A DNA stretch of 64,000 nucleotides from Lytechinus pictus. Taxonomy: Eukaryota. Shown in pieces: positions 1 to 64,000 of the stretch. The notes under the pieces are model-generated. The model had not been told where the DNA came from, did not search any database, and saw nothing but the letters and a program-made list of their open reading frames with translations. Within the stretch, counting starts at the first letter, position 1. Each line of letters opens with the position of its first letter. Position numbers and translations under genes: made by a program. The DNA lies in contig NC_087254.1 of the NCBI RefSeq assembly GCF_037042905.1, positions 10,664,001 through 10,728,000 of the forward strand, read 5' to 3'.

Positions 1-839
1 GGTTGGTGTGAACGCGAGATACGGACAATTTCGAAGAAGTCTACTCCAGAAATTGAAACCAGAAGAAAACAAAATCTTCAATTCTCTGAAGAATCGCCCG
101 AACATCCCTTCCCCCATTCACCCAGCAGTTAAGTATACCAGGTCACCGTATTCCAATTGCCCAGATGACGTAGGTTTACCCGATAACTAATGAGTGAGAA
201 TTAATTCTTAATTGAATTCATGTCCTAAAAATAGCATTGACTTTTGCGCGTCAAATTAATTGTCACTTTTTGAGTGTCTGGGCATTGATTAAGATCCCTA
301 ATTCAATTTTAAGTGACCGTGTACCCTGGGCACGTTAAATTACAAATTAATGATCAATTGATACATTTATTTGATATATTTCAAAACCCGTGAAAAGTGG
401 GGCTGGTGTATATAGTGTTTTTTGTTGGTAGGCTAAGGATGGTACAGCTTTCATTTGCCTTATATACAAGCATTGCTTTTCTTGGCAAGTCAGTTAATTT
501 ATCTTCTATATTTGTTATAAATTGTCATTGAACTGTCTATATTGTTTTGAATATGTACTATTAAATAAATCTAACTCTAAATCTAAAATCTACCTCATTT
601 TTGTTTTTACCTTCAATAAAAACTTACTGAAAATGAAAGGCTCCCTTTAAATTCCATTCACTCCGCTCCCTCGCTCTCACCCCTCTACCTACACCCCAGC
701 CCCCCCCCCCCCCCCCCGTCTTCACCTCACCCCCTGTCACGAAAGTAGACCGATTACAAGACTGTCTGCATTCACAGACAGCATCCAAATAAATATTGTG
801 AATGGAGGATCATAGTCCCCGGTACTACACAACAGCTCA

Positions 840-945
840 ACGCTGATTGGCTGGATGTTCAGGCAAGCGGGTCAATGAACAGTAGTGGCCCCGCCCACCC
901 GATTACCCATAAATTCGTCTCCCAGCCTGCGAACGGCATCAGTTA
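840..945 (+). promoter_or_regulatory. Putative core promoter of the plus-strand secreted-protein gene
   Basis: Reverse CCAAT box (ATTGG 846-850), GC box (CCCCGCCCAC 888-897), TATA-like CATAAA at 908 and Inr-like TCAGTT at 939-944, in canonical order and spacing. Confidence 0.5.
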
Positions 946-1260
946 GATTTTCTTTCAATTTCGAAGAGCAATCGCTATTTTTTTTAGACATCATAAAGCA
1001 TCACCATCAACCCTGCATCCTTTTCAATCTTTACTATACCATCTTCATCTAACTTGTGAGGAATCGGGAGGGAAAGATTGATCGAAAGCCCATCTTTTGC
1101 TGCAAGTTTGATAGAGAGGTTGCATCGATCTGAAGCTGTGAATTTTCAGAGTTGTTTTGGCTCGGAGTTTGTTGGTCAACAATACTACTATCGCACTCCA
1201 CGTGGGTTTACTCGCGCGTTTGGAGAGACCGGTACACGTGGATATCTCGTCATATAACTG
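941..1260 (+). other. Putative non-coding first exon (5' UTR) of the secreted-protein gene
   Basis: Follows the Inr, has no ATG that I could find in about 320 nt, and ends at a consensus donor CTG|GTAAGT (1261). Its link to the acceptor at 10482 is inferred. Confidence 0.5.
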
Positions 1261-2867
1261 GTAAGTTGAACCGGTATATGGGGTCTTCTTGATATTCATT
1301 TCCCCCCATTTTGTACTAGAATGAGAAGGGACTGATATTGGGAAGGGGAATATATAGGGAAGTGATACTTTTAACAGATTGTAATGATAATTATCGAACC
1401 ATATCCATGATATACCACATACTGGGTAAGGAAACCTGACTATAAATTTTAGTAATTCGATATTCGGAGTGGATGGGGGTAACAAGCAAATACATTACGA
1501 CGAATGAATTACAAATCTGTTTATGTATTTTTGTTATGATATTTTTAGATTTATTTCTTCTGTGTATGACTTAAAAAGCCATCAACAGCTTTTAAAGACA
1601 ACACTCAAACGGCGAACGGCATCAGATTTTCTTTAAAAAAATTCGTTGTATGTCTCCACTCATGGACCAATAAACCTGTATCTTATATTTTGTATTTAGG
1701 TATATATATATATATAATTATTTTGAAGATTGCAATAGATAGGCTATAATAAAACGGAGATCAGTGGAAAGAATACCTATTTTTTTGTCTCTATCACTGT
1801 TCTTCCATCGTGTTCATGAAGGCCTGTTATATTATGAATAGGCTTAGTGTCAGTGCATAAATGGCATCTCTGTTTAAGTTTGATGGTGTGTTTTCACATA
1901 GAAATTTGCATGCATTTTTAATGTTCGTAATAACGGGGAAAACGGGGGAGAAAATTTGACTCCACAACAAGTTCAATTTCATAAATCACACCGGTATTAC
2001 AATGCAAACTTCAACAAAGTCATTTGTTAAATAAGAAAGTTGCTGCTCTTTTTGATGCAGTTTCGCTAATTTTAACAACATTATGTATGTGAATATATAT
2101 ATTACCATATTTTTACTGGTCATAAATCGAACAAAGATCCCGCCAACATCAGGAAAATTGACGGAGAACAGTAGCTTAACCAAATAACTAAAATAATGTT
2201 GTAAAGAATCGGTAAAATGGAATTGAGATGCAAGGAAGCACTTACCCTAACGACAAAAAAAAAAGAAATAAGGAAAAAAAATAATGTTCTATAACCAAGC
2301 CTGTGTAACTTTGGAAATTCTGTGATGGATACTCAACAGTTTACCAAAAGGGGCAAATCAAAGTTGGTCAATAAATTGAGAGGAAAATCAGTTTTAAATA
2401 TTGCAATGACTTTGACATTCCAAAACTTACCGGAGAAAAATGTAATACCAGGGGCCTGAGACCAAGTTTTGAAGAGGGGTGCTGGTTTGTAAAAAACATA
2501 ATAATAAAAAAAAGCAAAAACAGTTGACCACCTCGAACCCCCCCCCCCCCTCAAAAAAAGTGTCCACTCCTATTATGAAGGTGATTTTGGTTTTTGAAAA
2601 ATGACTAGCAAAAAATGGATTTCGCTGATTTCGAGGGAGAGCTGTCTATGGTGTATGGCATACGCAGGACCCCCAGAGAATGGGGGGGGGGGGGGGTCTT
2701 CAGTAATCAGCACCCTCGCCTCCCTTGGCCATGAAGGGTATATAATGCCTAATCAAAATCGGTTAGCAAATGGAATAAAAATAAACATTTCGATTGGACA
2801 GAAATTGGCATAGGCCTAGTTGATATAATATTTAATTACGAATACGATCATCAAATGAGGTTCTTAA

Positions 2868-3450
2868 AGGAGAATGAAACCCTTGGAGCAAGTTAGCTTT
2901 TGTGAAAGCAGAAAAATCAAAGAATAAGATCAACAAAACTTTGAGTAAAATAGGACTAGCAATAAAAGAGTTATGAGCATTTGAATGTCGAGATCACTAA
3001 TGCTATGGAGATCCTCCCATTGGCAATGCGACCAAGATCTGTGATGTCACGCACGTACAACTCTCCCATTCGGACACTGAAAATATACCCCAAAACATAT
3101 CTTTTTGCTCATTCTAATCATATGACAAACGATTCATCAATGATATAATGTTGTGAAACCTCTGTACTTGTCATCTCATAAAGAAAGCACATAACCTTGT
3201 GATAGACTCTATAAAAGTGAGAATATAAGTGAAATAAGTACTAAAGTAATGAGGGAGTTGTACGTGTGTGATATCACAGATCTTGGTCGCATTGCCGATG
3301 GGAGGATCTACATGGCACTAGTGATCTCAATATTCAAATGCTCATAACTTTCTTATTATTCATTCAATCTTCCTCAAACTTTCAACAATATGTTTCTTTG
3401 ATTTTTCTCTTTGATATGGATTCAGCTAGTTTCAAGGGTTTCATTCTCCT
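2868..3450. mobile_element. MITE with TTAA target and AGG..CCT termini (T2/Kolobok-type), near-palindromic
   Basis: TTAA|AGGAGAATGAAACCCTTG ... CAAGGGTTTCATTCTCCT|TTAA with long internal inverted arms. Confidence 0.85.
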
Positions 3451-4089
3451 TTAATGTCTACTGCCAGATGAAATCGGTTAACCTTTCGAAAGCAAACGTT
3501 GTAGGAGATGTCAATTATTGTAATCACTTGATATGAGCAATTAAAATACAATTTGACAAAGAAATGACATAAAAAGGCCAATTTATTTACCAACCACTCC
3601 CAAATCCATGCCCACACACACACGCACGCCCACCCCACACTCACTCACACCCACGAACACAGACATACACAACTGCGCGTGTGAGCACTGGATCCATTAA
3701 GGCCTCGTCGGCGGGAAGGGGTGCGCGTGTCTTGTGTGGGTATTTTTTTGCGGGTGTGTGTTTTGATGTGGGTGTGTGTACAAGGGGTAAGGGGGGGGGG
3801 GGGGGCTTGCGGGCTGTTCGGCTCCTGGACGATCGGAGGTATGAATTTTCTCATTTCTACCATCCCACCCGTCCTCACACTAGTCCACTACACACAAAAA
3901 TTATGAGGGTAGAAGAAAAAGTAAAGCATGATCGATTTAGGAAAATCAGTGCTTCCAAAGACCAACTTTTGACATTTACTCACGGAAGTCCCCCACCCTC
4001 CCTTCGATCATGTTTATTCGATTCTTTTGGTGATGATAATGATTTTTTACGTGATTACTAAGAAAGCATGAATGCTTGTCAGCAAGCAA

Positions 4090-4241
4090 CCAGAGGACCG
4101 ACGGCTTAAGGTCCTATCCGAGGGACCTGGTAATGAGGATTAATGCCTTACCAAAAGGCGCTAGTGCACCAAGTGGAAATCGAACCCGGGTCACCAGAAT
4201 CCGACCCCCCCCCCCCACTCTACCGACTGAGCTATCGGGCC
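4090..4241 (-). mobile_element. tRNA-derived SINE fragment
   Basis: Minus-strand A box (ATAGCTCAGTCGGTAGA) and B box (GGTTCGATTTC), followed by non-tRNA body sequence. Confidence 0.65.
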
Positions 4242-4645
4242 CTTAGAATTAGAATGAAATAAGGTTTTATCAATAAGCAATATGTTTCAAATAAATGGAG
4301 GCGCTTCATGCGAACAAAAAAAGAGCAGACCGGATTTTTTTTTCATTGAACGATATCGTTCATATTTCAAGTATCTACTCGTTTTGCCTCTCCAAGAAGG
4401 ATGATTGCCATATTAAATTATTTCAATTCCCCAGAAAAAATTACGAAGACTGACATGTTGATGTCACAGTGGTGCTTATATTATGACATCCATTTATCGC
4501 AAGTCTGGAGACAATGTCATAGAATTAGAATCGCAAAACGAAGAGAGATGGCGTTGGTTATCCGACACCTGTTAAAAATCTGAACAGAATACATTATGAC
4601 GTGGAAGGTAATCCAAGGCACTCTCAGGGGTTTGACAGTGTTTAA

Positions 4646-5249
4646 AGGACAAGTCCAACCCAACAAAAATTTGATTTGAATAAAAAGAGAAAAATCCAAC
4701 AAGCATAACACTGAAAATTTCATCAAAATCGGATGTAAAATAAGAAAGTTATGACATTTCAAAGTTTTACTTAATTTCACAAAACAGTTAAATGCACATC
4801 CTGGTCGGCATGCAAATGATGAGACTGATGACGTCTTCCACTCACTATTTCTTTTGAATTTTACTATATGAAATATTCTAATTTTCTCCTCATTCTCCTT
4901 TGAAACAAAAATTAATTCCTCCCTGAACATGTGGATTTAGCATTGTTTGATCATGTTAATACTATATGGTTCAGTCAAGTTGGTCCATATTGCCAAATCA
5001 GTGAAAAATGAAATATTGTATAATTCGAACAAAGAAAACAAAAGAAATAGTGAGTTAGGGACATCATCGACTCTCTCATTTGCATGTCACTAAGATGCGC
5101 ATATCACTGTCTTGTGAAAAATATGCGAAACTTTAAAATGCCATAACTTTCTTATTTTACATCCGATTTTGATGAAATTTTCAGCATTATGCTAGTTTGG
5201 TTTTTCTCTATTTATTCAAATAAACATTTTTCTGTGGTGGACTTGACCT
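4646..5249. mobile_element. T2/Kolobok-type MITE, family A copy 1
   Basis: TTAA|AGGACAAGTCCA ... TGGACTTGACCT|TTAA; five similar copies in the window. Confidence 0.9.
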
Positions 5250-5294
5250 TTAAAGGCAACTTCAAGCCAACCCTTTAAATGGAAAAAACACAGC

Positions 5295-5650
5295 TCCCAC
5301 AGTGTGTGCCACAGTGTGGAACATAGCATGAAATCACCTTCATGCTGTTAAATTTGAGCAATTCAACAGCATGAATCACATAGTCGACCATGTCAACACA
5401 TTGTGAACAGTCATACTATCGAGGTGTCAACAGTGTCAAAATAATCTTCACACTGTTGAATTTGAGCATTATAACAGTGTGAATAATATTTTCACAGTGT
5501 AGTCCACTATGTGAACAGTAACACTGTCAAGGTATCCACAGTGTGAAAATGTCTTCACACTGTTGAATTTGAGCATTATAACAGTGTGAATAATATTTTC
5601 ACATAGTCCACATTGTGAACACACTGTGATCACACTGTATGACACCGTGT
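5295..5650. repeat. Degenerate tandem repeat, about 110-bp unit rich in CACA/TGTG
   Basis: TCTTCACACTGTTGAATTTGAGCATTATAACAGTGTGAATAATATTTTCACA occurs twice exactly, plus a diverged third unit. Confidence 0.75.
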
Positions 5651-6861
5651 TCTTGCCAGCAGGGATATAGGCATGATGGCTCAGTGGTTTAGGATCCGTC
5701 TCACGATGAAAATTAGGTCGTGGGTTCGATCCCCTTCAGAGACATGATATTAATGTACCAAAGACATATATTGTAAACTTGGACCTTTTTCTTTCTAGCT
5801 TATTATTCATTTATAGGGTCGGATGGGAAAAGTTAAACACATCCTATTATGCACAGCGGCTGGTGGAGTAGCTTTACAACTGACATGGTCGCCTTTTTTC
5901 AGACAGTGCATGCTATCTGTAGGTCAATCGTTGGTACATTTCCTTCTTTTTCAATAAATCAGTTGATAATTTGACACGACTGATGCCAATAACCATTGAC
6001 ATCTTCAATTTTTATCCCTGTATGCCATCGTCAATAACAGTTGGTTATCGACGCCATATCCCACTAAACGAGGTGGTTACACTCTTGGGGCAAAATACTC
6101 CCATGATACATGTATACTTGATGAAAGGTAATCCGGATATTAAAATACAATTAGATTAATACGATTAAAGCATCGAAATGAATATAGACGTGATGTACGA
6201 AAACGATTTTTTTTTCGTGACGTGGTAGTTAAGTAAATCCACCGATCATTGGTATATATCAAATGTGACGTAGTAAGTCGATAGGCTTATGGAAAAGGGA
6301 TGATATACGCGTTCATTATGTGAAAACGAATGTTTTCCGTTTTAAAATCTTTCATTCGACAACGTCGTGAGTTAAATGTCGGTAGTTTCGTCACTGATAT
6401 ATAGATGTCGTCACAAATGCCAGAGAAGGTTCAATAATTACATAGCTGATCGAATTGAGACGATTTTTTCGTATACGGTAGTAATTATAACGGCGATTAG
6501 AGGCACTGCTGATGTTTAGCAAATAAAAAAAAGTGAATAGTGTGCATGCCATCTAGAATTACCATGATAATCTTTGATAAAGGATATTTTGCCAATATTT
6601 TTTATGATTCAATGATACATTTTAACCACGCTTGATAATGATTTCGCAATAACTTGGTATTGTGTACCTGGGTTTTTTTTAAGGATATTTGGGGGAAGTT
6701 TCGTTATTCAAGAAACTCTATGGCCAAAGGCCAATTACTTTGTGGTCGATATGTTACATACCCGGAATTGAAGAATATGCCTTTTAATAAAACATTTAAA
6801 AAAAATCATCAAAATTCAATTCTCTGATCTTCTCAAAAGATAAGAAACATATCTCTAGTCA

Positions 6862-7134
6862 CTGGCGGATCCAGGGGAGGGGGGGGGGGGGGACACATTC
6901 GGCCCGTGCCCCCCCCCTTGAGAGCCGTAATCAAAATCGATATGTAAATATACCACTTTTACCCAAGTGTGCCCCCCCCCCCTCTGAAAGTGAGGACCCT
7001 TTTTTCTGCTTTTCAAATTTCCGCGGACGAAATGACCTCCAATATTAGGTGAATTTTTTTTTTGTTGCTTGTCAATTTTTCAACGGAAAAATGTGCCCCC
7101 CCCCCTCTTTTGGAAAATCCTGGATCCGCCCCTG
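6862..7134. mobile_element. G/C-run-rich short TIR element
   Basis: GGCGGATCCAGG ... CCTGGATCCGCC inverted ends; a similar design occurs at 47596-47798 (AGCGTACGCAG / CTGCGTACGCT). Confidence 0.6.
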
Positions 7135-9980
7135 GCTCTAGTCTATTTGAAAACGTACTGTAATCATTTCCTTTGACGATATCTAAGGATGGGGGTATAA
7201 ATATTTGAAAATAAGTGAACAATTTTTTATTTCATTTATTTGTACATTTGTACTGTATCATTTTTTTTTTTTTGGGGGGGGGGTATTTTTCTATACTTAC
7301 TGAAAACGAAACTAATCTACATTACCATAATGAGACTATATGTGATGATCAAACTGTTGCATTATGGGTAATTAATCCGCGCTGTTATGAAGTTCAGTAA
7401 GACTTAAATCAGGTTGGTGCTTTACAAGTCATTGGCCTCGTCATGGTGCCTTTAATTTACATTATCTGTATTGGTTCTGTCAGTCTTGCTTGATTTAAGA
7501 GACAGCCAGCAGGGGTCAGATTAAGACTCATCGTACCAATCAATTTCATTGGCTCTTGTCCAAGTTTGATTGGGTGGATGTCATAAATGTTTTCCCCAGT
7601 CCTTGAGCGAGATGATAGATTGTGTAACGGCTCAATTTTGTACACGCCACCTTAGCAGGGTATCGACAACTTCATCTGTGACTGCATGGTGTCTTCGGAG
7701 GAATTGTGTTTCTTGTAAGGTGTTTCAGTGGGCGGGGGGGGGGGGGTCATCCGAGATATAGTTGTCCTCTAATATAATCTCTAGGATAATGTTTATGCTG
7801 AGGAGTATTGTCTGGTTGCGTTAACGAAGCGAGAAAGAGAGATACCCGTTCCGAGGATCCTATTTTTTACAATAAGCCCGCTCTAAAGCCCCCGTTTTTT
7901 GTCTCGCCCGCGGCACATACCTACCACTTTTTTGGTAGAGTACCCCCCCCCCCCCGGATCACTGATACAACTAGCTTTTTTAGGTGAAACCTAGCATTTG
8001 GAAAGGACCCGAAACAATTTTGGTTCAGGTATCAAAGAAATGTGGCTGTACTGTGTGTGCAGACTGGTGCTGCTGTACGGTATTGATTCTTGAGGTCAGA
8101 TAATATCTTAATGAGCCAAATGTCGTCATCAGCCGGTAGCAGACTATCGTACAATCGGGAGTTTAAAATCAAAATGTTCCTCCTCCCTCCATTCATTTCA
8201 CGCCTTTGAAAATTGTCAGAAACGAAACACATCGCATTGAATGCATGAAAAGATCTTGGCGCGTGATTCTTTTTTGGCACCTAGCCTCAGACTGAATTGA
8301 CACGACGATCATGCCGAGTGATGTTTCATGATCAGTATTAATCAGTTGCATCGCAATGATCTTTAGGATATTGTTGGTGTTGGAATAGACACGTGGCGGA
8401 CGTGCCTGATGACCACCTGTAGATTTTTGTAGGGTTGCTCAAATCACGGTGTTAAGAACTCCGTCCTCGTGGGCTTCTATCCGCGAAAATGTGGCGTTCG
8501 TGAGGTCGCTTACTTGTGCCCTTTTCAATCCACAAATATGTAACCACATCTAAAAATACCCCATCACACTTTTGTGATTGATAGGGAAAGTTCAACGTCA
8601 GGACGCATTTTTTCAGTGTCGACTCTTTTTTTTTGCGGTGGCTCATTGTCTGCCTTCCCCGTTGCGACGGTGAAAGGCCTCTTTATAGCGTTATCACAAC
8701 TTTTCACACTTTTGAGGGTATGTCGAGAGAGCCATAAATCGAAAAAAAGACCCCCAACCATTCAAATATAATCATTATTAGCAAAATACACTCCAGACGG
8801 TGAAATGGAATAGATAGTATTCACTCATGAAATTGTGAACTCAAGGCCTTCTACGATAACCTTTGTTGCAAATTTGTTCAGTCATCGAGATTTTTGTTAT
8901 CTTTATTTGTCATTTTTTCAAACATAGACTTTAAATATTTTGCCAAGGAAAACGCCATGGCCATGTGAACATGTCGGAAGTGTCTTTTTTGGCGACTTGA
9001 CCCGAACTACATGTACATTCGGAGCAAAGATGAGAAATTACGATTGGAGCAAAGTTCCACCTGGAACGATACATGTTTTCTATTTAAGCAGTTAAGGCAA
9101 TGTCTGAAACTAAATACGACCTATGTGATTATGCCATATGTGACCCCCTCCACCCTGAGCCTCCCCCTCAATACCCTCGCAGACTGAAATATCACTCTCA
9201 TCGAATGTTCCGTTACAAAGCGAAAAGACCTCGATGTATTTTTGTTTTCGGGGGGATTCGGACGTTCATATTTCATTTTTTTAAGTCTCTGCTTCGAATC
9301 TATTAGCTGAACAGAATAACTCTCTTTTATTGAAACGTGCTAAAATTACTTTATAATTCAAATCCTGGGGTTCAGTCTAACAACAACAATTATGTCTATA
9401 CAAAGGCGCCATTCCTGGTCATGACATACAATGTTAGTACACAAAGAGATCAAATGGTCAAAACACGCATCTGAGCATTCACTCGGCGCCACGAATCCGG
9501 GCACACACATGGAATTCTCTAATTTGTTGAATCTACGTCACACTATAGAGCTATTACAATTACATAACACCTTCTTGGTCTTAAATTACGCTTTCTTCAA
9601 TCAAATATACTGCTTATAATCATACTGACTATTTAACCTTAAAATCATATCACATGAACATAACTTAAATACAATTTCGATAAAAATGTGTAATGCTCAC
9701 CTGAACGAAGGATGAAGCGGGGTGAAGGTCACGGCTAATGAAGCCTGCCACCAACGACCCCCTTACGCCCCCATAAATCCGCGTATTTCATGCAACTCAT
9801 GGATTGGATATTCATTCAATTTTTAATCAGTAAGTGACCCTTATCACCCTCCCCCTTTAAGTTGTGTAATGAATACACTATCTGAAGAATATCAAGGCAA
9901 ATTATTTCGCCAAGCTGGTATAACCAATTACTTAGGAAAGATTCTTCGTCTATAAGTGAATCTGTCTTAGTAGCAGACTT

Positions 9981-10260
9981 ATAATAATAATACCAACATG
10001 CTTATATAGCGCATATCACTGCCAAATGCGTCCCTATGCGCTTAATTGGATATTATTACCCCGGCTTTAGCCTCGCAGCCTTTTACAGCGCGGTGGCATT
10101 TCAAGGAATAAATTCCTGCCAGGTACCCATTTACCTCACCTGGGTCGAGTGCAGCACAATGTGGATTTCTTGCCGAAGAAAATTACGCCATGGCTGGGAT
10201 TCGAACACACGACCCTCTGATTCAAAGTCCGAAGACTTATCCACTGGGCCAAAACGCTCC
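9981..10260 (-). mobile_element. tRNA-derived SINE, related to 51735-52093
   Basis: Reverse-strand B box (GGGATTCGAAC on +), shared GGTACCCATTTA..CACCTGGGTCGAG core and (TAA)n tail; a further head fragment lies at about 10290-10375. Confidence 0.8.
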
Positions 10261-10552
10261 ACAAGACAACATAAATTACTCTTGGGTCTTTGACGATGGC
10301 ATGGCCGAGAGTGGTTTTAAACCCACAACCTCACGACCACGAGTCAAATGCTCCAACCACTAGACCACACGACCCTGCGGACTAGGTTCATAAATGTCAT
10401 GATCATGAAATGTAAAACATATTGTAATCCAACCATGAAATACTTAATGAATTCAATTTCACTTTTATTTCATTGCAAACAGACCGCTTTGGAACTTCTG
10501 ATAAGCAATTTGAGAAAAGGGTTTCTTCAGGATCCTGGTTACGTAATCGACC

Positions 10553-10945
10553 ATGATGCCGACCACCAGCATACGTTGTCAGTGGCTACTGATCAGCATC
10601 GGGACAGTCCTCATCATCCCCGCCATCAACCTTGCCTCAGCCGGTCATGCTAAACACAGAGGTTCGATGTCATTAGACAGGCGAGGAGGTCACAATCAGC
10701 CTTCATCATCAGACTCGACGTCCTCGTCGTCATCCTCTGAAACGCTCCCAATCAATCCCGACCACCAAGTCGAAAATGAAGAGCATAATGTCATAGCGAG
10801 TAATAGCACATCACCATCGCTTCCTCTGATTCAAGATGGCGGTGAAGTCAAGTTGCCCAGAGGATTTAAAATAATCGCTCTCGACGAGGACAATAAACCA
10901 TTTATCGTCATTCCAAACATGCATCATCTTTTGGAAAACAATAGT
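10553..10945 (+). CDS. Uncharacterised secreted prepropeptide, coding exon 1 (aa 1-131: signal peptide, Ser-rich pro-region)
   Basis: Acceptor ttttatttcattgcaaacag at 10482. In-frame TAA 9 nt upstream of ACCATG. Hydrophobic N-terminus WLLISIGTVLIIPAINLASA ends in an A-x-A cleavage motif. Phase-0 donor AGT|GTGAGT at 10946. Confidence 0.8.
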
Positions 10946-13900
10946 GTGAGTATCAATTTTTAGAATATTTTCCATATACTGTTTCATATTTTGGAACGTG
11001 GAAGACACAAGTAGTCAACAAATACCACGGTAGGAATGAAAGAAGTTGTACTTTATTCAGTAAACTTAATAAATTATGCCACCATTTCGAGGGGATTGAT
11101 TATCGGATATTACACACCATTTTTGAAAAAAATTGCGATAGAGCAAAGCGAGCGACCCAACAAATATTAAATAATGTGACTCAAAATCAGTTTAAACTTT
11201 GGTTTAAATTTTCAACGGGTACAACTTAATGTGTATTTTGGGGGTGCAAGAAGGGTAGGAGCGTATCTGTTAAATGCATAATTAGGCTGAAACGCTCTGA
11301 AACGAAGTTGAATCTCGGACAAAGTGGTATTCCTAATTTTTTTCTTAATTTTACGTCTACTCCCAAATAAAATTTCGTCAAAGAAAAGTCTTATTTTTCG
11401 TCCGCGGATCAACGTCACAAGTGAAATGAGCTCACATGGCTGACAATTGCTCACAGCTACTGGGAGATCGAATGATTTATTTTTATCCGAGTAATCAAAT
11501 ATTGGAATCGTTGATATGTACCCGTCTAAGATATCACGACCTCTCGCTGTTTTAGAATGGTATATTGTAATACAAGCTGGACTCTCTTCCGCGTATGATT
11601 GAGTAATGTTTTCATAAACTCATTTGCCATATTATATATAGCTAAGTTTGCATTTTCTTAAGAAAGTTGTTGAATCTAAAGATGCGACCGAGACTGTGTA
11701 GCATGTCTGGGGATTATTATATCAGGCTTATATTGAAGGAGATCATCTCAAGCGTTCATTGCGATGTAAAGTGATAGGTTGATCATGTCAGGACTTTAAT
11801 ACCCGACCTGAAAACCCCAATACCCGGCCTACATGCTCATATAGCTATACAATGTTTGATCAAACCCTTCATTGGTAATTGTGCCATGATGCAAAAACGA
11901 ATAACGATTGGCAGCTCCGACCTATCCTTGCCTCGAAGTCTTATATACCTTATAACATGAGATAAATGATATGATATTGTGTTTTCATCGGTAAATAAGC
12001 TGTCTGGCCTGATATGTCTGGATGGAGGCAATGGCACGGTTTTTTTCGAATGTCATTTTCAAAATCATCAGACAACCTTCACCTCTATCAAAATCTTGTA
12101 CGCTGCACTTTAGCCTGGATTTTTAAAAAATGATTCAAACATATTGAAACAAATATGGCGAAACTCCATTAATAACCTAGTAAGGGATAATCAAAAAATA
12201 ATTTTAAAAATTTGACTTCAAATGCGAGTAGCTCACCCATTTCTTTGGATGAAAAAAATCCACAAAATGCTATTTTCTCAGAAAGAGAAGGGAGTAAGGA
12301 TGAGTGTATCTGTATCATCACATACATTATTCCGTAAGGGGTTTCATGATAAAAAAAATTGTAGTCATATTTAACCGTTTATGAAACTAAGTCACAGCAC
12401 ATTACAAAAGGGGCAGTTGCTTGCATGTGACGTATGTGACATATCAAACCAACTCTTTACAATCAATTATCACTTTGCGTACATAGTTCTCTCACTATGA
12501 TTATACTGACTCCGCCCCTGTTTCCCCATACAACCAAATGGGCACCTCCGGCCTCCGTTTTATTCAAAACTGATAACATTTGAGTGAAAATTATTTCAAG
12601 ATCAATACAACTTACCAAAATCATATAAACTATAAACGGGATAGTCAGTGTGGATGAAGTATAGCATCGTATATAAGTAAACATTCTGAATAGCAATTTG
12701 AAACTATCTAGAATATCGAGTATGTTGAATATTTTCACTCAGAGATCATCGGTTTTGACTAAAATGGAGACCGGAGGTGTCCATTTGGTTGAATGGGGGA
12801 CAGGACGAGTATAGGCGGCGTCGGGGTACTTTAAAAAGGGACAATGCGGTCTGGCTATATGTTTTTGTATCGGTTAAATTATACGATTTACGGAGGTAAA
12901 TTTACACGAACTATATCTCTCTTCTTTTGCTCTTCATTTCTTCCTATCTTCCCTTTTATCCTAATTTATTTTTTAACAAATAATTTCTTCCCAAAAAAAT
13001 CATAAGAGGGGGGGGGGGCGCCCCTACCCTGCTGTAGTGCCGCCCCAGTAACTTTGGATCGGCATGTTGTTACAAATGTCACTCACGCCCGTCTTTCGTC
13101 AGTTGGTACATTCGGAAGGAGCAACTGACATTAAAAACTACTTAAAATCGGATATGTTTGGCGTCTGATAACTCAAATCCCTAATGGGAATAAAAAGAAA
13201 GGGCACGCTTACATTTCACAAAAAATTGCCCTCTCCAGAATCATGACCGAACTTTTTGGTAACATTCGGATTTTTGTGTTGAACAATGAAAGGTGAAAGA
13301 AAGGTATGGCATATTTAGGTTCACGTTGAGGTTCCCAAAACACTTCCCATGCTGGTGGACATGATGACATACATAGAGATATTCCAACAAACAGGCATCT
13401 GTTTCGTTTAAAGCCACTGCCACTTTGAAAATCATCATCATCATCGCAGGGACTAAACACTTCTCAAATGGTTCCCGTTTGCGAACATAATACGCGAACC
13501 GTTTCCCCAAGTCTTGTTACAATAACAAACGTAAATTTCTACCACAAAAAAATTGCCATTTGGCCAATCCTATTAAAGGATTTCAGTAGCTTTTAACAGT
13601 TATTGCAAATTTGTTAATATAACAAGTTTTATGAAACGGGCCCCTGGTTCCGTACACTGGATGCAACAATTTGATCACGTGTTCTTGTAAGATGATTTAT
13701 GCCCAATTAATAATCTTCTACTCTTTACGACATTGATACCACAAAATAATTATTGGTATGAATGGTATTGTCTTAGCTCTAAACGATATGAATGAATTGA
13801 AATTATTACCAAATCTCACTGTCAGGTACAATTACGTGGATTATTACATCACATATGAACAAAACATTTGGTAATTGGAGCTAACATAATAGCAAGATGC

Positions 13901-16709
13901 TAATCGAGGTTAGCCCCAAATATTGTCATTATTGTTTAAACAATAATTTTAACTAGATCACAATATTGTACATCAATATTGCCTATATCTTTCTTTCACC
14001 TTTGGATATATTCTTATCTTGATTTTAAATTTGAATAACATTTTGGGGATGTTCCGTACGACATTCCGTCCGAGGTGGATCTTTCTATACTAGTCGATAC
14101 TGTTTATCGACATTAATGATCGGAAATGTAACAAGTGGCTTTAATTAAGGTATTAATTTTCTTTCATGTTTAGTGTAAAATGGATTGTTTTATTTGCTGC
14201 GGGTGGAAAAGTGCTATTTCCTTACCAGACACGAGTTGGGCTACTGGATGCGCATGTGTGAAAGGGTGTGTGTGTGTGTGAGGGTGTGTGTGTTGAAAAA
14301 AAGGTGTGCGAGTGTGTTAGGGTGTCGGGGTGTGTGTGGTGGAGGGCGCTATACTGCCGCTCATTCGAAACAGTCTGTTGTCATTCATTGTTTGTATTCT
14401 TTAACATTGCTTTTGGAAATATACTTATTATTGAGTAGGTCACAATGTCTATGTCTAATCTATTTTAATTTGGCGTTAACTATAACTATTTCAAATATGT
14501 GTAGTCTTATTGGCGGTATCAGCCAATCAAAACAATTTTCCCCGGATTTGAAAGACAACAATTGTAGGTGTAAGAAATCACTGATCACTAAGGATTTTGT
14601 ACAAATACGTGTTGCATATATTTAGGATGTCGCAAGTTTGATATAAGCCAACGGCGTATTGTTCGGTGGTACGGGCAATTGGAAATCTTTGCCCATCTAT
14701 TAAAAAAATGTAATTCATTGCATATAAAATTTAAAATCACAACTAATAACAAAGTACTTCCAATACTTAGTCGATTGAACTCACATGACAAATATCGATA
14801 TTTTCTTTTCGCTCACTTGCATTAAACAACTCTGATATTCTAAGGAATCAAATTTCAGCTCCATCAGATTTCATGCCTCAGAGCGCTACTGGTGCAAGCA
14901 TTTTCCGTTTTTGTTCAATCTCTTGGGATATTTTGTCTTACTAATCACCGGTGGGCATCATTATTTTTGCTCTTACGTGTACCTACGTTGACGTTAGTTG
15001 TGACGTTTGGTACAAGGGTTATAGCGGGGGCAGGGAGACGAACATCGGATTCAACTTGAATGAACCACGCATTGCCTAAGTAATATTGATTCTAATCATT
15101 TGAAAATCGTTATCTTCGGGATTTCCAAGATGTCGAGCTCAACTGTTCACTTTTAATTAGACTTTTGCTTTGAAGTTAGCCAAACCTGACAAGGACTAGA
15201 CGAAAGATGTTAATCTTTCCACGTGTGTTATATTTTTCTTCTTCAAAACGGCGAACATTCCCTTGCATTTCATTGCGCGTATGAATAAAAACACGATTTG
15301 GGTTGCGATAATGCGTGATGGTTGAAGCAGTGGTGGCCCTTGGGGAAAACCGAAGCGTTAGATTAGATGCCTTTTCATCATGTTATTTGGTATGGTTTTG
15401 AACGAAGCAGTATGTTGCCGAGACAACATTCCGCCGGTGTCTGTCATTGGTTGTCTTCTTCATACGCGGTTTTCTCGTCGTTGGCATGTCCTGTTATTTC
15501 GTGAAAGTTCACAATGAGTTCATACCCTCTCATGTGGATGTCCTATTAAGATTTCTCTTGAATTTTCTAGAGAAAAAGTGGAGGATTGTCCCGGCATCCA
15601 GGGGTCAGACTGTGTCTGTATGTAGATTCTATTGTCCATGCAGAAATGAAATCCAGGTTATCGTAATTCCCCGACCACATGCTCTACATGGCTTTTACCA
15701 TGCTTGACCACATCCACAAGATAGTTTCTTCCAAATTTGTTAAATCTGGTTCTGAATGCAAAAACAGTTCAATTTTTATTGAGTAATTCTCTCAGAAAAA
15801 AGTAATGTGTTTTTCTGTTACATAACTTGTTTAGTCAGGTTCTAAATGCGGGAAAAAGAAATTGTCTCATTTTCATTAAGCGATTTTCTGAGAAAGAATC
15901 AAAAGTATCAAATATATATATCAACAACTAGAACAAAGACAATAAGCACCTGCATTCAGCAACACAGAGGATTTTTCGTCTTCTCAGATATTAATTGGGG
16001 GTAGAATCGGTGATATACCCCATGACGCGCCGATGCTGCCCAATATAGACCTTCGTCAATCTGAGATTTGAGTGGATAAAACGTTATACGATAGACGTTG
16101 ACGTGAACTTTTCATTGACGGCAATGAGTAATATAAATTAGTGGCACCATAAGTCCAAATGGTGTAAGACTGTTGTTAGTCACGGCAAGACGGTATAACT
16201 GACCGTCTGCTTTCGTGTCCTTCCTGTGTTAATAACTTAAGGCAAACATTTGTTTGTGTCATGAAAAGGAGAGAAGAAAATGGGATAAGTAATATGGAAT
16301 GTATCTATTTGTGAAGGAAGGAGGTCAATAAACGACTGGATTAGGTCATGCATAAGCAGCTATTAAAAGTGTCAGTAACCTTAAAATGTCCTTTACTGTT
16401 AAAGAATAAAAAGTGCGCGATCCCTGATCATGAATGATTAATGTGATGCCGTGTCGTTGATTGTGATACGAGGCGCAAAAATATGAAAATCAATTCTCCT
16501 GACGTTTCACCAAGAAGTCGTAGTCTTCCATAAGGATCCGATAGAAAAAGAAAAACAAAATTAAGAAAGCTTAAAAATCAAGATATTTAGTACAAAAAGA
16601 ATTACCACATAAGAATGCTTTTAAAATGCGTATACATCGATACACACTACGATTCAAGCATTTTCACTTAATTATTGTATGGTAAAAGAGCAGTACATGA
16701 TATATGTAT

Positions 16710-16795
16710 CCCAAGATGCCGTCGGCGGGAATCGAACCCCAAGTCTTCCCTGTGTTTAACAGGCGCCCTAGACCACTCGGCCACGTCACCTCCAC
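16710..16795 (-). mobile_element. tRNA-like SINE head
   Basis: Minus-strand GTGGCCGAGTGGTCTAGGGCG and GGTTCGATTCCC boxes; cloverleaf is imperfect. Confidence 0.55.
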
Positions 16796-16935
16796 ATAAA
16801 TACTGGTAACAGAAATTTAATCAATCAATTTGATTGTAGGCTCAATTTGAAATTGTGTCAGAACAAATGGACAAAACGATAAAAGTTAATTTTTTGTATT
16901 TACCTTCTCATGACATGTTTTATCTCAATTTACAG

Positions 16936-17160
16936 GATTTGACGAAGCTGCTGAAGTCTGCTCTGAGAGAGGCTCATCGGATCAAGCGTTCGCCATCGTA
17001 TTCACCAGCGGAAACGTCGTCATCGAGAGGATCGAGGCGATCGGCTTGCAGATTCGAATACCAAACGACTGTAATCAGAGAAGGGCACTGTATTCGATTT
17101 GGAGATTTTCCCGCCTGTTTATCCGGAGATCAATTGTACCCTTTCGCACGTGATTGCTAG
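16936..17160 (+). CDS. Uncharacterised secreted prepropeptide, coding exon 2 (aa 132-205: RIKR furin site, 4-Cys C-terminal peptide)
   Basis: Acceptor ttttatctcaatttacag|GAT is phase 0, matching the 10946 donor. Reads DLTKLLKSALREAHRIKRSPSYSPAETSSSRGSRRSACRFEYQTTVIREGHCIRFGDFPACLSGDQLYPFARDC*. Confidence 0.8.
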   Translation, partial: DLTKLLKSALREAHRIKRSPSYSPAETSSSRGSRRSACRFEYQTTVIREGHCIRFGDFPACLSGDQLYPFARDC

Positions 17161-20151
17161 CCGATAGATGCATCTTTGGACAAGCAGTCATTTCGGAAGA
17201 CGGTTCACGTATCGCGTATACAGGGACGTTGGTGAGCCACGCGTCGAAGATATCTTATGGGAAGCACTTCTGCAAGGTGCATTTGATTCATGCGTATTAC
17301 CGAGGACCCTTTGGCATGTTGAGGGGAGACTGTGTATTCCACTCATCGTGGACATTTCTTTTTATATGCAGATCAGTATGATTCGCGTTTGTACAAAGAA
17401 AGATTTTAAGCTGTATTTAAATCAAGGGAGGTTCTATATGTTGATAGTATTATGTACATATTTGGAGAGTTATGTATTGAGATGAATTGAGAAATTGAGC
17501 AAGGAGAGAAAATCAACAAATTGACTGCAATTGATTTTTAAAAAGAAATAGATTTTAATTTGATGTAGAGTTTAAACAGAAGGTACTGACTTGTCGGTGT
17601 TTTATTATCACCTGTAATCGATAACATGATCTAGTAGAAAGATTGAGAAAGTCTGACTGAATTCAGCATGATCGGTAGATTATTACAGTTCACCAATAAT
17701 ATACGATACCACAGGTCCTAAAATGTATTCACCATCGGATAACACACATGCACAATTTTTTACCGAGGGAATGTTTCAGAAATCTGATCGTAAATTTGCG
17801 ATTGATTTGATAGGCAACTTAAATATGGCATGCCAAATGGAATCCTGACTAATTTTATCTTGGGGCTGTCGCATAATACTGAGTTCCCACTGTCACTACT
17901 TGCATCACGATTCAAACGGCGAACTTAATCGTTCAGTAGTCGTAGTGATCTTGACGGATCGTATCAGATCAGTAGTGGCAATCGTATTGATCATATCAAA
18001 CAAATTTGAATGGTTCACAAATTTTCGCGATCAGTTACAAAAGGCCAATCGTGAATTTCTTAAAGGATCGCACGACAGCGGGAACGAGGTTTTAAGAATT
18101 ACGATCAAACGCAACACAAAATATTGAACGCAACTTGATGTTCAACTTAAGAAACGTGCGTATTATGGACTTTGATTGATTTCTTGAGTTGCATTTAATC
18201 ACAGCTCATTATGAAACTGGTCCCACATCACCTGAGAGTGAATAATGTTAATGATATGTATTTTCATTAAAGCGGAGGAAAGATTGATCCCATTTAGAAT
18301 ATAGGAATATAGGATCTTATGTAGGAAAAGCAGTTTACATGAGCGCAGACCTGTAATGTCATTCGGTATTCATTATTTCAAACGTCGAGTTATGAAGTGC
18401 TTTGCGATGGATAAACCACCCAAAGTCACTCCATTTCCGTTCGTTAAAGAATGATCAACACGTCAAATGATATCAATCACTCAGCACAATGTGAGGGATT
18501 TTTCAATCCTCGACGCACGACGGATTTAAGAACATAGTATAATGTATTGCCAAATGCCCCACATGACAATGAACAACCAAGAAGTCTTTGTCGAAAATTG
18601 GTGAGTCAAGGCGGCAGTTTCGTCCTAGAATGTGTACAAACGACGCACATGTATTTGTGCAATTTTTCGTCAGCTCCGGAACTTAAGACGAAGTTCTTCA
18701 ATTATCGACAAAGACCTCCCAGCTGTTTACTTTCGATTGACTGACATTTTCAATACACTTACTAAGGACTTGAATCCGTTCTGCGTCGCGGGGTGAACAT
18801 TCCCTAGTGGTAGACTACCACGAAAGCAATGACGACATTGACGACGTTTTCGGATACTGAAAACATCAAAACACATTCATTAGTGTGCTAAAAAGATGAC
18901 GGAAGGATACGTTAAAGGTCGAGCATTATAATTACTGACAAACAAACCAGTGTTTGTGTTCCTGACCAGACAATTATATGGTTATCATTCATGCAATTGG
19001 CGACGGCGAAGAGTGAAGTTTGTGGATGTTTTTATTGAATCCGATTGTTTCCATGGCGATAGAACGCACACGTACATTCTCATTGAACAAGGGGATACAT
19101 TACGCTTTCCAGCGTCAGTTTGGCCTCCCTGATTGAAACAACTTGAAGCAAATAAAATACATATGTATTGTGTTTGATAATGCTTAAGTCACACTATGGT
19201 AACGAACTCCATATCGATCCAAGCAATTACGTTCTTGCGAGCGGTATATCATGGTTCAGTTTGGAAGTAGTGTGTCTGCGGCATTTCAAAGTGTTTGTTT
19301 GTGTAATATTCCACTAGCCACGTTATAAATTACTGTATTCGGAATATTAACTGTCGTCAGTTACTTCATGGATGTTGTATTTCATGGAATATTTGTCATT
19401 CTGTATGTATTTCATATTTTGTTGTGTCTCATGAGTATTAGGAATTCAATTACTGCCATTTTCCTACATGCAGATTCCGCTACTTAAAGTACTAAATGTA
19501 TATTTCGCATTGTTCGTGATATGTGAATTTACATATTGTATTCTAATATTTTATGTTGAATAAAATGAGAACATTGATGCCTTGAATTTGACCAATGTTG
19601 TCTTCACTTCAGGAGCGAGGTGTGTGTCAAGAAGGCCTATTCTAAAAAAAATACCCATCAGTAAAAGGATGAGTTTGTTTTTAATAATTGTCTAAAATTA
19701 TTTTTAGGCCAGTAATGAGAGCTAGAAAGCATAGATTCAGTTTTCTGATCATGTAGACCTATATTTCATTTATCATGAAATAGTATTTGAATATTTATAA
19801 GTTATCGAATAAATCACATTTGCATACGATAAAAGTACCGTTAACATTAAAAAATAGGGTATCGATATTTATTTCATAACTCGTTTTGCAATGTGAATTG
19901 ATTTTTCTTTTATAAGTTTGAAGGATGAAGTGAATTTTATTTTTCTCGCGTTTTGAAATGGACGGATGTGATTTTCCCCTTTTCTGCAAATGTGTAAAAT
20001 TATGATCGTTTATCCTTACGTGTGTGTGTATATATTATCTATTGATTGTTATATAAGTTTATTTTTTATTTTACAGATTAAAGTAATATTTATGATTGAT
20101 AAAAGAAATGAAAATGACTGCCTGTGTATTCTCTCACTTGTTTTTCTTAAA

Positions 20152-20820
20152 CTACACTCTGAAAACAGAGAAGTAAAAAACTACCTCAATTGGGTAGAAA
20201 GGGAACATGCATGTTTGCTGGGTAACCCCCCCCCCCCAATATTGGGAAAAATGTATGTTCCAACGCAACATTGCATAAAATTTACAAAATATTTGTTATC
20301 CTTTTACCCAACAAGCATGCATGTTCCCATTTTACCCATTATTGGGTAGAATTTTTTTTAGAGTGTACGAACACAGCAAAAACTGTGGTGATTGGTGTAC
20401 AAAGATTACCCAGGTGTTAAATTTTGGTTTTAGTTCAACATATGTGGGACTTATTACAACACCCTTGATTGTTACTTTTACACTATATGGTGTTAGGTTC
20501 AATCTCTCGTGTGTAATTTTAACACCTCACACTCTTAAAAAGGTTTGGAAAAAAAGGCCAAATTTTTTAACCATCACTGGGCAACAAACTGTCCACACAA
20601 CTATTGGTTTAACTCTGTCGAAATTGGGTAATAAAAACTAATAATTATGTAATAAATTCAGTTAGATAATAATTTCCCAGAATACATATATATCTTTTTA
20701 CCAACATACATTACCAAACACAGAGGACAGTATATAACCAAACATTTTAAGTGTGCAGGGTGCAGTGCTCTCGTGAAACCAACTGGTGTCAATTTTAACA
20801 TCCCAGTTTTTACAATGTCC
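20152..20820. mobile_element. Cluster of CAC-ended palindromic MITEs (adjacent and nested)
   Basis: TACACTCTGAAA..TTTAGAGTGTA (20152-20366), then ACACAGCAAAAACTG..CAGTTTTTACAATGT containing CACACTCTTAAAA..TTTTAAGTGTG. Confidence 0.65.
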
Positions 20821-21666
20821 ATCATAATTATGTATAATTAGAAAAGAGGTTTTCAAATGTTCATTAAAATTGTCAAATGCCGCGCCTTTTTATCTGAAGC
20901 GTTACAATATTAATGAGAAAATGGAAATGATAAATAATGCTTAGAATTATTTATCAACAGTACCTTGTACCCGCCTTAGGTTGTACAGACACACCAAAAT
21001 TAGTCTTAATGGGGGAAAAATAAAAGTTTGCTTTTCAGGTCAAACCTAAAAGTACATTCGATTCAGTGCATATTAGTTATTCTGATCCTTACCATAGTAA
21101 ATAAAATAGTTTTATTTGAATAAGTAATGTTGACAAAATGAACTTAATTCAACGTATCAAAAGTACATGATTCAGTTTAAGTAGTGAAAGATCATTCGCC
21201 ATTATTTCATCCTAAAATTAGTTGACTGCGAAAAAGACACAAATGATAAAGCTAGTAGGCATACAGGGAGAGATGGCGCTTTACTTTTATAGATTTGATA
21301 AATAATATAATGTAAGACATAAGATAACATTAATGTAAAAAAAAAGAAGAGGAACCAAAAGTTTGCCCTGCGGTATACCGCACACGGCAACGGGAAGTGC
21401 GGAAGAATTGCCTTTGTTTACAAGCATGACAAATATGTGTCTGTGAAATTACTCCGACAATCTGCACCCAGTATAGGACATGGACTATGAAACATGACAA
21501 AAGAAATATGTTCATGATAAGAATCGATTGCTTTAATCCAGGAATTTAGTGATACAGTAATATACAAATCTCTGAAGATATCATATACCCGGCGCACTGG
21601 CGTATAGATGGGGTGGGGGGCTTGGCTGTAAAACAACACAACAAAATTCTCACTACCTAGCAAAAA

Positions 21667-22504
21667 ACAAGGGAAAAGCGATTTTGTGTCTCGCCCACTT
21701 ATGGAAATAACCAGAAATATCGTGATTTGCGAGGGCACGCAACAGAATTGTATCAAAACTTCATTGTGAAATGACTGGGATGGAATAACACTTGTCATAG
21801 GAGTCTTGTACGTAAACTTTAATGTTGACCTGAAAATGTCCGTTGAATACCATGTGACATCTGACTGCAGCATAACATGCAGGTCGCCAAAGTACATCTA
21901 CCATCCAAGTTTGGTTGAAAAGTGACTTACGGTTGCGGAGTTAGGTGTCATAAGAGAGTCTTGCATGTAAACTTTAATGTTGACCTGAAAGTGACCTTTG
22001 ACCTTATCATGTGACCTCTGACTGCAGCATAACATGCAGGTCCCCCAAGTTCATCTACCATCCAAGTTTGGTTGAAAAGCGACTTACGGTTGCGGAGTTA
22101 GGTGTCATAAGAGAGTCTTGCATGTAAACTTTAATGTTGACCTGAAAATTACCTTTGACCTTACCATGTGACCTCCGACTGCAGTATAACATGCAGGTCT
22201 CCCAAGTCCATCTACCACCCAAGTTTGGTTGAAAAATGACTTACGGTTGCGGAGTTAGCTGTCATAAGAGAGTCCGAGTGCATGTAAACTTTAACGTTGA
22301 CCTGAAAATGACCTTTGACCTTACAGTGTGACCTCCGACTGCAGCATAACATGCAGGTCCCCCAAGTCCATCTACCATTCAAGTTTGGTTGAAAAGCAAC
22401 TTACGGTTGTGGAGTTATGTGTCATTAGGTTTGTGACGGACGGACGACGGACGACATTTGGATCCCTAAGTTTCGCCTTCACCTCTGGTGGGCGAGGCAA
22501 AAAA
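21667..22504 (+). mobile_element. Non-autonomous Helentron-like (HINE/DINE-1-type) element with an internal tandem array of about 157 bp units
   Basis: ACAAG start; subterminal inverted repeat GTCTCGCCCAC / GTGGGCGAGGC; 3' hairpin followed by an A-run; about 4 tandem units; short GACG microsatellite. The superfamily call rests on architecture only. Confidence 0.65.
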
Positions 22505-23062
22505 GGAGAAAAAGAAAGAAAGCACGATATCATATTCTGCATATTCGGTCAAAATCTATCAAAAAACATCAAATTTTTGCCCGCTTGCTTCGCTCGTATT
22601 TTTTGGGTTGAGATTTCGCTCCTTTCGCCATGTCTGGGCCCCCTCAACATTTTTTGGCTCGTAATGCTTCTATCCCAGTGGAAATATTTTCGCCGTTTGC
22701 CAAAATGAAAGTTCTTGCTAATGTAGAAAGTGTAAATGGCACTGTGATTTTGGCGCAAAACTTAGAAACCGTAGAAAAAAAAAATCATCGATGGTGTAGA
22801 AAACAAGGCAAATTGACGTCACAATTGGCATATCAGCTGATAGAATGTTGTTAGATATTACTTCCATGATCTATTGGCCTTTATAAAGCAGGAAGCAGAA
22901 TGTTTGGAGACACGATACATTTAAAATGTCAAAGTATCAGGTCTATAACGCTCCTGATTTGGTAGCAATATTCCGGTCCCGTTCTTGTTCATATAATTGA
23001 TGAATACTAATTACAAGTAATACCAGCCGTGAAAATAATAAGCGTTGTTTTTTCCCCACCTG

Positions 23063-23197
23063 GGGTCCGTTGCAGAAACAGTTGCGATCAAACGCAACTC
23101 AAAACAATTGATTTTCAGCCAATGAAGCATCCGTATTCGGGACTTGCGCTTGATATTTTGACTTGCGTTCAAACGCAACTCTTTCTGCAACAGGCCC
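23063..23197. mobile_element. Small TIR element flanked by CWG (Harbinger-like)
   Basis: GGGTCCGTTGCAGAAA ... TTTCTGCAACAGGCCC inverted ends, with CTG and CAG flanks. Confidence 0.7.
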
Positions 23198-24293
23198 CAG
23201 ATATGACAAGTCAGTTCAGAAAACACCAATTTGTTTGAAAAGGTCACATATTGATGTTAATAACATTATGTGATCTGCAATATGTATGATTTGCTCGGAA
23301 TGGGGTTATGTACTGTCCGCCTTTTCTAAAATTCTCAGGAGGTTTGAACTGTGCAATCGGTATTAAGATTAGATTTTTGTCAAAATTCATTTGGATGTAA
23401 TCCGCATATAAGATGATACATGAAAAAAGTAAAATGGGAGAATATGATTTCCATCATAAAGGTCAATAATATTATTGTCATATGAAAGCAACTAGGGGTT
23501 TTTAACCATGGAAATAAAGGCAGTCACTGATGAGACATGCGGGGCATTTCCCGGGGCGGATCAACCATTGGCCGGTGGGGCGGGGATACATTAGAAATTT
23601 TGTGCCAAACAAACCACGAATATCACATAGGACTATAGTGTATGCACTTCATGTTACTTACTCAATTAACTCAGGTGCGTAAGCAAGGTGGCGGGGGGGG
23701 GGGGGAGTCTAAAGCTTCTCCCTAACTTCAAAATTTGTTATAGTCAATCATGTATCAATCGAAGTTTCGTGATTACCTAGACATAATGCACCACATTTAT
23801 TATTAAGTCCAACCCACGGTGTTTGAACCGACATATAGGAATGCGCATCCATTTTTTTTTTTGGGGGGGGGCATGGGGTAGGGTCCATATAGTTTAGTGT
23901 TTATACATCACAATTGTGTATTTGATGGAAGGGGGATCGGAAGCTACATTCAATTTCGAATTGCCAAACGATGCATCTACAATGACTATGAATTTCCCAG
24001 GTTACTTTAGATCTGATATTATTTTTTTGTTATACTGCAAGTAACGCCAGCGTAAATACGATCATCATAATTACACCATACCTAGTAAACATACTCTGTT
24101 GGGAAAATGTGAAGAGAATGAACCACGGCTACGCTACGTGCAATTTGAATGTCATCGGAATCATTTCTGGTTCATTAACCACTGCTATCAGGGTATTTTT
24201 AGGGAACACCGAGTATAAACATGATTAATATCGTTCGCTGAATTCCCACAGGTAAATATATTTTCCTCGCAGTCTATATTGTTGTAAAGTTAA

Positions 24294-25062
24294 AGGTCAA
24301 GTCCACCCCAGAAAAAATGATGATTTGAGTAAATAGAGAAAAATCAAACTAGCATAACGCTGACAACTTCATCAAAATCGGATGTAAAATAAGAAAGTTA
24401 AGACATTTTAAATTTTCGCTTTTTCACGAAACAGTGATATGCACAACTCAGTGACATGCAAATGAGACAGACGATGAGGTCCCTCACTCACTATTTCTCC
24501 TGTTTTTTATTGTTTGAATTATACAACATTTTACAGATTTGACATCAAGGACCAACTTGACTGAACCATATAGTATTAAACAATGCTAATTCCACATGCT
24601 CAGGGAGGAATTAATCGTTGATTCACTGCACATTGAGGACTAAATTAGAATATTTCATATTTAATATAACGAAATACTAAAGAAATAGTGGGTGGATGAC
24701 GTCATCAGTCTCCAAATTTGCATACCGACCAGGGGGCCGTTTCATAAAGCTGATCGTAAGTTAAGAGCGACTATAAGAACGACTGGTGATCCTTTCTTGT
24801 GGTAAATGATATTCACCATTGGTGATTATTTAGAGCGTAAGAAAGGTTCACCAGTCGTTCTTAAAGTCGTTCATATCTTACGAACAGCTTTATGAAACAC
24901 CCACCAGGATGTGCATAACTGATTTATGAAATTAAGCAAACTTTAAAATGTCATAACTTTCTTATTTTCCATCCGATTTCGATGAAATTTTCAGTGTTAC
25001 GTTTGTTGGATATTCCTCTTTTTATTGAAATCATTTTTTTTGTTGTTGGGGTGGAATGTCAT
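24294..25062. mobile_element. T2/Kolobok-type MITE, family A copy 2, interrupted by a nested MITE
   Basis: TTAA|AGGTCAAGTCCACCCC start, degenerate right end, colinear with the other copies apart from the insert at 24733-24904. Confidence 0.85.
24733..24904. mobile_element. Small TIR element with 3-bp CAG target duplication (Harbinger/PIF-like)
   Basis: GTTTCATAAAGCTG.TCGTAAG ... CTTACGAACAGCTTTATGAAAC inverted ends. The empty site GACCAGGATG is seen in the copy at 33755-34352. Confidence 0.85.
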
Positions 25063-27511
25063 TTAAATATACAAAGTACACTATACTCATAATGAGACGA
25101 AATACAGGAAAAAAGACAATTTTCCTCAAGAAATAGTAATTTATTTTCACAAAATAATGTGGCCCCAAAAGATCGTCTTCCAATTATATATAGTACACCC
25201 AAGTGTTCATCTACATCAAGAAAACACTTTGACGATGATTTTACCATAATATTGGCAAGTCAATGGTAGAAAAAGAAAATCACAGAATGATCAGACATAC
25301 ATTTCATACCAAAGAACAAAAGAACATATTAAAGACGTGATGTGTCAATCATAGTTACTGATGTCGTCATGATTAATACCTCGCAAGTGTACCGGCTGTT
25401 AGGCTCCAGGAGAAAAAAATAGAAGATAAGAAAAATAAAAGAAGATATGGAAATGGGTATGGAAATGGAGGATACGGATGCGGAAAATAAACTAAAGAGC
25501 GAGGGACAGAGAGAGAGAGAGAGAGGGGGGGGGGGGGGCAGCGAAGGAGAGAGAGTGTAATTTGCGTGCCTATGTATGTAAGTATGTATGTATGTATGTG
25601 TGAGTGTGAGGGTGTGTGTGTGTGTGTGTTGAGAGATAATGGGGGTTACAAGAGATAGAAAGAGGTAGAAAATAAGGGATATGGGTGATACATACTAGAA
25701 TGAGGAAAAGGGAAGGGACAGATGCACAGATAGATAGACAGAGTAATGGGGAGAAGGAAGTGGGAGCATGGGCAAAGTCTGTTTAAGTAACAGACAGTAA
25801 GGGAAGGAATACCCTTTTACAGAGCTCAAATCTATTACATCAGATTATTCCTCCTAACTAGAGATAATAAGTTAACGTGCAAAGCTAATAAATTAATAAC
25901 TAAAATAAGATACATGTATCAATCCCTCTTATTCACCGACCACGAATATGAAAAAAATGATTATAATCATTGAAATGATTAATTAACATTTTCATATCAA
26001 TTACATTGAATTATCTAATAAAAATCAATACATTTTACACAGGCTCATGATTACTTACTTTGGTTATATACAAATACTTCTGATCAATTAAAAAACATTG
26101 AGAAAGAGTATAGAAGTATAATTTGCGAGAGTACATGATCAATAAATATATAATTTACAAAATATACGATTCATTCATGAAACATCAATCGTATGAAACA
26201 CACGCCATCTATACATACAATATAATGAATAGTCTCACCCACTCAACAATTAACATGGCACTTGAAGCATGTATGTCATAAATCAATCTAATAAATTACG
26301 TACATTTATGCTTTGAACAAAATAAGAATTACAATACTAAGCAAGAAACCACTAAGAAAAAGACAATGCACTACACAACTAGGCAAAAATGGCAATTTCT
26401 ACTGGCGCAAACAATACTACGACAAAAATACATGTATTAGAATAATAGTGTTCAATGAAGGTTTCATAAGCGCATTAAAAAAAAAATTCAGCTTCATTTT
26501 CAAGTTACCGTGGTAACTACACCATCGAAGTATTGCTTGATGAATGATCGGCATCTTCAGTCAGGGCATTGATATTCTCTCTGACAAAGTAATGAAAGCA
26601 AAAACAAAACAATACAATAAATTACATTACATCGATCGTTCACTGATGTAAGAATGAAACATTAATGTGAACATCTTCTCAAGGATTACACGAAACGGTT
26701 GAGAATTGAGAAAGCAAAGGAAGTAAATGCTACAAGTTTACATAATAAGAAAACAATAATTTGGAAATCATTAATAGAAGAGTAATAATGGTCTTAAAGT
26801 GTATTTTTAAAATCGCTGCATTTATTAACTATCAACACGTTTCACAACAATTGTGAAAAAAAAACACACACAACATATAAGTAATTAAATTGCATTAATA
26901 AATCTAAATATAGGGAATTATGGTTTTCAAGCGCCAAAACGTTTCGGTTCCGACGTTATGCGCTTGTTAAGCTCATCTGATTTAATGACGGGAAAATAGT
27001 TGCAATAGCCTAAAAAATGCAATGCTTTACCGCGCAGTCACATTTCCCCCGAGTTGAAAACAGCTGTTTTGATATTTTTGTACCAGCTACATATAGGTGG
27101 TTTGATAAAACGGCTGTTTTCGACTCGCCGTACGGCCGCCGTAGGGGGAAATGTGACTGCAGCATTAGTCACACCACAGAATCCGACTCATAACCGACCG
27201 ATGGTATGTCATTGGAAAACAATCAGAAGATATGTGATACCGGTCTTGGTTTGGACACCACCAATCTCCTTCATTTTCACTTCATATCTTATTATATGTA
27301 TAACTGATTATGCTAGATTCTCTTAGGAATAGGGGTCTAGCTCACTTTCACTAAAAGAAGCTAAGATTCCATTCATAATCAACTCTTACACAAGAAATGG
27401 AACCAATTGCGACACAGTCACACCAATGAAACCGACTCCAGACCGACCAATGGTATAACGTTGTTTTCCAATGTCATACCATTGGTTGGTTTGGAGTCGG
27501 TTTCACTGGTG

Positions 27512-27990
27512 GACTGTGGCATTATCTTAGACATAAATGACATACGTCTCTAGAACATCTAGAATTCAGAATGAGAGTATTGGTAAACCCTTACCTTTCT
27601 CTCCATTGGGGCAAGGGTAAAACATATGGGGAGCGTTCCATGAAATGTTTTATTAATGATTTCCCAAGACTGTGGCATTTTGTTAGCCATGACATAGGTC
27701 TCTAGAACATCTAAAATTCAGAATGAGGATATTGGTGTACCCGCAGCTGCTCTTTCCCTTCTCTCCATTGGGGCAAGGGTAAACACATATGGGGAGCATT
27801 CCATGAAATGTTTTATTAATGATTTACCCAGACTGTGGCATGATGGTAGACATACATGACATTGGTCTCTAGAACTTCTAGAATTATGAATGAGAGTATT
27901 GGTGTACCCTTGCCCTTCTCTCCATTGGGGCAAGGGTAAACACATATGGGGAGCGTTACATGAAATGTTTTGTTAATGATTTCCCCAGAC
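27512..27990. repeat. Three tandem units of about 160 bp downstream of the FAM20C stop
   Basis: Units begin GACTGTGGCAT at about 27512, 27668 and 27831. Confidence 0.85.
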
Positions 27991-28823
27991 TAATTTACCT
28001 TCAGCCAATCAGATGCAATGATTTGCAGTAGCTGATGATAGTTGGTGAAAATCACTGACTGTTTATGATGAACACTATAACTGTCATGACCGCATATGAT
28101 ACCTCAATACAAAATCAGATTGCTTTTGAGAATAAATGTAATCTTAAGTAGAAAGTAACTTGACATAAAAAGCAGAAGCTAATTGAATACTTTAATTGAT
28201 TAAAATGTAGACTTGTAAATATAAGCATTTCAGATTACCATGTGAAAACATTAAACAGGGAACAGCTAAATGATTATTTTGGACATTGTTTAAGAAGGAA
28301 AGACAAACCTAGAAGATAACATTCGCACGAAACTTATAACTTGTACTCATAAGAACACTTAGAATTGCACAAAATGAATAATAAATTTCGAAATGCATAT
28401 CACATTATCATTCTATCCTTGTTAAGGGATGAATAAAAAAACACTTTAGCGGCTCTTGCTTTTTTCGGAGTTGACAATTTTCTTTTTGACGATACTTACA
28501 AAGAGCTGTGAACTTTACAATAAAATTCTGACGATTGAACGAAACCACTGGAATTTCATTCAATCAACTTATCATGAGTAATAAATCCAAACATGCGAAA
28601 ATGCCAACACAATAGTTGACTTAGTCATGTAACATAAAAATGGAGAAGTCTTGACGCAACATTGACGCATTTCAGAGAGAGAGAGAGAGAGCGAGAGGGG
28701 ATCACGCGTGTCTACACTTATAAAACGGAATGCTTCAGATTTCGCATTAACTTCTTGTAGAAGTCTTACTGTTCACCAGTCATAATCAATAAAAAGAGAA
28801 GAAAACTTCTTTTTTTCTCATTA

Positions 28824-29121
28824 TTAAAAGTCAAAGTCATCATCGTCAAGATCCGAGCCGTACGGTTGCATGGCTTCCTTTTCCTTGTAGTCTTCTATCC
28901 GCGGTTCCGGTTTGAAGACTTCATCTTCGGATCCGATTCTTGTCACGCATCGCGAGAGTTGTTCAAGAATTATGGAAAGACGTCGGTCCAGAGCTTCAAG
29001 GTGCTCCTCCACTATGACTGGGGCTATTCTATCGGTTGCTAGCGAATCTCTCATGACATCACTTAATCGATATCTGTCTGACGCAAGAAGCTTGAGACGT
29101 TCGTGCGTAGACCGTCGTAAT
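28824..29121 (-). CDS. FAM20C: FAM20C extracellular Ser/Thr kinase, last coding exon
   Basis: LRRSTHERLKLLASDRYRLSDVMRDSLATDRIAPVIVEEHLEALDRRLSIILEQLSRCV...DDDDFDF*; contains the family HLEALDRRL motif; AG acceptor at 29122-29123. Confidence 0.95.
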
Positions 29122-29916
29122 CTATAGAAATATTAACAACAAACATAAATGTCATTGTCATGAATTTGCTAATCGTGCTGTAGATGAAAGGCCAGTTTTA
29201 ATGAATAATATTTCCCTTTTTAAGATTTACATAGGCCTACTAGCATGAAACGTCTCATCATGATCATTAAGGATCTTTGACATACAAACAGGACAGTAAT
29301 AAAATGCCATCTCCTTGGAGTATAATAAAAACTGTTTGTTTTCTAGCCCCACCGTCTTTATTGATGGCGGCGATTTGGAGACTATAGTGAGCTAGAAGAA
29401 AAACAAATTGCACAATGGGCACCGACGGATTTATCTAGGCTATTTTGTCATATTTTATGAATATCTTAACAAATATGCCTTGTAAGCTTCAATGATAATG
29501 ATATTATGTTAAGTATTATAGCTCGGATGGTATTCCGAGATACCGACTTAGAAAACTCTTTTCATTCACGGTATTGTCTGCTCAAATACAAAATATATAT
29601 ATATACAACCTTGGAAAGAATATGTTCCTTAAGTTCTGAAGAGGAATCAAGACCTTATGAATAAACAATTGAAGACAACATAAGCAGATATTAATATAAA
29701 ATTTTGACCGAAATGGAACAGATAAGGAAGTTATACTTCTTGAAAGTTGTACAAACATGCAATCTCTAAACTTGTTTGGATCTCTAATTGGCCGAATTGA
29801 TATGGCACATCCTCAATTTAAAACACAAAAAAAAACAATAACAAAATACTTAAAAACATTTTCAAGTAACCATCATTTCCTCGGAAATAGCGCCAATATG
29901 ATAACTGTCTACGTAC

Positions 29917-29976
29917 CTACAACACTGAATTAGAGGAGCCAATATACTGAGTTCATCATGTCTGTGCTTTCCGAAT
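29917..29976 (-). CDS. FAM20C: FAM20C exon (60 bp) FGKHRHDELSILAPLIQCCR
   Basis: GT-AG flanks, in frame with both neighbours, matches the FAM20 FGK..HDELSIL.PL.QCC motif. Confidence 0.95.
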
Positions 29977-30029
29977 CTGAAATCAGACAAAAAACACATA
30001 AAATAAGTTATGATCTACCATGTTGTTGT

Positions 30030-30243
30030 CATAATAATGATGCAAGTTACTACAATCATATAGCGCTTTAGCGTTGCAAACTATTACCCCAGCTTCAGCA
30101 CAGCTATCCTGATCTAGCGCACGAGCGTGTGGCAAATACAGATGAACCCCTTTCCCAACAGATGCAAGAGCTGCAATGGAATTTGAACCCCGGACCTTGT
30201 GGTTCAAATTCTGGAGACTTATCCACTGAGCCACCACTCCTCT
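30030..30243 (-). mobile_element. Degenerate tRNA-derived SINE
   Basis: Minus-strand GTGGCTCAGTGG and GGTTCAAATTCC boxes; head resembles the 9981-10260 copy. Confidence 0.6.
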
Positions 30244-32729
30244 AGATTTTGTTTGAATAATGAATAGCCAATAAAGAAAAAATAAAGCATCTGCATCGTT
30301 TTCATACATTTCCGCTAACACCATAGAATGCAAAAATAACCCCACTTCAAGAGCGGCTATCAAAATTTAGGTACTTTTAGTGGGGCACTTCATGTTGAAA
30401 ATAATATGATTTGACCAGAAAGAATATGCAATAGCAAGCTGATGACATCATCTGCCAACACATAATTTTCTGTTGAATGAAATTTTTGTCATTGAATAAT
30501 GTAAAAGTAAAACTGACTACGTAGCTTTGATGTGCAAACTTACCACTGCTGAAACTTATTTAGTTACAAGAAAGAGCAAAATACACAAATGCATGACAAT
30601 ATTAAGTAAGTTTGATAACAGGTAATAAAGATTAAAAAAAAAAAGTGGATACATGATATCACCAACCCAATTGCATATCCATGACGACATCCATATACTC
30701 ACAATGCATTGCTTCACAAAATAATACATTAACTTTGTTATCTTTAATAAGATTTGACATTTTCCTTTTGAGTTTACCTTATTAGTTTTATTCCATTTAT
30801 TCAGATATCACTTTTCTGCAATACCCTTTAACAAGACTATCGTACACAGAGTAACGCAAACCCGTCATAATTATTATACGTTATTTTAAATGTAATTTTG
30901 ACCTTTAAGATAAAGAGAGTTTTGGCGAATGAATAACACGAACTCATCCTTATTACAAAAGTCATAGCCGATTAAATGGGTTTTGCCCACATGTGTACGA
31001 AAACTGTCATACTTTTTGTCAAAAGTACCTTCTTATTATTTGCCGGTGACATAGTAATCAGATTAAAAATACATCTTCCAAGAGCTCGGTCACACCTCGT
31101 CGTGCACTTCATACGTGTCATATGCGAAGAACTTTGTAGAAATTTCTAGCGCCATACGCACGGGTTTTTTTTTCAAGCACGAAGCAGTATACGAAGAACA
31201 GCAATGCTGCGAATCACTGGTCACAACCCGTGCTAGTGCACCCTCCTGCGCGTAATTTGCGGCGAGATTTGTAGAGAAACGTTGTGTCGAACGCGCGTCC
31301 TTTTTTCATCAATCACGCATGAATATACAGAACGCATACCAAGTGAAACGCACAACTATCGTACCTCCTGTACGTACGTGCTAATTACGTCGAATGCACA
31401 AGCAAGTCGAGAAGGTCACGTGAGCCTCATGTCGTTCACCTCCGTATTCGTGATCTGAGGCGAATTTTATAGAAAGCAAGGTCCACACTTTCATCTAGCA
31501 CGCAGTACTCACAAGAAAGCGTTTGGACATGTTAAAAATCACTGTGTGTGGAAAGTGTTCTTATAAACGCAAGTCATACGCTAGGTCGTCGCACATCCTG
31601 CACGCACTTCTCACGTCGAACGCACAAGATCAAAAACGGAACCGTAGTCCGCACCAAGTCGGTTGTGCCTTGCAAGTAAGGCGCTGCGCCTTCGCCTCCC
31701 GATAGAAGGCCAATGCTAATAAGTAGAATGGTATAGTCCCGAAAGAAGACGTTATCAGTTGTACGGCTGGGTGTGACCACAATGTCAGACGTATGGATCA
31801 GCCAAAATGACAATGACAGTTGGGGTCTTTGCATCGTGGGAGCGAACACTTCCTATCTGCTCAGATCCAATTGCAGGCTGCGATGTATATACGTGCATAC
31901 AAAGATACGAACGAGTTGCGACCGTAGCTTTAATTAACTTAATAACGACTATTTTTGGCTCAAAATTCAGCTGATTATGAGTAAATGCCATATCAGCTTG
32001 AGTCAAATTGAGTCGGATTTATTTTGCAATACAATGCACACTTTATCTTTTAAAAGAGTTAAATGATAGCTAATACAATTCCAAGTTCATTATAATTCCG
32101 AAAAAACAAGGGTTCACAATATCAGGTGTCGATAACAACTGAAGCATATCAATAAAAAAATGACTAGCATTTCAGTATTAAGATCAAGACTAGAATGAAT
32201 ATTAAACCATTTTCAAATATCAGAATGATTATAAAACTAACCATCTGCCTTTATTAGTTTCCAGTAAATCCTATTTGGCTAGTGAAAAGACGAAATCAAT
32301 ATTTTTTTTTTTACTTGCGTGTACAAATTGATAGGAAAACGCAATATCGTGACATCTATACTCAAACTAATCAAGAAGGAAGACTCTAAGGTTTCACAGG
32401 TGAAACAAAAACTGATTGTTAAAAAATAATTACATGTACAGTCTTGAGCTTGAACCCATCCCTCCTTTCCGGGACATCATAAGCTAGGCTAACCCTGAAA
32501 ATAGCAAGTTTCTAAGAGTACCCTTCCGGCTATTCTCTGTAGTCAAGTGTTCCTACAGATTGTCGCCACTTCACATTTCAATATTTGGGATCGACAAGAG
32601 TGTATACGGGGTTATTGGAATTGAATCATTCCTCTTTTAGGACACCATGAATGAAGCTACAATATTATGTTACATAAAACGATTAAAATGTAGAATAAAA
32701 GTGATGCCTTCGCAGCCTCCTATAACCTA

Positions 32730-33623
32730 ACAAGTGGAACGCCTCTGGCAGTCTCGCCTGCATTACGCAATTCGATATAGCATCAGTGCTGCCTTTGAAA
32801 AAAAGCTAACGAATTATTATTTACAGAAGAAAACACTAATAAATTATTATGTCCATTGAATCAAAATGACCTTTGACCATGATCATGTGACCTAAGACAT
32901 GTGTAAAACAATCATTCATACTTGATTACCCTTATGTCGATTTTTTATGAGCTAGATCCATCAACTTTCTATGTTATGATACCATTCAACACATACTCCC
33001 AACTCGGCCAGAGTTCATTGACCTTTAAATGACCTTTGATCTTGGCCATGTTCCTGAGACGCGCATAGGGTATTCAGGGATACATTGCTGCTCTTCTCAT
33101 TATGTCTAAGTTTCATGAACTAGATCCATAAACTTTTAAAACTATGATGACAATTCCACATATACCCCAACATTATCAAAGTTTGTTGACCCTAAATGAC
33201 CTTTGACCTTCGTCATGCGACCTGAAAATTGCACATGATATTCAGGGATACATGGTTGATCTTATGTCCAAGTTTCATGAACTAGATCCATAAAATTTCA
33301 AAGTTTTGATGACAATTCCTCAAATACCCCCAAAATGGCTAAAATTCGTTGACCCTAAGTGACCTTTGACCTTAACCATGTGACCTGAAACTCAGGATCT
33401 TCAAGGATACACTATTACCCTTATCTCTAATTTTTCTGAACTAGGTCCATATATACTTTCGAAGTTATGACATTTCAAAAACTTAACCTTGGTGAAGATT
33501 TCGATATTAATTCCCCCAACATGGTCTAAGTTCATTGACAATAAATGACCTTTGACAACGCCGCTGTCGCCGTCGGAAAAGCGGCGCCTGTAGTCTCGCT
33601 CTGCTATACAGGCGAGACAAAAA
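32730..33623 (+). mobile_element. Non-autonomous Helentron-like element with TGACCTTTGACC tandem units
   Basis: ACAAGTGGAACGCCTCTGGCAGTCTCGCCTG start; 3' hairpin GTCTCGCTCTG..CAGGCGAGAC plus A-run; second copy at 61226-61991 on the other strand. Confidence 0.7.
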
Positions 33624-33754
33624 TGAATAAAGAAAGTCCACTTTTTGTTATCATTTATAATTTGAGACCATCTGATTCTTCAAAATGTATTTTTGGAGGT
33701 GAGTTAACATTTACATTTAACCAGGGGAGTGGGAGTTAGACTTCCCTGATTTAA

Positions 33755-34352
33755 AGGTCAAGTCCACCCCAGAAAAAATGTTGATTTGAATAAATAGAGA
33801 AAAATCAAACTAGCATAACGCTGAAAATTTCATCAAAATCGGAATTAAAATAAGAAAGTTATGACATTTTAAAATTTCACTATTTTTCACAAAACAGTGA
33901 TATGCAAAACTCAGTGACATGCAAATGAGACAGTCAATGATGTCCCTCACTCACTATTTGTTTTGTTTTTTATTGTTTGAATTATACAATATTCCATTTT
34001 GACAGATTTGACAATAAGACCAACTTGATTGAAACATATAGTATTAAACAATGCTAATTCCACATGTTCAGGGAGGAATGACTCGTTGTTTCATTTGACA
34101 ATGAGAGGAAAATTAGAATATTTCACATTTTATGTAATGAAATACAAAAGAAATAGTGAGTAGATGACGTCATCAGTCTCCTCATTTGCATACCGACCAG
34201 GATGTGCATATAACTGTGAAATTAAGCGAAACTTTAAAATGTCATAACTTTCTTACTTCACATCCGATTTTGATGAAATTTTCAGTGTTCTGCTCGTTGG
34301 ATTTTTCTCTTTTTTATATAAAATCAACTTTTTATTGGGATGGACTTGTCCT
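33755..34352. mobile_element. T2/Kolobok-type MITE, family A copy 3
   Basis: Same TIRs; ends 35 bp from the FAM20C catalytic exon. Confidence 0.9.
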
Positions 34353-34387
34353 ACAAAAAGGAAAATTCTTTTTCATTTTGTACTTAC

Positions 34388-34469
34388 GCTCTACCATGAT
34401 CGAGATGGATGGGAAATGTAAAGTTTCCGAAAGCTTCAAATGTCTCGTAGTGATGCCTGTCCATATTAC
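34388..34469 (-). CDS. FAM20C: FAM20C exon (82 bp) [28 protein letters not shown], catalytic loop and metal-binding Asp
   Basis: GT-AG flanks; NMDRHHYE catalytic motif; HLDHGR corresponds to the D(N/H)G motif. Confidence 0.97.
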
Positions 34470-35810
34470 CTATAAAACACAAACAAACAAGAAATTAATA
34501 TCAATTCAATGTGAGGTACTAACAATATCTAAAGCAATGTTCCAAGTACCAAATATAATTATGACGGACGGGTGAAACAAAAATCAGACGGGTATGTTGG
34601 CCAATCATACATTCAGCAGTATATCTGGCTGTTTTATATATCCTCTCATTTCAAGATAATTTTTTTAATTTATTTGTATATTCATTTACTTATTCATTTA
34701 TTTACTCATTTTTTATTAATCAATCTTTATATTTGTTTATTTATTAATTTGTTATGCATTTTCAAATAAAAAAGATATTTTGAAAATATCAGCAAAATAT
34801 TTAATTCAATTGCTGCTTTATAAGTTGTTATTCAGAAACACATCACCAGGAGAGTCGAAATACATTTATACCAATATAAAACAAAAACAAGATATATTTC
34901 AAAATCATTATAGAAATCACAGAGACCATACCGAGAGTTCATTTGCTGTGTAACAATTTGAGTATTAGTTCTGTTCCTCACAATCACTGAGTAATTATTT
35001 CAAAGGAAATTTGAGAAGACTTGTTTACCAATTATGAAATACTTTATATCATGAATAATGTTGACATTGAAAGTGTTCTTGGTAGAAAACTCTATATATC
35101 CCTTCCTACTTCCTAATACCAAAAAGATGTTTAAAAGGGGGCAAATCAATGAAACACATTTGAGTAAAATAATGCATCACTCTATCTGTCTATCGTATAC
35201 TTCATAATTCAACAAGAACATTTGCTTTAATATTCCTTGTTTGTCTGGAATTTCCCCGTTTTTAAATGAAATTCATAAACCCTTACAAAATCAGGTTCAA
35301 ACTTTATGCTCTCACACAGCAGAGTGTATCAATGAACAAAGCTGTAAACGGCACAGACCGTCATGTCGACAAAGTGTATGTATGTATGCATTGAATAAAA
35401 ATGATATGATTATCATAATTTTTCTCACTTCTATGAATATATCCTACTTGTATGTACATGGACAAGATTCAGTTGTAAGTTTGTATCATTAATGACTAAC
35501 ATGTCGAATAAATGACGATTTTAGATAATTTCGACAAAAGGTGATCAGGAAAAAATGCTACTATCTTCAATAACCAATAGAAGAAAATCTCGTTCGTGCG
35601 ATTTGTGTCATTCATTATTCAGCGTTTCGGAAGAGCGAACCAGTTTAAAATAGGAGCGCTGGTTTAATTTCAATTTCTGTATCCAGAAAAATCCACTTAT
35701 CAGCTGAGCTTGATATCAGGTGCACAAAATTCGTGACCAGTCACAAGAGCCTACTTACACCAGAGGAGCAAACAGCATGGGCGTTAAAAAGTTAAGAATA
35801 AATGAGGCTG

Positions 35811-36055
35811 CACTGCAAAAATTCCGGTGTTGATTTAACACCAGCCCGGAATCTATTACGTCCACACCAGACAAGTGTTAAACAACACCAGTTTCGTTTT
35901 GGTCGAACACCAGAAAGGTGTTTATACAACACCAATTAGTATTAAAACAGCATCGGTTTGATTCCAAACTGGTGTTGTTTCAATACTTTTCTGGTGTGGA
36001 CATAATTATATAGATTCCGGGCTGGTGTTAAATCAACACCGGAGTTTTTGCAGTG
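35811..36055. mobile_element. Palindromic MITE with CACTG termini and a 2-bp TG duplication (EnSpm/CACTA-like)
   Basis: CACTGCAAAAATTCCGGTGTTGATTTAACACCAGCCCGGAATCTA has a near-perfect inverted copy at the right end. Confidence 0.85.
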
Positions 36056-37254
36056 TGTTCAGGTTCTCAACAGTGCACAAAATCGTAAGAGAGCAAAGCG
36101 AGCAAGGAAACAAAAAATAGTCATTTTTTTCATATAGAATTAATTTGTATTTTTTCATCTCTCTCGAAAAAATATACACCATAAAAACACAAGTTTCTTT
36201 TCAGCCTCTTTGGTACTACTTTTGGTACTGTGGAAATCTCTTAAAAGGGGAATTCGTACAGAAGTAATTTTTTCAAAGGTGCGATTTCGCACCTATGTGG
36301 CCTGATAGCTGCAAATATAGCTGATAGCTGCAAATATTCTCCCATAAAGATCCTCTCAGCAAAAAATATTTTTCCTTGCTCTATCATTTCCGAAAACTCA
36401 ATGAACATTAGAACAAGGAGGTAGTAAGGGATATCTACATTTTCCTGTAAAAGTTGACAAAACGTCATTTGCTTTAACTTTGATAAACTTCAGAGATCAA
36501 AGGATATGCGCGGGGTGAAACTCTCTGCCGTTTGTACTGGGTTTCCCCCGTTTTCAAGAACTAAAGCTGTTTAATGTGGCTATATTATTTTGCAATCAAG
36601 TTTCTTGATCCATCAAAGCAGGCATTAAATTTAGTCCAAGAAATTGACACCTCACCCTTATTCAATAAATCTAATAAATTTTCTTAGCTTCTTTGCTTTG
36701 CACGCGCGGGTGGAGGAATTATTTGTCTTTCCTCCATAGAGCCTTCATTCAACATCAATGCCATAGACACTCTAGATTATCATCCACCGTTTCGTTCCGT
36801 GGCGACAGGGGAACCTCACTGTCAACAAGTTGCTTACACACTTGAACAGTAATTAAAAGTCACCTATAAATAGCGATGTTTAAATGAGGGAGAATTGTTC
36901 ACGGCGATGCAATAACTCATACCGAAGCACGATAACTTGTAAACAACTCTTCCCTCTCTTTCCGGCCGTGGTTTACAAAACAAAATTTTCAAGGGTGCGT
37001 GTGTGTGCACGTGCAACGCGCGCGTGTGTGAGAGGGAAGTGAGGGTGTGTATGGGTGTGTGAGTTCGAGTTTGAATATTTTATTCTTAAAATCTTTATTA
37101 AGGGAAAAGAAGGCTGGATATATTAACTTCATTTCCTGTCTACATCGCTGTAAAATGATTAGTTCAAACAGTCATGCTATAAATGTTGATTTCAATTTAA
37201 TTAAAAAAAAGGTCTATGGATATCTTAGTATGAAGTCATCTCGCAATTGTTTAA

Positions 37255-37842
37255 AGGTCAAGTCCACCCCAGGAAAAAGCTGACTTCAATAAATAGAGAA
37301 AAATCAAACTAGCATAGTGCTGAAAATTTCATCAAAATCGGATGTAAAATAAGAAAGGTATGACAGTTTAAAGTTTCGCTTATTTTTCACAAAACAGTGA
37401 TATGCACAATTGGGTGAGTCAGTCGATGTCCATCACTCACTATTTCTTTTGTTTTTTATTGTTTGAATTATACAATATTTCATTTTTTATAGATTTGACA
37501 ATAAGGACCAACTTGACTGAACAATATAGTATTGAACAATGCTAATTCCACATGTTCAGGGAGGAATTAATCGTTGTATCACTTGACAATGAGGAGAAAA
37601 TTATAATATTTCATATAATAAAATACAAAAGAAATACAATGTAGTGAGTGGATGACGTCATAGTCTCCTCATTTGCATACCAGGCAGGATGTGCATATAA
37701 CAGTTTTGTGAAATTAAGCGAAACTTTAAAATGTCATAACTTTCTTATTTTACATCCGATTTTGATGAGATTTTCAGTGTTATGCTTGTTGGATTTTTCT
37801 CTTTTTATTCAAATCAACATTTTGTTGGGGTGGACTTGTCCT
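37255..37842. mobile_element. T2/Kolobok-type MITE, family A copy 4
   Basis: TTAA|AGGTCAAGTCCACCCC ... GGGGTGGACTTGTCCT|TTAA. Confidence 0.9.
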
Positions 37843-38264
37843 TTAAGTTGACGTTCGTTGATCTTCAGCAAATGTTTTCTTTATATGGTGGGTTTCACAG
37901 TCCGTGTGCCGATGAACAAACGTGTTTTTCACGACTGTTTTTCAGAATCGGATTTTGAATTCTCTATTTCTTTTTTGTCACACAATGGGCACTGACGAAG
38001 AGTATGACTTTACCTTTTATTTTTTAGAGCTATATGCGCCGTTTTCTTTTAAAATTCTTTATAAATCTATGGTTTTATTTTATTTTTGTAATGGCATTCT
38101 ACTATAACTATAAGTAATTATAAATGTATAGACAAAAGAGACAAAGAGTACATCTTTGCGAGATTAAGTTCCCAGCAAATTTTTCCAATGTATATTCCCA
38201 ATTTTCGACGCGACACCACGTCTTCTTCAGGCCGATTTGTTATAATACGTGGATGCAGGCTTAA

Positions 38265-38867
38265 AGGGGTACTCCACGCTGAAAATAATACGATTTGAAC
38301 AGATAAAGAAAAATCAGACAAACAAAACACTGAAAAGTTCATCAAAGTCGGACAAGGAATAACAAAGTTATGGCATTTTAATGATTTGCATTATGCCGCT
38401 AAAACAGTTCCAGGCATGTATCATGAATATTCAATGAGCAAACCGATGATGTCATATCCCCACTTGTTCTTTTGTAATTCATTATTATGAAATTAGGTTT
38501 ATTCAAAGTTTTACTTTCAAGAACTAAAAAAATTGGAATGACAACTTATTTAGTGCATTATATATTCATTACTGCGACTTATTTCATTACAAGGGAGACA
38601 TATCATTCACACATGTATGAAAAAAATGAAACAATTATGATTTCATGCAATAACATAAGAAAAGGGAAAAGGGATGTGACATCATCAGTCCACCTAATGA
38701 ATATTCATGACGACGTGTATATAACTGTTTTCACAATTTATTGCTACATTTTAAAGTTTAATAACTTCGCTACTTGTTATCCGATTTTGATGAAATTTTC
38801 AGCATCTTGCTCTGTGAATTTCACTCTATTTATTTAGATATAAATACTTTCAGCCCGGAGTATCCCT
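38265..38867. mobile_element. T2/Kolobok-type MITE, related family
   Basis: TTAA|AGGGGTACTCCACGCTGAAA ... TTTCAGCCCGGAGTATCCCT|TTAA; shares the subterminal CATCAAA.TCGGA motif. Confidence 0.85.
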
Positions 38868-41800
38868 TTAATGGAGAGGGAGAGAATGAGGCACAATGTA
38901 AACGCATTGCCAAATAAAGAATAGAGGACGGGGAGGGAAGAGGGAGTGAGGGGAGATGGGGAGGGATGGAAGTAAGAGGGAGAGAGCGGGGGAGACGAGA
39001 TGCATTTTTTTATTTGCCGTTCTTTTCTTGTCTACCTCACGTCCGTCTGTACATCCATAGATTTCTTTATAAATGTTAATTGCAAATACTTACCACATTA
39101 TAAGACACAATACGTTTAATTTCGTGTTCTAATAGTGATTATACGCATAACGATAAAAAAAGCTGACCTGGCAAGCTGAGTGTATTCAGCAATACCTGAT
39201 TGATAGCAGCATGGACTAGCAACAGACAAAGAATGAAATGACTTTTCTGATTTTCCAGTCTGGTCGGTTTTAAGACATGCTCGTGTTGGAATGCAGCTTA
39301 CTAAGTCTAGAAATATACAATCAAGACAGTACACTATGTAAAGATAATTAAAACCACGTTTATGTATAGCACATTTGTTCTCATTCTGTTGGAACAGTAA
39401 TAAAAGATAATTGAAATATATCTATAAATAGGGGGATCGATTTATGAATTGTAAAAAAGGCTGTTTTTACATTACCAGACATCCTGTTTTGAAAATAAAA
39501 TAGCTGGTGATTTAAGACCATCAATACTTATAGCAGACGGAGACATAGAAGTATAAATTGAAAAAAATAAACAAAAAAACTAAAGAGAGGGGGAGAGAGA
39601 GAGCGAGAAAGAGAGAGGGGGGATGAACACAGAATTGAAAGATAATAATGATTATTAAGTAATCAATAAATCCAATAAGGCGCAAGGGCGGGAAAGAAAG
39701 ACTCAGACGGAGAGAGAGAGAGAGAGAAGGGGGAGAAGGGGGGGGGGTAGGAAGAATAGGGTCAATACACTAAGAAGTGTGCCCTCGAGGCAATTACCAG
39801 ACAGACACAACAATCTCCTTGAAGTGGTTTCCTGTCTTGGAGGGAACTCTTCAAACACTTTCGCCCAGATAGAAATATATATTTTTCCTTTTACGCAACT
39901 GAGGCGCCAGATACGTATCTGCAGAAACCATAGGCTCTTGTATACAATCAAATATGTTTTCATGACAGAATACCGTCAACAGCAGAAGAAAAACACACAT
40001 TTGCAAACTTGGTTAATGATGGAAGCAGCAGCACATAAACTAGTATCAACTTTAGTTACTATGTTTATTCTCTCGTTTCAGACAACACGCATCAGAGGGT
40101 CCCAACTTGAAACACTAAATGTCAATGAGAGTCGCTAAATAAATAAAAAAATCGGATGAAATAGAGTCGGTCATGTAGAAAACTATATATCTCCATGTTT
40201 GGCTCACAACGGAAGGAGCGGCACATACCATTATATCAACTATGTTTTTGTTTTGTTATTCTAAACTACAGGTCCTCAACTTGAATACTAAATGTCATGG
40301 AATTAAAAGTCGCTAAGTATGAAATATGACCCCCAAAAAACAGTTTTAGGATGAAAAAGTGAAACTAGATATTAAGAAAATAATTTTGTTGTTGCTATTT
40401 CTAGTTCACCGTTTAAGCACAAACACAAGAAATGACATCAAATGTTTTCTTTTTATTACGTTGCTGTTGATTTCAAACTACGACTTTAATACTAAATGTC
40501 GAAGGATTAAGAAAGTCGCTAAATATGAAATGTGAAAGAAAAGTTTTAGGATGACATACATAGACTAGAAACATAGGGGTGGATGAACTGTTACATCATC
40601 GTCTGTCATAAAAGCGGGACTTTCCCGGGATCATGTGATAATCTTCATATAAGGAGACAAAATCTGTTTTTTTCTTTGACGTAGAGATATAAAAAGTTTG
40701 ATCCTTTATAATTATGTGAAATCTTCATCATCTTTCTCGAATCCGAGTAGAGCGAGAGAGAGGGAGAGAAAGAAAGAAAGAAAGAGAGGGTGCATTGAGA
40801 AAAGAACCACATACTGACAGAATTTTCAGTTGACTAAAATCAGCAAGCAACGAGGGGGGGGGGCGCAGGGTTCATAAATGCATGGTAAATCGAAGGAATA
40901 GGCATCGAGACAGATACGCAAACATACACAAACATCTACATCGACACACCCTCACACAGACACCCTCCCACCCTCACACACCAATCACACACACTCACAC
41001 CCCAACATATACGTAGCGGAGAGATCAGTGTTTAGAACCAAAACGTAGGAAAAGCAATATATACACACACACTCCATCACGAACACACAAATAGCCCCCT
41101 ATATAGGCAGACCCCCAACCCCGCACTTGACCCCCCCCCCCCATTCCCCTAAATCGCCCCAAAACTCAGATCCACTAACCCTACACCCCTACACACATAC
41201 AACCCCCGCCCCACATACACACACACACACTCTTACACAGGATAGGAGCGAGAGGCAGTAGGAAATACAGTGGGGGAAATGAAAGACAAAAAGCAGAAGA
41301 AAATTGAGAAAAAGAAGGACCTTAAAACGCATCTATACTGGGGAGACCTTGGAAGAATTACGGGGCATGTGCAATTAGCGACAATGGATTACATATGTCG
41401 GAGATAATGCATGTCATGGATTATTATCTCTTTATGCCACAACATAACATAGCAACATAACAACACATAATTCATCTGCCCTACCCGCAAACTTTAAACT
41501 CATCAAATAAACATTTCATCAAATAAATATTTCTTTTAAAAACCGATGCCGCAACGCGAATTAATCTACTGATAAATCACTATTTCGTCTTTCTCGGATG
41601 GATTGGCTGAAGTGAGTTGTTGACCGTTCTTCGTTTCTACTATGAAAAAGTAAAATTATATGAGTAATAAGCAAAATGTAAACATCAGCATCCCCTTCTT
41701 AACGTTTATTAGTTGGAAGAAACTGAAATTTAAGACTTCAACTAATAAGCAAGGGGATTCTTTGAAATGTGGATTACAGTAATCGTTGACATTAGTTGTC

Positions 41801-42147
41801 TGTCTTTAATAGCCAAATGATATAAACAATATACCCTCGTCAACTCCTAGTATTAAAGGTAGCGTTTGATCAGAAATTCGTCAAACTACAGAAGTGAAAA
41901 CCAACTTCAATAATTTGACGAGTAGGACCCGTTCTCATGTTGCCTATCATATAATATAGCATTTCCTTTATTACAATGGGGTGAATTGACTTTTATCAAA
42001 GTAGAAAAATGTCTCTGACGTAATGAGAGGTATCATAATTATCTCCTACGAAACATCTCCAAGATTCGGAGACCATGCCTGCCTGATGAATTCATAACGG
42101 CGTGGCTGTAGTTTTATTGCGAAATAGTAGATTAATGCGAGTGATTA

Positions 42148-42424
42148 TCTAAATGCAAAGGAGCTAATCTTGTCCGTAATCACACTCATTTGAGAGTGGG
42201 ATGATGGACCACTCCTGGTGGAATGAGATTTCAATCTTTCAAGAGTGGATTTTTACCTGTTTTGGAGTAAAAGTGTGCATCTGTTTTACATTTTCACTCA
42301 AAAAAAAGTAAAAATTCAATCTTGAAAGATTGCAATCTCATTCCATCAAGACTGGTCCCTCATCTCACTCTGAGAGGAGTGAGATTAGGGACCACTGTCA
42401 GCTCATTTTAGCATTTAGAGAGTA
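42148..42424. mobile_element. Palindromic MITE
   Basis: TCTAAATGC..GGAATGAGATTTCAATCTTTCAAGA versus TCTTGAAAGATTGCAATCTCATTCC..GCATTTAGA inverted arms. Confidence 0.7.
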
Positions 42425-42475
42425 AAGTCCCCACGATTCTTGCCTGATCGAAGTGATTGCAACTATGACCGAATC

Positions 42476-42812
42476 ACCAGCTGAAGCACTTATAAAGACT
42501 TTGAATCTTGGACAAAGTTGAACACCGCCATCCAGACAGAACTATCTTCTTAAGAAGTGAAAGAGAGCTCTATGTCCTTGTTTTGAATTGTACACATTAC
42601 TTTATTTATGTTATGAATATATAGAATAAAATAGAATGGAAAAACATAAGCATTTTCTTTTAATTACCAGCTGAAGCACTTATAAAGACTTTGAATCTTG
42701 GACAAAGTTGAACACCGCCATTCAGACAGAACTATCTTCATGAGAAGTGAAAGAGAGCTGTATGCCCTTGTTTTGAATTGTATACATTACTTTATTTATA
42801 ATGTTATGAATG
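42476..42812 (+). repeat. Local direct duplication (about 140 bp, period about 190 bp)
   Basis: CCAGCTGAAGCACTTATAAAGACTTTGAATCTTGGACAAAGTTGAACACCGCCAT occurs twice. Confidence 0.85.
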
Positions 42813-43501
42813 AATCCTATATTTATTTTCTATATATAGATATATTCCAAAGATTTATTATATATATACACAATTTGTTCTTTTATTTGAATCCAGAAAT
42901 AAAGCAAACCAATAGGACATTAATGACAAATAATAACTTTAATAGACACAGCAAATAATGAGGATATTTATCACAGTTTTGTTGAACTACAGGGTTGTTT
43001 TTGATTAATCATGATGAGATCAAATGGAAAAACACAAGCATTTTCTTTTGATTGATATCGGAACTTGGGAAAGACAGTTTGGAAGGCTGCCAGGACTCCC
43101 AGGTTTTCCTTTTCCAACTAAAGATCCCCGATCCATTGACGAGATAGCACGTACTCTACTAGTCCCGGGTGGAATGAATCATCGAGGTCATTTCTTGAAT
43201 TAATTCGCTACCAATCTCTTTTATGAAGTATAGAATAACAAATCGAAGAAGAAAAAAATCAAAATAAACACAACTTTATTTATAAACGACCAGAATACGG
43301 TATATGATTCCGGATTGTGACGTAGAGGATTGCAAATGAACTCACCACGGATATGTGTGGGTGTTTCATAAAGTTCTTTGCACGCTTAGTATGCGGAAAC
43401 ACGCCCTACATTTGTCCTGTTTTTAATTTACTATAATCCAGACATGGGCTTCTAACAACCTTTTTACACATGACAAACTTTGCTTTCAAATACTTGTTTA
43501 A

Positions 43502-44094
43502 AGGACAAGTCCACCCCAGCAAAAAGTTGATTTGAATAATAAGAGAAGCATAACACCGAAAATTTCATCAAAATCGGATGTAAAATAAGAAAGTTATGAC
43601 ATTTTAAAGTTTCGCTTAATTTCACAAAACAGTTATATGCACATCCTGTTCGGTATGCAAATGAGGAAACTGATGACATCACTCACTCACTATTTCTTTT
43701 GTATTTTATTATATGAAATATGAATTATTCTAATTTTCTCCACATTGTCCGGTGAGACAAAGTTTTAATCCTCCCTGAACATGTGGTATTACCGTTGTTA
43801 TAACATCTTACGGCTCAGTTAAGTTGGTCCTTAATGTCAAATTGGTGAAAATTGAAATATTGTATAATTCAAACAATAAAAAACAAAAGAAATAGTGAGT
43901 GATGGACATCATCGACTCTCTCATTTGCATGTCACTGAGTTGTGCATATAACTGTTTTGTGAAAAATAAGCGAAACTTTAAAATGTCATAACTTTCTTAT
44001 TTTACATCCGATTTTGATGAAATTTTCAGCACTATACTAGTTTGATTTTTCTCTATTTATTCAAGTCATAATTTTCCTGGGGTGGACTTGACCT
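43502..44094. mobile_element. T2/Kolobok-type MITE, family A copy 5
   Basis: TTAA|AGGACAAGTCCACCCC ... GGGGTGGACTTGACCT|TTAA. Confidence 0.9.
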
Positions 44095-44690
44095 TTAAAG
44101 ACGAGAATCTGAACTGGCACCTAGGGAAAGTTCACCAGTTGTGCGTTAAGTCGTGCTAAACCTACGAACGGCTTTATCAATAACAACACCCAGGTTTTTA
44201 TTTCTGTTTTAGCTCGTTGCCGAGAATTTCCTGCCACACCCAGGTCTTACCTGGACCCATACGGGATACCCATGCCATACCCCTCACACACCTTCATTAC
44301 ACCCATAACACACCCCGTCTTACCCCTCACCGTTCCCAATCCTAATTCGGCAAACACCCCCGTGGCGATTTATTCCCCCCCCCGTCAGTACTTACGTACC
44401 CTATATAAGCGAGAGGGCAGTATCCCGTAGCCAGAACATGTTCACGAACAAGCCGTAGGGAATGACGATATACAGTAATAGAAAATAAATGGTGACACGT
44501 CAGGATGCGGCGTAATTTCCGACCCAACGTTCAGCTCGATAGGTGTGGTTCGGTCAGTTAGAAAATCCTTCAGTCGAGTTCATTGACGCAGGTTCGAATC
44601 TCACCTAGAACCATTTTTCAAAGAATCGTCTAAATTAAAAATTGAGGTAAGACTGAAAAAAAGTCCAGGAATTTGCAGTCTGGTTTCCTT

Positions 44691-45477
44691 GGCCCGTATT
44701 CTGAAGTCGGGTTTAACTTAGACCATGGTCTAACTCTGTGCTAAAATTATGGGAAGCCAAAAATTCAAAAATTACGTTTATATATTTATATATTATATAT
44801 TTTCTGTTTATATATATTTTTTATGATTACTATTTTGTTTCATTTTGCTTTCATATGAAGAGAAATCCTTCAGTTATCATTCCCAGACAATAAGCCTGTT
44901 CACGGTTGTAAACTGCGCACGAGCAGAAAAAGGTCATTGGAGACAACCATGAAGGTGGCTTTCAAATTCACTGACATAGGCATTTGTGATTTGATGATTA
45001 TTCATGTATTCCTTTCAAAATATTTATCACATCCAAGCTGAAGAGTAATAAATAGAGCCTTCATAATCACTGGTATTTGACAGTAGCCTAAACAATAGTC
45101 AAATGTGTCAAAGGCAGACAATAAAACAGATTTCCAAACTTTATCCCTGATGTACTATTCTAGTCACCTGGTCTATACAATGCCTTTTGTTCTCAGAATT
45201 TGAATACTCTACCGGTAAAGCTTACGCAACATCTACATTACGCAACATCTACATTTGAAAATGATAGTGCTTATCTTAATGAAAAATCACAAAGGTAATT
45301 GGAGAAAAGTTGATCATGAGCTAACCGTGAACTGGCTTATTATGAACAATTTGAGTGTCAAATGGGTTAATAAATTGGATGTGTACTGTTAATGATTTGT
45401 GCCCCAATTGGCTCTCCATACTTAAATCACAACTATAAACCAGGGTTTGATTTAAACCCGAGTTCAGAATACGGGCC
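44691..45477. mobile_element. TIR element (GGCCCGTATTCTGAA termini) with a second TIR element nested at about 44891-45339
   Basis: Outer ends GGCCCGTATTCTGAAGTCGGGTTTAA / TTAAACCCGAGTTCAGAATACGGGCC; inner ends TAAGCCTGTTCACGGTT / AACCGTGAACTGGCTTA. Confidence 0.75.
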
Positions 45478-48400
45478 AAAGTCTCCAAACATCCCTCTCG
45501 TGTCGGGTGCACAAGTACTGACCGAAAAAAAATCCATCGCACCCTTGTTGCTCATGTAAAGAATAAATACAACTGACTGAGTTCTTATTTGATTTGGATA
45601 ATAAAAAAATGCATGTATTTTTAGTATTACGGGTAATTCGATCCAGGTGAAACTGTTACTTGTTATTTTGATCTTCCAGTAATAGAGTTTGATAAATATA
45701 AACATAACATGAAGGAAACCAAGTGCTTCAGTTGGAGACGTGATGTTATGCCACCATCGGAGTTGAGTTCGAACCAGGTCGGGTCGGCAATTAATATCAG
45801 TCAGTGTCCGGGCCAAATTGGACGTAAATAGTAACTGTTTTGGGGATTGAAGTTCTTGATAAGCAGTTCGGGCCATAGATGAGGATGAAACATCCTAAGG
45901 ATTAAAAGAATGCAACCTCGATATTTATGAAAACATTTGAACTGTTGCGGTGATATTTTTGAACGTTTTCAGAGTGGAACATATGTATCACCATGAGGTA
46001 ATCTTGGACGGGACTGTTTGTAATCTTCTGGAGTAGAACTCTTGACCATCTTCCGACCAGTGAACTCTTGTCTTTGGCAGGATGGTGGTTTAAAAAGTAA
46101 CGTTTGAATGTTAAAAAAAAAACGTTTATGATTTCAAAATAACATACGAGATTAACAGCTGTCCTGGCATGTATCACAAGTCATACGGAGTTTCCACAAC
46201 CACTTCGCAGACGCTTTCCGGAACGTTAAAAATCTACTGTCAAAAGCCCTTCATGACAAAGCAGCCTCTGTCGATTTCAAATCAGTGAATCAAAAGAGCG
46301 GTGTTGTCTTGGACTCTAGACATCTGCAATTTTTCGTCAGCTCCGAATCTTACGACGATCCGCTGCCCCACTTCACCAGTTTTCGACAAAGACCTCTCAG
46401 CTGTTCATTGTGATTCGACGGGTATTTTCAAGAGATTTTCTATGTTGTAGAATCCGTCCCCATCGCGAAGGGAGAACTCGCTATTAGCGCATTAAATGAT
46501 AAAGGCAAGTTTATAATCTAACCATACACTGGTTAAATTATCGTATGGTCATTTGGTGCGCCTGTCATTAGTCTCATGCCCAGACAGTCTAATTTCCACT
46601 TCGTATTCTTATTATTTACCAGGTTTGTCTAATTAAAATCTGGTTCATAAACGGTTCATGTAATAATATGGTTTAAGTTATGTCAGACCAAGTGGCTATT
46701 AAACGAAGTGAATGATTAAACAAAATGGTTATTAGGCTCAAAGGAAATATGACCAAAGAGTAGATTTCAAGCGGGTCTGTATTACAAGACTACATTGCTT
46801 AGAATGTTGCATCATGGGTTAGAAATCTGGCCAGAATTGAGAACTTGAGGTGGTGCGGTGCAAAGCTGCTGGTTCGTATTTGCTTTAAGTTTGACGAAGT
46901 GGGAATCCCCCTTTCTTCGAAGCGATCACTGCCCATGACTTTCTTTTGAAATAATGCCAAAACAAGACAAAGATGTGTTGTAATGATTATTGAAGATACA
47001 TATTTTCCTAAAGCTCAAGAGAAAACAAGGATTATTTCTCGCCAAGAGCTCTCATATTTCTAAGAAACGAATCAAATGTGTGAGAAATAATTGTCCTTAT
47101 TCTGTTGCTATTGAGGTTGTTTAGGTACAGACGGAATAGAAAATACCCGGCCAAATGAAACCAATTGGCAGAAGATATTAATTAGAATGAAACTACCAGA
47201 AGATAGGGGCGAAATAACGTTTAAAATTTGTACCTGTCAAAATCCTCAGTTGCGATTGAAAAAAAATGTAGGTATGATATGAGTTTTAATGATGTCAATC
47301 ACACAATCTACCATCCCCTCTCTCATACCCCTTCTACATTTCTTCCTTAATCACATTCAATCGAAATTATATATGCCCTTTTTAGATTGATATTACATCT
47401 GTGGCAATATACGGTATATATATATATATATATATATTGAATTATATATGACCCAGACATGAACTCGTGCATTCACGTTCACATAATATCTATTTTCATG
47501 TCTCTCAATGAACATAACACATAAGTTCTAAATCAACTCTTGCTTCCTGTCAATCATTAAAATCGAAGTCGTGGCACACTACAAAAAGAGGCTGCAGAAG
47601 CGTACGCAGTGGGGGGGGGGGGGGGGTACAGGGGTTCGACCCTCCCCCCCCCCTTAATTTTGAAACCTTTTTTTTTTCTTGCCCAAAATTTTTGGGTACG
47701 AAATGACCACTTTTGAGTGAAGACCTTTTTCTTTTCTTTTCTTTTTTTTGCTTGTCAACTTTTCAATCAGAAAATCAAAAATCCTGCGTACGCTACTGAG
47801 AGGCTGCCCTATACGACCCTGTCATTTTCTCCATTTAAGTATATCCATAGCGTTTGTAGGGAGAGAAAATGGCAGGTGGAGCAAAATTTCTATAAAAGAA
47901 AAGTCGCGATCGAGCGCCAAACTTGAATCGTTTGAATTCCAATCTAATTTGTGACAGATTTTGACATTATTTTCAGTCCTAAATATTCTAAATTCACTTC
48001 TCCCTTATTTCTTTCATTTTCTTCTTCTTTTTGGTTTTCATTCTTAGTCGTGGCAATTATTCATCCATCCATGGAGGGAGCCCCCAATGTCCCACAGGTG
48101 TACAGTAGGGGGGGGGGGCTCGGGAGGCATGTACCCCCTAAAAAATCAAAACGGGGACAAAATAGATAAAATGAAATACGAGAAGAAAAAGCATGATAGC
48201 ATTTTCTGAATATGGCAAAAAAAGCTATTTGATTTGTTTCTTTTAAAAAGGTCAAATACTTAACTTCCTCGCTTCGCTCGCTTAGCAGCTTTTCTAGAAT
48301 TGTTGTCCCATACGCCAAACTTGGCCGCTTCATTTTTTGTTGGCTCATTGCCCCACTGCCAAGCCCTTCTTTTATTCGTATAATCTTATATTATCGCCAA

Positions 48401-51140
48401 ATACACCATTAGTGGAAAGCCGTGTAGATGTTCCCTGCGGGAATAAACTTCCATGAAAAACATAATTTCGCCATCTAAAATCATGTTCTAATCGAGTAAG
48501 CCGCAGACATTGATGAATACAGAACATCAAGGTGACCTTCAACGAAGGGATTCTTTCTCCACACAATACCAACATTGTCATGACATATTGCTTTTCCTCG
48601 TCTAATTATGCTCTTTTTAAGGAAGGGAACAGGGAGAAGAGAGGTATTATTCACTACAATCCTTTTAAAAAGGAACTTGGCTCGAACTTTGTTCACACGA
48701 CTTTTATTGATTTTTTCTGGACAGATCCTTCCTTATCTTTCTCCCAGAAAAACGAAACATTCCAATAATTGACGGCATGCCAATATGATGGCATTATTTC
48801 TTTTATAAAATAAAGAAAAGAACGATACCTCGTGGTGGTCGATTCGGTCCATTTATTTGGGAAGTCGCCCAAGTCTCGTAAACTCCTTCGAGGGTTCATG
48901 GACCAAATAGTGAATAAATCGAGTTTTTTTTTATTTCTAGTTCAACCGGAATTGGTTTTAATAAAAGGAGAAAATTGTGAGAAATATATCAATGTTTTCA
49001 AAAAAGGATTTGAGAAAATCCAACAAAGAATCAGTTATGAATGTCTACAGTTTAGTCTTTGACGTCACATGCGACAGTGTCATGTGATATTAAAGTAGAG
49101 CGCTATTTTTCTTTTATAAAAAAAAGGACAGAAAGAAAATCATTTTTACCTGTGAGTGTATGAAAAAAAAATATAAAAGGAAACATTATTGCATACCCGC
49201 TTCTTCGATCAAATCCACAGCACGAACCACTTGAAAATATCAGTTTATGTAAATCATATGTATCTGTGGGAGTCTCGCATGTGGCGTCACAATGTAATAA
49301 CTTCAAAAACTCATAACTGTATTATAATAGTTCTTTAAAGGACTTTGCCCGTAACGTTTCATCTAACATCATGTGTAAGGTGATGACATCCTGTAAAATC
49401 AAAGCTGGCATGAAAAGAAGACGAAGAAAACAAAATCCTACAATCCTAAAGTACAAAAACGAACCACAAACCAATTATTATTACCATAATATCACTGAGC
49501 GGAAGTTCAATAGAAAAAACTATTCCACACGTTGAAAATTGTTTTCTTTGTCTACCCCCCCCCCCCCCCCGATCATTCTCAATGTTGAGTCATGAAAGCA
49601 TGGCAACCCAAAAAAAGGAGCGAAATATAAGTCAGATCCTGGAATATTGATAGCAGACTCCCCTTCTCCATCATTCTTGTTTTAAACAGTTTTGGAGCAT
49701 ACTGACAACCAACTACAAGGATGTCTGGGAGCATTCCATGGAACATATAGTCAGTGATGTGTTGTTATAAGCTACAGAAAGCCTTGCATCTGATTGGCTC
49801 AGAGCAATCTTGCCGTCGGGATGACGCCGACTATAACGTTTCACGGAACATTCCCCGGGAGTAGCACGCTATGAATACAAACATTATCTGTAACAGCCCA
49901 AATATTGACATACTGGATTCATGTCGGCTTTCAACTACCTCATGACCTCTGACCTTTCAAGAGTGACCCAGAAAGAAAGTAGAGTTCACCTCCTTGCTGA
50001 TTCTTGGGTTCATAATTGGTAGGTTATGGAATAATGTTGTCACCCCGACCTGTTTCTCTCTGTCGTACTATTTTAAAGCCAGATGATCGAGTTATATAGC
50101 GGGAGCCTGATAACATCTCTATTTACAGATAACTTTATAAAACAAATTTGTATAATCTACTAGGACGGCGGTGAAGTTGAACATGCAATATACCTAAACC
50201 AGACGACGAATGTGTCTTGAATGATTCCTTCGTCAGATATGAAGGCCAAGATAAACGACACGACCCACTTTAAGAAACGGTCACAAAAGTTCGAACGAAC
50301 AGTGAGATTCATACGAATATCATTGTTGTACCAATTCTGGAATTCGTAAAGATTCGTACATGGGGCATATATTCTTGCGGCCTTATGAACAACGTAAGAC
50401 CATATTGAGAAGGAAATGACCCTATAATTCGTACGTTTTTCGAAAGAAAGCTTTGATTATTCTTTCTGTCATACGGCCGTCTTACGATTTCTGTCCTTGA
50501 AATATGGTCGTACATGCAACTCAAGGAAATCTCAACTCATTCGCTTGTAGATTTTACTGAACAGTAGCGCAAATTGTGTACTTACGCCTAACGAGTCCAT
50601 ACGAACACCTTACAAACGCCAAGCGTCATTCGTAAGATCGCTGTACGATTTTCCGTTTGTAAGGCGTTCTCAAGAACGCTAGAAGAACCCTTTATAATGA
50701 ACTTAAGGCGTTCTTTCTTCTTGAATGGTTCTTGCGATGTTCTTACGACGTTTGTAGGGCCGCCATAAGAAGAGAGGGTTTCGTATGATGTAAAAAAAAA
50801 TATTGGGCAAGATCATCCACCAAGCTGCTTACAAACGGTCTGCAAACGCTGCTTCGTACGGCCTTCTTGATACGATCTTACAAAATGGACCACAGTTCGT
50901 TCTTACGACGTTCTACGAACTGCGTCTACGAACTGCCCTAACATTATCAAGGATACCATGGCATAATAACTCAAAAAGTGCAGATTCAGAGTCCCGTACT
51001 ATAGCAATCGATAACTAATCCAGAAGTTATTGACATATTTTTCAAAACCTGTCAAGATTGTTGTCGAAAACCTCCAAGGGATTAATATAAAAGGTTTATA
51101 TCATACTTGTGAGAGGTAAAAAAAAATTGAATTTACTTAC

Positions 51141-51253
51141 CCATTAAGAAATCAAAGATGGACATATCCATAAGATCCAGTAGTCTCCTACCACTGTTAT
51201 ACGGGTGTTTGTTCATTACAATACGATGACAGTAAGAAGGGTCTTGCTCCCAA
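51141..51253 (-). CDS. FAM20C: FAM20C exon (113 bp) [38 protein letters not shown]
   Basis: GT-AG flanks, in frame, FAM20 RLLD.MD..IFDFLMG motif. Confidence 0.95.
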
Positions 51254-51459
51254 CTGCAAACAATCATCAAAAACGGAAAAGTCATTCAGAATGAGAAATT
51301 AAATAACAAAATATGGAATAATATAGTAATAGTAGTAGTACTGATACTAATAGGTGAATACCTGAATACGTAGCCTAGCTTAGCCGGGGTAATAACAATA
51401 GCAGGGCCCGCTGGGAGAACAGTTTTCGGAACTGAAGTGGCTACCCTGGGTAAATATAC

Positions 51460-51460
<1 letters not shown>

Positions 51461-51510
<50 letters not shown>

Positions 51511-51626
51511 TATTATTATTATTATAGTAGTAGTAGTAACAACAGCAATAATACTGTAATAATATAATAATAATAACAATAACAACAATAATAATAATAA
51601 TAATGATAAATAATAATAATGATAAT
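51461..51626. repeat. (ATT)n / (AAT)n microsatellite
   Basis: Directly visible. Confidence 0.95.
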
Positions 51627-51734
51627 ACCACATGATTAATGAGTGAAAGAAATTGCAACACATGGAAATTTTTCGGAAAATCCCGAAACGCGGAATAATA
51701 CTTTTTGCTACAATGACGAATTAATAGATAAGGA

Positions 51735-52093
51735 AGAGCCGTGGTGTAGTGGTTCTGACTCTCGCCTTGTAAACAGAGGGTCGTGTGTTCGAATCCCACC
51801 GCGGTCTAGCGTCCTTTGGCAAGGCGTTATTCCACACTTTGCCACTCTCGACCCAGGTGCTAAATGGGTACCCGGTAGGATGCGAAAGATATTGTATGTT
51901 TGAATTTGCCAGCGCCATAATGAGGCTGCGATGAATGCAAGGAATGCTCCCCAGGGAGTGGAAATTGTGCACTTTTCGTGCGGGATTGAAATGAATCCAA
52001 TGACCGGGGTAATAATAAGCTGTAACGCGCTTTGAGCCATTCTGGGAAAAGCGCTATATAAAAATTGGCTATTATTACTATTATTATTATTAT
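51735..52093 (+). mobile_element. tRNA-derived SINE, full length
   Basis: A box GTGGTGTAGTGG, B box GTTCGAATCCC, central CTCGACCCAGGTG.TAAATGGGTACC core, and AGCGCTATATAA tail followed by (ATT)n. Confidence 0.85.
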
Positions 52094-54124
52094 AAGGAAG
52101 CGAGAAAAGAAAGAGAGAAAGATGGATAAGTAAGCGAATACAGAAAGAGAGGAAGGTATAAAGAAAGAGACAAAATGAAAGAAGTAAGGGATGGACTAGA
52201 TAACATATCAAAGCAAAATGGTTTCAAGTAAGCAGCTTGTTTTTTTTTTTAAGAGCGAATTATCTTAATTCACAGTCAGGGAAATTCCCTTTCAGAGCCT
52301 GCCAATATTCAACCTTCGAATGTCACCATCAAAATTCATAATAAATATCAGAAACGTGCTTTAACATTAATTTTGCCTATGAACATGATGCTGAATTATT
52401 ATCATCCGTCCGGGACATTTCGACCACGGTATTCTGTCTCCTCACGAAAGTGATAAATAATTGTATTTCAGGGGAAGAAGTTCCTCACAATTAGTATCAC
52501 TCAATACGACAGTAGCGTTTTGTTTCCCTTAATTATCTCCTTCATTTCATATTCTGAGAAAATCGAATCTTCTTCAACAAGTTATCAAGGTAACTGAAGT
52601 CACGAAGTTATTCAATCAACATTCGGAGGGCAAAAGAAAGAAAAAAATCTCTCAATAGAGGGCGCCGATCTACAAATAAATTTGGTCAAATTGCGTCGAT
52701 TGCGATTCCCCCATCAGTCTCCTAGTTTGACTGTTTATCGATTGCATTTTTTTTCTTCAAATAATTATCCAAATAACCATTTAACCAATATGCCTACTGA
52801 TAATGAATTAAATTTTCAAATTGTAAATATTACAGTATGTGACAAAGAAAATTATGCTCTTAGAAAACCTTTAGAATAGTCTGAATACCAATGAAATAGG
52901 GTCTACTTAGGGTAACATTTCACTGTAGGTCAAATAATTATGATCTTGAAACGGCTAACATACAATCTAGAAAAAAAAGGGTCGTAATGACCACATTCCG
53001 TTGCATTTCTTAAAGAACCTTTTTATCGCTAGCAAATACATTTCCGGATGAAATCTGACGCCAAATTCTACTACATTGTTCATTAGCTTTGAAATGAATG
53101 AATTTTGTAACACTTGGTTATTTTATTTCCTAGTTCAGAGTAATATACGCATACATAGAAAATGAAGAGAATATAATCAACCCATGTTACAGTCGGTCAA
53201 GCTGGTCAATTGGGGGAGGGGTACAAGGTGGGGGGGGGGAGTACAAGGGGCATGCCATTTATGCCCAAAGTGTACTCTGCGCCTCCTCATTTTAAATCTA
53301 CTTTCTGGGTTCCCTTTTTATGGAATCCTGCATCTGCTCCTGCGCATGCATTTGGTTTTTTAAACAAGGTGGTTCACAAACTACCAGTCATGCCTGATTT
53401 TGCGATGAATATGCAATATGATCTTATGACCCCTAGATGACCTTTTACTTTATCATCGTTATGAACACACGCAGAGTATTAGCCAATGATTACTTGTACC
53501 AAGTGTAAACACAATTAATGCAGAAATATAGAAATGAAAAGCAATCTGAACAAAACCTTGACCTTTTGACCCTAGATGACCTTTGACCGTATTAACCTCA
53601 CAAACACGATTGTGTACTACCAAAGGATCAGATGTACCAAGTGTAAACATAATTAGACCCCATCCTCCTCAACAACTAAAATATGGTATTACCCAAGGAT
53701 AAATTGAACCAAGTGTGATCAAAATTGATGTAGTTGCACAAAAAGTTCAAAGAAGGATGGACGTGACCTCATATCATTTGACCTTTTGACTCTAGATGAC
53801 CTTTGACCCCATCATCCTGATGGACACACATGTGGAATTACTTAAGGAATAACAGCTTAAAGTTTTATTCTTATTATCAAGGATATGCCTGATCATAACA
53901 CCCACATGTCATCTATAATATAAAATCCTTTATCATTCCCTGAATATGTGGGTGTGTGTGAAGGTGTGTGTGTGATGTGTGTATTACTTTGCCCCTAGTT
54001 GACCAGGCAGGGCCAGTGAGGGGCACGCATGCATGCACATCGTTCTGATATGATTGCAATTATAATTCAGGGTAGCTGTGCTGTGCTAAAACCAAGGTAA
54101 TATTAAATTGTGCTTGGAAACATT

Positions 54125-54703
54125 AGGAAACCAAAACCCAAGAAGAGAAGCAATCTTATTGGAAAAAGTAAAACAAGAGGAACAATTCAAAAAAAGTTTC
54201 ATCAAAATCGGTAGTGAAATAGGCAAGTTATGGACATTCAAAAAGTCTTGTTGTACTTTCTATGGGGATCCTCAAATTGGCAAACATGCTTAAAAATGGC
54301 TGATTTTGTGGACAACCCTCCATTTGTTTTGTATACAATTTTTCAGATTTTCCCTATTATCTTTAAAATTGCACATTGCCTCATTCTGAGCATAACATAT
54401 GTCATGGGAAAATATAATCCACACCACATATATCAAGGTCAGGATGAGATGATGTGAAATATGTAAAATCAAGGGGAAAATCTAAAAATTTGTGTACAAA
54501 ACAAATGGAGAGTTGTCCACAAAACCCAGCCATTTTGAAGTATGTTTGCCAATTTGAGGATCCCCATAGAAAGTACAACAAGATTTTCAAACGTCCATAA
54601 CCTGCCTATTTCATAACCGATTTTGATGAAACTTGTTTTAAATTGTTCCTCTTGTTTTACTTTTTCAATTGAGATTGCCTCTCTTCTTGTGTTTTGTTTT
54701 CCT
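54125..54703. mobile_element. T2/Kolobok-type MITE, related family, near-palindromic
   Basis: AGGAAACCAAAACCCAAGAAGAGA ... TCTCTTCTTGTGTTTTGTTTTCCT|TTAA with inverted arms of over 200 bp. Confidence 0.85.
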
Positions 54704-54938
54704 TTAAGAGCTATATAAATGTTGCATATTATTAGTATTATAAATATTTTCTCTTTTTTGTCTTTACTGCGCCATGAGTATCCATCTACTGGTTGGCTCA
54801 TGACAAAAATGCTCATATCATAAATATATCTTTCCGGGTGGTTACAACAAAAAACAGATAGACATGTAATTTTCAAGGTGTATAAACAACATCTCCATTT
54901 TCAGTATAGAATTGGTGAAGCTGTTATCTAATACTCAC

Positions 54939-55119
54939 ACGGCTGTTCTGTGTTTACTGTACGATCTCCTCCACGGATGTCGCCACGTTTTTCTAGGAGC
55001 TGCTTTGAATGAAGGCAGGAAGGCAGCTACCGATCCTTCGATCATGTCAGGCTTACCGCAAACTGCAGTCTCGGTCTCGCAGTAGTAGGAACAATGGCCC
55101 ACGAAACACACATTGTTAG
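54939..55119 (-). CDS. FAM20C: FAM20C exon (181 bp) [61 protein letters not shown]
   Basis: GT-AG flanks; Cys-rich insertion domain and WR.PWRRSY motif typical of FAM20C. Confidence 0.97.
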
Positions 55120-55575
55120 CTGAGGAAATCAAGAAAAGGTAGAACATGGAAGTAGCAACAAAGAAGTTGAGTGATTTTCCATAATGACAGTGAGAATCAA
55201 ACTTCCAGAAACAGAGGGGTAATAGCCTAAAATTGTTCTATGTCCTTTGCTCCTGCGACAACAGATCCATGTTCCTACTAAAGTCACACACATTAAGCCA
55301 ACCATAAACCACAGCTTCAAACCTTGATATCCAAATACAGTGCATCAAAAAGCTTTTTCTAAAATTAAGTGCACTTAGATAGATCTCAGAAGCACTGCTC
55401 CTGTACTTAACTGTTCATGTTGAATAATTGTATATAATTATTAATCTACATATCTTTATCATATGTTTGTATTAAACGATGTGAAAAAAACGAGGATAAC
55501 TTCTATACTGTGAAATTTACAACTTTTCATTGTCAACTTGCATTAGAGAAAAGAAACACATCAATGGATTGTTAC

Positions 55576-55688
55576 CTGGTGATCTAAAAAACGTTTTTCT
55601 AAATGCTGGATCTGCTAACTCAAATAGATCCTTGGTAATGTTGAACCATCTACCGGCGACAGGGGGCGCTCTTCTAAAATCTAAAACT
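55576..55688 (-). CDS. FAM20C: FAM20C exon (113 bp) VLDFRRAPPVAGRWFNITKDLFELADPAFRKTFFRSP
   Basis: GT-AG flanks; LDFRR.PPVAGR and TFF.SPA motifs. Confidence 0.95.
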
Positions 55689-56019
55689 CTGAAAGAAAGA
55701 AAAATAGGAAAACAGATATTGGTATTCATTATAATATCTATGGTTTGTTGAAATATTCTTACAAATTATATACTTCGAACGTTATCTGTCCGATTTTCTC
55801 CCATATTTTTCGTTTCCTCAAAGCTCTCACGAACTGTAATCTATACTTTGGAAATGATGACTGATTCAATTTGTAAATTAGTCAATCATTGATATTAAAT
55901 TCATATAATTTATTAAAAGCTACCAAAATCAACCCTTGCATATAGCTGATATTTGATGAGTATAAAAGAACTCTAAATAGTATATACTATAAATTTTAAA
56001 GTGACTAAATGAAAGCTCT

Positions 56020-56262
56020 TTATTTATTCTCCTTATTCTTTCTTATCCTCTTCTTCTCTTCCTCCTCTTCTTCCTTTTTCTTTTTCTTTTTCCTTGTCCT
56101 CCTCTTCTTCTTCCTCTTCTTTCTCATCCTCTTCCTCTTCTCCTTTTTACTTTTTCTTCTTCTTTTCTTCTCCTCCTCTTCCTTATTCTTCTTCCTTTCT
56201 TTTTCTTCTCATTCTTCTTCGTTTTCTTTCATTTCTCCCTCTTCATTCTTATCATTCTTCTA
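56020..56262. repeat. Polypyrimidine (CTT/CCT)n low-complexity tract
   Basis: Directly visible; a similar tract lies at about 61010-61190. Confidence 0.9.
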
Positions 56263-56405
56263 CTCTCGTATTCGCCATCAATATCAATATTTCACTCACA
56301 TTTTGGATAGAATATCGAATGAGTAAGTGTATGAACTGAGTTATATCATATATACTGTATTTAAGATTTTGATTTGTTATTAAAAATCAAATGACAAGTA
56401 ATTAC

Positions 56406-56498
56406 CTATCAAGGTGAAAGGCAGAGACCTCGGCATTATGACGTTCTATATCAGAGAAATAAAAGTGGTCTGGTAAAGTCTCGTATTCACGTTGAACT
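56406..56498 (-). CDS. FAM20C: FAM20C exon (93 bp) [31 protein letters not shown]
   Basis: GT-AG flanks. FYFSD.ERHNAE is the FAM20C-type motif: Glu is retained, unlike the Gln of the FAM20A pseudokinase or the GYDRHNAE of FAM20B. Confidence 0.96.
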
Positions 56499-57267
56499 CT
56501 GAAACAAAAAAAAAACAGAAAAAAGTAAAAAGAATGTTGATTAGACCTTTATTTCTGATTCAAATGTGGCGTAATGAGTAAAAAAAAAAGTGGATGGTGC
56601 AGATCATGGCATGGAGATTTAAAAAAGTCTCAGGCGAGCGAAGAGACCAAGGAAATGAATTACCTTAATTTTCTTTCTTTTCCCGGTTATGGGACTTTTT
56701 TTTTGGGGGGGGGGGGACGAAGGGGAATCTTTTAAGAAAGATTCAAAGTAATCCAACTTAACCTCCCCAAGCTCGCTCATTGACCCAATAATGTTCATGC
56801 ATTATTTTTGCATTATTATGTTTCCCGCTCTTCTCTTCACGCAATCACTTCAAACTCTGAATCCGATATTGCGCCATCTATCGTCAAGATTCTGCGTCGT
56901 CTGCTAAAGAACAGCACTGAACATTACTACATGTAATTCGACTGTACACTCAAGTTCCCTACGGTAGATATCCTATTAAAGGCTGTGTATAATTTCAAGA
57001 TGTATAGGCCTTCCTTATGAATCTATGTTTTATATTGGAAGAGAAAAACATGAATGTGGATTCGGCATGGGTTTCTGCTTTTCTTCTGTCAATATATTGC
57101 GCAACATATCCTTCACAGCGAAGACCTCTTTGTGTGAATAGCTTTGCATTTGTTCAGTAATTATGTTTACATGAATATGATTTAGACCTTTTAGTTCCTT
57201 CTCTTTTTTCTTTCCTGTATATATACGCATATAATTATGAATAAGTCAACTATATTTTCTTCATTTA

Positions 57268-57470
57268 CAAGGGGGATCCACACTTTACAAGCTTTGCTTT
57301 TTAGTGGACCACCCTCATTTCCATTTATGCTCAATATCATACTGTTTTTTGTTTTACGAAGTAAGAATGCTCGTCTGTAAAATCGTACTTGATTTGTGTT
57401 ACTTTATATTACTTTGTATTTTGTTTTGAATGGAAATGGAATAAAGAATTGAATTGAATTGAAAAAAAAA
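57268..57470 (+). mobile_element. Probable LINE 3' tail (CR1/L2-group style)
   Basis: Stem-loop, then AATAAA and a (GAATT)n tail; analogous tails at about 435-592 and 62045-62165 with short tandem ends. Confidence 0.5.
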
Positions 57471-60287
57471 TGGGTGTCTATGTTAATACACGTTTTAATT
57501 CTTATATGTGCATCTTGGGAATTAAAAATGACAGTAATTTTCAAAACAAACCAATGGGACGCCTTAAGATTCATCAATATAGAAATAAACCTTTCCATCT
57601 GTTCCATCATTTGTCTCTCTTTTAAGGAAATTCACTGATTATAATATCAATGCGCGGTGATTTCGAAAAATCTTTGGTCCCTCTAAGTGGGGACAAGGCG
57701 ACTCAGCATTCAAAATTTGAGGGGGGGGGGGCACGTCCCCCCTGGATCGCTACCCATGATTACTACATGATTATTAAAAAAAAAATATTTGACTAAATGA
57801 AGCTCTTCCAGCGGGATGATGACAGCTTAGCTTTGCAATGTAATACACCTTATTGAACGAACGCTTACATTGCAGTCCCACGCACAGGCGATGTAGTGGA
57901 TGATGTTCAGATACTCGTACGTCACACGCACGCCAGCGGGGAAACTTGGGATACGTTTACAGTACACATGCATGCATCATGTTTACCGGGTAGTTAGTTA
58001 TTGAAGCTATTAGGGTGAGACATGAAATTGATCGGACGATGGCACTTGTTGGGGGAATTAAGGAACATGGTCAGAGGAATTTGACCTCTTTCGTCTCTCT
58101 AGTTGTATCCCGATCTCCCCTCTCTGTTTCTTGATGGGTGTTGCAAAAATCTCATTTGTAATCGACTGCATACTATAATAGGCCTATTATTACAGTAGTC
58201 TTTATATGTAATTTTGTTGCAAAAAATATGTCGTTAATTGCTAGACGGAAGGACCTAACATTGGTTTGCATGACTTAAGCTTCAATAACCGTGTCCAAAA
58301 ACGTCAAAATTACTATCTGATTTTGTTTTTTGTATGGTCAGCTCCCCTCCCCCAACTGGGTTTTCGTGCTGTTTTATAAAACCGAAATGCGATTTGTCAC
58401 CCTCGTGAAAGCATACCATCTGGTCATCACATTTTCCAAGTAGCTTTATTCTGTGCGTGCTATTTGTAATATTATTGATCGAATTTTTTCCCTTTCGATT
58501 GTTAATTTGTAGGGGCTGTGGAAAGTTGTGATTTTAAGCACGTTCATCCCTCCTCTACTTTCGAGTGAGCACCCACCCACCTAATTTAAAAACCGTTTGT
58601 TGGACAAGGCCCAAGTAAAACGAAGGTCATTTTGGTCCAGAGAAATTTGACAACCCCTCGCCACCAAAAAACAGCGTTTCACTACAAAATGAAGGTCATT
58701 TTTGTCCATTTTTTTGTCCAGAGAAATTTGACAATGACAAGCTTCCCAGGGTCATGTCCTTGGCCCCTGCAATGGACTTATGTCATAATACTAGGTAAAC
58801 ACAGGAAAAAGCCTGTTATGGAATAAATATTCAACATTTTTCCTTATGCGGCTTGTGCAAGTTTTAGGTTCGAATATCATCGTTGGATTATTAGTGATAA
58901 CTAGTCAACTTTTACTTCGAATGTCATTGGCTTGGGGTCAACTTCATGTTGAGAAAAGAAAAAGTGACTCGAATCGAACGTGACTCTGAATGACGTGTCA
59001 TAAGACGACGGTCGACCCATTTGTTCGTCGAAAAACGAGTCACTCTCATTCCGAGTAAAACAAACTACAGGCTGACGACATCCTTAGTCAATTTTGACTC
59101 TGCAAATAATGATTGGCCGCATTGAATTGTTGCCTAGATTAAACTAGAAATGATTTGTAGTCAAGATGACTGAGACGTAATACAGTGCTTACTGGTACAG
59201 TCACATCGGCACAATCGAAACCGGACCGACCAAATCTATAACGCTACACCCAATGATATACCATCGATCGGTTTGGAGACGGATGCCGTCGTGTGACGGT
59301 AGCTTTGATGTTGACGAGATTCGCAATGTAATGCGACGACGCAGACAACGACCATTGGGGGCTTTACCTAACCTCTCTCGTTTCTAGGATAATCCCCTAC
59401 CGAGTCCGTAAGATAAATAACCATCTTGATAGTACAAGTGCTCGCTAAATAGATTCTTCCCCACTCAAGTGCGCCTTCATCTGGTAATATACACATATCA
59501 AACGTCTTATGGGATCTGCCAGCCGGGGATGTGGGATGGGCTGAAGTCGCATCTTAAAAGGCTGTCGCGATGAAACGGGATTATGTAAATCCATCGTCCA
59601 ATATATTTTATGATATTAATGCGGTTATCGACGCTGCTTCAGATCTGACCATTGTACAACTTACGCACCATTCACTTTCCCCCGAACGTTGGCATTCAAG
59701 CAGTCAAAAGAAATTCATTTTGACCGAGTTTGTAGATGGGACACATACTGACCAAGAGAATGGTCATTTAGACTAATCCTTTTTACATTCACATCGGAAT
59801 GATGTTTGCGGTCATTTGGTAAGTCCATTTATGATTTCGGTCACGCAACTTATGCCGCACCTCCTCCACCCCCCCAAAAAAAATCCCCACAAAAATAGTT
59901 GGTGTACAACAAATGATAACAAATTAGTTTTAAAAAAAAAATCAAAGGAACTTTGGGAATACAGTTTTAAGTTTCTTTGGGCCAGAAAAAGAGTAGAGTA
60001 GAGTAGAAAGAGAGAGAGGGGGGAGGGGGGGGGGGGACTTACCGTGAGGGGGCAGAAAGATAGAAATGCGAATGGAAGTCTTTTTCCATATTCGCTGACC
60101 CTATCTGTTATGTATGTGGTCGATACATTTTGATTAAAAGCGATTACTGTATTCGTTGATCCTTTACGACGCCATACAAGAATATAGTAGTTTAACATCA
60201 GAGTAAGATAGTAAATTAGGAATATCAATGATGTTTGTACGAAACGGGTGTCTCGTAATTTATTCCGAGCCGCGACTTTCAGCGAGA

Positions 60288-60597
60288 ATCCCGCTAAAGT
60301 GTCTTCTGGTTTCTAACCACTTACGCATAATCTGGTTTCTAACCGCAAAGCATATTCGGTGTTTAACCGCAAAAATATATTCTGGTATCGAACCGCTAAA
60401 CTTTCTTCCGGTTGCTAACGCTGCTAACGGCTGATGTCTAATTGCTAAAGCGTCTACCCGTTTTAACCGCTCAAGCGTTTTCCGGTTACTAAGCGCTAAA
60501 GCGTATTCCGGTTTCTAACCGCTAAAACGTCTTCAGGTTACTTACTGCTTCAGCGTTTTCCGGATTTTTAACCGCTAAAGCGTTTACCGGTTTCTCA
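60288..60597. repeat. Minisatellite, about 24-26 bp degenerate unit GGTTTCTAACCGCTAAAGCGT(A/T)TTCC
   Basis: About a dozen head-to-tail units with no unique spacers. Confidence 0.8.
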
Positions 60598-61225
60598 TCC
60601 TCCAATTTGCAGTATACAACAATTGGGAATGCGGCATATACTATGAGCTGCGAAAGACGCTTGTTGGGATCCCAGTTTTTCATGTACAAACTGAAATAGT
60701 ACTAATAAAATATAACGCCCCCGAAAAGAAATAACAACAATAATTACTTAGGACCCGATTATGATATTTTTAACCCTTGTAAAACTAGAGCACGGAGTCA
60801 ATACCTGAATATTTTGTCTTATGATAGGGAAGGTTTAAATATGAATCTCTTTCCATCAAATGGTGGAAAAACGATTTCGTTTTCATTCTCAATAATTATA
60901 CTGGTGAATTTAACAAGTCACTATGGAGATAGTACCACATGGACACAGCATTAGTCTCTACCAGGTATTATTATGTATTTTACATAGTTTGATTGAAGCT
61001 TCGATATTTCCTTTCTTCTATTCTATTTCTTTTATCTCTTCCTTCTATTCTCCTCTTCGTGCTGTTATTGTTGTCGCCGTTTTTGCTGTTGTTCTTCTCC
61101 TTATTATTTTTCTTCCTCATCCTTCTCCTCCTCCTCCCCTTTCTTTTTCTATTCCTCCTCCTTCTCCTTCTTTGTCGTTATATTCTTATTTATTGGTTAT
61201 AGTAAATACTGATTTTTTTTCTTCA

Positions 61226-61991
61226 TTTTTGTCTCACCTGCATAGCAGAGTGAGACTATAGGCGCCGCTTTTCCGACGGCGACGGCGGCGGCGGCGTCAA
61301 CACCAAATCTTAACCTGAGGTTAAGTTTTCGAAATGACAGCATAACTTAGAACGTATATGGACCTAGTTCATGAAACTTGGCCATAAGGTTAATCAAGTA
61401 TTACTGAACATCCTGCCTGAGTTTCATGTCACATGACCAAGGTCAAAGGTCATTTAGGGTCAATGAACTTAGACCATGTTGGGGGAATCAACATCAAAAT
61501 CTTAACCTCAGGTTAAGTTTTTGAAATGTCATCATAACTTAGAAAATATATGGACCTAGTTCATGAAACTTATACATAAGGTTAATCAAGTATCACTGAA
61601 CATCCTGCATGAGTTTCACATCACATGACCAAGGTCAAAGGTCATTTAGGGTCAATGAACTTTGGCCGAATTGGGGGTATCTGTTGAATTACCATCATAA
61701 CTTTGAAAGTTTATGGATCTGATTCATGAAACTTGGACATAATAGTAATCAAGTATCACTGAACATCCTGTGCGAGTTTCAGGTCACATGATCAAGGTCA
61801 AAGGTCATGTAAGGTCAAAGAACTTTGGCCACGTTGGGGGTATTTGTTGAATTGCCATCAAAAAACGTGGAAATAAGAGTAACCAAGTATCACTGAACAT
61901 CTTGTGCGAGTTATAGTAGTTTTCAAAATCAGCACTGCTGCTATATTGAATTGCGTGATGCAGGTGAGACGGCCAGAGGCATTCCACTTGT
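61226..61991 (-). mobile_element. Second copy of the Helentron-like element
   Basis: Termini are the reverse complement of those at 32730-33623; internal units of about 160-190 bp carry AGGTCAAAGGTCA. Confidence 0.7.
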
Positions 61992-62660
61992 TTTATATGT
62001 AAATAGTATAATTTTACCATGTTATTATCTTAATTCTGTATGTCGAGGACCCCACTGGAAATAAGCTTTCGAGCTTTCGTGGGTCATCCTGTGCAAGCCT
62101 GTTGTTTTAATGCTACTGTATATATGTTATGGTGACTTGCCAAATAAAATCAATCAATCAATCAAGTTTCAACAGTGACAACACTACAATATCATTATAC
62201 ACTTTGGGTAGAAAGGAAGGTACAGGGCCACAAATTTAATGCTTATAAGATACATGGCATTTTGTACATACATGTTATTAAGATAAACAGAGATCTCTTA
62301 AGACACAACCCTACAGGGTTTTAACATCGATTTCAGATTTCATATTTCATATTTGCTTAACCTTTGCGAAATGAATGTTCGTTTGGCTGCGTGGGTTGAA
62401 ATACAATCAGCATTAGTCAAAGAAAACAAGAACACGATATTTCCTTCGGGAAGTTTGGGGTTATGTTTTCGACGAAATCGAAAGAGAACAATAAAATTGA
62501 CGACGATTGCATTGAGATCAAAGCTGAAAATATAACTACAGCGAACCTGCTTCAATTTGAATAAAAGAATCTCTTTAAAGTCTGCAATTTACTCAATTAA
62601 ATTTTATCAGCAACTATATAAACAAAATATATTGACATAATGACAATAGTTATATTCATT

Positions 62661-62850
62661 ATACTCTCTAAAGAATTTGACAAAATGACCGTTTTCTTGG
62701 TTAATATGTGTCATGCCGAGAAAAACGGTCAAAAATCAACCAAACTATTGGTTAAATTCTGTCAGGAATTTGGTTGATTTTGACCGATTTAGTCGGTCAG
62801 ACACATATTGGCCAAAAGAATAGTCATTTTGACTAATCCTTTTTAGAGTA
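62661..62850. mobile_element. Palindromic MITE
   Basis: TACTCTCTAAAGAATTTGACAAAATGAC versus GTCATTTTGACTAATCCTTTTTAGAGTA. Confidence 0.6.
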
Positions 62851-62963
62851 TATAATCAGTGAGTGAATATATCAAAAGACGAATACCGTGGACGAGACTG
62901 AGAAACATATAACTAAACATACATCTCAAAACAGGCTGATAATAATTGCATAAAATAACTCAC

Positions 62964-63042
62964 CTCCAAGGTTTCATTAAACTCTGTCCACCATCTCTGA
63001 ATGTTAGGACCATCTTAACCTGTGTGCCCCCTGATTTCTCAT
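62964..63042 (-). CDS. FAM20C: FAM20C exon (79 bp) EKSGGTQVKMVLTFRDGGQSLMKPWR; upstream exons lie outside the window
   Basis: GT-AG flanks; GGTQ.K loop and the ATP-binding Lys in LMKP. Confidence 0.95.
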
Positions 63043-63176
63043 CTGCATTAAAACAACAAAAAAGTAATGATTAGAATACTAATATTGGTATAATTGTGAA
63101 AAATAATTGCGCTTTTGGTAATCTTTATAAAACTTTGGTTACTAGTACATAAAACGGTCAGTGAGTATAGTCGTAG

Positions 63177-63571
63177 NNNNNNNNNNNNNNNNNNNNNNNN
63201 NNNNNNNNNNNNNNNNNNNNNNNNNNNNNNNNNNNNNNNNNNNNNNNNNNNNNNNNNNNNNNNNNNNNNNNNNNNNNNNNNNNNNNNNNNNNNNNNNNNN
63301 NNNNNNNNNNNNNNNNNNNNNNNNNNNNNNNNNNNNNNNNNNNNNNNNNNNNNNNNNNNNNNNNNNNNNNNNNNNNNNNNNTAGTAGTAATAGTAGTAGT
63401 GGTAGTANNNNNNNNNNNNNNNNNNNNNNNNNNNNNNNNNNNNNNNNNNNNNNNNNNNNNNNNNNNNNNNNNNNNNNNNNNNNNNNNNNNNNNNNNNNNN
63501 NNNNNNNNNNNNNNNNNNNNNNNNNNNNNNNNNNNNNNNNNNNNNNNNNNNNNNNNNNNNNNNNNNNNNNN
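63177..63571. other. Assembly gaps (N 63177-63381 and 63408-63571) within a (TAG)n microsatellite
   Basis: N runs flanked and separated by TAG/CAG repeats. Confidence 0.95.
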
Positions 63572-64000
63572 AGTAGCAGCAGCAACAGCAGCAGCTGCAG
63601 TAGTATTACGGTATTATGAAACAAACAAATTGGATAACCCATATTCGGCAATGCCATACACGACACTACTGGCCATCCAAGGGGTCCATAAAAAGAGAAA
63701 AAAATAATAGGGAGATATAAGAAAATAAAACGAGATAAGAATGAATACAGGAAGAAGACATATAATAACCATGGTGTGTTTCCTTTAAGATGACACAAGG
63801 GACCGATAACGGCTCCTCATCTCATGAATCCATCTCTTGGAAAACAGACCCAATGATCCTATTAGCTTGTTAGAAATGCATGTGTAATTCCCTTAGTCTC
63901 CATATTTACGATGTGTTCTTACTCCCACGTTATACGGACGGAGGTGTTCCTCCGCTGGAACCCGACCCATCCCGACATTGCCTATATAGACTATAGAGGA

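What the first reader, a model, noticed from the sequence alone, without database searches (positions are those of the whole stretch)
10553..17160. Orphan 205-aa prohormone-like gene releasing a 39-aa four-cysteine peptide
Seen: two ORF-track fragments join through a phase-0 GT-AG intron (10946-16935) into one protein. It has a signal peptide (aa 1-30), a low-complexity pro-region, RIKR (aa 146-149) and RGSRR (aa 162-166), then SACRFEYQTTVIREGHCIRFGDFPACLSGDQLYPFARDC with C-x13-C-x8-C-x12-C ending exactly at the stop. Established: R-x-K/R-R is the furin consensus, and this layout is typical of peptide hormones and growth-factor ligands. Inference: the mature product is a two-disulfide signalling peptide. 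I cannot match its Cys spacing to insulin/relaxin, cystine-knot hormones, EGF, ALKAL or defensins, so it may be an undescribed ligand family.
Basis: partly seen in the sequence, partly recalled or inferred. Interest (0 to 1): 0.85.

Follow-up and report, generated by a model that had tools for sequence, protein, structure and literature searches.

The report
Sea-urchin secreted four-cysteine peptide precursor
This is a real, spliced and expressed sea-urchin gene for a 205-residue secreted precursor with a conserved furin-type cleavage site and a C-terminal two-disulfide domain; it is conserved across sea urchins, matches no described protein family, and is most likely an uncharacterised signalling peptide.

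Summary
The two ORF pieces (10553-10945 and 16936-17160) join through a phase-0 GT-AG intron into a 205-aa protein. Transcript contigs from two public studies carry exactly this junction. Orthologues annotated only as "uncharacterized protein" exist in Lytechinus variegatus, Strongylocentrotus purpuratus and Diadema setosum. The intron sits at the same position in the two loci I could fetch.

The prohormone-like reading is partly supported.
- Conserved in all four species: the signal peptide, a D-[KR]-R site, two N-glycosylation sequons, R-x-K-R (aa 146-149) and all four cysteines.
- RGSRR occurs only in Lytechinus. The conserved product would therefore be the 56-aa fragment after R-x-K-R, not the 39-mer.
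- The "pro-region" is not all low complexity. Its core (aa 101-149) is as constrained as the Cys domain (dN/dS 0.07 vs 0.08), while the linker between them evolves almost neutrally (0.85).

No homologue outside sea urchins was found by sequence. Pfam and PDB gave nothing. An AlphaFold model of the 56-mer is all-beta with moderate confidence, which argues against an ALKAL relationship even though, from my memory of human ALKAL2, the Cys spacing is identical.

Two weak AlphaFold DB matches to small uncharacterised proteins hint at wider relatives; I could not follow them up. Function is inferred, not shown.

The parts
938..1261 (+). Putative non-coding exon 1 (5' UTR); boundaries approximate
   Evidence: The S. 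purpuratus 5' exon and promoter region (L006 2562-3034) aligns to window 768-1249 at 69% identity. GTAAGT lies at 1262 and a TATA-like cataaat near 908. The X15 contig has 787 nt before the 10945|16936 junction, which equals 463 nt (10483-10945) plus 324 nt. The exon 1-2 junction itself was not seen directly.
10483..10552 (+). 5' UTR part of exon 2, after the acceptor ...tgcaaacag|ACCGC
   Evidence: The acceptor position is conserved with the S. purpuratus model. An in-frame TAA at 10544-10546 lies 9 nt upstream of the ATG, so the N-terminal extension of the S. purpuratus model cannot exist here.
10553..10642 (+). Signal peptide, aa 1-30 (n-region MMPTTSIRC, h-region QWLLISIGTVLII, c-region PAINLASA, predicted cut before G31)
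   Evidence: It is the only hydrophobic segment in the protein. LASAG is invariant in four species. No SignalP was run.
10643..10684 (+). Conserved N-terminal segment GHAKHRGSMSLD followed by the dibasic site RR (aa 43-44; KR in S. purpuratus)
   Evidence: H, R, G, D and the second R are invariant in four species. Whether it is cut out as a separate peptide is unknown.
10685..10852 (+). Variable Ser/Thr-rich acidic region (aa 45-100) with the conserved N-glycosylation sequon N84-S-T
   Evidence: 34% identity to Diadema; dN/dS 0.23 against S. purpuratus; the sequon is present in all four species.
10853..10945 (+). First part of the conserved core module (aa 101-131, LPRGFKIIALDEDNKPFIVIPNMHHLLENNS), including the second conserved sequon N129
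   Evidence: dN/dS 0.07 against S. purpuratus. The whole core, aa 101-149, is 65% identical to Diadema.
10946..16935 (+). Phase-0 GT-AG intron, 5990 nt
   Evidence: Its removal is shown by transcript contigs. The same intron position occurs in S. purpuratus (4680 nt) and Diadema (21737 nt).
16936..16989 (+). Second part of the core module (aa 132-149, predicted helix DLTKLLKSALREAH), ending in the furin-type site RIKR (16978-16989)
   Evidence: R-x-K-R is present in all four species as RIKR, RTKR, RNKR and RIKR. dN/dS 0.07. The helix comes from a low-confidence model.
16990..17043 (+). Ser-rich linker (aa 150-167) containing the Lytechinus-only RGSRR (17026-17040)
   Evidence: dN/dS 0.85 against S. 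purpuratus; 28% identity to Diadema; RGSRR is absent from S. purpuratus and Diadema.
17044..17157 (+). Four-cysteine domain (aa 168-205), C-x13-C-x8-C-x12-C, ending on the last Cys
   Evidence: All four Cys and 24 of 38 positions are invariant in four species. dN/dS 0.08. The AlphaFold model is all-beta, with pLDDT about 82 over 56-mer residues 31-50 (aa 180-199).
17158..17160 (+). TAG stop codon
   Evidence: The stop follows the last Cys directly in Lytechinus and Diadema. S. purpuratus reads on for 7 codons (VGRRNFG).
17161..17999 (+). 3' UTR (continues about 590 nt beyond 17999; end not mapped)
   Evidence: The X15 contig matches 16936-17999 without gaps and has 592 nt more.

Best explanation
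A single-copy, three-exon gene (two coding exons) of a Lytechinus sea urchin encodes a 205-aa secreted precursor.

Shown:
- The mRNA is spliced as proposed.
- The protein is conserved and under purifying selection across sea urchins that differ by about 50% in protein sequence (Lytechinus, Strongylocentrotus, Diadema).
- The constraint falls on two modules, a core (aa 101-149) and a four-Cys domain (aa 168-205), separated by a nearly neutrally evolving Ser-rich linker.

Inferred mechanism:
1. The signal peptide is removed after Ala30 and the protein is N-glycosylated at N84 and N129.
2. A furin or proprotein convertase cuts after the invariant R-x-K-R (aa 146-149).
3. This releases a 56-aa C-terminal peptide: a flexible Ser-rich tail plus a compact all-beta domain held by two disulfides.
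4. That peptide acts as an extracellular ligand of hormone, growth-factor or cytokine type.
5. The conserved core of the N-terminal fragment serves as a folding or latency partner, or is a second active product.

In Lytechinus only, a further cut at RGSRR could trim the product to 39 aa.
For: - Splicing and expression.
- Orthologues and the shared intron position.
- Conserved features: one N-terminal hydrophobic segment with an A-x-A motif, R-x-K-R, D-[KR]-R, two sequons and four invariant Cys.
- Selection by segment: dN/dS 0.07 (core), 0.85 (linker), 0.08 (Cys domain).
- Single copy in the genome.
- Model of the 56-mer: all-beta, mean pLDDT 67.6 and about 82 over the central part.
- Peptide charge: net +1 (56-mer) or -1 (39-mer), so it is not cationic, and it evolves slowly; both fit a receptor ligand better than a defence peptide.
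- Established knowledge: R-x-K/R-R is the furin consensus, and a C-terminal disulfide peptide behind such a site is the usual layout of pro-hormones and pro-growth factors.
Against: - No cleavage, secretion, receptor or expression site has been shown.
- The segment before the cleavage site is as constrained as the peptide itself. That is unusual for a discarded pro-region and also fits an uncleaved two-module protein.
- Two total-RNA runs of the same species showed no reads on the last exon in the roughly 6% of reads sampled, so expression is restricted or low.
- The structure model rests on three sequences and is only moderately confident.
- The acidic Ser-rich region and the restriction to sea urchins would also fit a skeletal-matrix protein.
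Confidence: 0.55

Rival explanations
1. It is an uncleaved, or only incidentally cleaved, two-module secreted protein with a structural or matrix role, for example a skeleton, tooth or extracellular-matrix phosphoprotein. The Ser-rich stretches would be phosphorylated or O-glycosylated spacers.
For: - The core module (aa 101-149) is as constrained as the Cys domain.
- The Ser/Asp/Glu-rich region and linker are 30-50% Ser+Thr.
- Homologues were detected only in sea urchins, as is true for many sea-urchin skeletal matrix proteins (own knowledge).
Against: - R-x-K-R is invariant in an otherwise changing neighbourhood.
- The Ser-rich parts are the least conserved parts.
- There are no repeats and no matrix-type domain such as a C-type lectin.
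- The protein is small and single-copy.
Confidence: 0.25
2. It is a divergent invertebrate relative of the vertebrate ALKAL/Augmentor (FAM150) ligands of the ALK/LTK receptor kinases.
For: - The layout is similar: signal peptide, variable N-terminal region, and a C-terminal domain with four conserved Cys (ALKAL features).
- From my memory of human ALKAL2, its four Cys (111, 125, 134, 147) have the same C-x13-C-x8-C-x12-C spacing. Two other remembered positions, Cys66 and His100 in helix alpha1, agree. The spacing itself was not checked with a tool.
Against: - No Pfam hit to FAM150, even at E up to 10, and no PDB sequence hit.
- The model of the domain is all-beta, whereas ALKAL2 is described with alpha helices. 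No ALKAL chain appeared in the PDB fold searches.
- Between the cysteines, hand alignment to the remembered sequence shows almost no identity.
- A dedicated published search found no AUG outside vertebrates and did find a Jeb-like ALK ligand in Strongylocentrotus.
Confidence: 0.04
3. It is a host-defence (antimicrobial) peptide precursor.
For: It has a signal peptide, a pro-region, a furin site and a small disulfide-rich C-terminal peptide. Sea urchins have lineage-specific Cys-rich antimicrobial peptides (own knowledge).
Against: - The peptide is not cationic: net +1 for the 56-mer, -1 for the 39-mer.
- It is under strong purifying selection (dN/dS 0.08) and is single-copy. Defence peptides are usually cationic, fast-evolving and multi-copy.
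Confidence: 0.06

Closest known systems
Furin/proprotein-convertase-processed pro-hormones and pro-growth factors with a C-terminal disulfide peptide (a kind, not one homologous family)
   Same: Signal peptide, a pro-segment, an invariant R-x-K-R, and a small Cys-stabilised C-terminal product that ends at or near the stop codon.
   Different: No sequence or fold relationship to any named member. The pro-segment core is as conserved as the peptide. Cleavage has not been shown.
ALKAL1/ALKAL2 (Augmentor, FAM150; Pfam PF15129 recalled from memory)
   Same: Small secreted protein with a variable N-terminal part and four conserved C-terminal cysteines. The Cys spacing is apparently identical (from memory).
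   Different: No profile match. Predicted beta fold rather than helices. A 19-residue Ser-rich linker (150-168) follows the furin site and precedes Cys1. ALKAL is reported as vertebrate-only (PMC7851593).
Described echinoderm neuropeptide precursors (Spnp/Arnp series, e.g. Spnp11/Arnp11 with a C-terminal Cys-rich polypeptide; PMC4772807)
   Same: Echinoderm secreted precursors with a dibasic site followed by a roughly 55-aa Cys-containing C-terminal polypeptide of unknown receptor.
   Different: Those described have two or six cysteines and different lengths. None of the passages returned by my keyword search of that paper describes a 205-aa precursor with four cysteines. No sequence from this gene was found in any held paper.
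AlphaFold DB cluster representatives A0A6P7GBD8 (94 aa, 'Uncharacterized protein LOC114340126') and A0A2C9LKV8 (156 aa, unnamed)
   Same: They are the best fold matches to the Cys domain. Match 1: 39 residues aligned, 31% identity, rmsd 1.5 A. Match 2: 34 residues aligned, 26% identity, rmsd 1.8 A. Foldseek probabilities are 0.99 and 0.98. In the 94-aa protein the matched part lies at the C-terminal end.
   Different: E-values are 0.26 and 0.36, so not significant. The organisms are not given by the tool and the sequences could not be fetched. I could not check whether the cysteines and a cleavage site align.

Membership tests
ALKAL/Augmentor (FAM150) | Four conserved cysteines in a C-terminal domain of a small secreted protein | tested here: met
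   Four invariant Cys at aa 169, 183, 192 and 205. The ALKAL feature is documented. The identical spacing in ALKAL2 is from my memory only.
ALKAL/Augmentor (FAM150) | Sequence match to the FAM150 domain profile | tested here: not met
   hmmscan against Pfam-A at E up to 10 on both exon products and on three orthologues returned no FAM150 match. phmmer against PDB chains returned no ALKAL.
ALKAL/Augmentor (FAM150) | Alpha-helical Augmentor domain | tested here: not met
   The AlphaFold2 model of aa 150-205 has strands only (mean pLDDT 67.6). No ALKAL chain appeared in the Foldseek or VIA searches of the PDB. ALKAL2 helices are named. Model confidence is moderate, so this is not final.
ALKAL/Augmentor (FAM150) | Binds and activates the ALK/LTK ectodomain | not testable with these tools
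   The sea-urchin ALK ectodomain could not be obtained as one unaltered protein. No complex job was sent.
Furin-processed secreted peptide precursor (kind) | Cleavable N-terminal signal peptide and no other membrane segment | tested here: met
   A Kyte-Doolittle scan shows one hydrophobic segment centred on aa 15-25, followed by the conserved LASA|G. SignalP was not available.
Furin-processed secreted peptide precursor (kind) | Conserved R-x-K/R-R site in front of the product | tested here: met
RIKR, RTKR, RNKR and RIKR in four species.
Furin-processed secreted peptide precursor (kind) | The product is actually released and is bioactive | not testable with these tools
   This needs peptidomics and bioassays.
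Fibronectin type II domain | PROSITE-type FN2 pattern (recalled from memory) and Pfam fn2 profile | tested here: not met
   The recalled PROSITE pattern has similar Cys spacing (13 / 9-11 / 12-14) but does not match as a regular expression. There is no Pfam hit and no FN2 chain among the fold matches.

The most novel reading that the evidence does not exclude
The four-Cys beta domain is the founding, so far unnamed, member of a wider animal family of small secreted two-disulfide ligands. On this reading the sea-urchin genes and the small uncharacterised proteins behind A0A6P7GBD8 and A0A2C9LKV8 (an insect and a mollusc, judging from memory of the accession series) are relatives. It would then be an undescribed, anciently conserved peptide signalling system whose receptor is unknown.
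Probability: 0.2. Interest if true: 0.7.

Novelty: new variant of a known kind. Interest (0 to 1): 0.42.

Why it matters
Sea urchins are a main model for deuterostome development and for neuropeptide evolution, and their catalogue of secreted ligands is incomplete. This precursor is conserved, strongly constrained and single-copy. It has a clean furin site and a compact disulfide domain that fits no known family, which makes it a concrete candidate for a new ligand.

It can be tested directly: synthesise or express the 56-mer, localise the transcript, and knock the gene out. Lytechinus pictus has CRISPR lines and may be the species of this window.

If the weak matches to small proteins of other phyla are real, the family would be much older than sea urchins. 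If instead the protein proves to be a matrix component, it adds a sea-urchin-specific skeletal protein. Either way, the gene models now labelled 'uncharacterized' would gain an annotation.

Tried and rejected
- Pfam on both exon products and on three orthologues: only chance-level hits (IMUP, BNIP3, LUD).
- PDB sequence search with the whole protein and with the Cys domain: chance hits only (thymidine kinase, UBE2G2; E about 1).
- Exhaustive phmmer of the last-exon product against 1.84 billion representatives: only the Diadema orthologue.
- Two profile searches of the 5.8-billion-protein set, full length and C-terminal half: only sea-urchin sequences.
- ESM Atlas feature searches on the whole protein, aa 96-205 and aa 164-205: no usable hit.
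- AlphaFold model of aa 96-205: pLDDT 44, unusable.
- Fold searches with the 56-mer model against PDB (Foldseek), about 48,000 PDB representatives (VIA), Swiss-Prot models and the ESM Atlas: only generic small beta-barrel similarities (SH3, Tudor, Hfq, RimP), Z at most 3.0, E above 1.
- ALKAL homology: considered seriously because of the remembered Cys spacing, then rejected as the main reading (see rival explanations).
- Fibronectin type II: rejected.
- Literature: no paper mentions LOC586555, the two AlphaFold DB accessions or peptide strings from this protein. My keyword search (Spnp, 'four cysteine', 'two disulfide') of the starfish/sea-urchin neuropeptide catalogue returned no passage describing such a precursor.
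- Paralogues in the same genome: none.
- Rfam and tRNA scans of the window: nothing.
- Earlier notes of this scan: none for this place.
- No complex prediction was sent, because no binding partner could be named and loaded.
Full report
**What is in the sequence.** Window 10553-10945 reads as a 131-aa open frame starting MMPTTS. Window 16936-17160 reads as 74 aa plus a TAG stop. The first piece ends AGT|GTGAGT. The second is preceded by a pyrimidine-rich tract and CAG. Joining them in phase 0 gives 205 aa.

**Is the gene real?** Yes.
- I laid public data on 12000-17999. Assembled contigs of two runs from two studies start matching exactly at 16936.
- The overhang of the X15 contig reads AACATGCATCATCTTTTGGAAAACAATAGT, which is window 10916-10945, the last 30 bases of the upstream coding exon. 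A contig with the intron removed cannot come from genomic DNA, so the spliced mRNA exists.
- X15 also holds an unspliced intron contig at lower depth. Two raw total-RNA runs showed no reads on the exon in the roughly 6% of reads sampled. Expression is therefore not ubiquitous or not high.
- The gene is single-copy in its 812-Mb assembly.

**Orthologues.**
- A protein search with the first coding exon found a 205-aa NCBI model, [quoted passage not shown]. It is 95% identical and has the same junction NNS|DLTK. The window is therefore from a Lytechinus species close to, but not identical with, that reference (L. pictus is my guess).
- The exhaustive HMMER search with the last-exon product found one further cluster, represented by a Diadema setosum protein.
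- A profile search added S. purpuratus LOC586555.
- I fetched the S. purpuratus and Diadema loci. Both have a GT..AG intron at exactly the same codon boundary, 4680 and 21737 nt long.
- The 39-residue N-terminal extension of the S. purpuratus model comes from translating a 5' exon. In the window an in-frame TAA sits 9 nt before the ATG, and the upstream ATG is absent. I regard that extension as an annotation artefact.
- The S. purpuratus 5' exon region aligns to window 768-1249. A GTAAGT donor lies at 1262. The X15 contig has 787 nt before the junction, which equals 463 nt (10483-10945) plus 324 nt. A non-coding first exon at about 938-1261 is therefore likely.

**Pattern of constraint.**
- Invariant in the four species: the signal peptide core and LASAG, a D-[KR]-R site at 42-44, two N-x-S/T sequons (N84, N129), R-x-K-R, and the four cysteines with their spacing.
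- dN/dS, Lytechinus against S. purpuratus, by segment:
  - Ser-rich region 45-100: 0.23
  - core 101-131: 0.07
  - helix plus R-x-K-R, 132-149: 0.07
  - linker 150-167: 0.85
  - Cys domain 168-205: 0.08
- The protein therefore has two strongly constrained modules joined by a nearly neutral linker, and the furin-type site closes the first module.
- RGSRR lies in the neutral linker and is absent from S. purpuratus and Diadema. The 39-mer cannot be the conserved product; the 56-mer (150-205) can.
- The stop directly after the last Cys is shared by Lytechinus and Diadema. S. purpuratus reads on for VGRRNFG.

**What it resembles.**
- Sequence methods give nothing: Pfam, PDB sequences, ESM Atlas features.
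- The model of the C-terminal half was useless (pLDDT 44).
- The model of the 56-mer reached mean pLDDT 67.6, and about 82 over residues 31-50. It is all-beta, with four strands from just before Cys1 to just past Cys3.
- Searches of the PDB, Swiss-Prot models and the ESM Atlas gave only generic small beta-barrel similarities (Z at most 3.0, E above 1).
- The AlphaFold DB cluster search gave two matches that stand out from the rest:
  - A0A6P7GBD8: 94 aa, named "Uncharacterized protein LOC114340126"; residues 50-88 aligned, 31% identity, rmsd 1.5 A, probability 0.99, E 0.26.
  - A0A2C9LKV8: 156 aa, unnamed; residues 103-136 aligned, 26% identity, rmsd 1.8 A, probability 0.98, E 0.36.
- These two are leads, not findings. 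I could not fetch their sequences, and no paper mentions them.

**The ALKAL question.**
- From memory, human ALKAL2 has its four domain cysteines at 111, 125, 134 and 147, which is C-x13-C-x8-C-x12-C, the same spacing as here. Two other remembered positions agree with the literature (Cys66; His100 in helix alpha1). I did not verify the spacing with a tool.
- The overall layout is also similar.
- Against homology:
  - there is no profile or sequence hit;
  - there is almost no identity between the cysteines;
  - the model is beta, where ALKAL2 is described with helices;
  - no ALKAL chain appears among the fold matches;
  - a dedicated study found no Augmentor outside vertebrates but did find a Jeb-like ligand in Strongylocentrotus.
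- I put this reading at about 4%. It could be settled by a structure or by a binding test with sea-urchin ALK.

**Most likely mechanism.** The protein enters the secretory pathway, loses its signal peptide and is N-glycosylated. A proprotein convertase then cuts it after R-x-K-R. The 56-aa C-terminal peptide carries a flexible Ser-rich tail and a two-disulfide beta domain, and acts as an extracellular ligand. The conserved core of the N-terminal fragment helps folding, keeps the peptide latent, or is active itself.
- Shown: splicing, conservation and the distribution of constraint.
- Inferred: secretion, cleavage, disulfides and the ligand role.
- Main rival, at about 25%: an uncleaved two-module extracellular protein, possibly a sea-urchin skeletal-matrix phosphoprotein.
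- A defence peptide is unlikely, because the peptide is not cationic, evolves slowly and is single-copy.

**Novelty.** The gene models exist in public annotation as uncharacterised proteins, so the locus is not unknown. No family, name, function or publication could be found. It is a new type of a well-known kind, the furin-processed secreted Cys peptide. It is moderately interesting as it stands, and more so if the weak matches to other phyla hold.

Noticed in passing
window 8481-8709, 11609-11988, 15336-15536 (also 5959-6060, 16072-16267, 17269-17537): Non-coding blocks in the introns and flanks of this gene align to the S. purpuratus locus at 71-81% identity, while the surrounding intron DNA does not align. 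They are candidate cis-regulatory modules of the gene.
   Followed up: no
window 13400-13999: A stretch inside the coding intron collects very high summed contig depth (about 2000) and RNA reads whose ends run on into unrelated sequence. It looks like a multi-copy, transcribed repeat element rather than part of this gene.
   Followed up: no
window 17957-17992: A 36-nt piece of the 3' UTR is covered by many RNA reads and contigs that diverge from the window on both sides with consistent flanks (TAATTGCAATGATCGTATCAGGACGTATAA before it, GTAGAAAAATATTGT... after it). This is probably a short repeat shared with an abundant transcript from elsewhere.
   Followed up: no
window about 10180-10330: Just upstream of exon 2 lies a sequence reminiscent of a reversed tRNA 3' half (GGCTGGGATTCGAACAC...). 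It is probably a tRNA-derived SINE fragment. ARAGORN and Rfam call nothing there, and it is absent from the other urchin's contig.
   Followed up: partly
L006 13063-13087 (S. purpuratus): The S. purpuratus orthologue has lost the stop after the last Cys and reads on as VGRRNFG. The G-R-R would allow trimming and C-terminal amidation, a lineage-specific change of the peptide's C-terminus.
   Followed up: partly
window 5397-5621: Tandem repeat of a 107-nt unit, 2.1 copies, in the first intron.
   Followed up: no
window 20000-64000: The rest of the window is poor in long open frames: only four ORFs of 150 aa or more in 64 kb, none examined. No tRNA or Rfam RNA gene was found in the whole window.
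   Followed up: no
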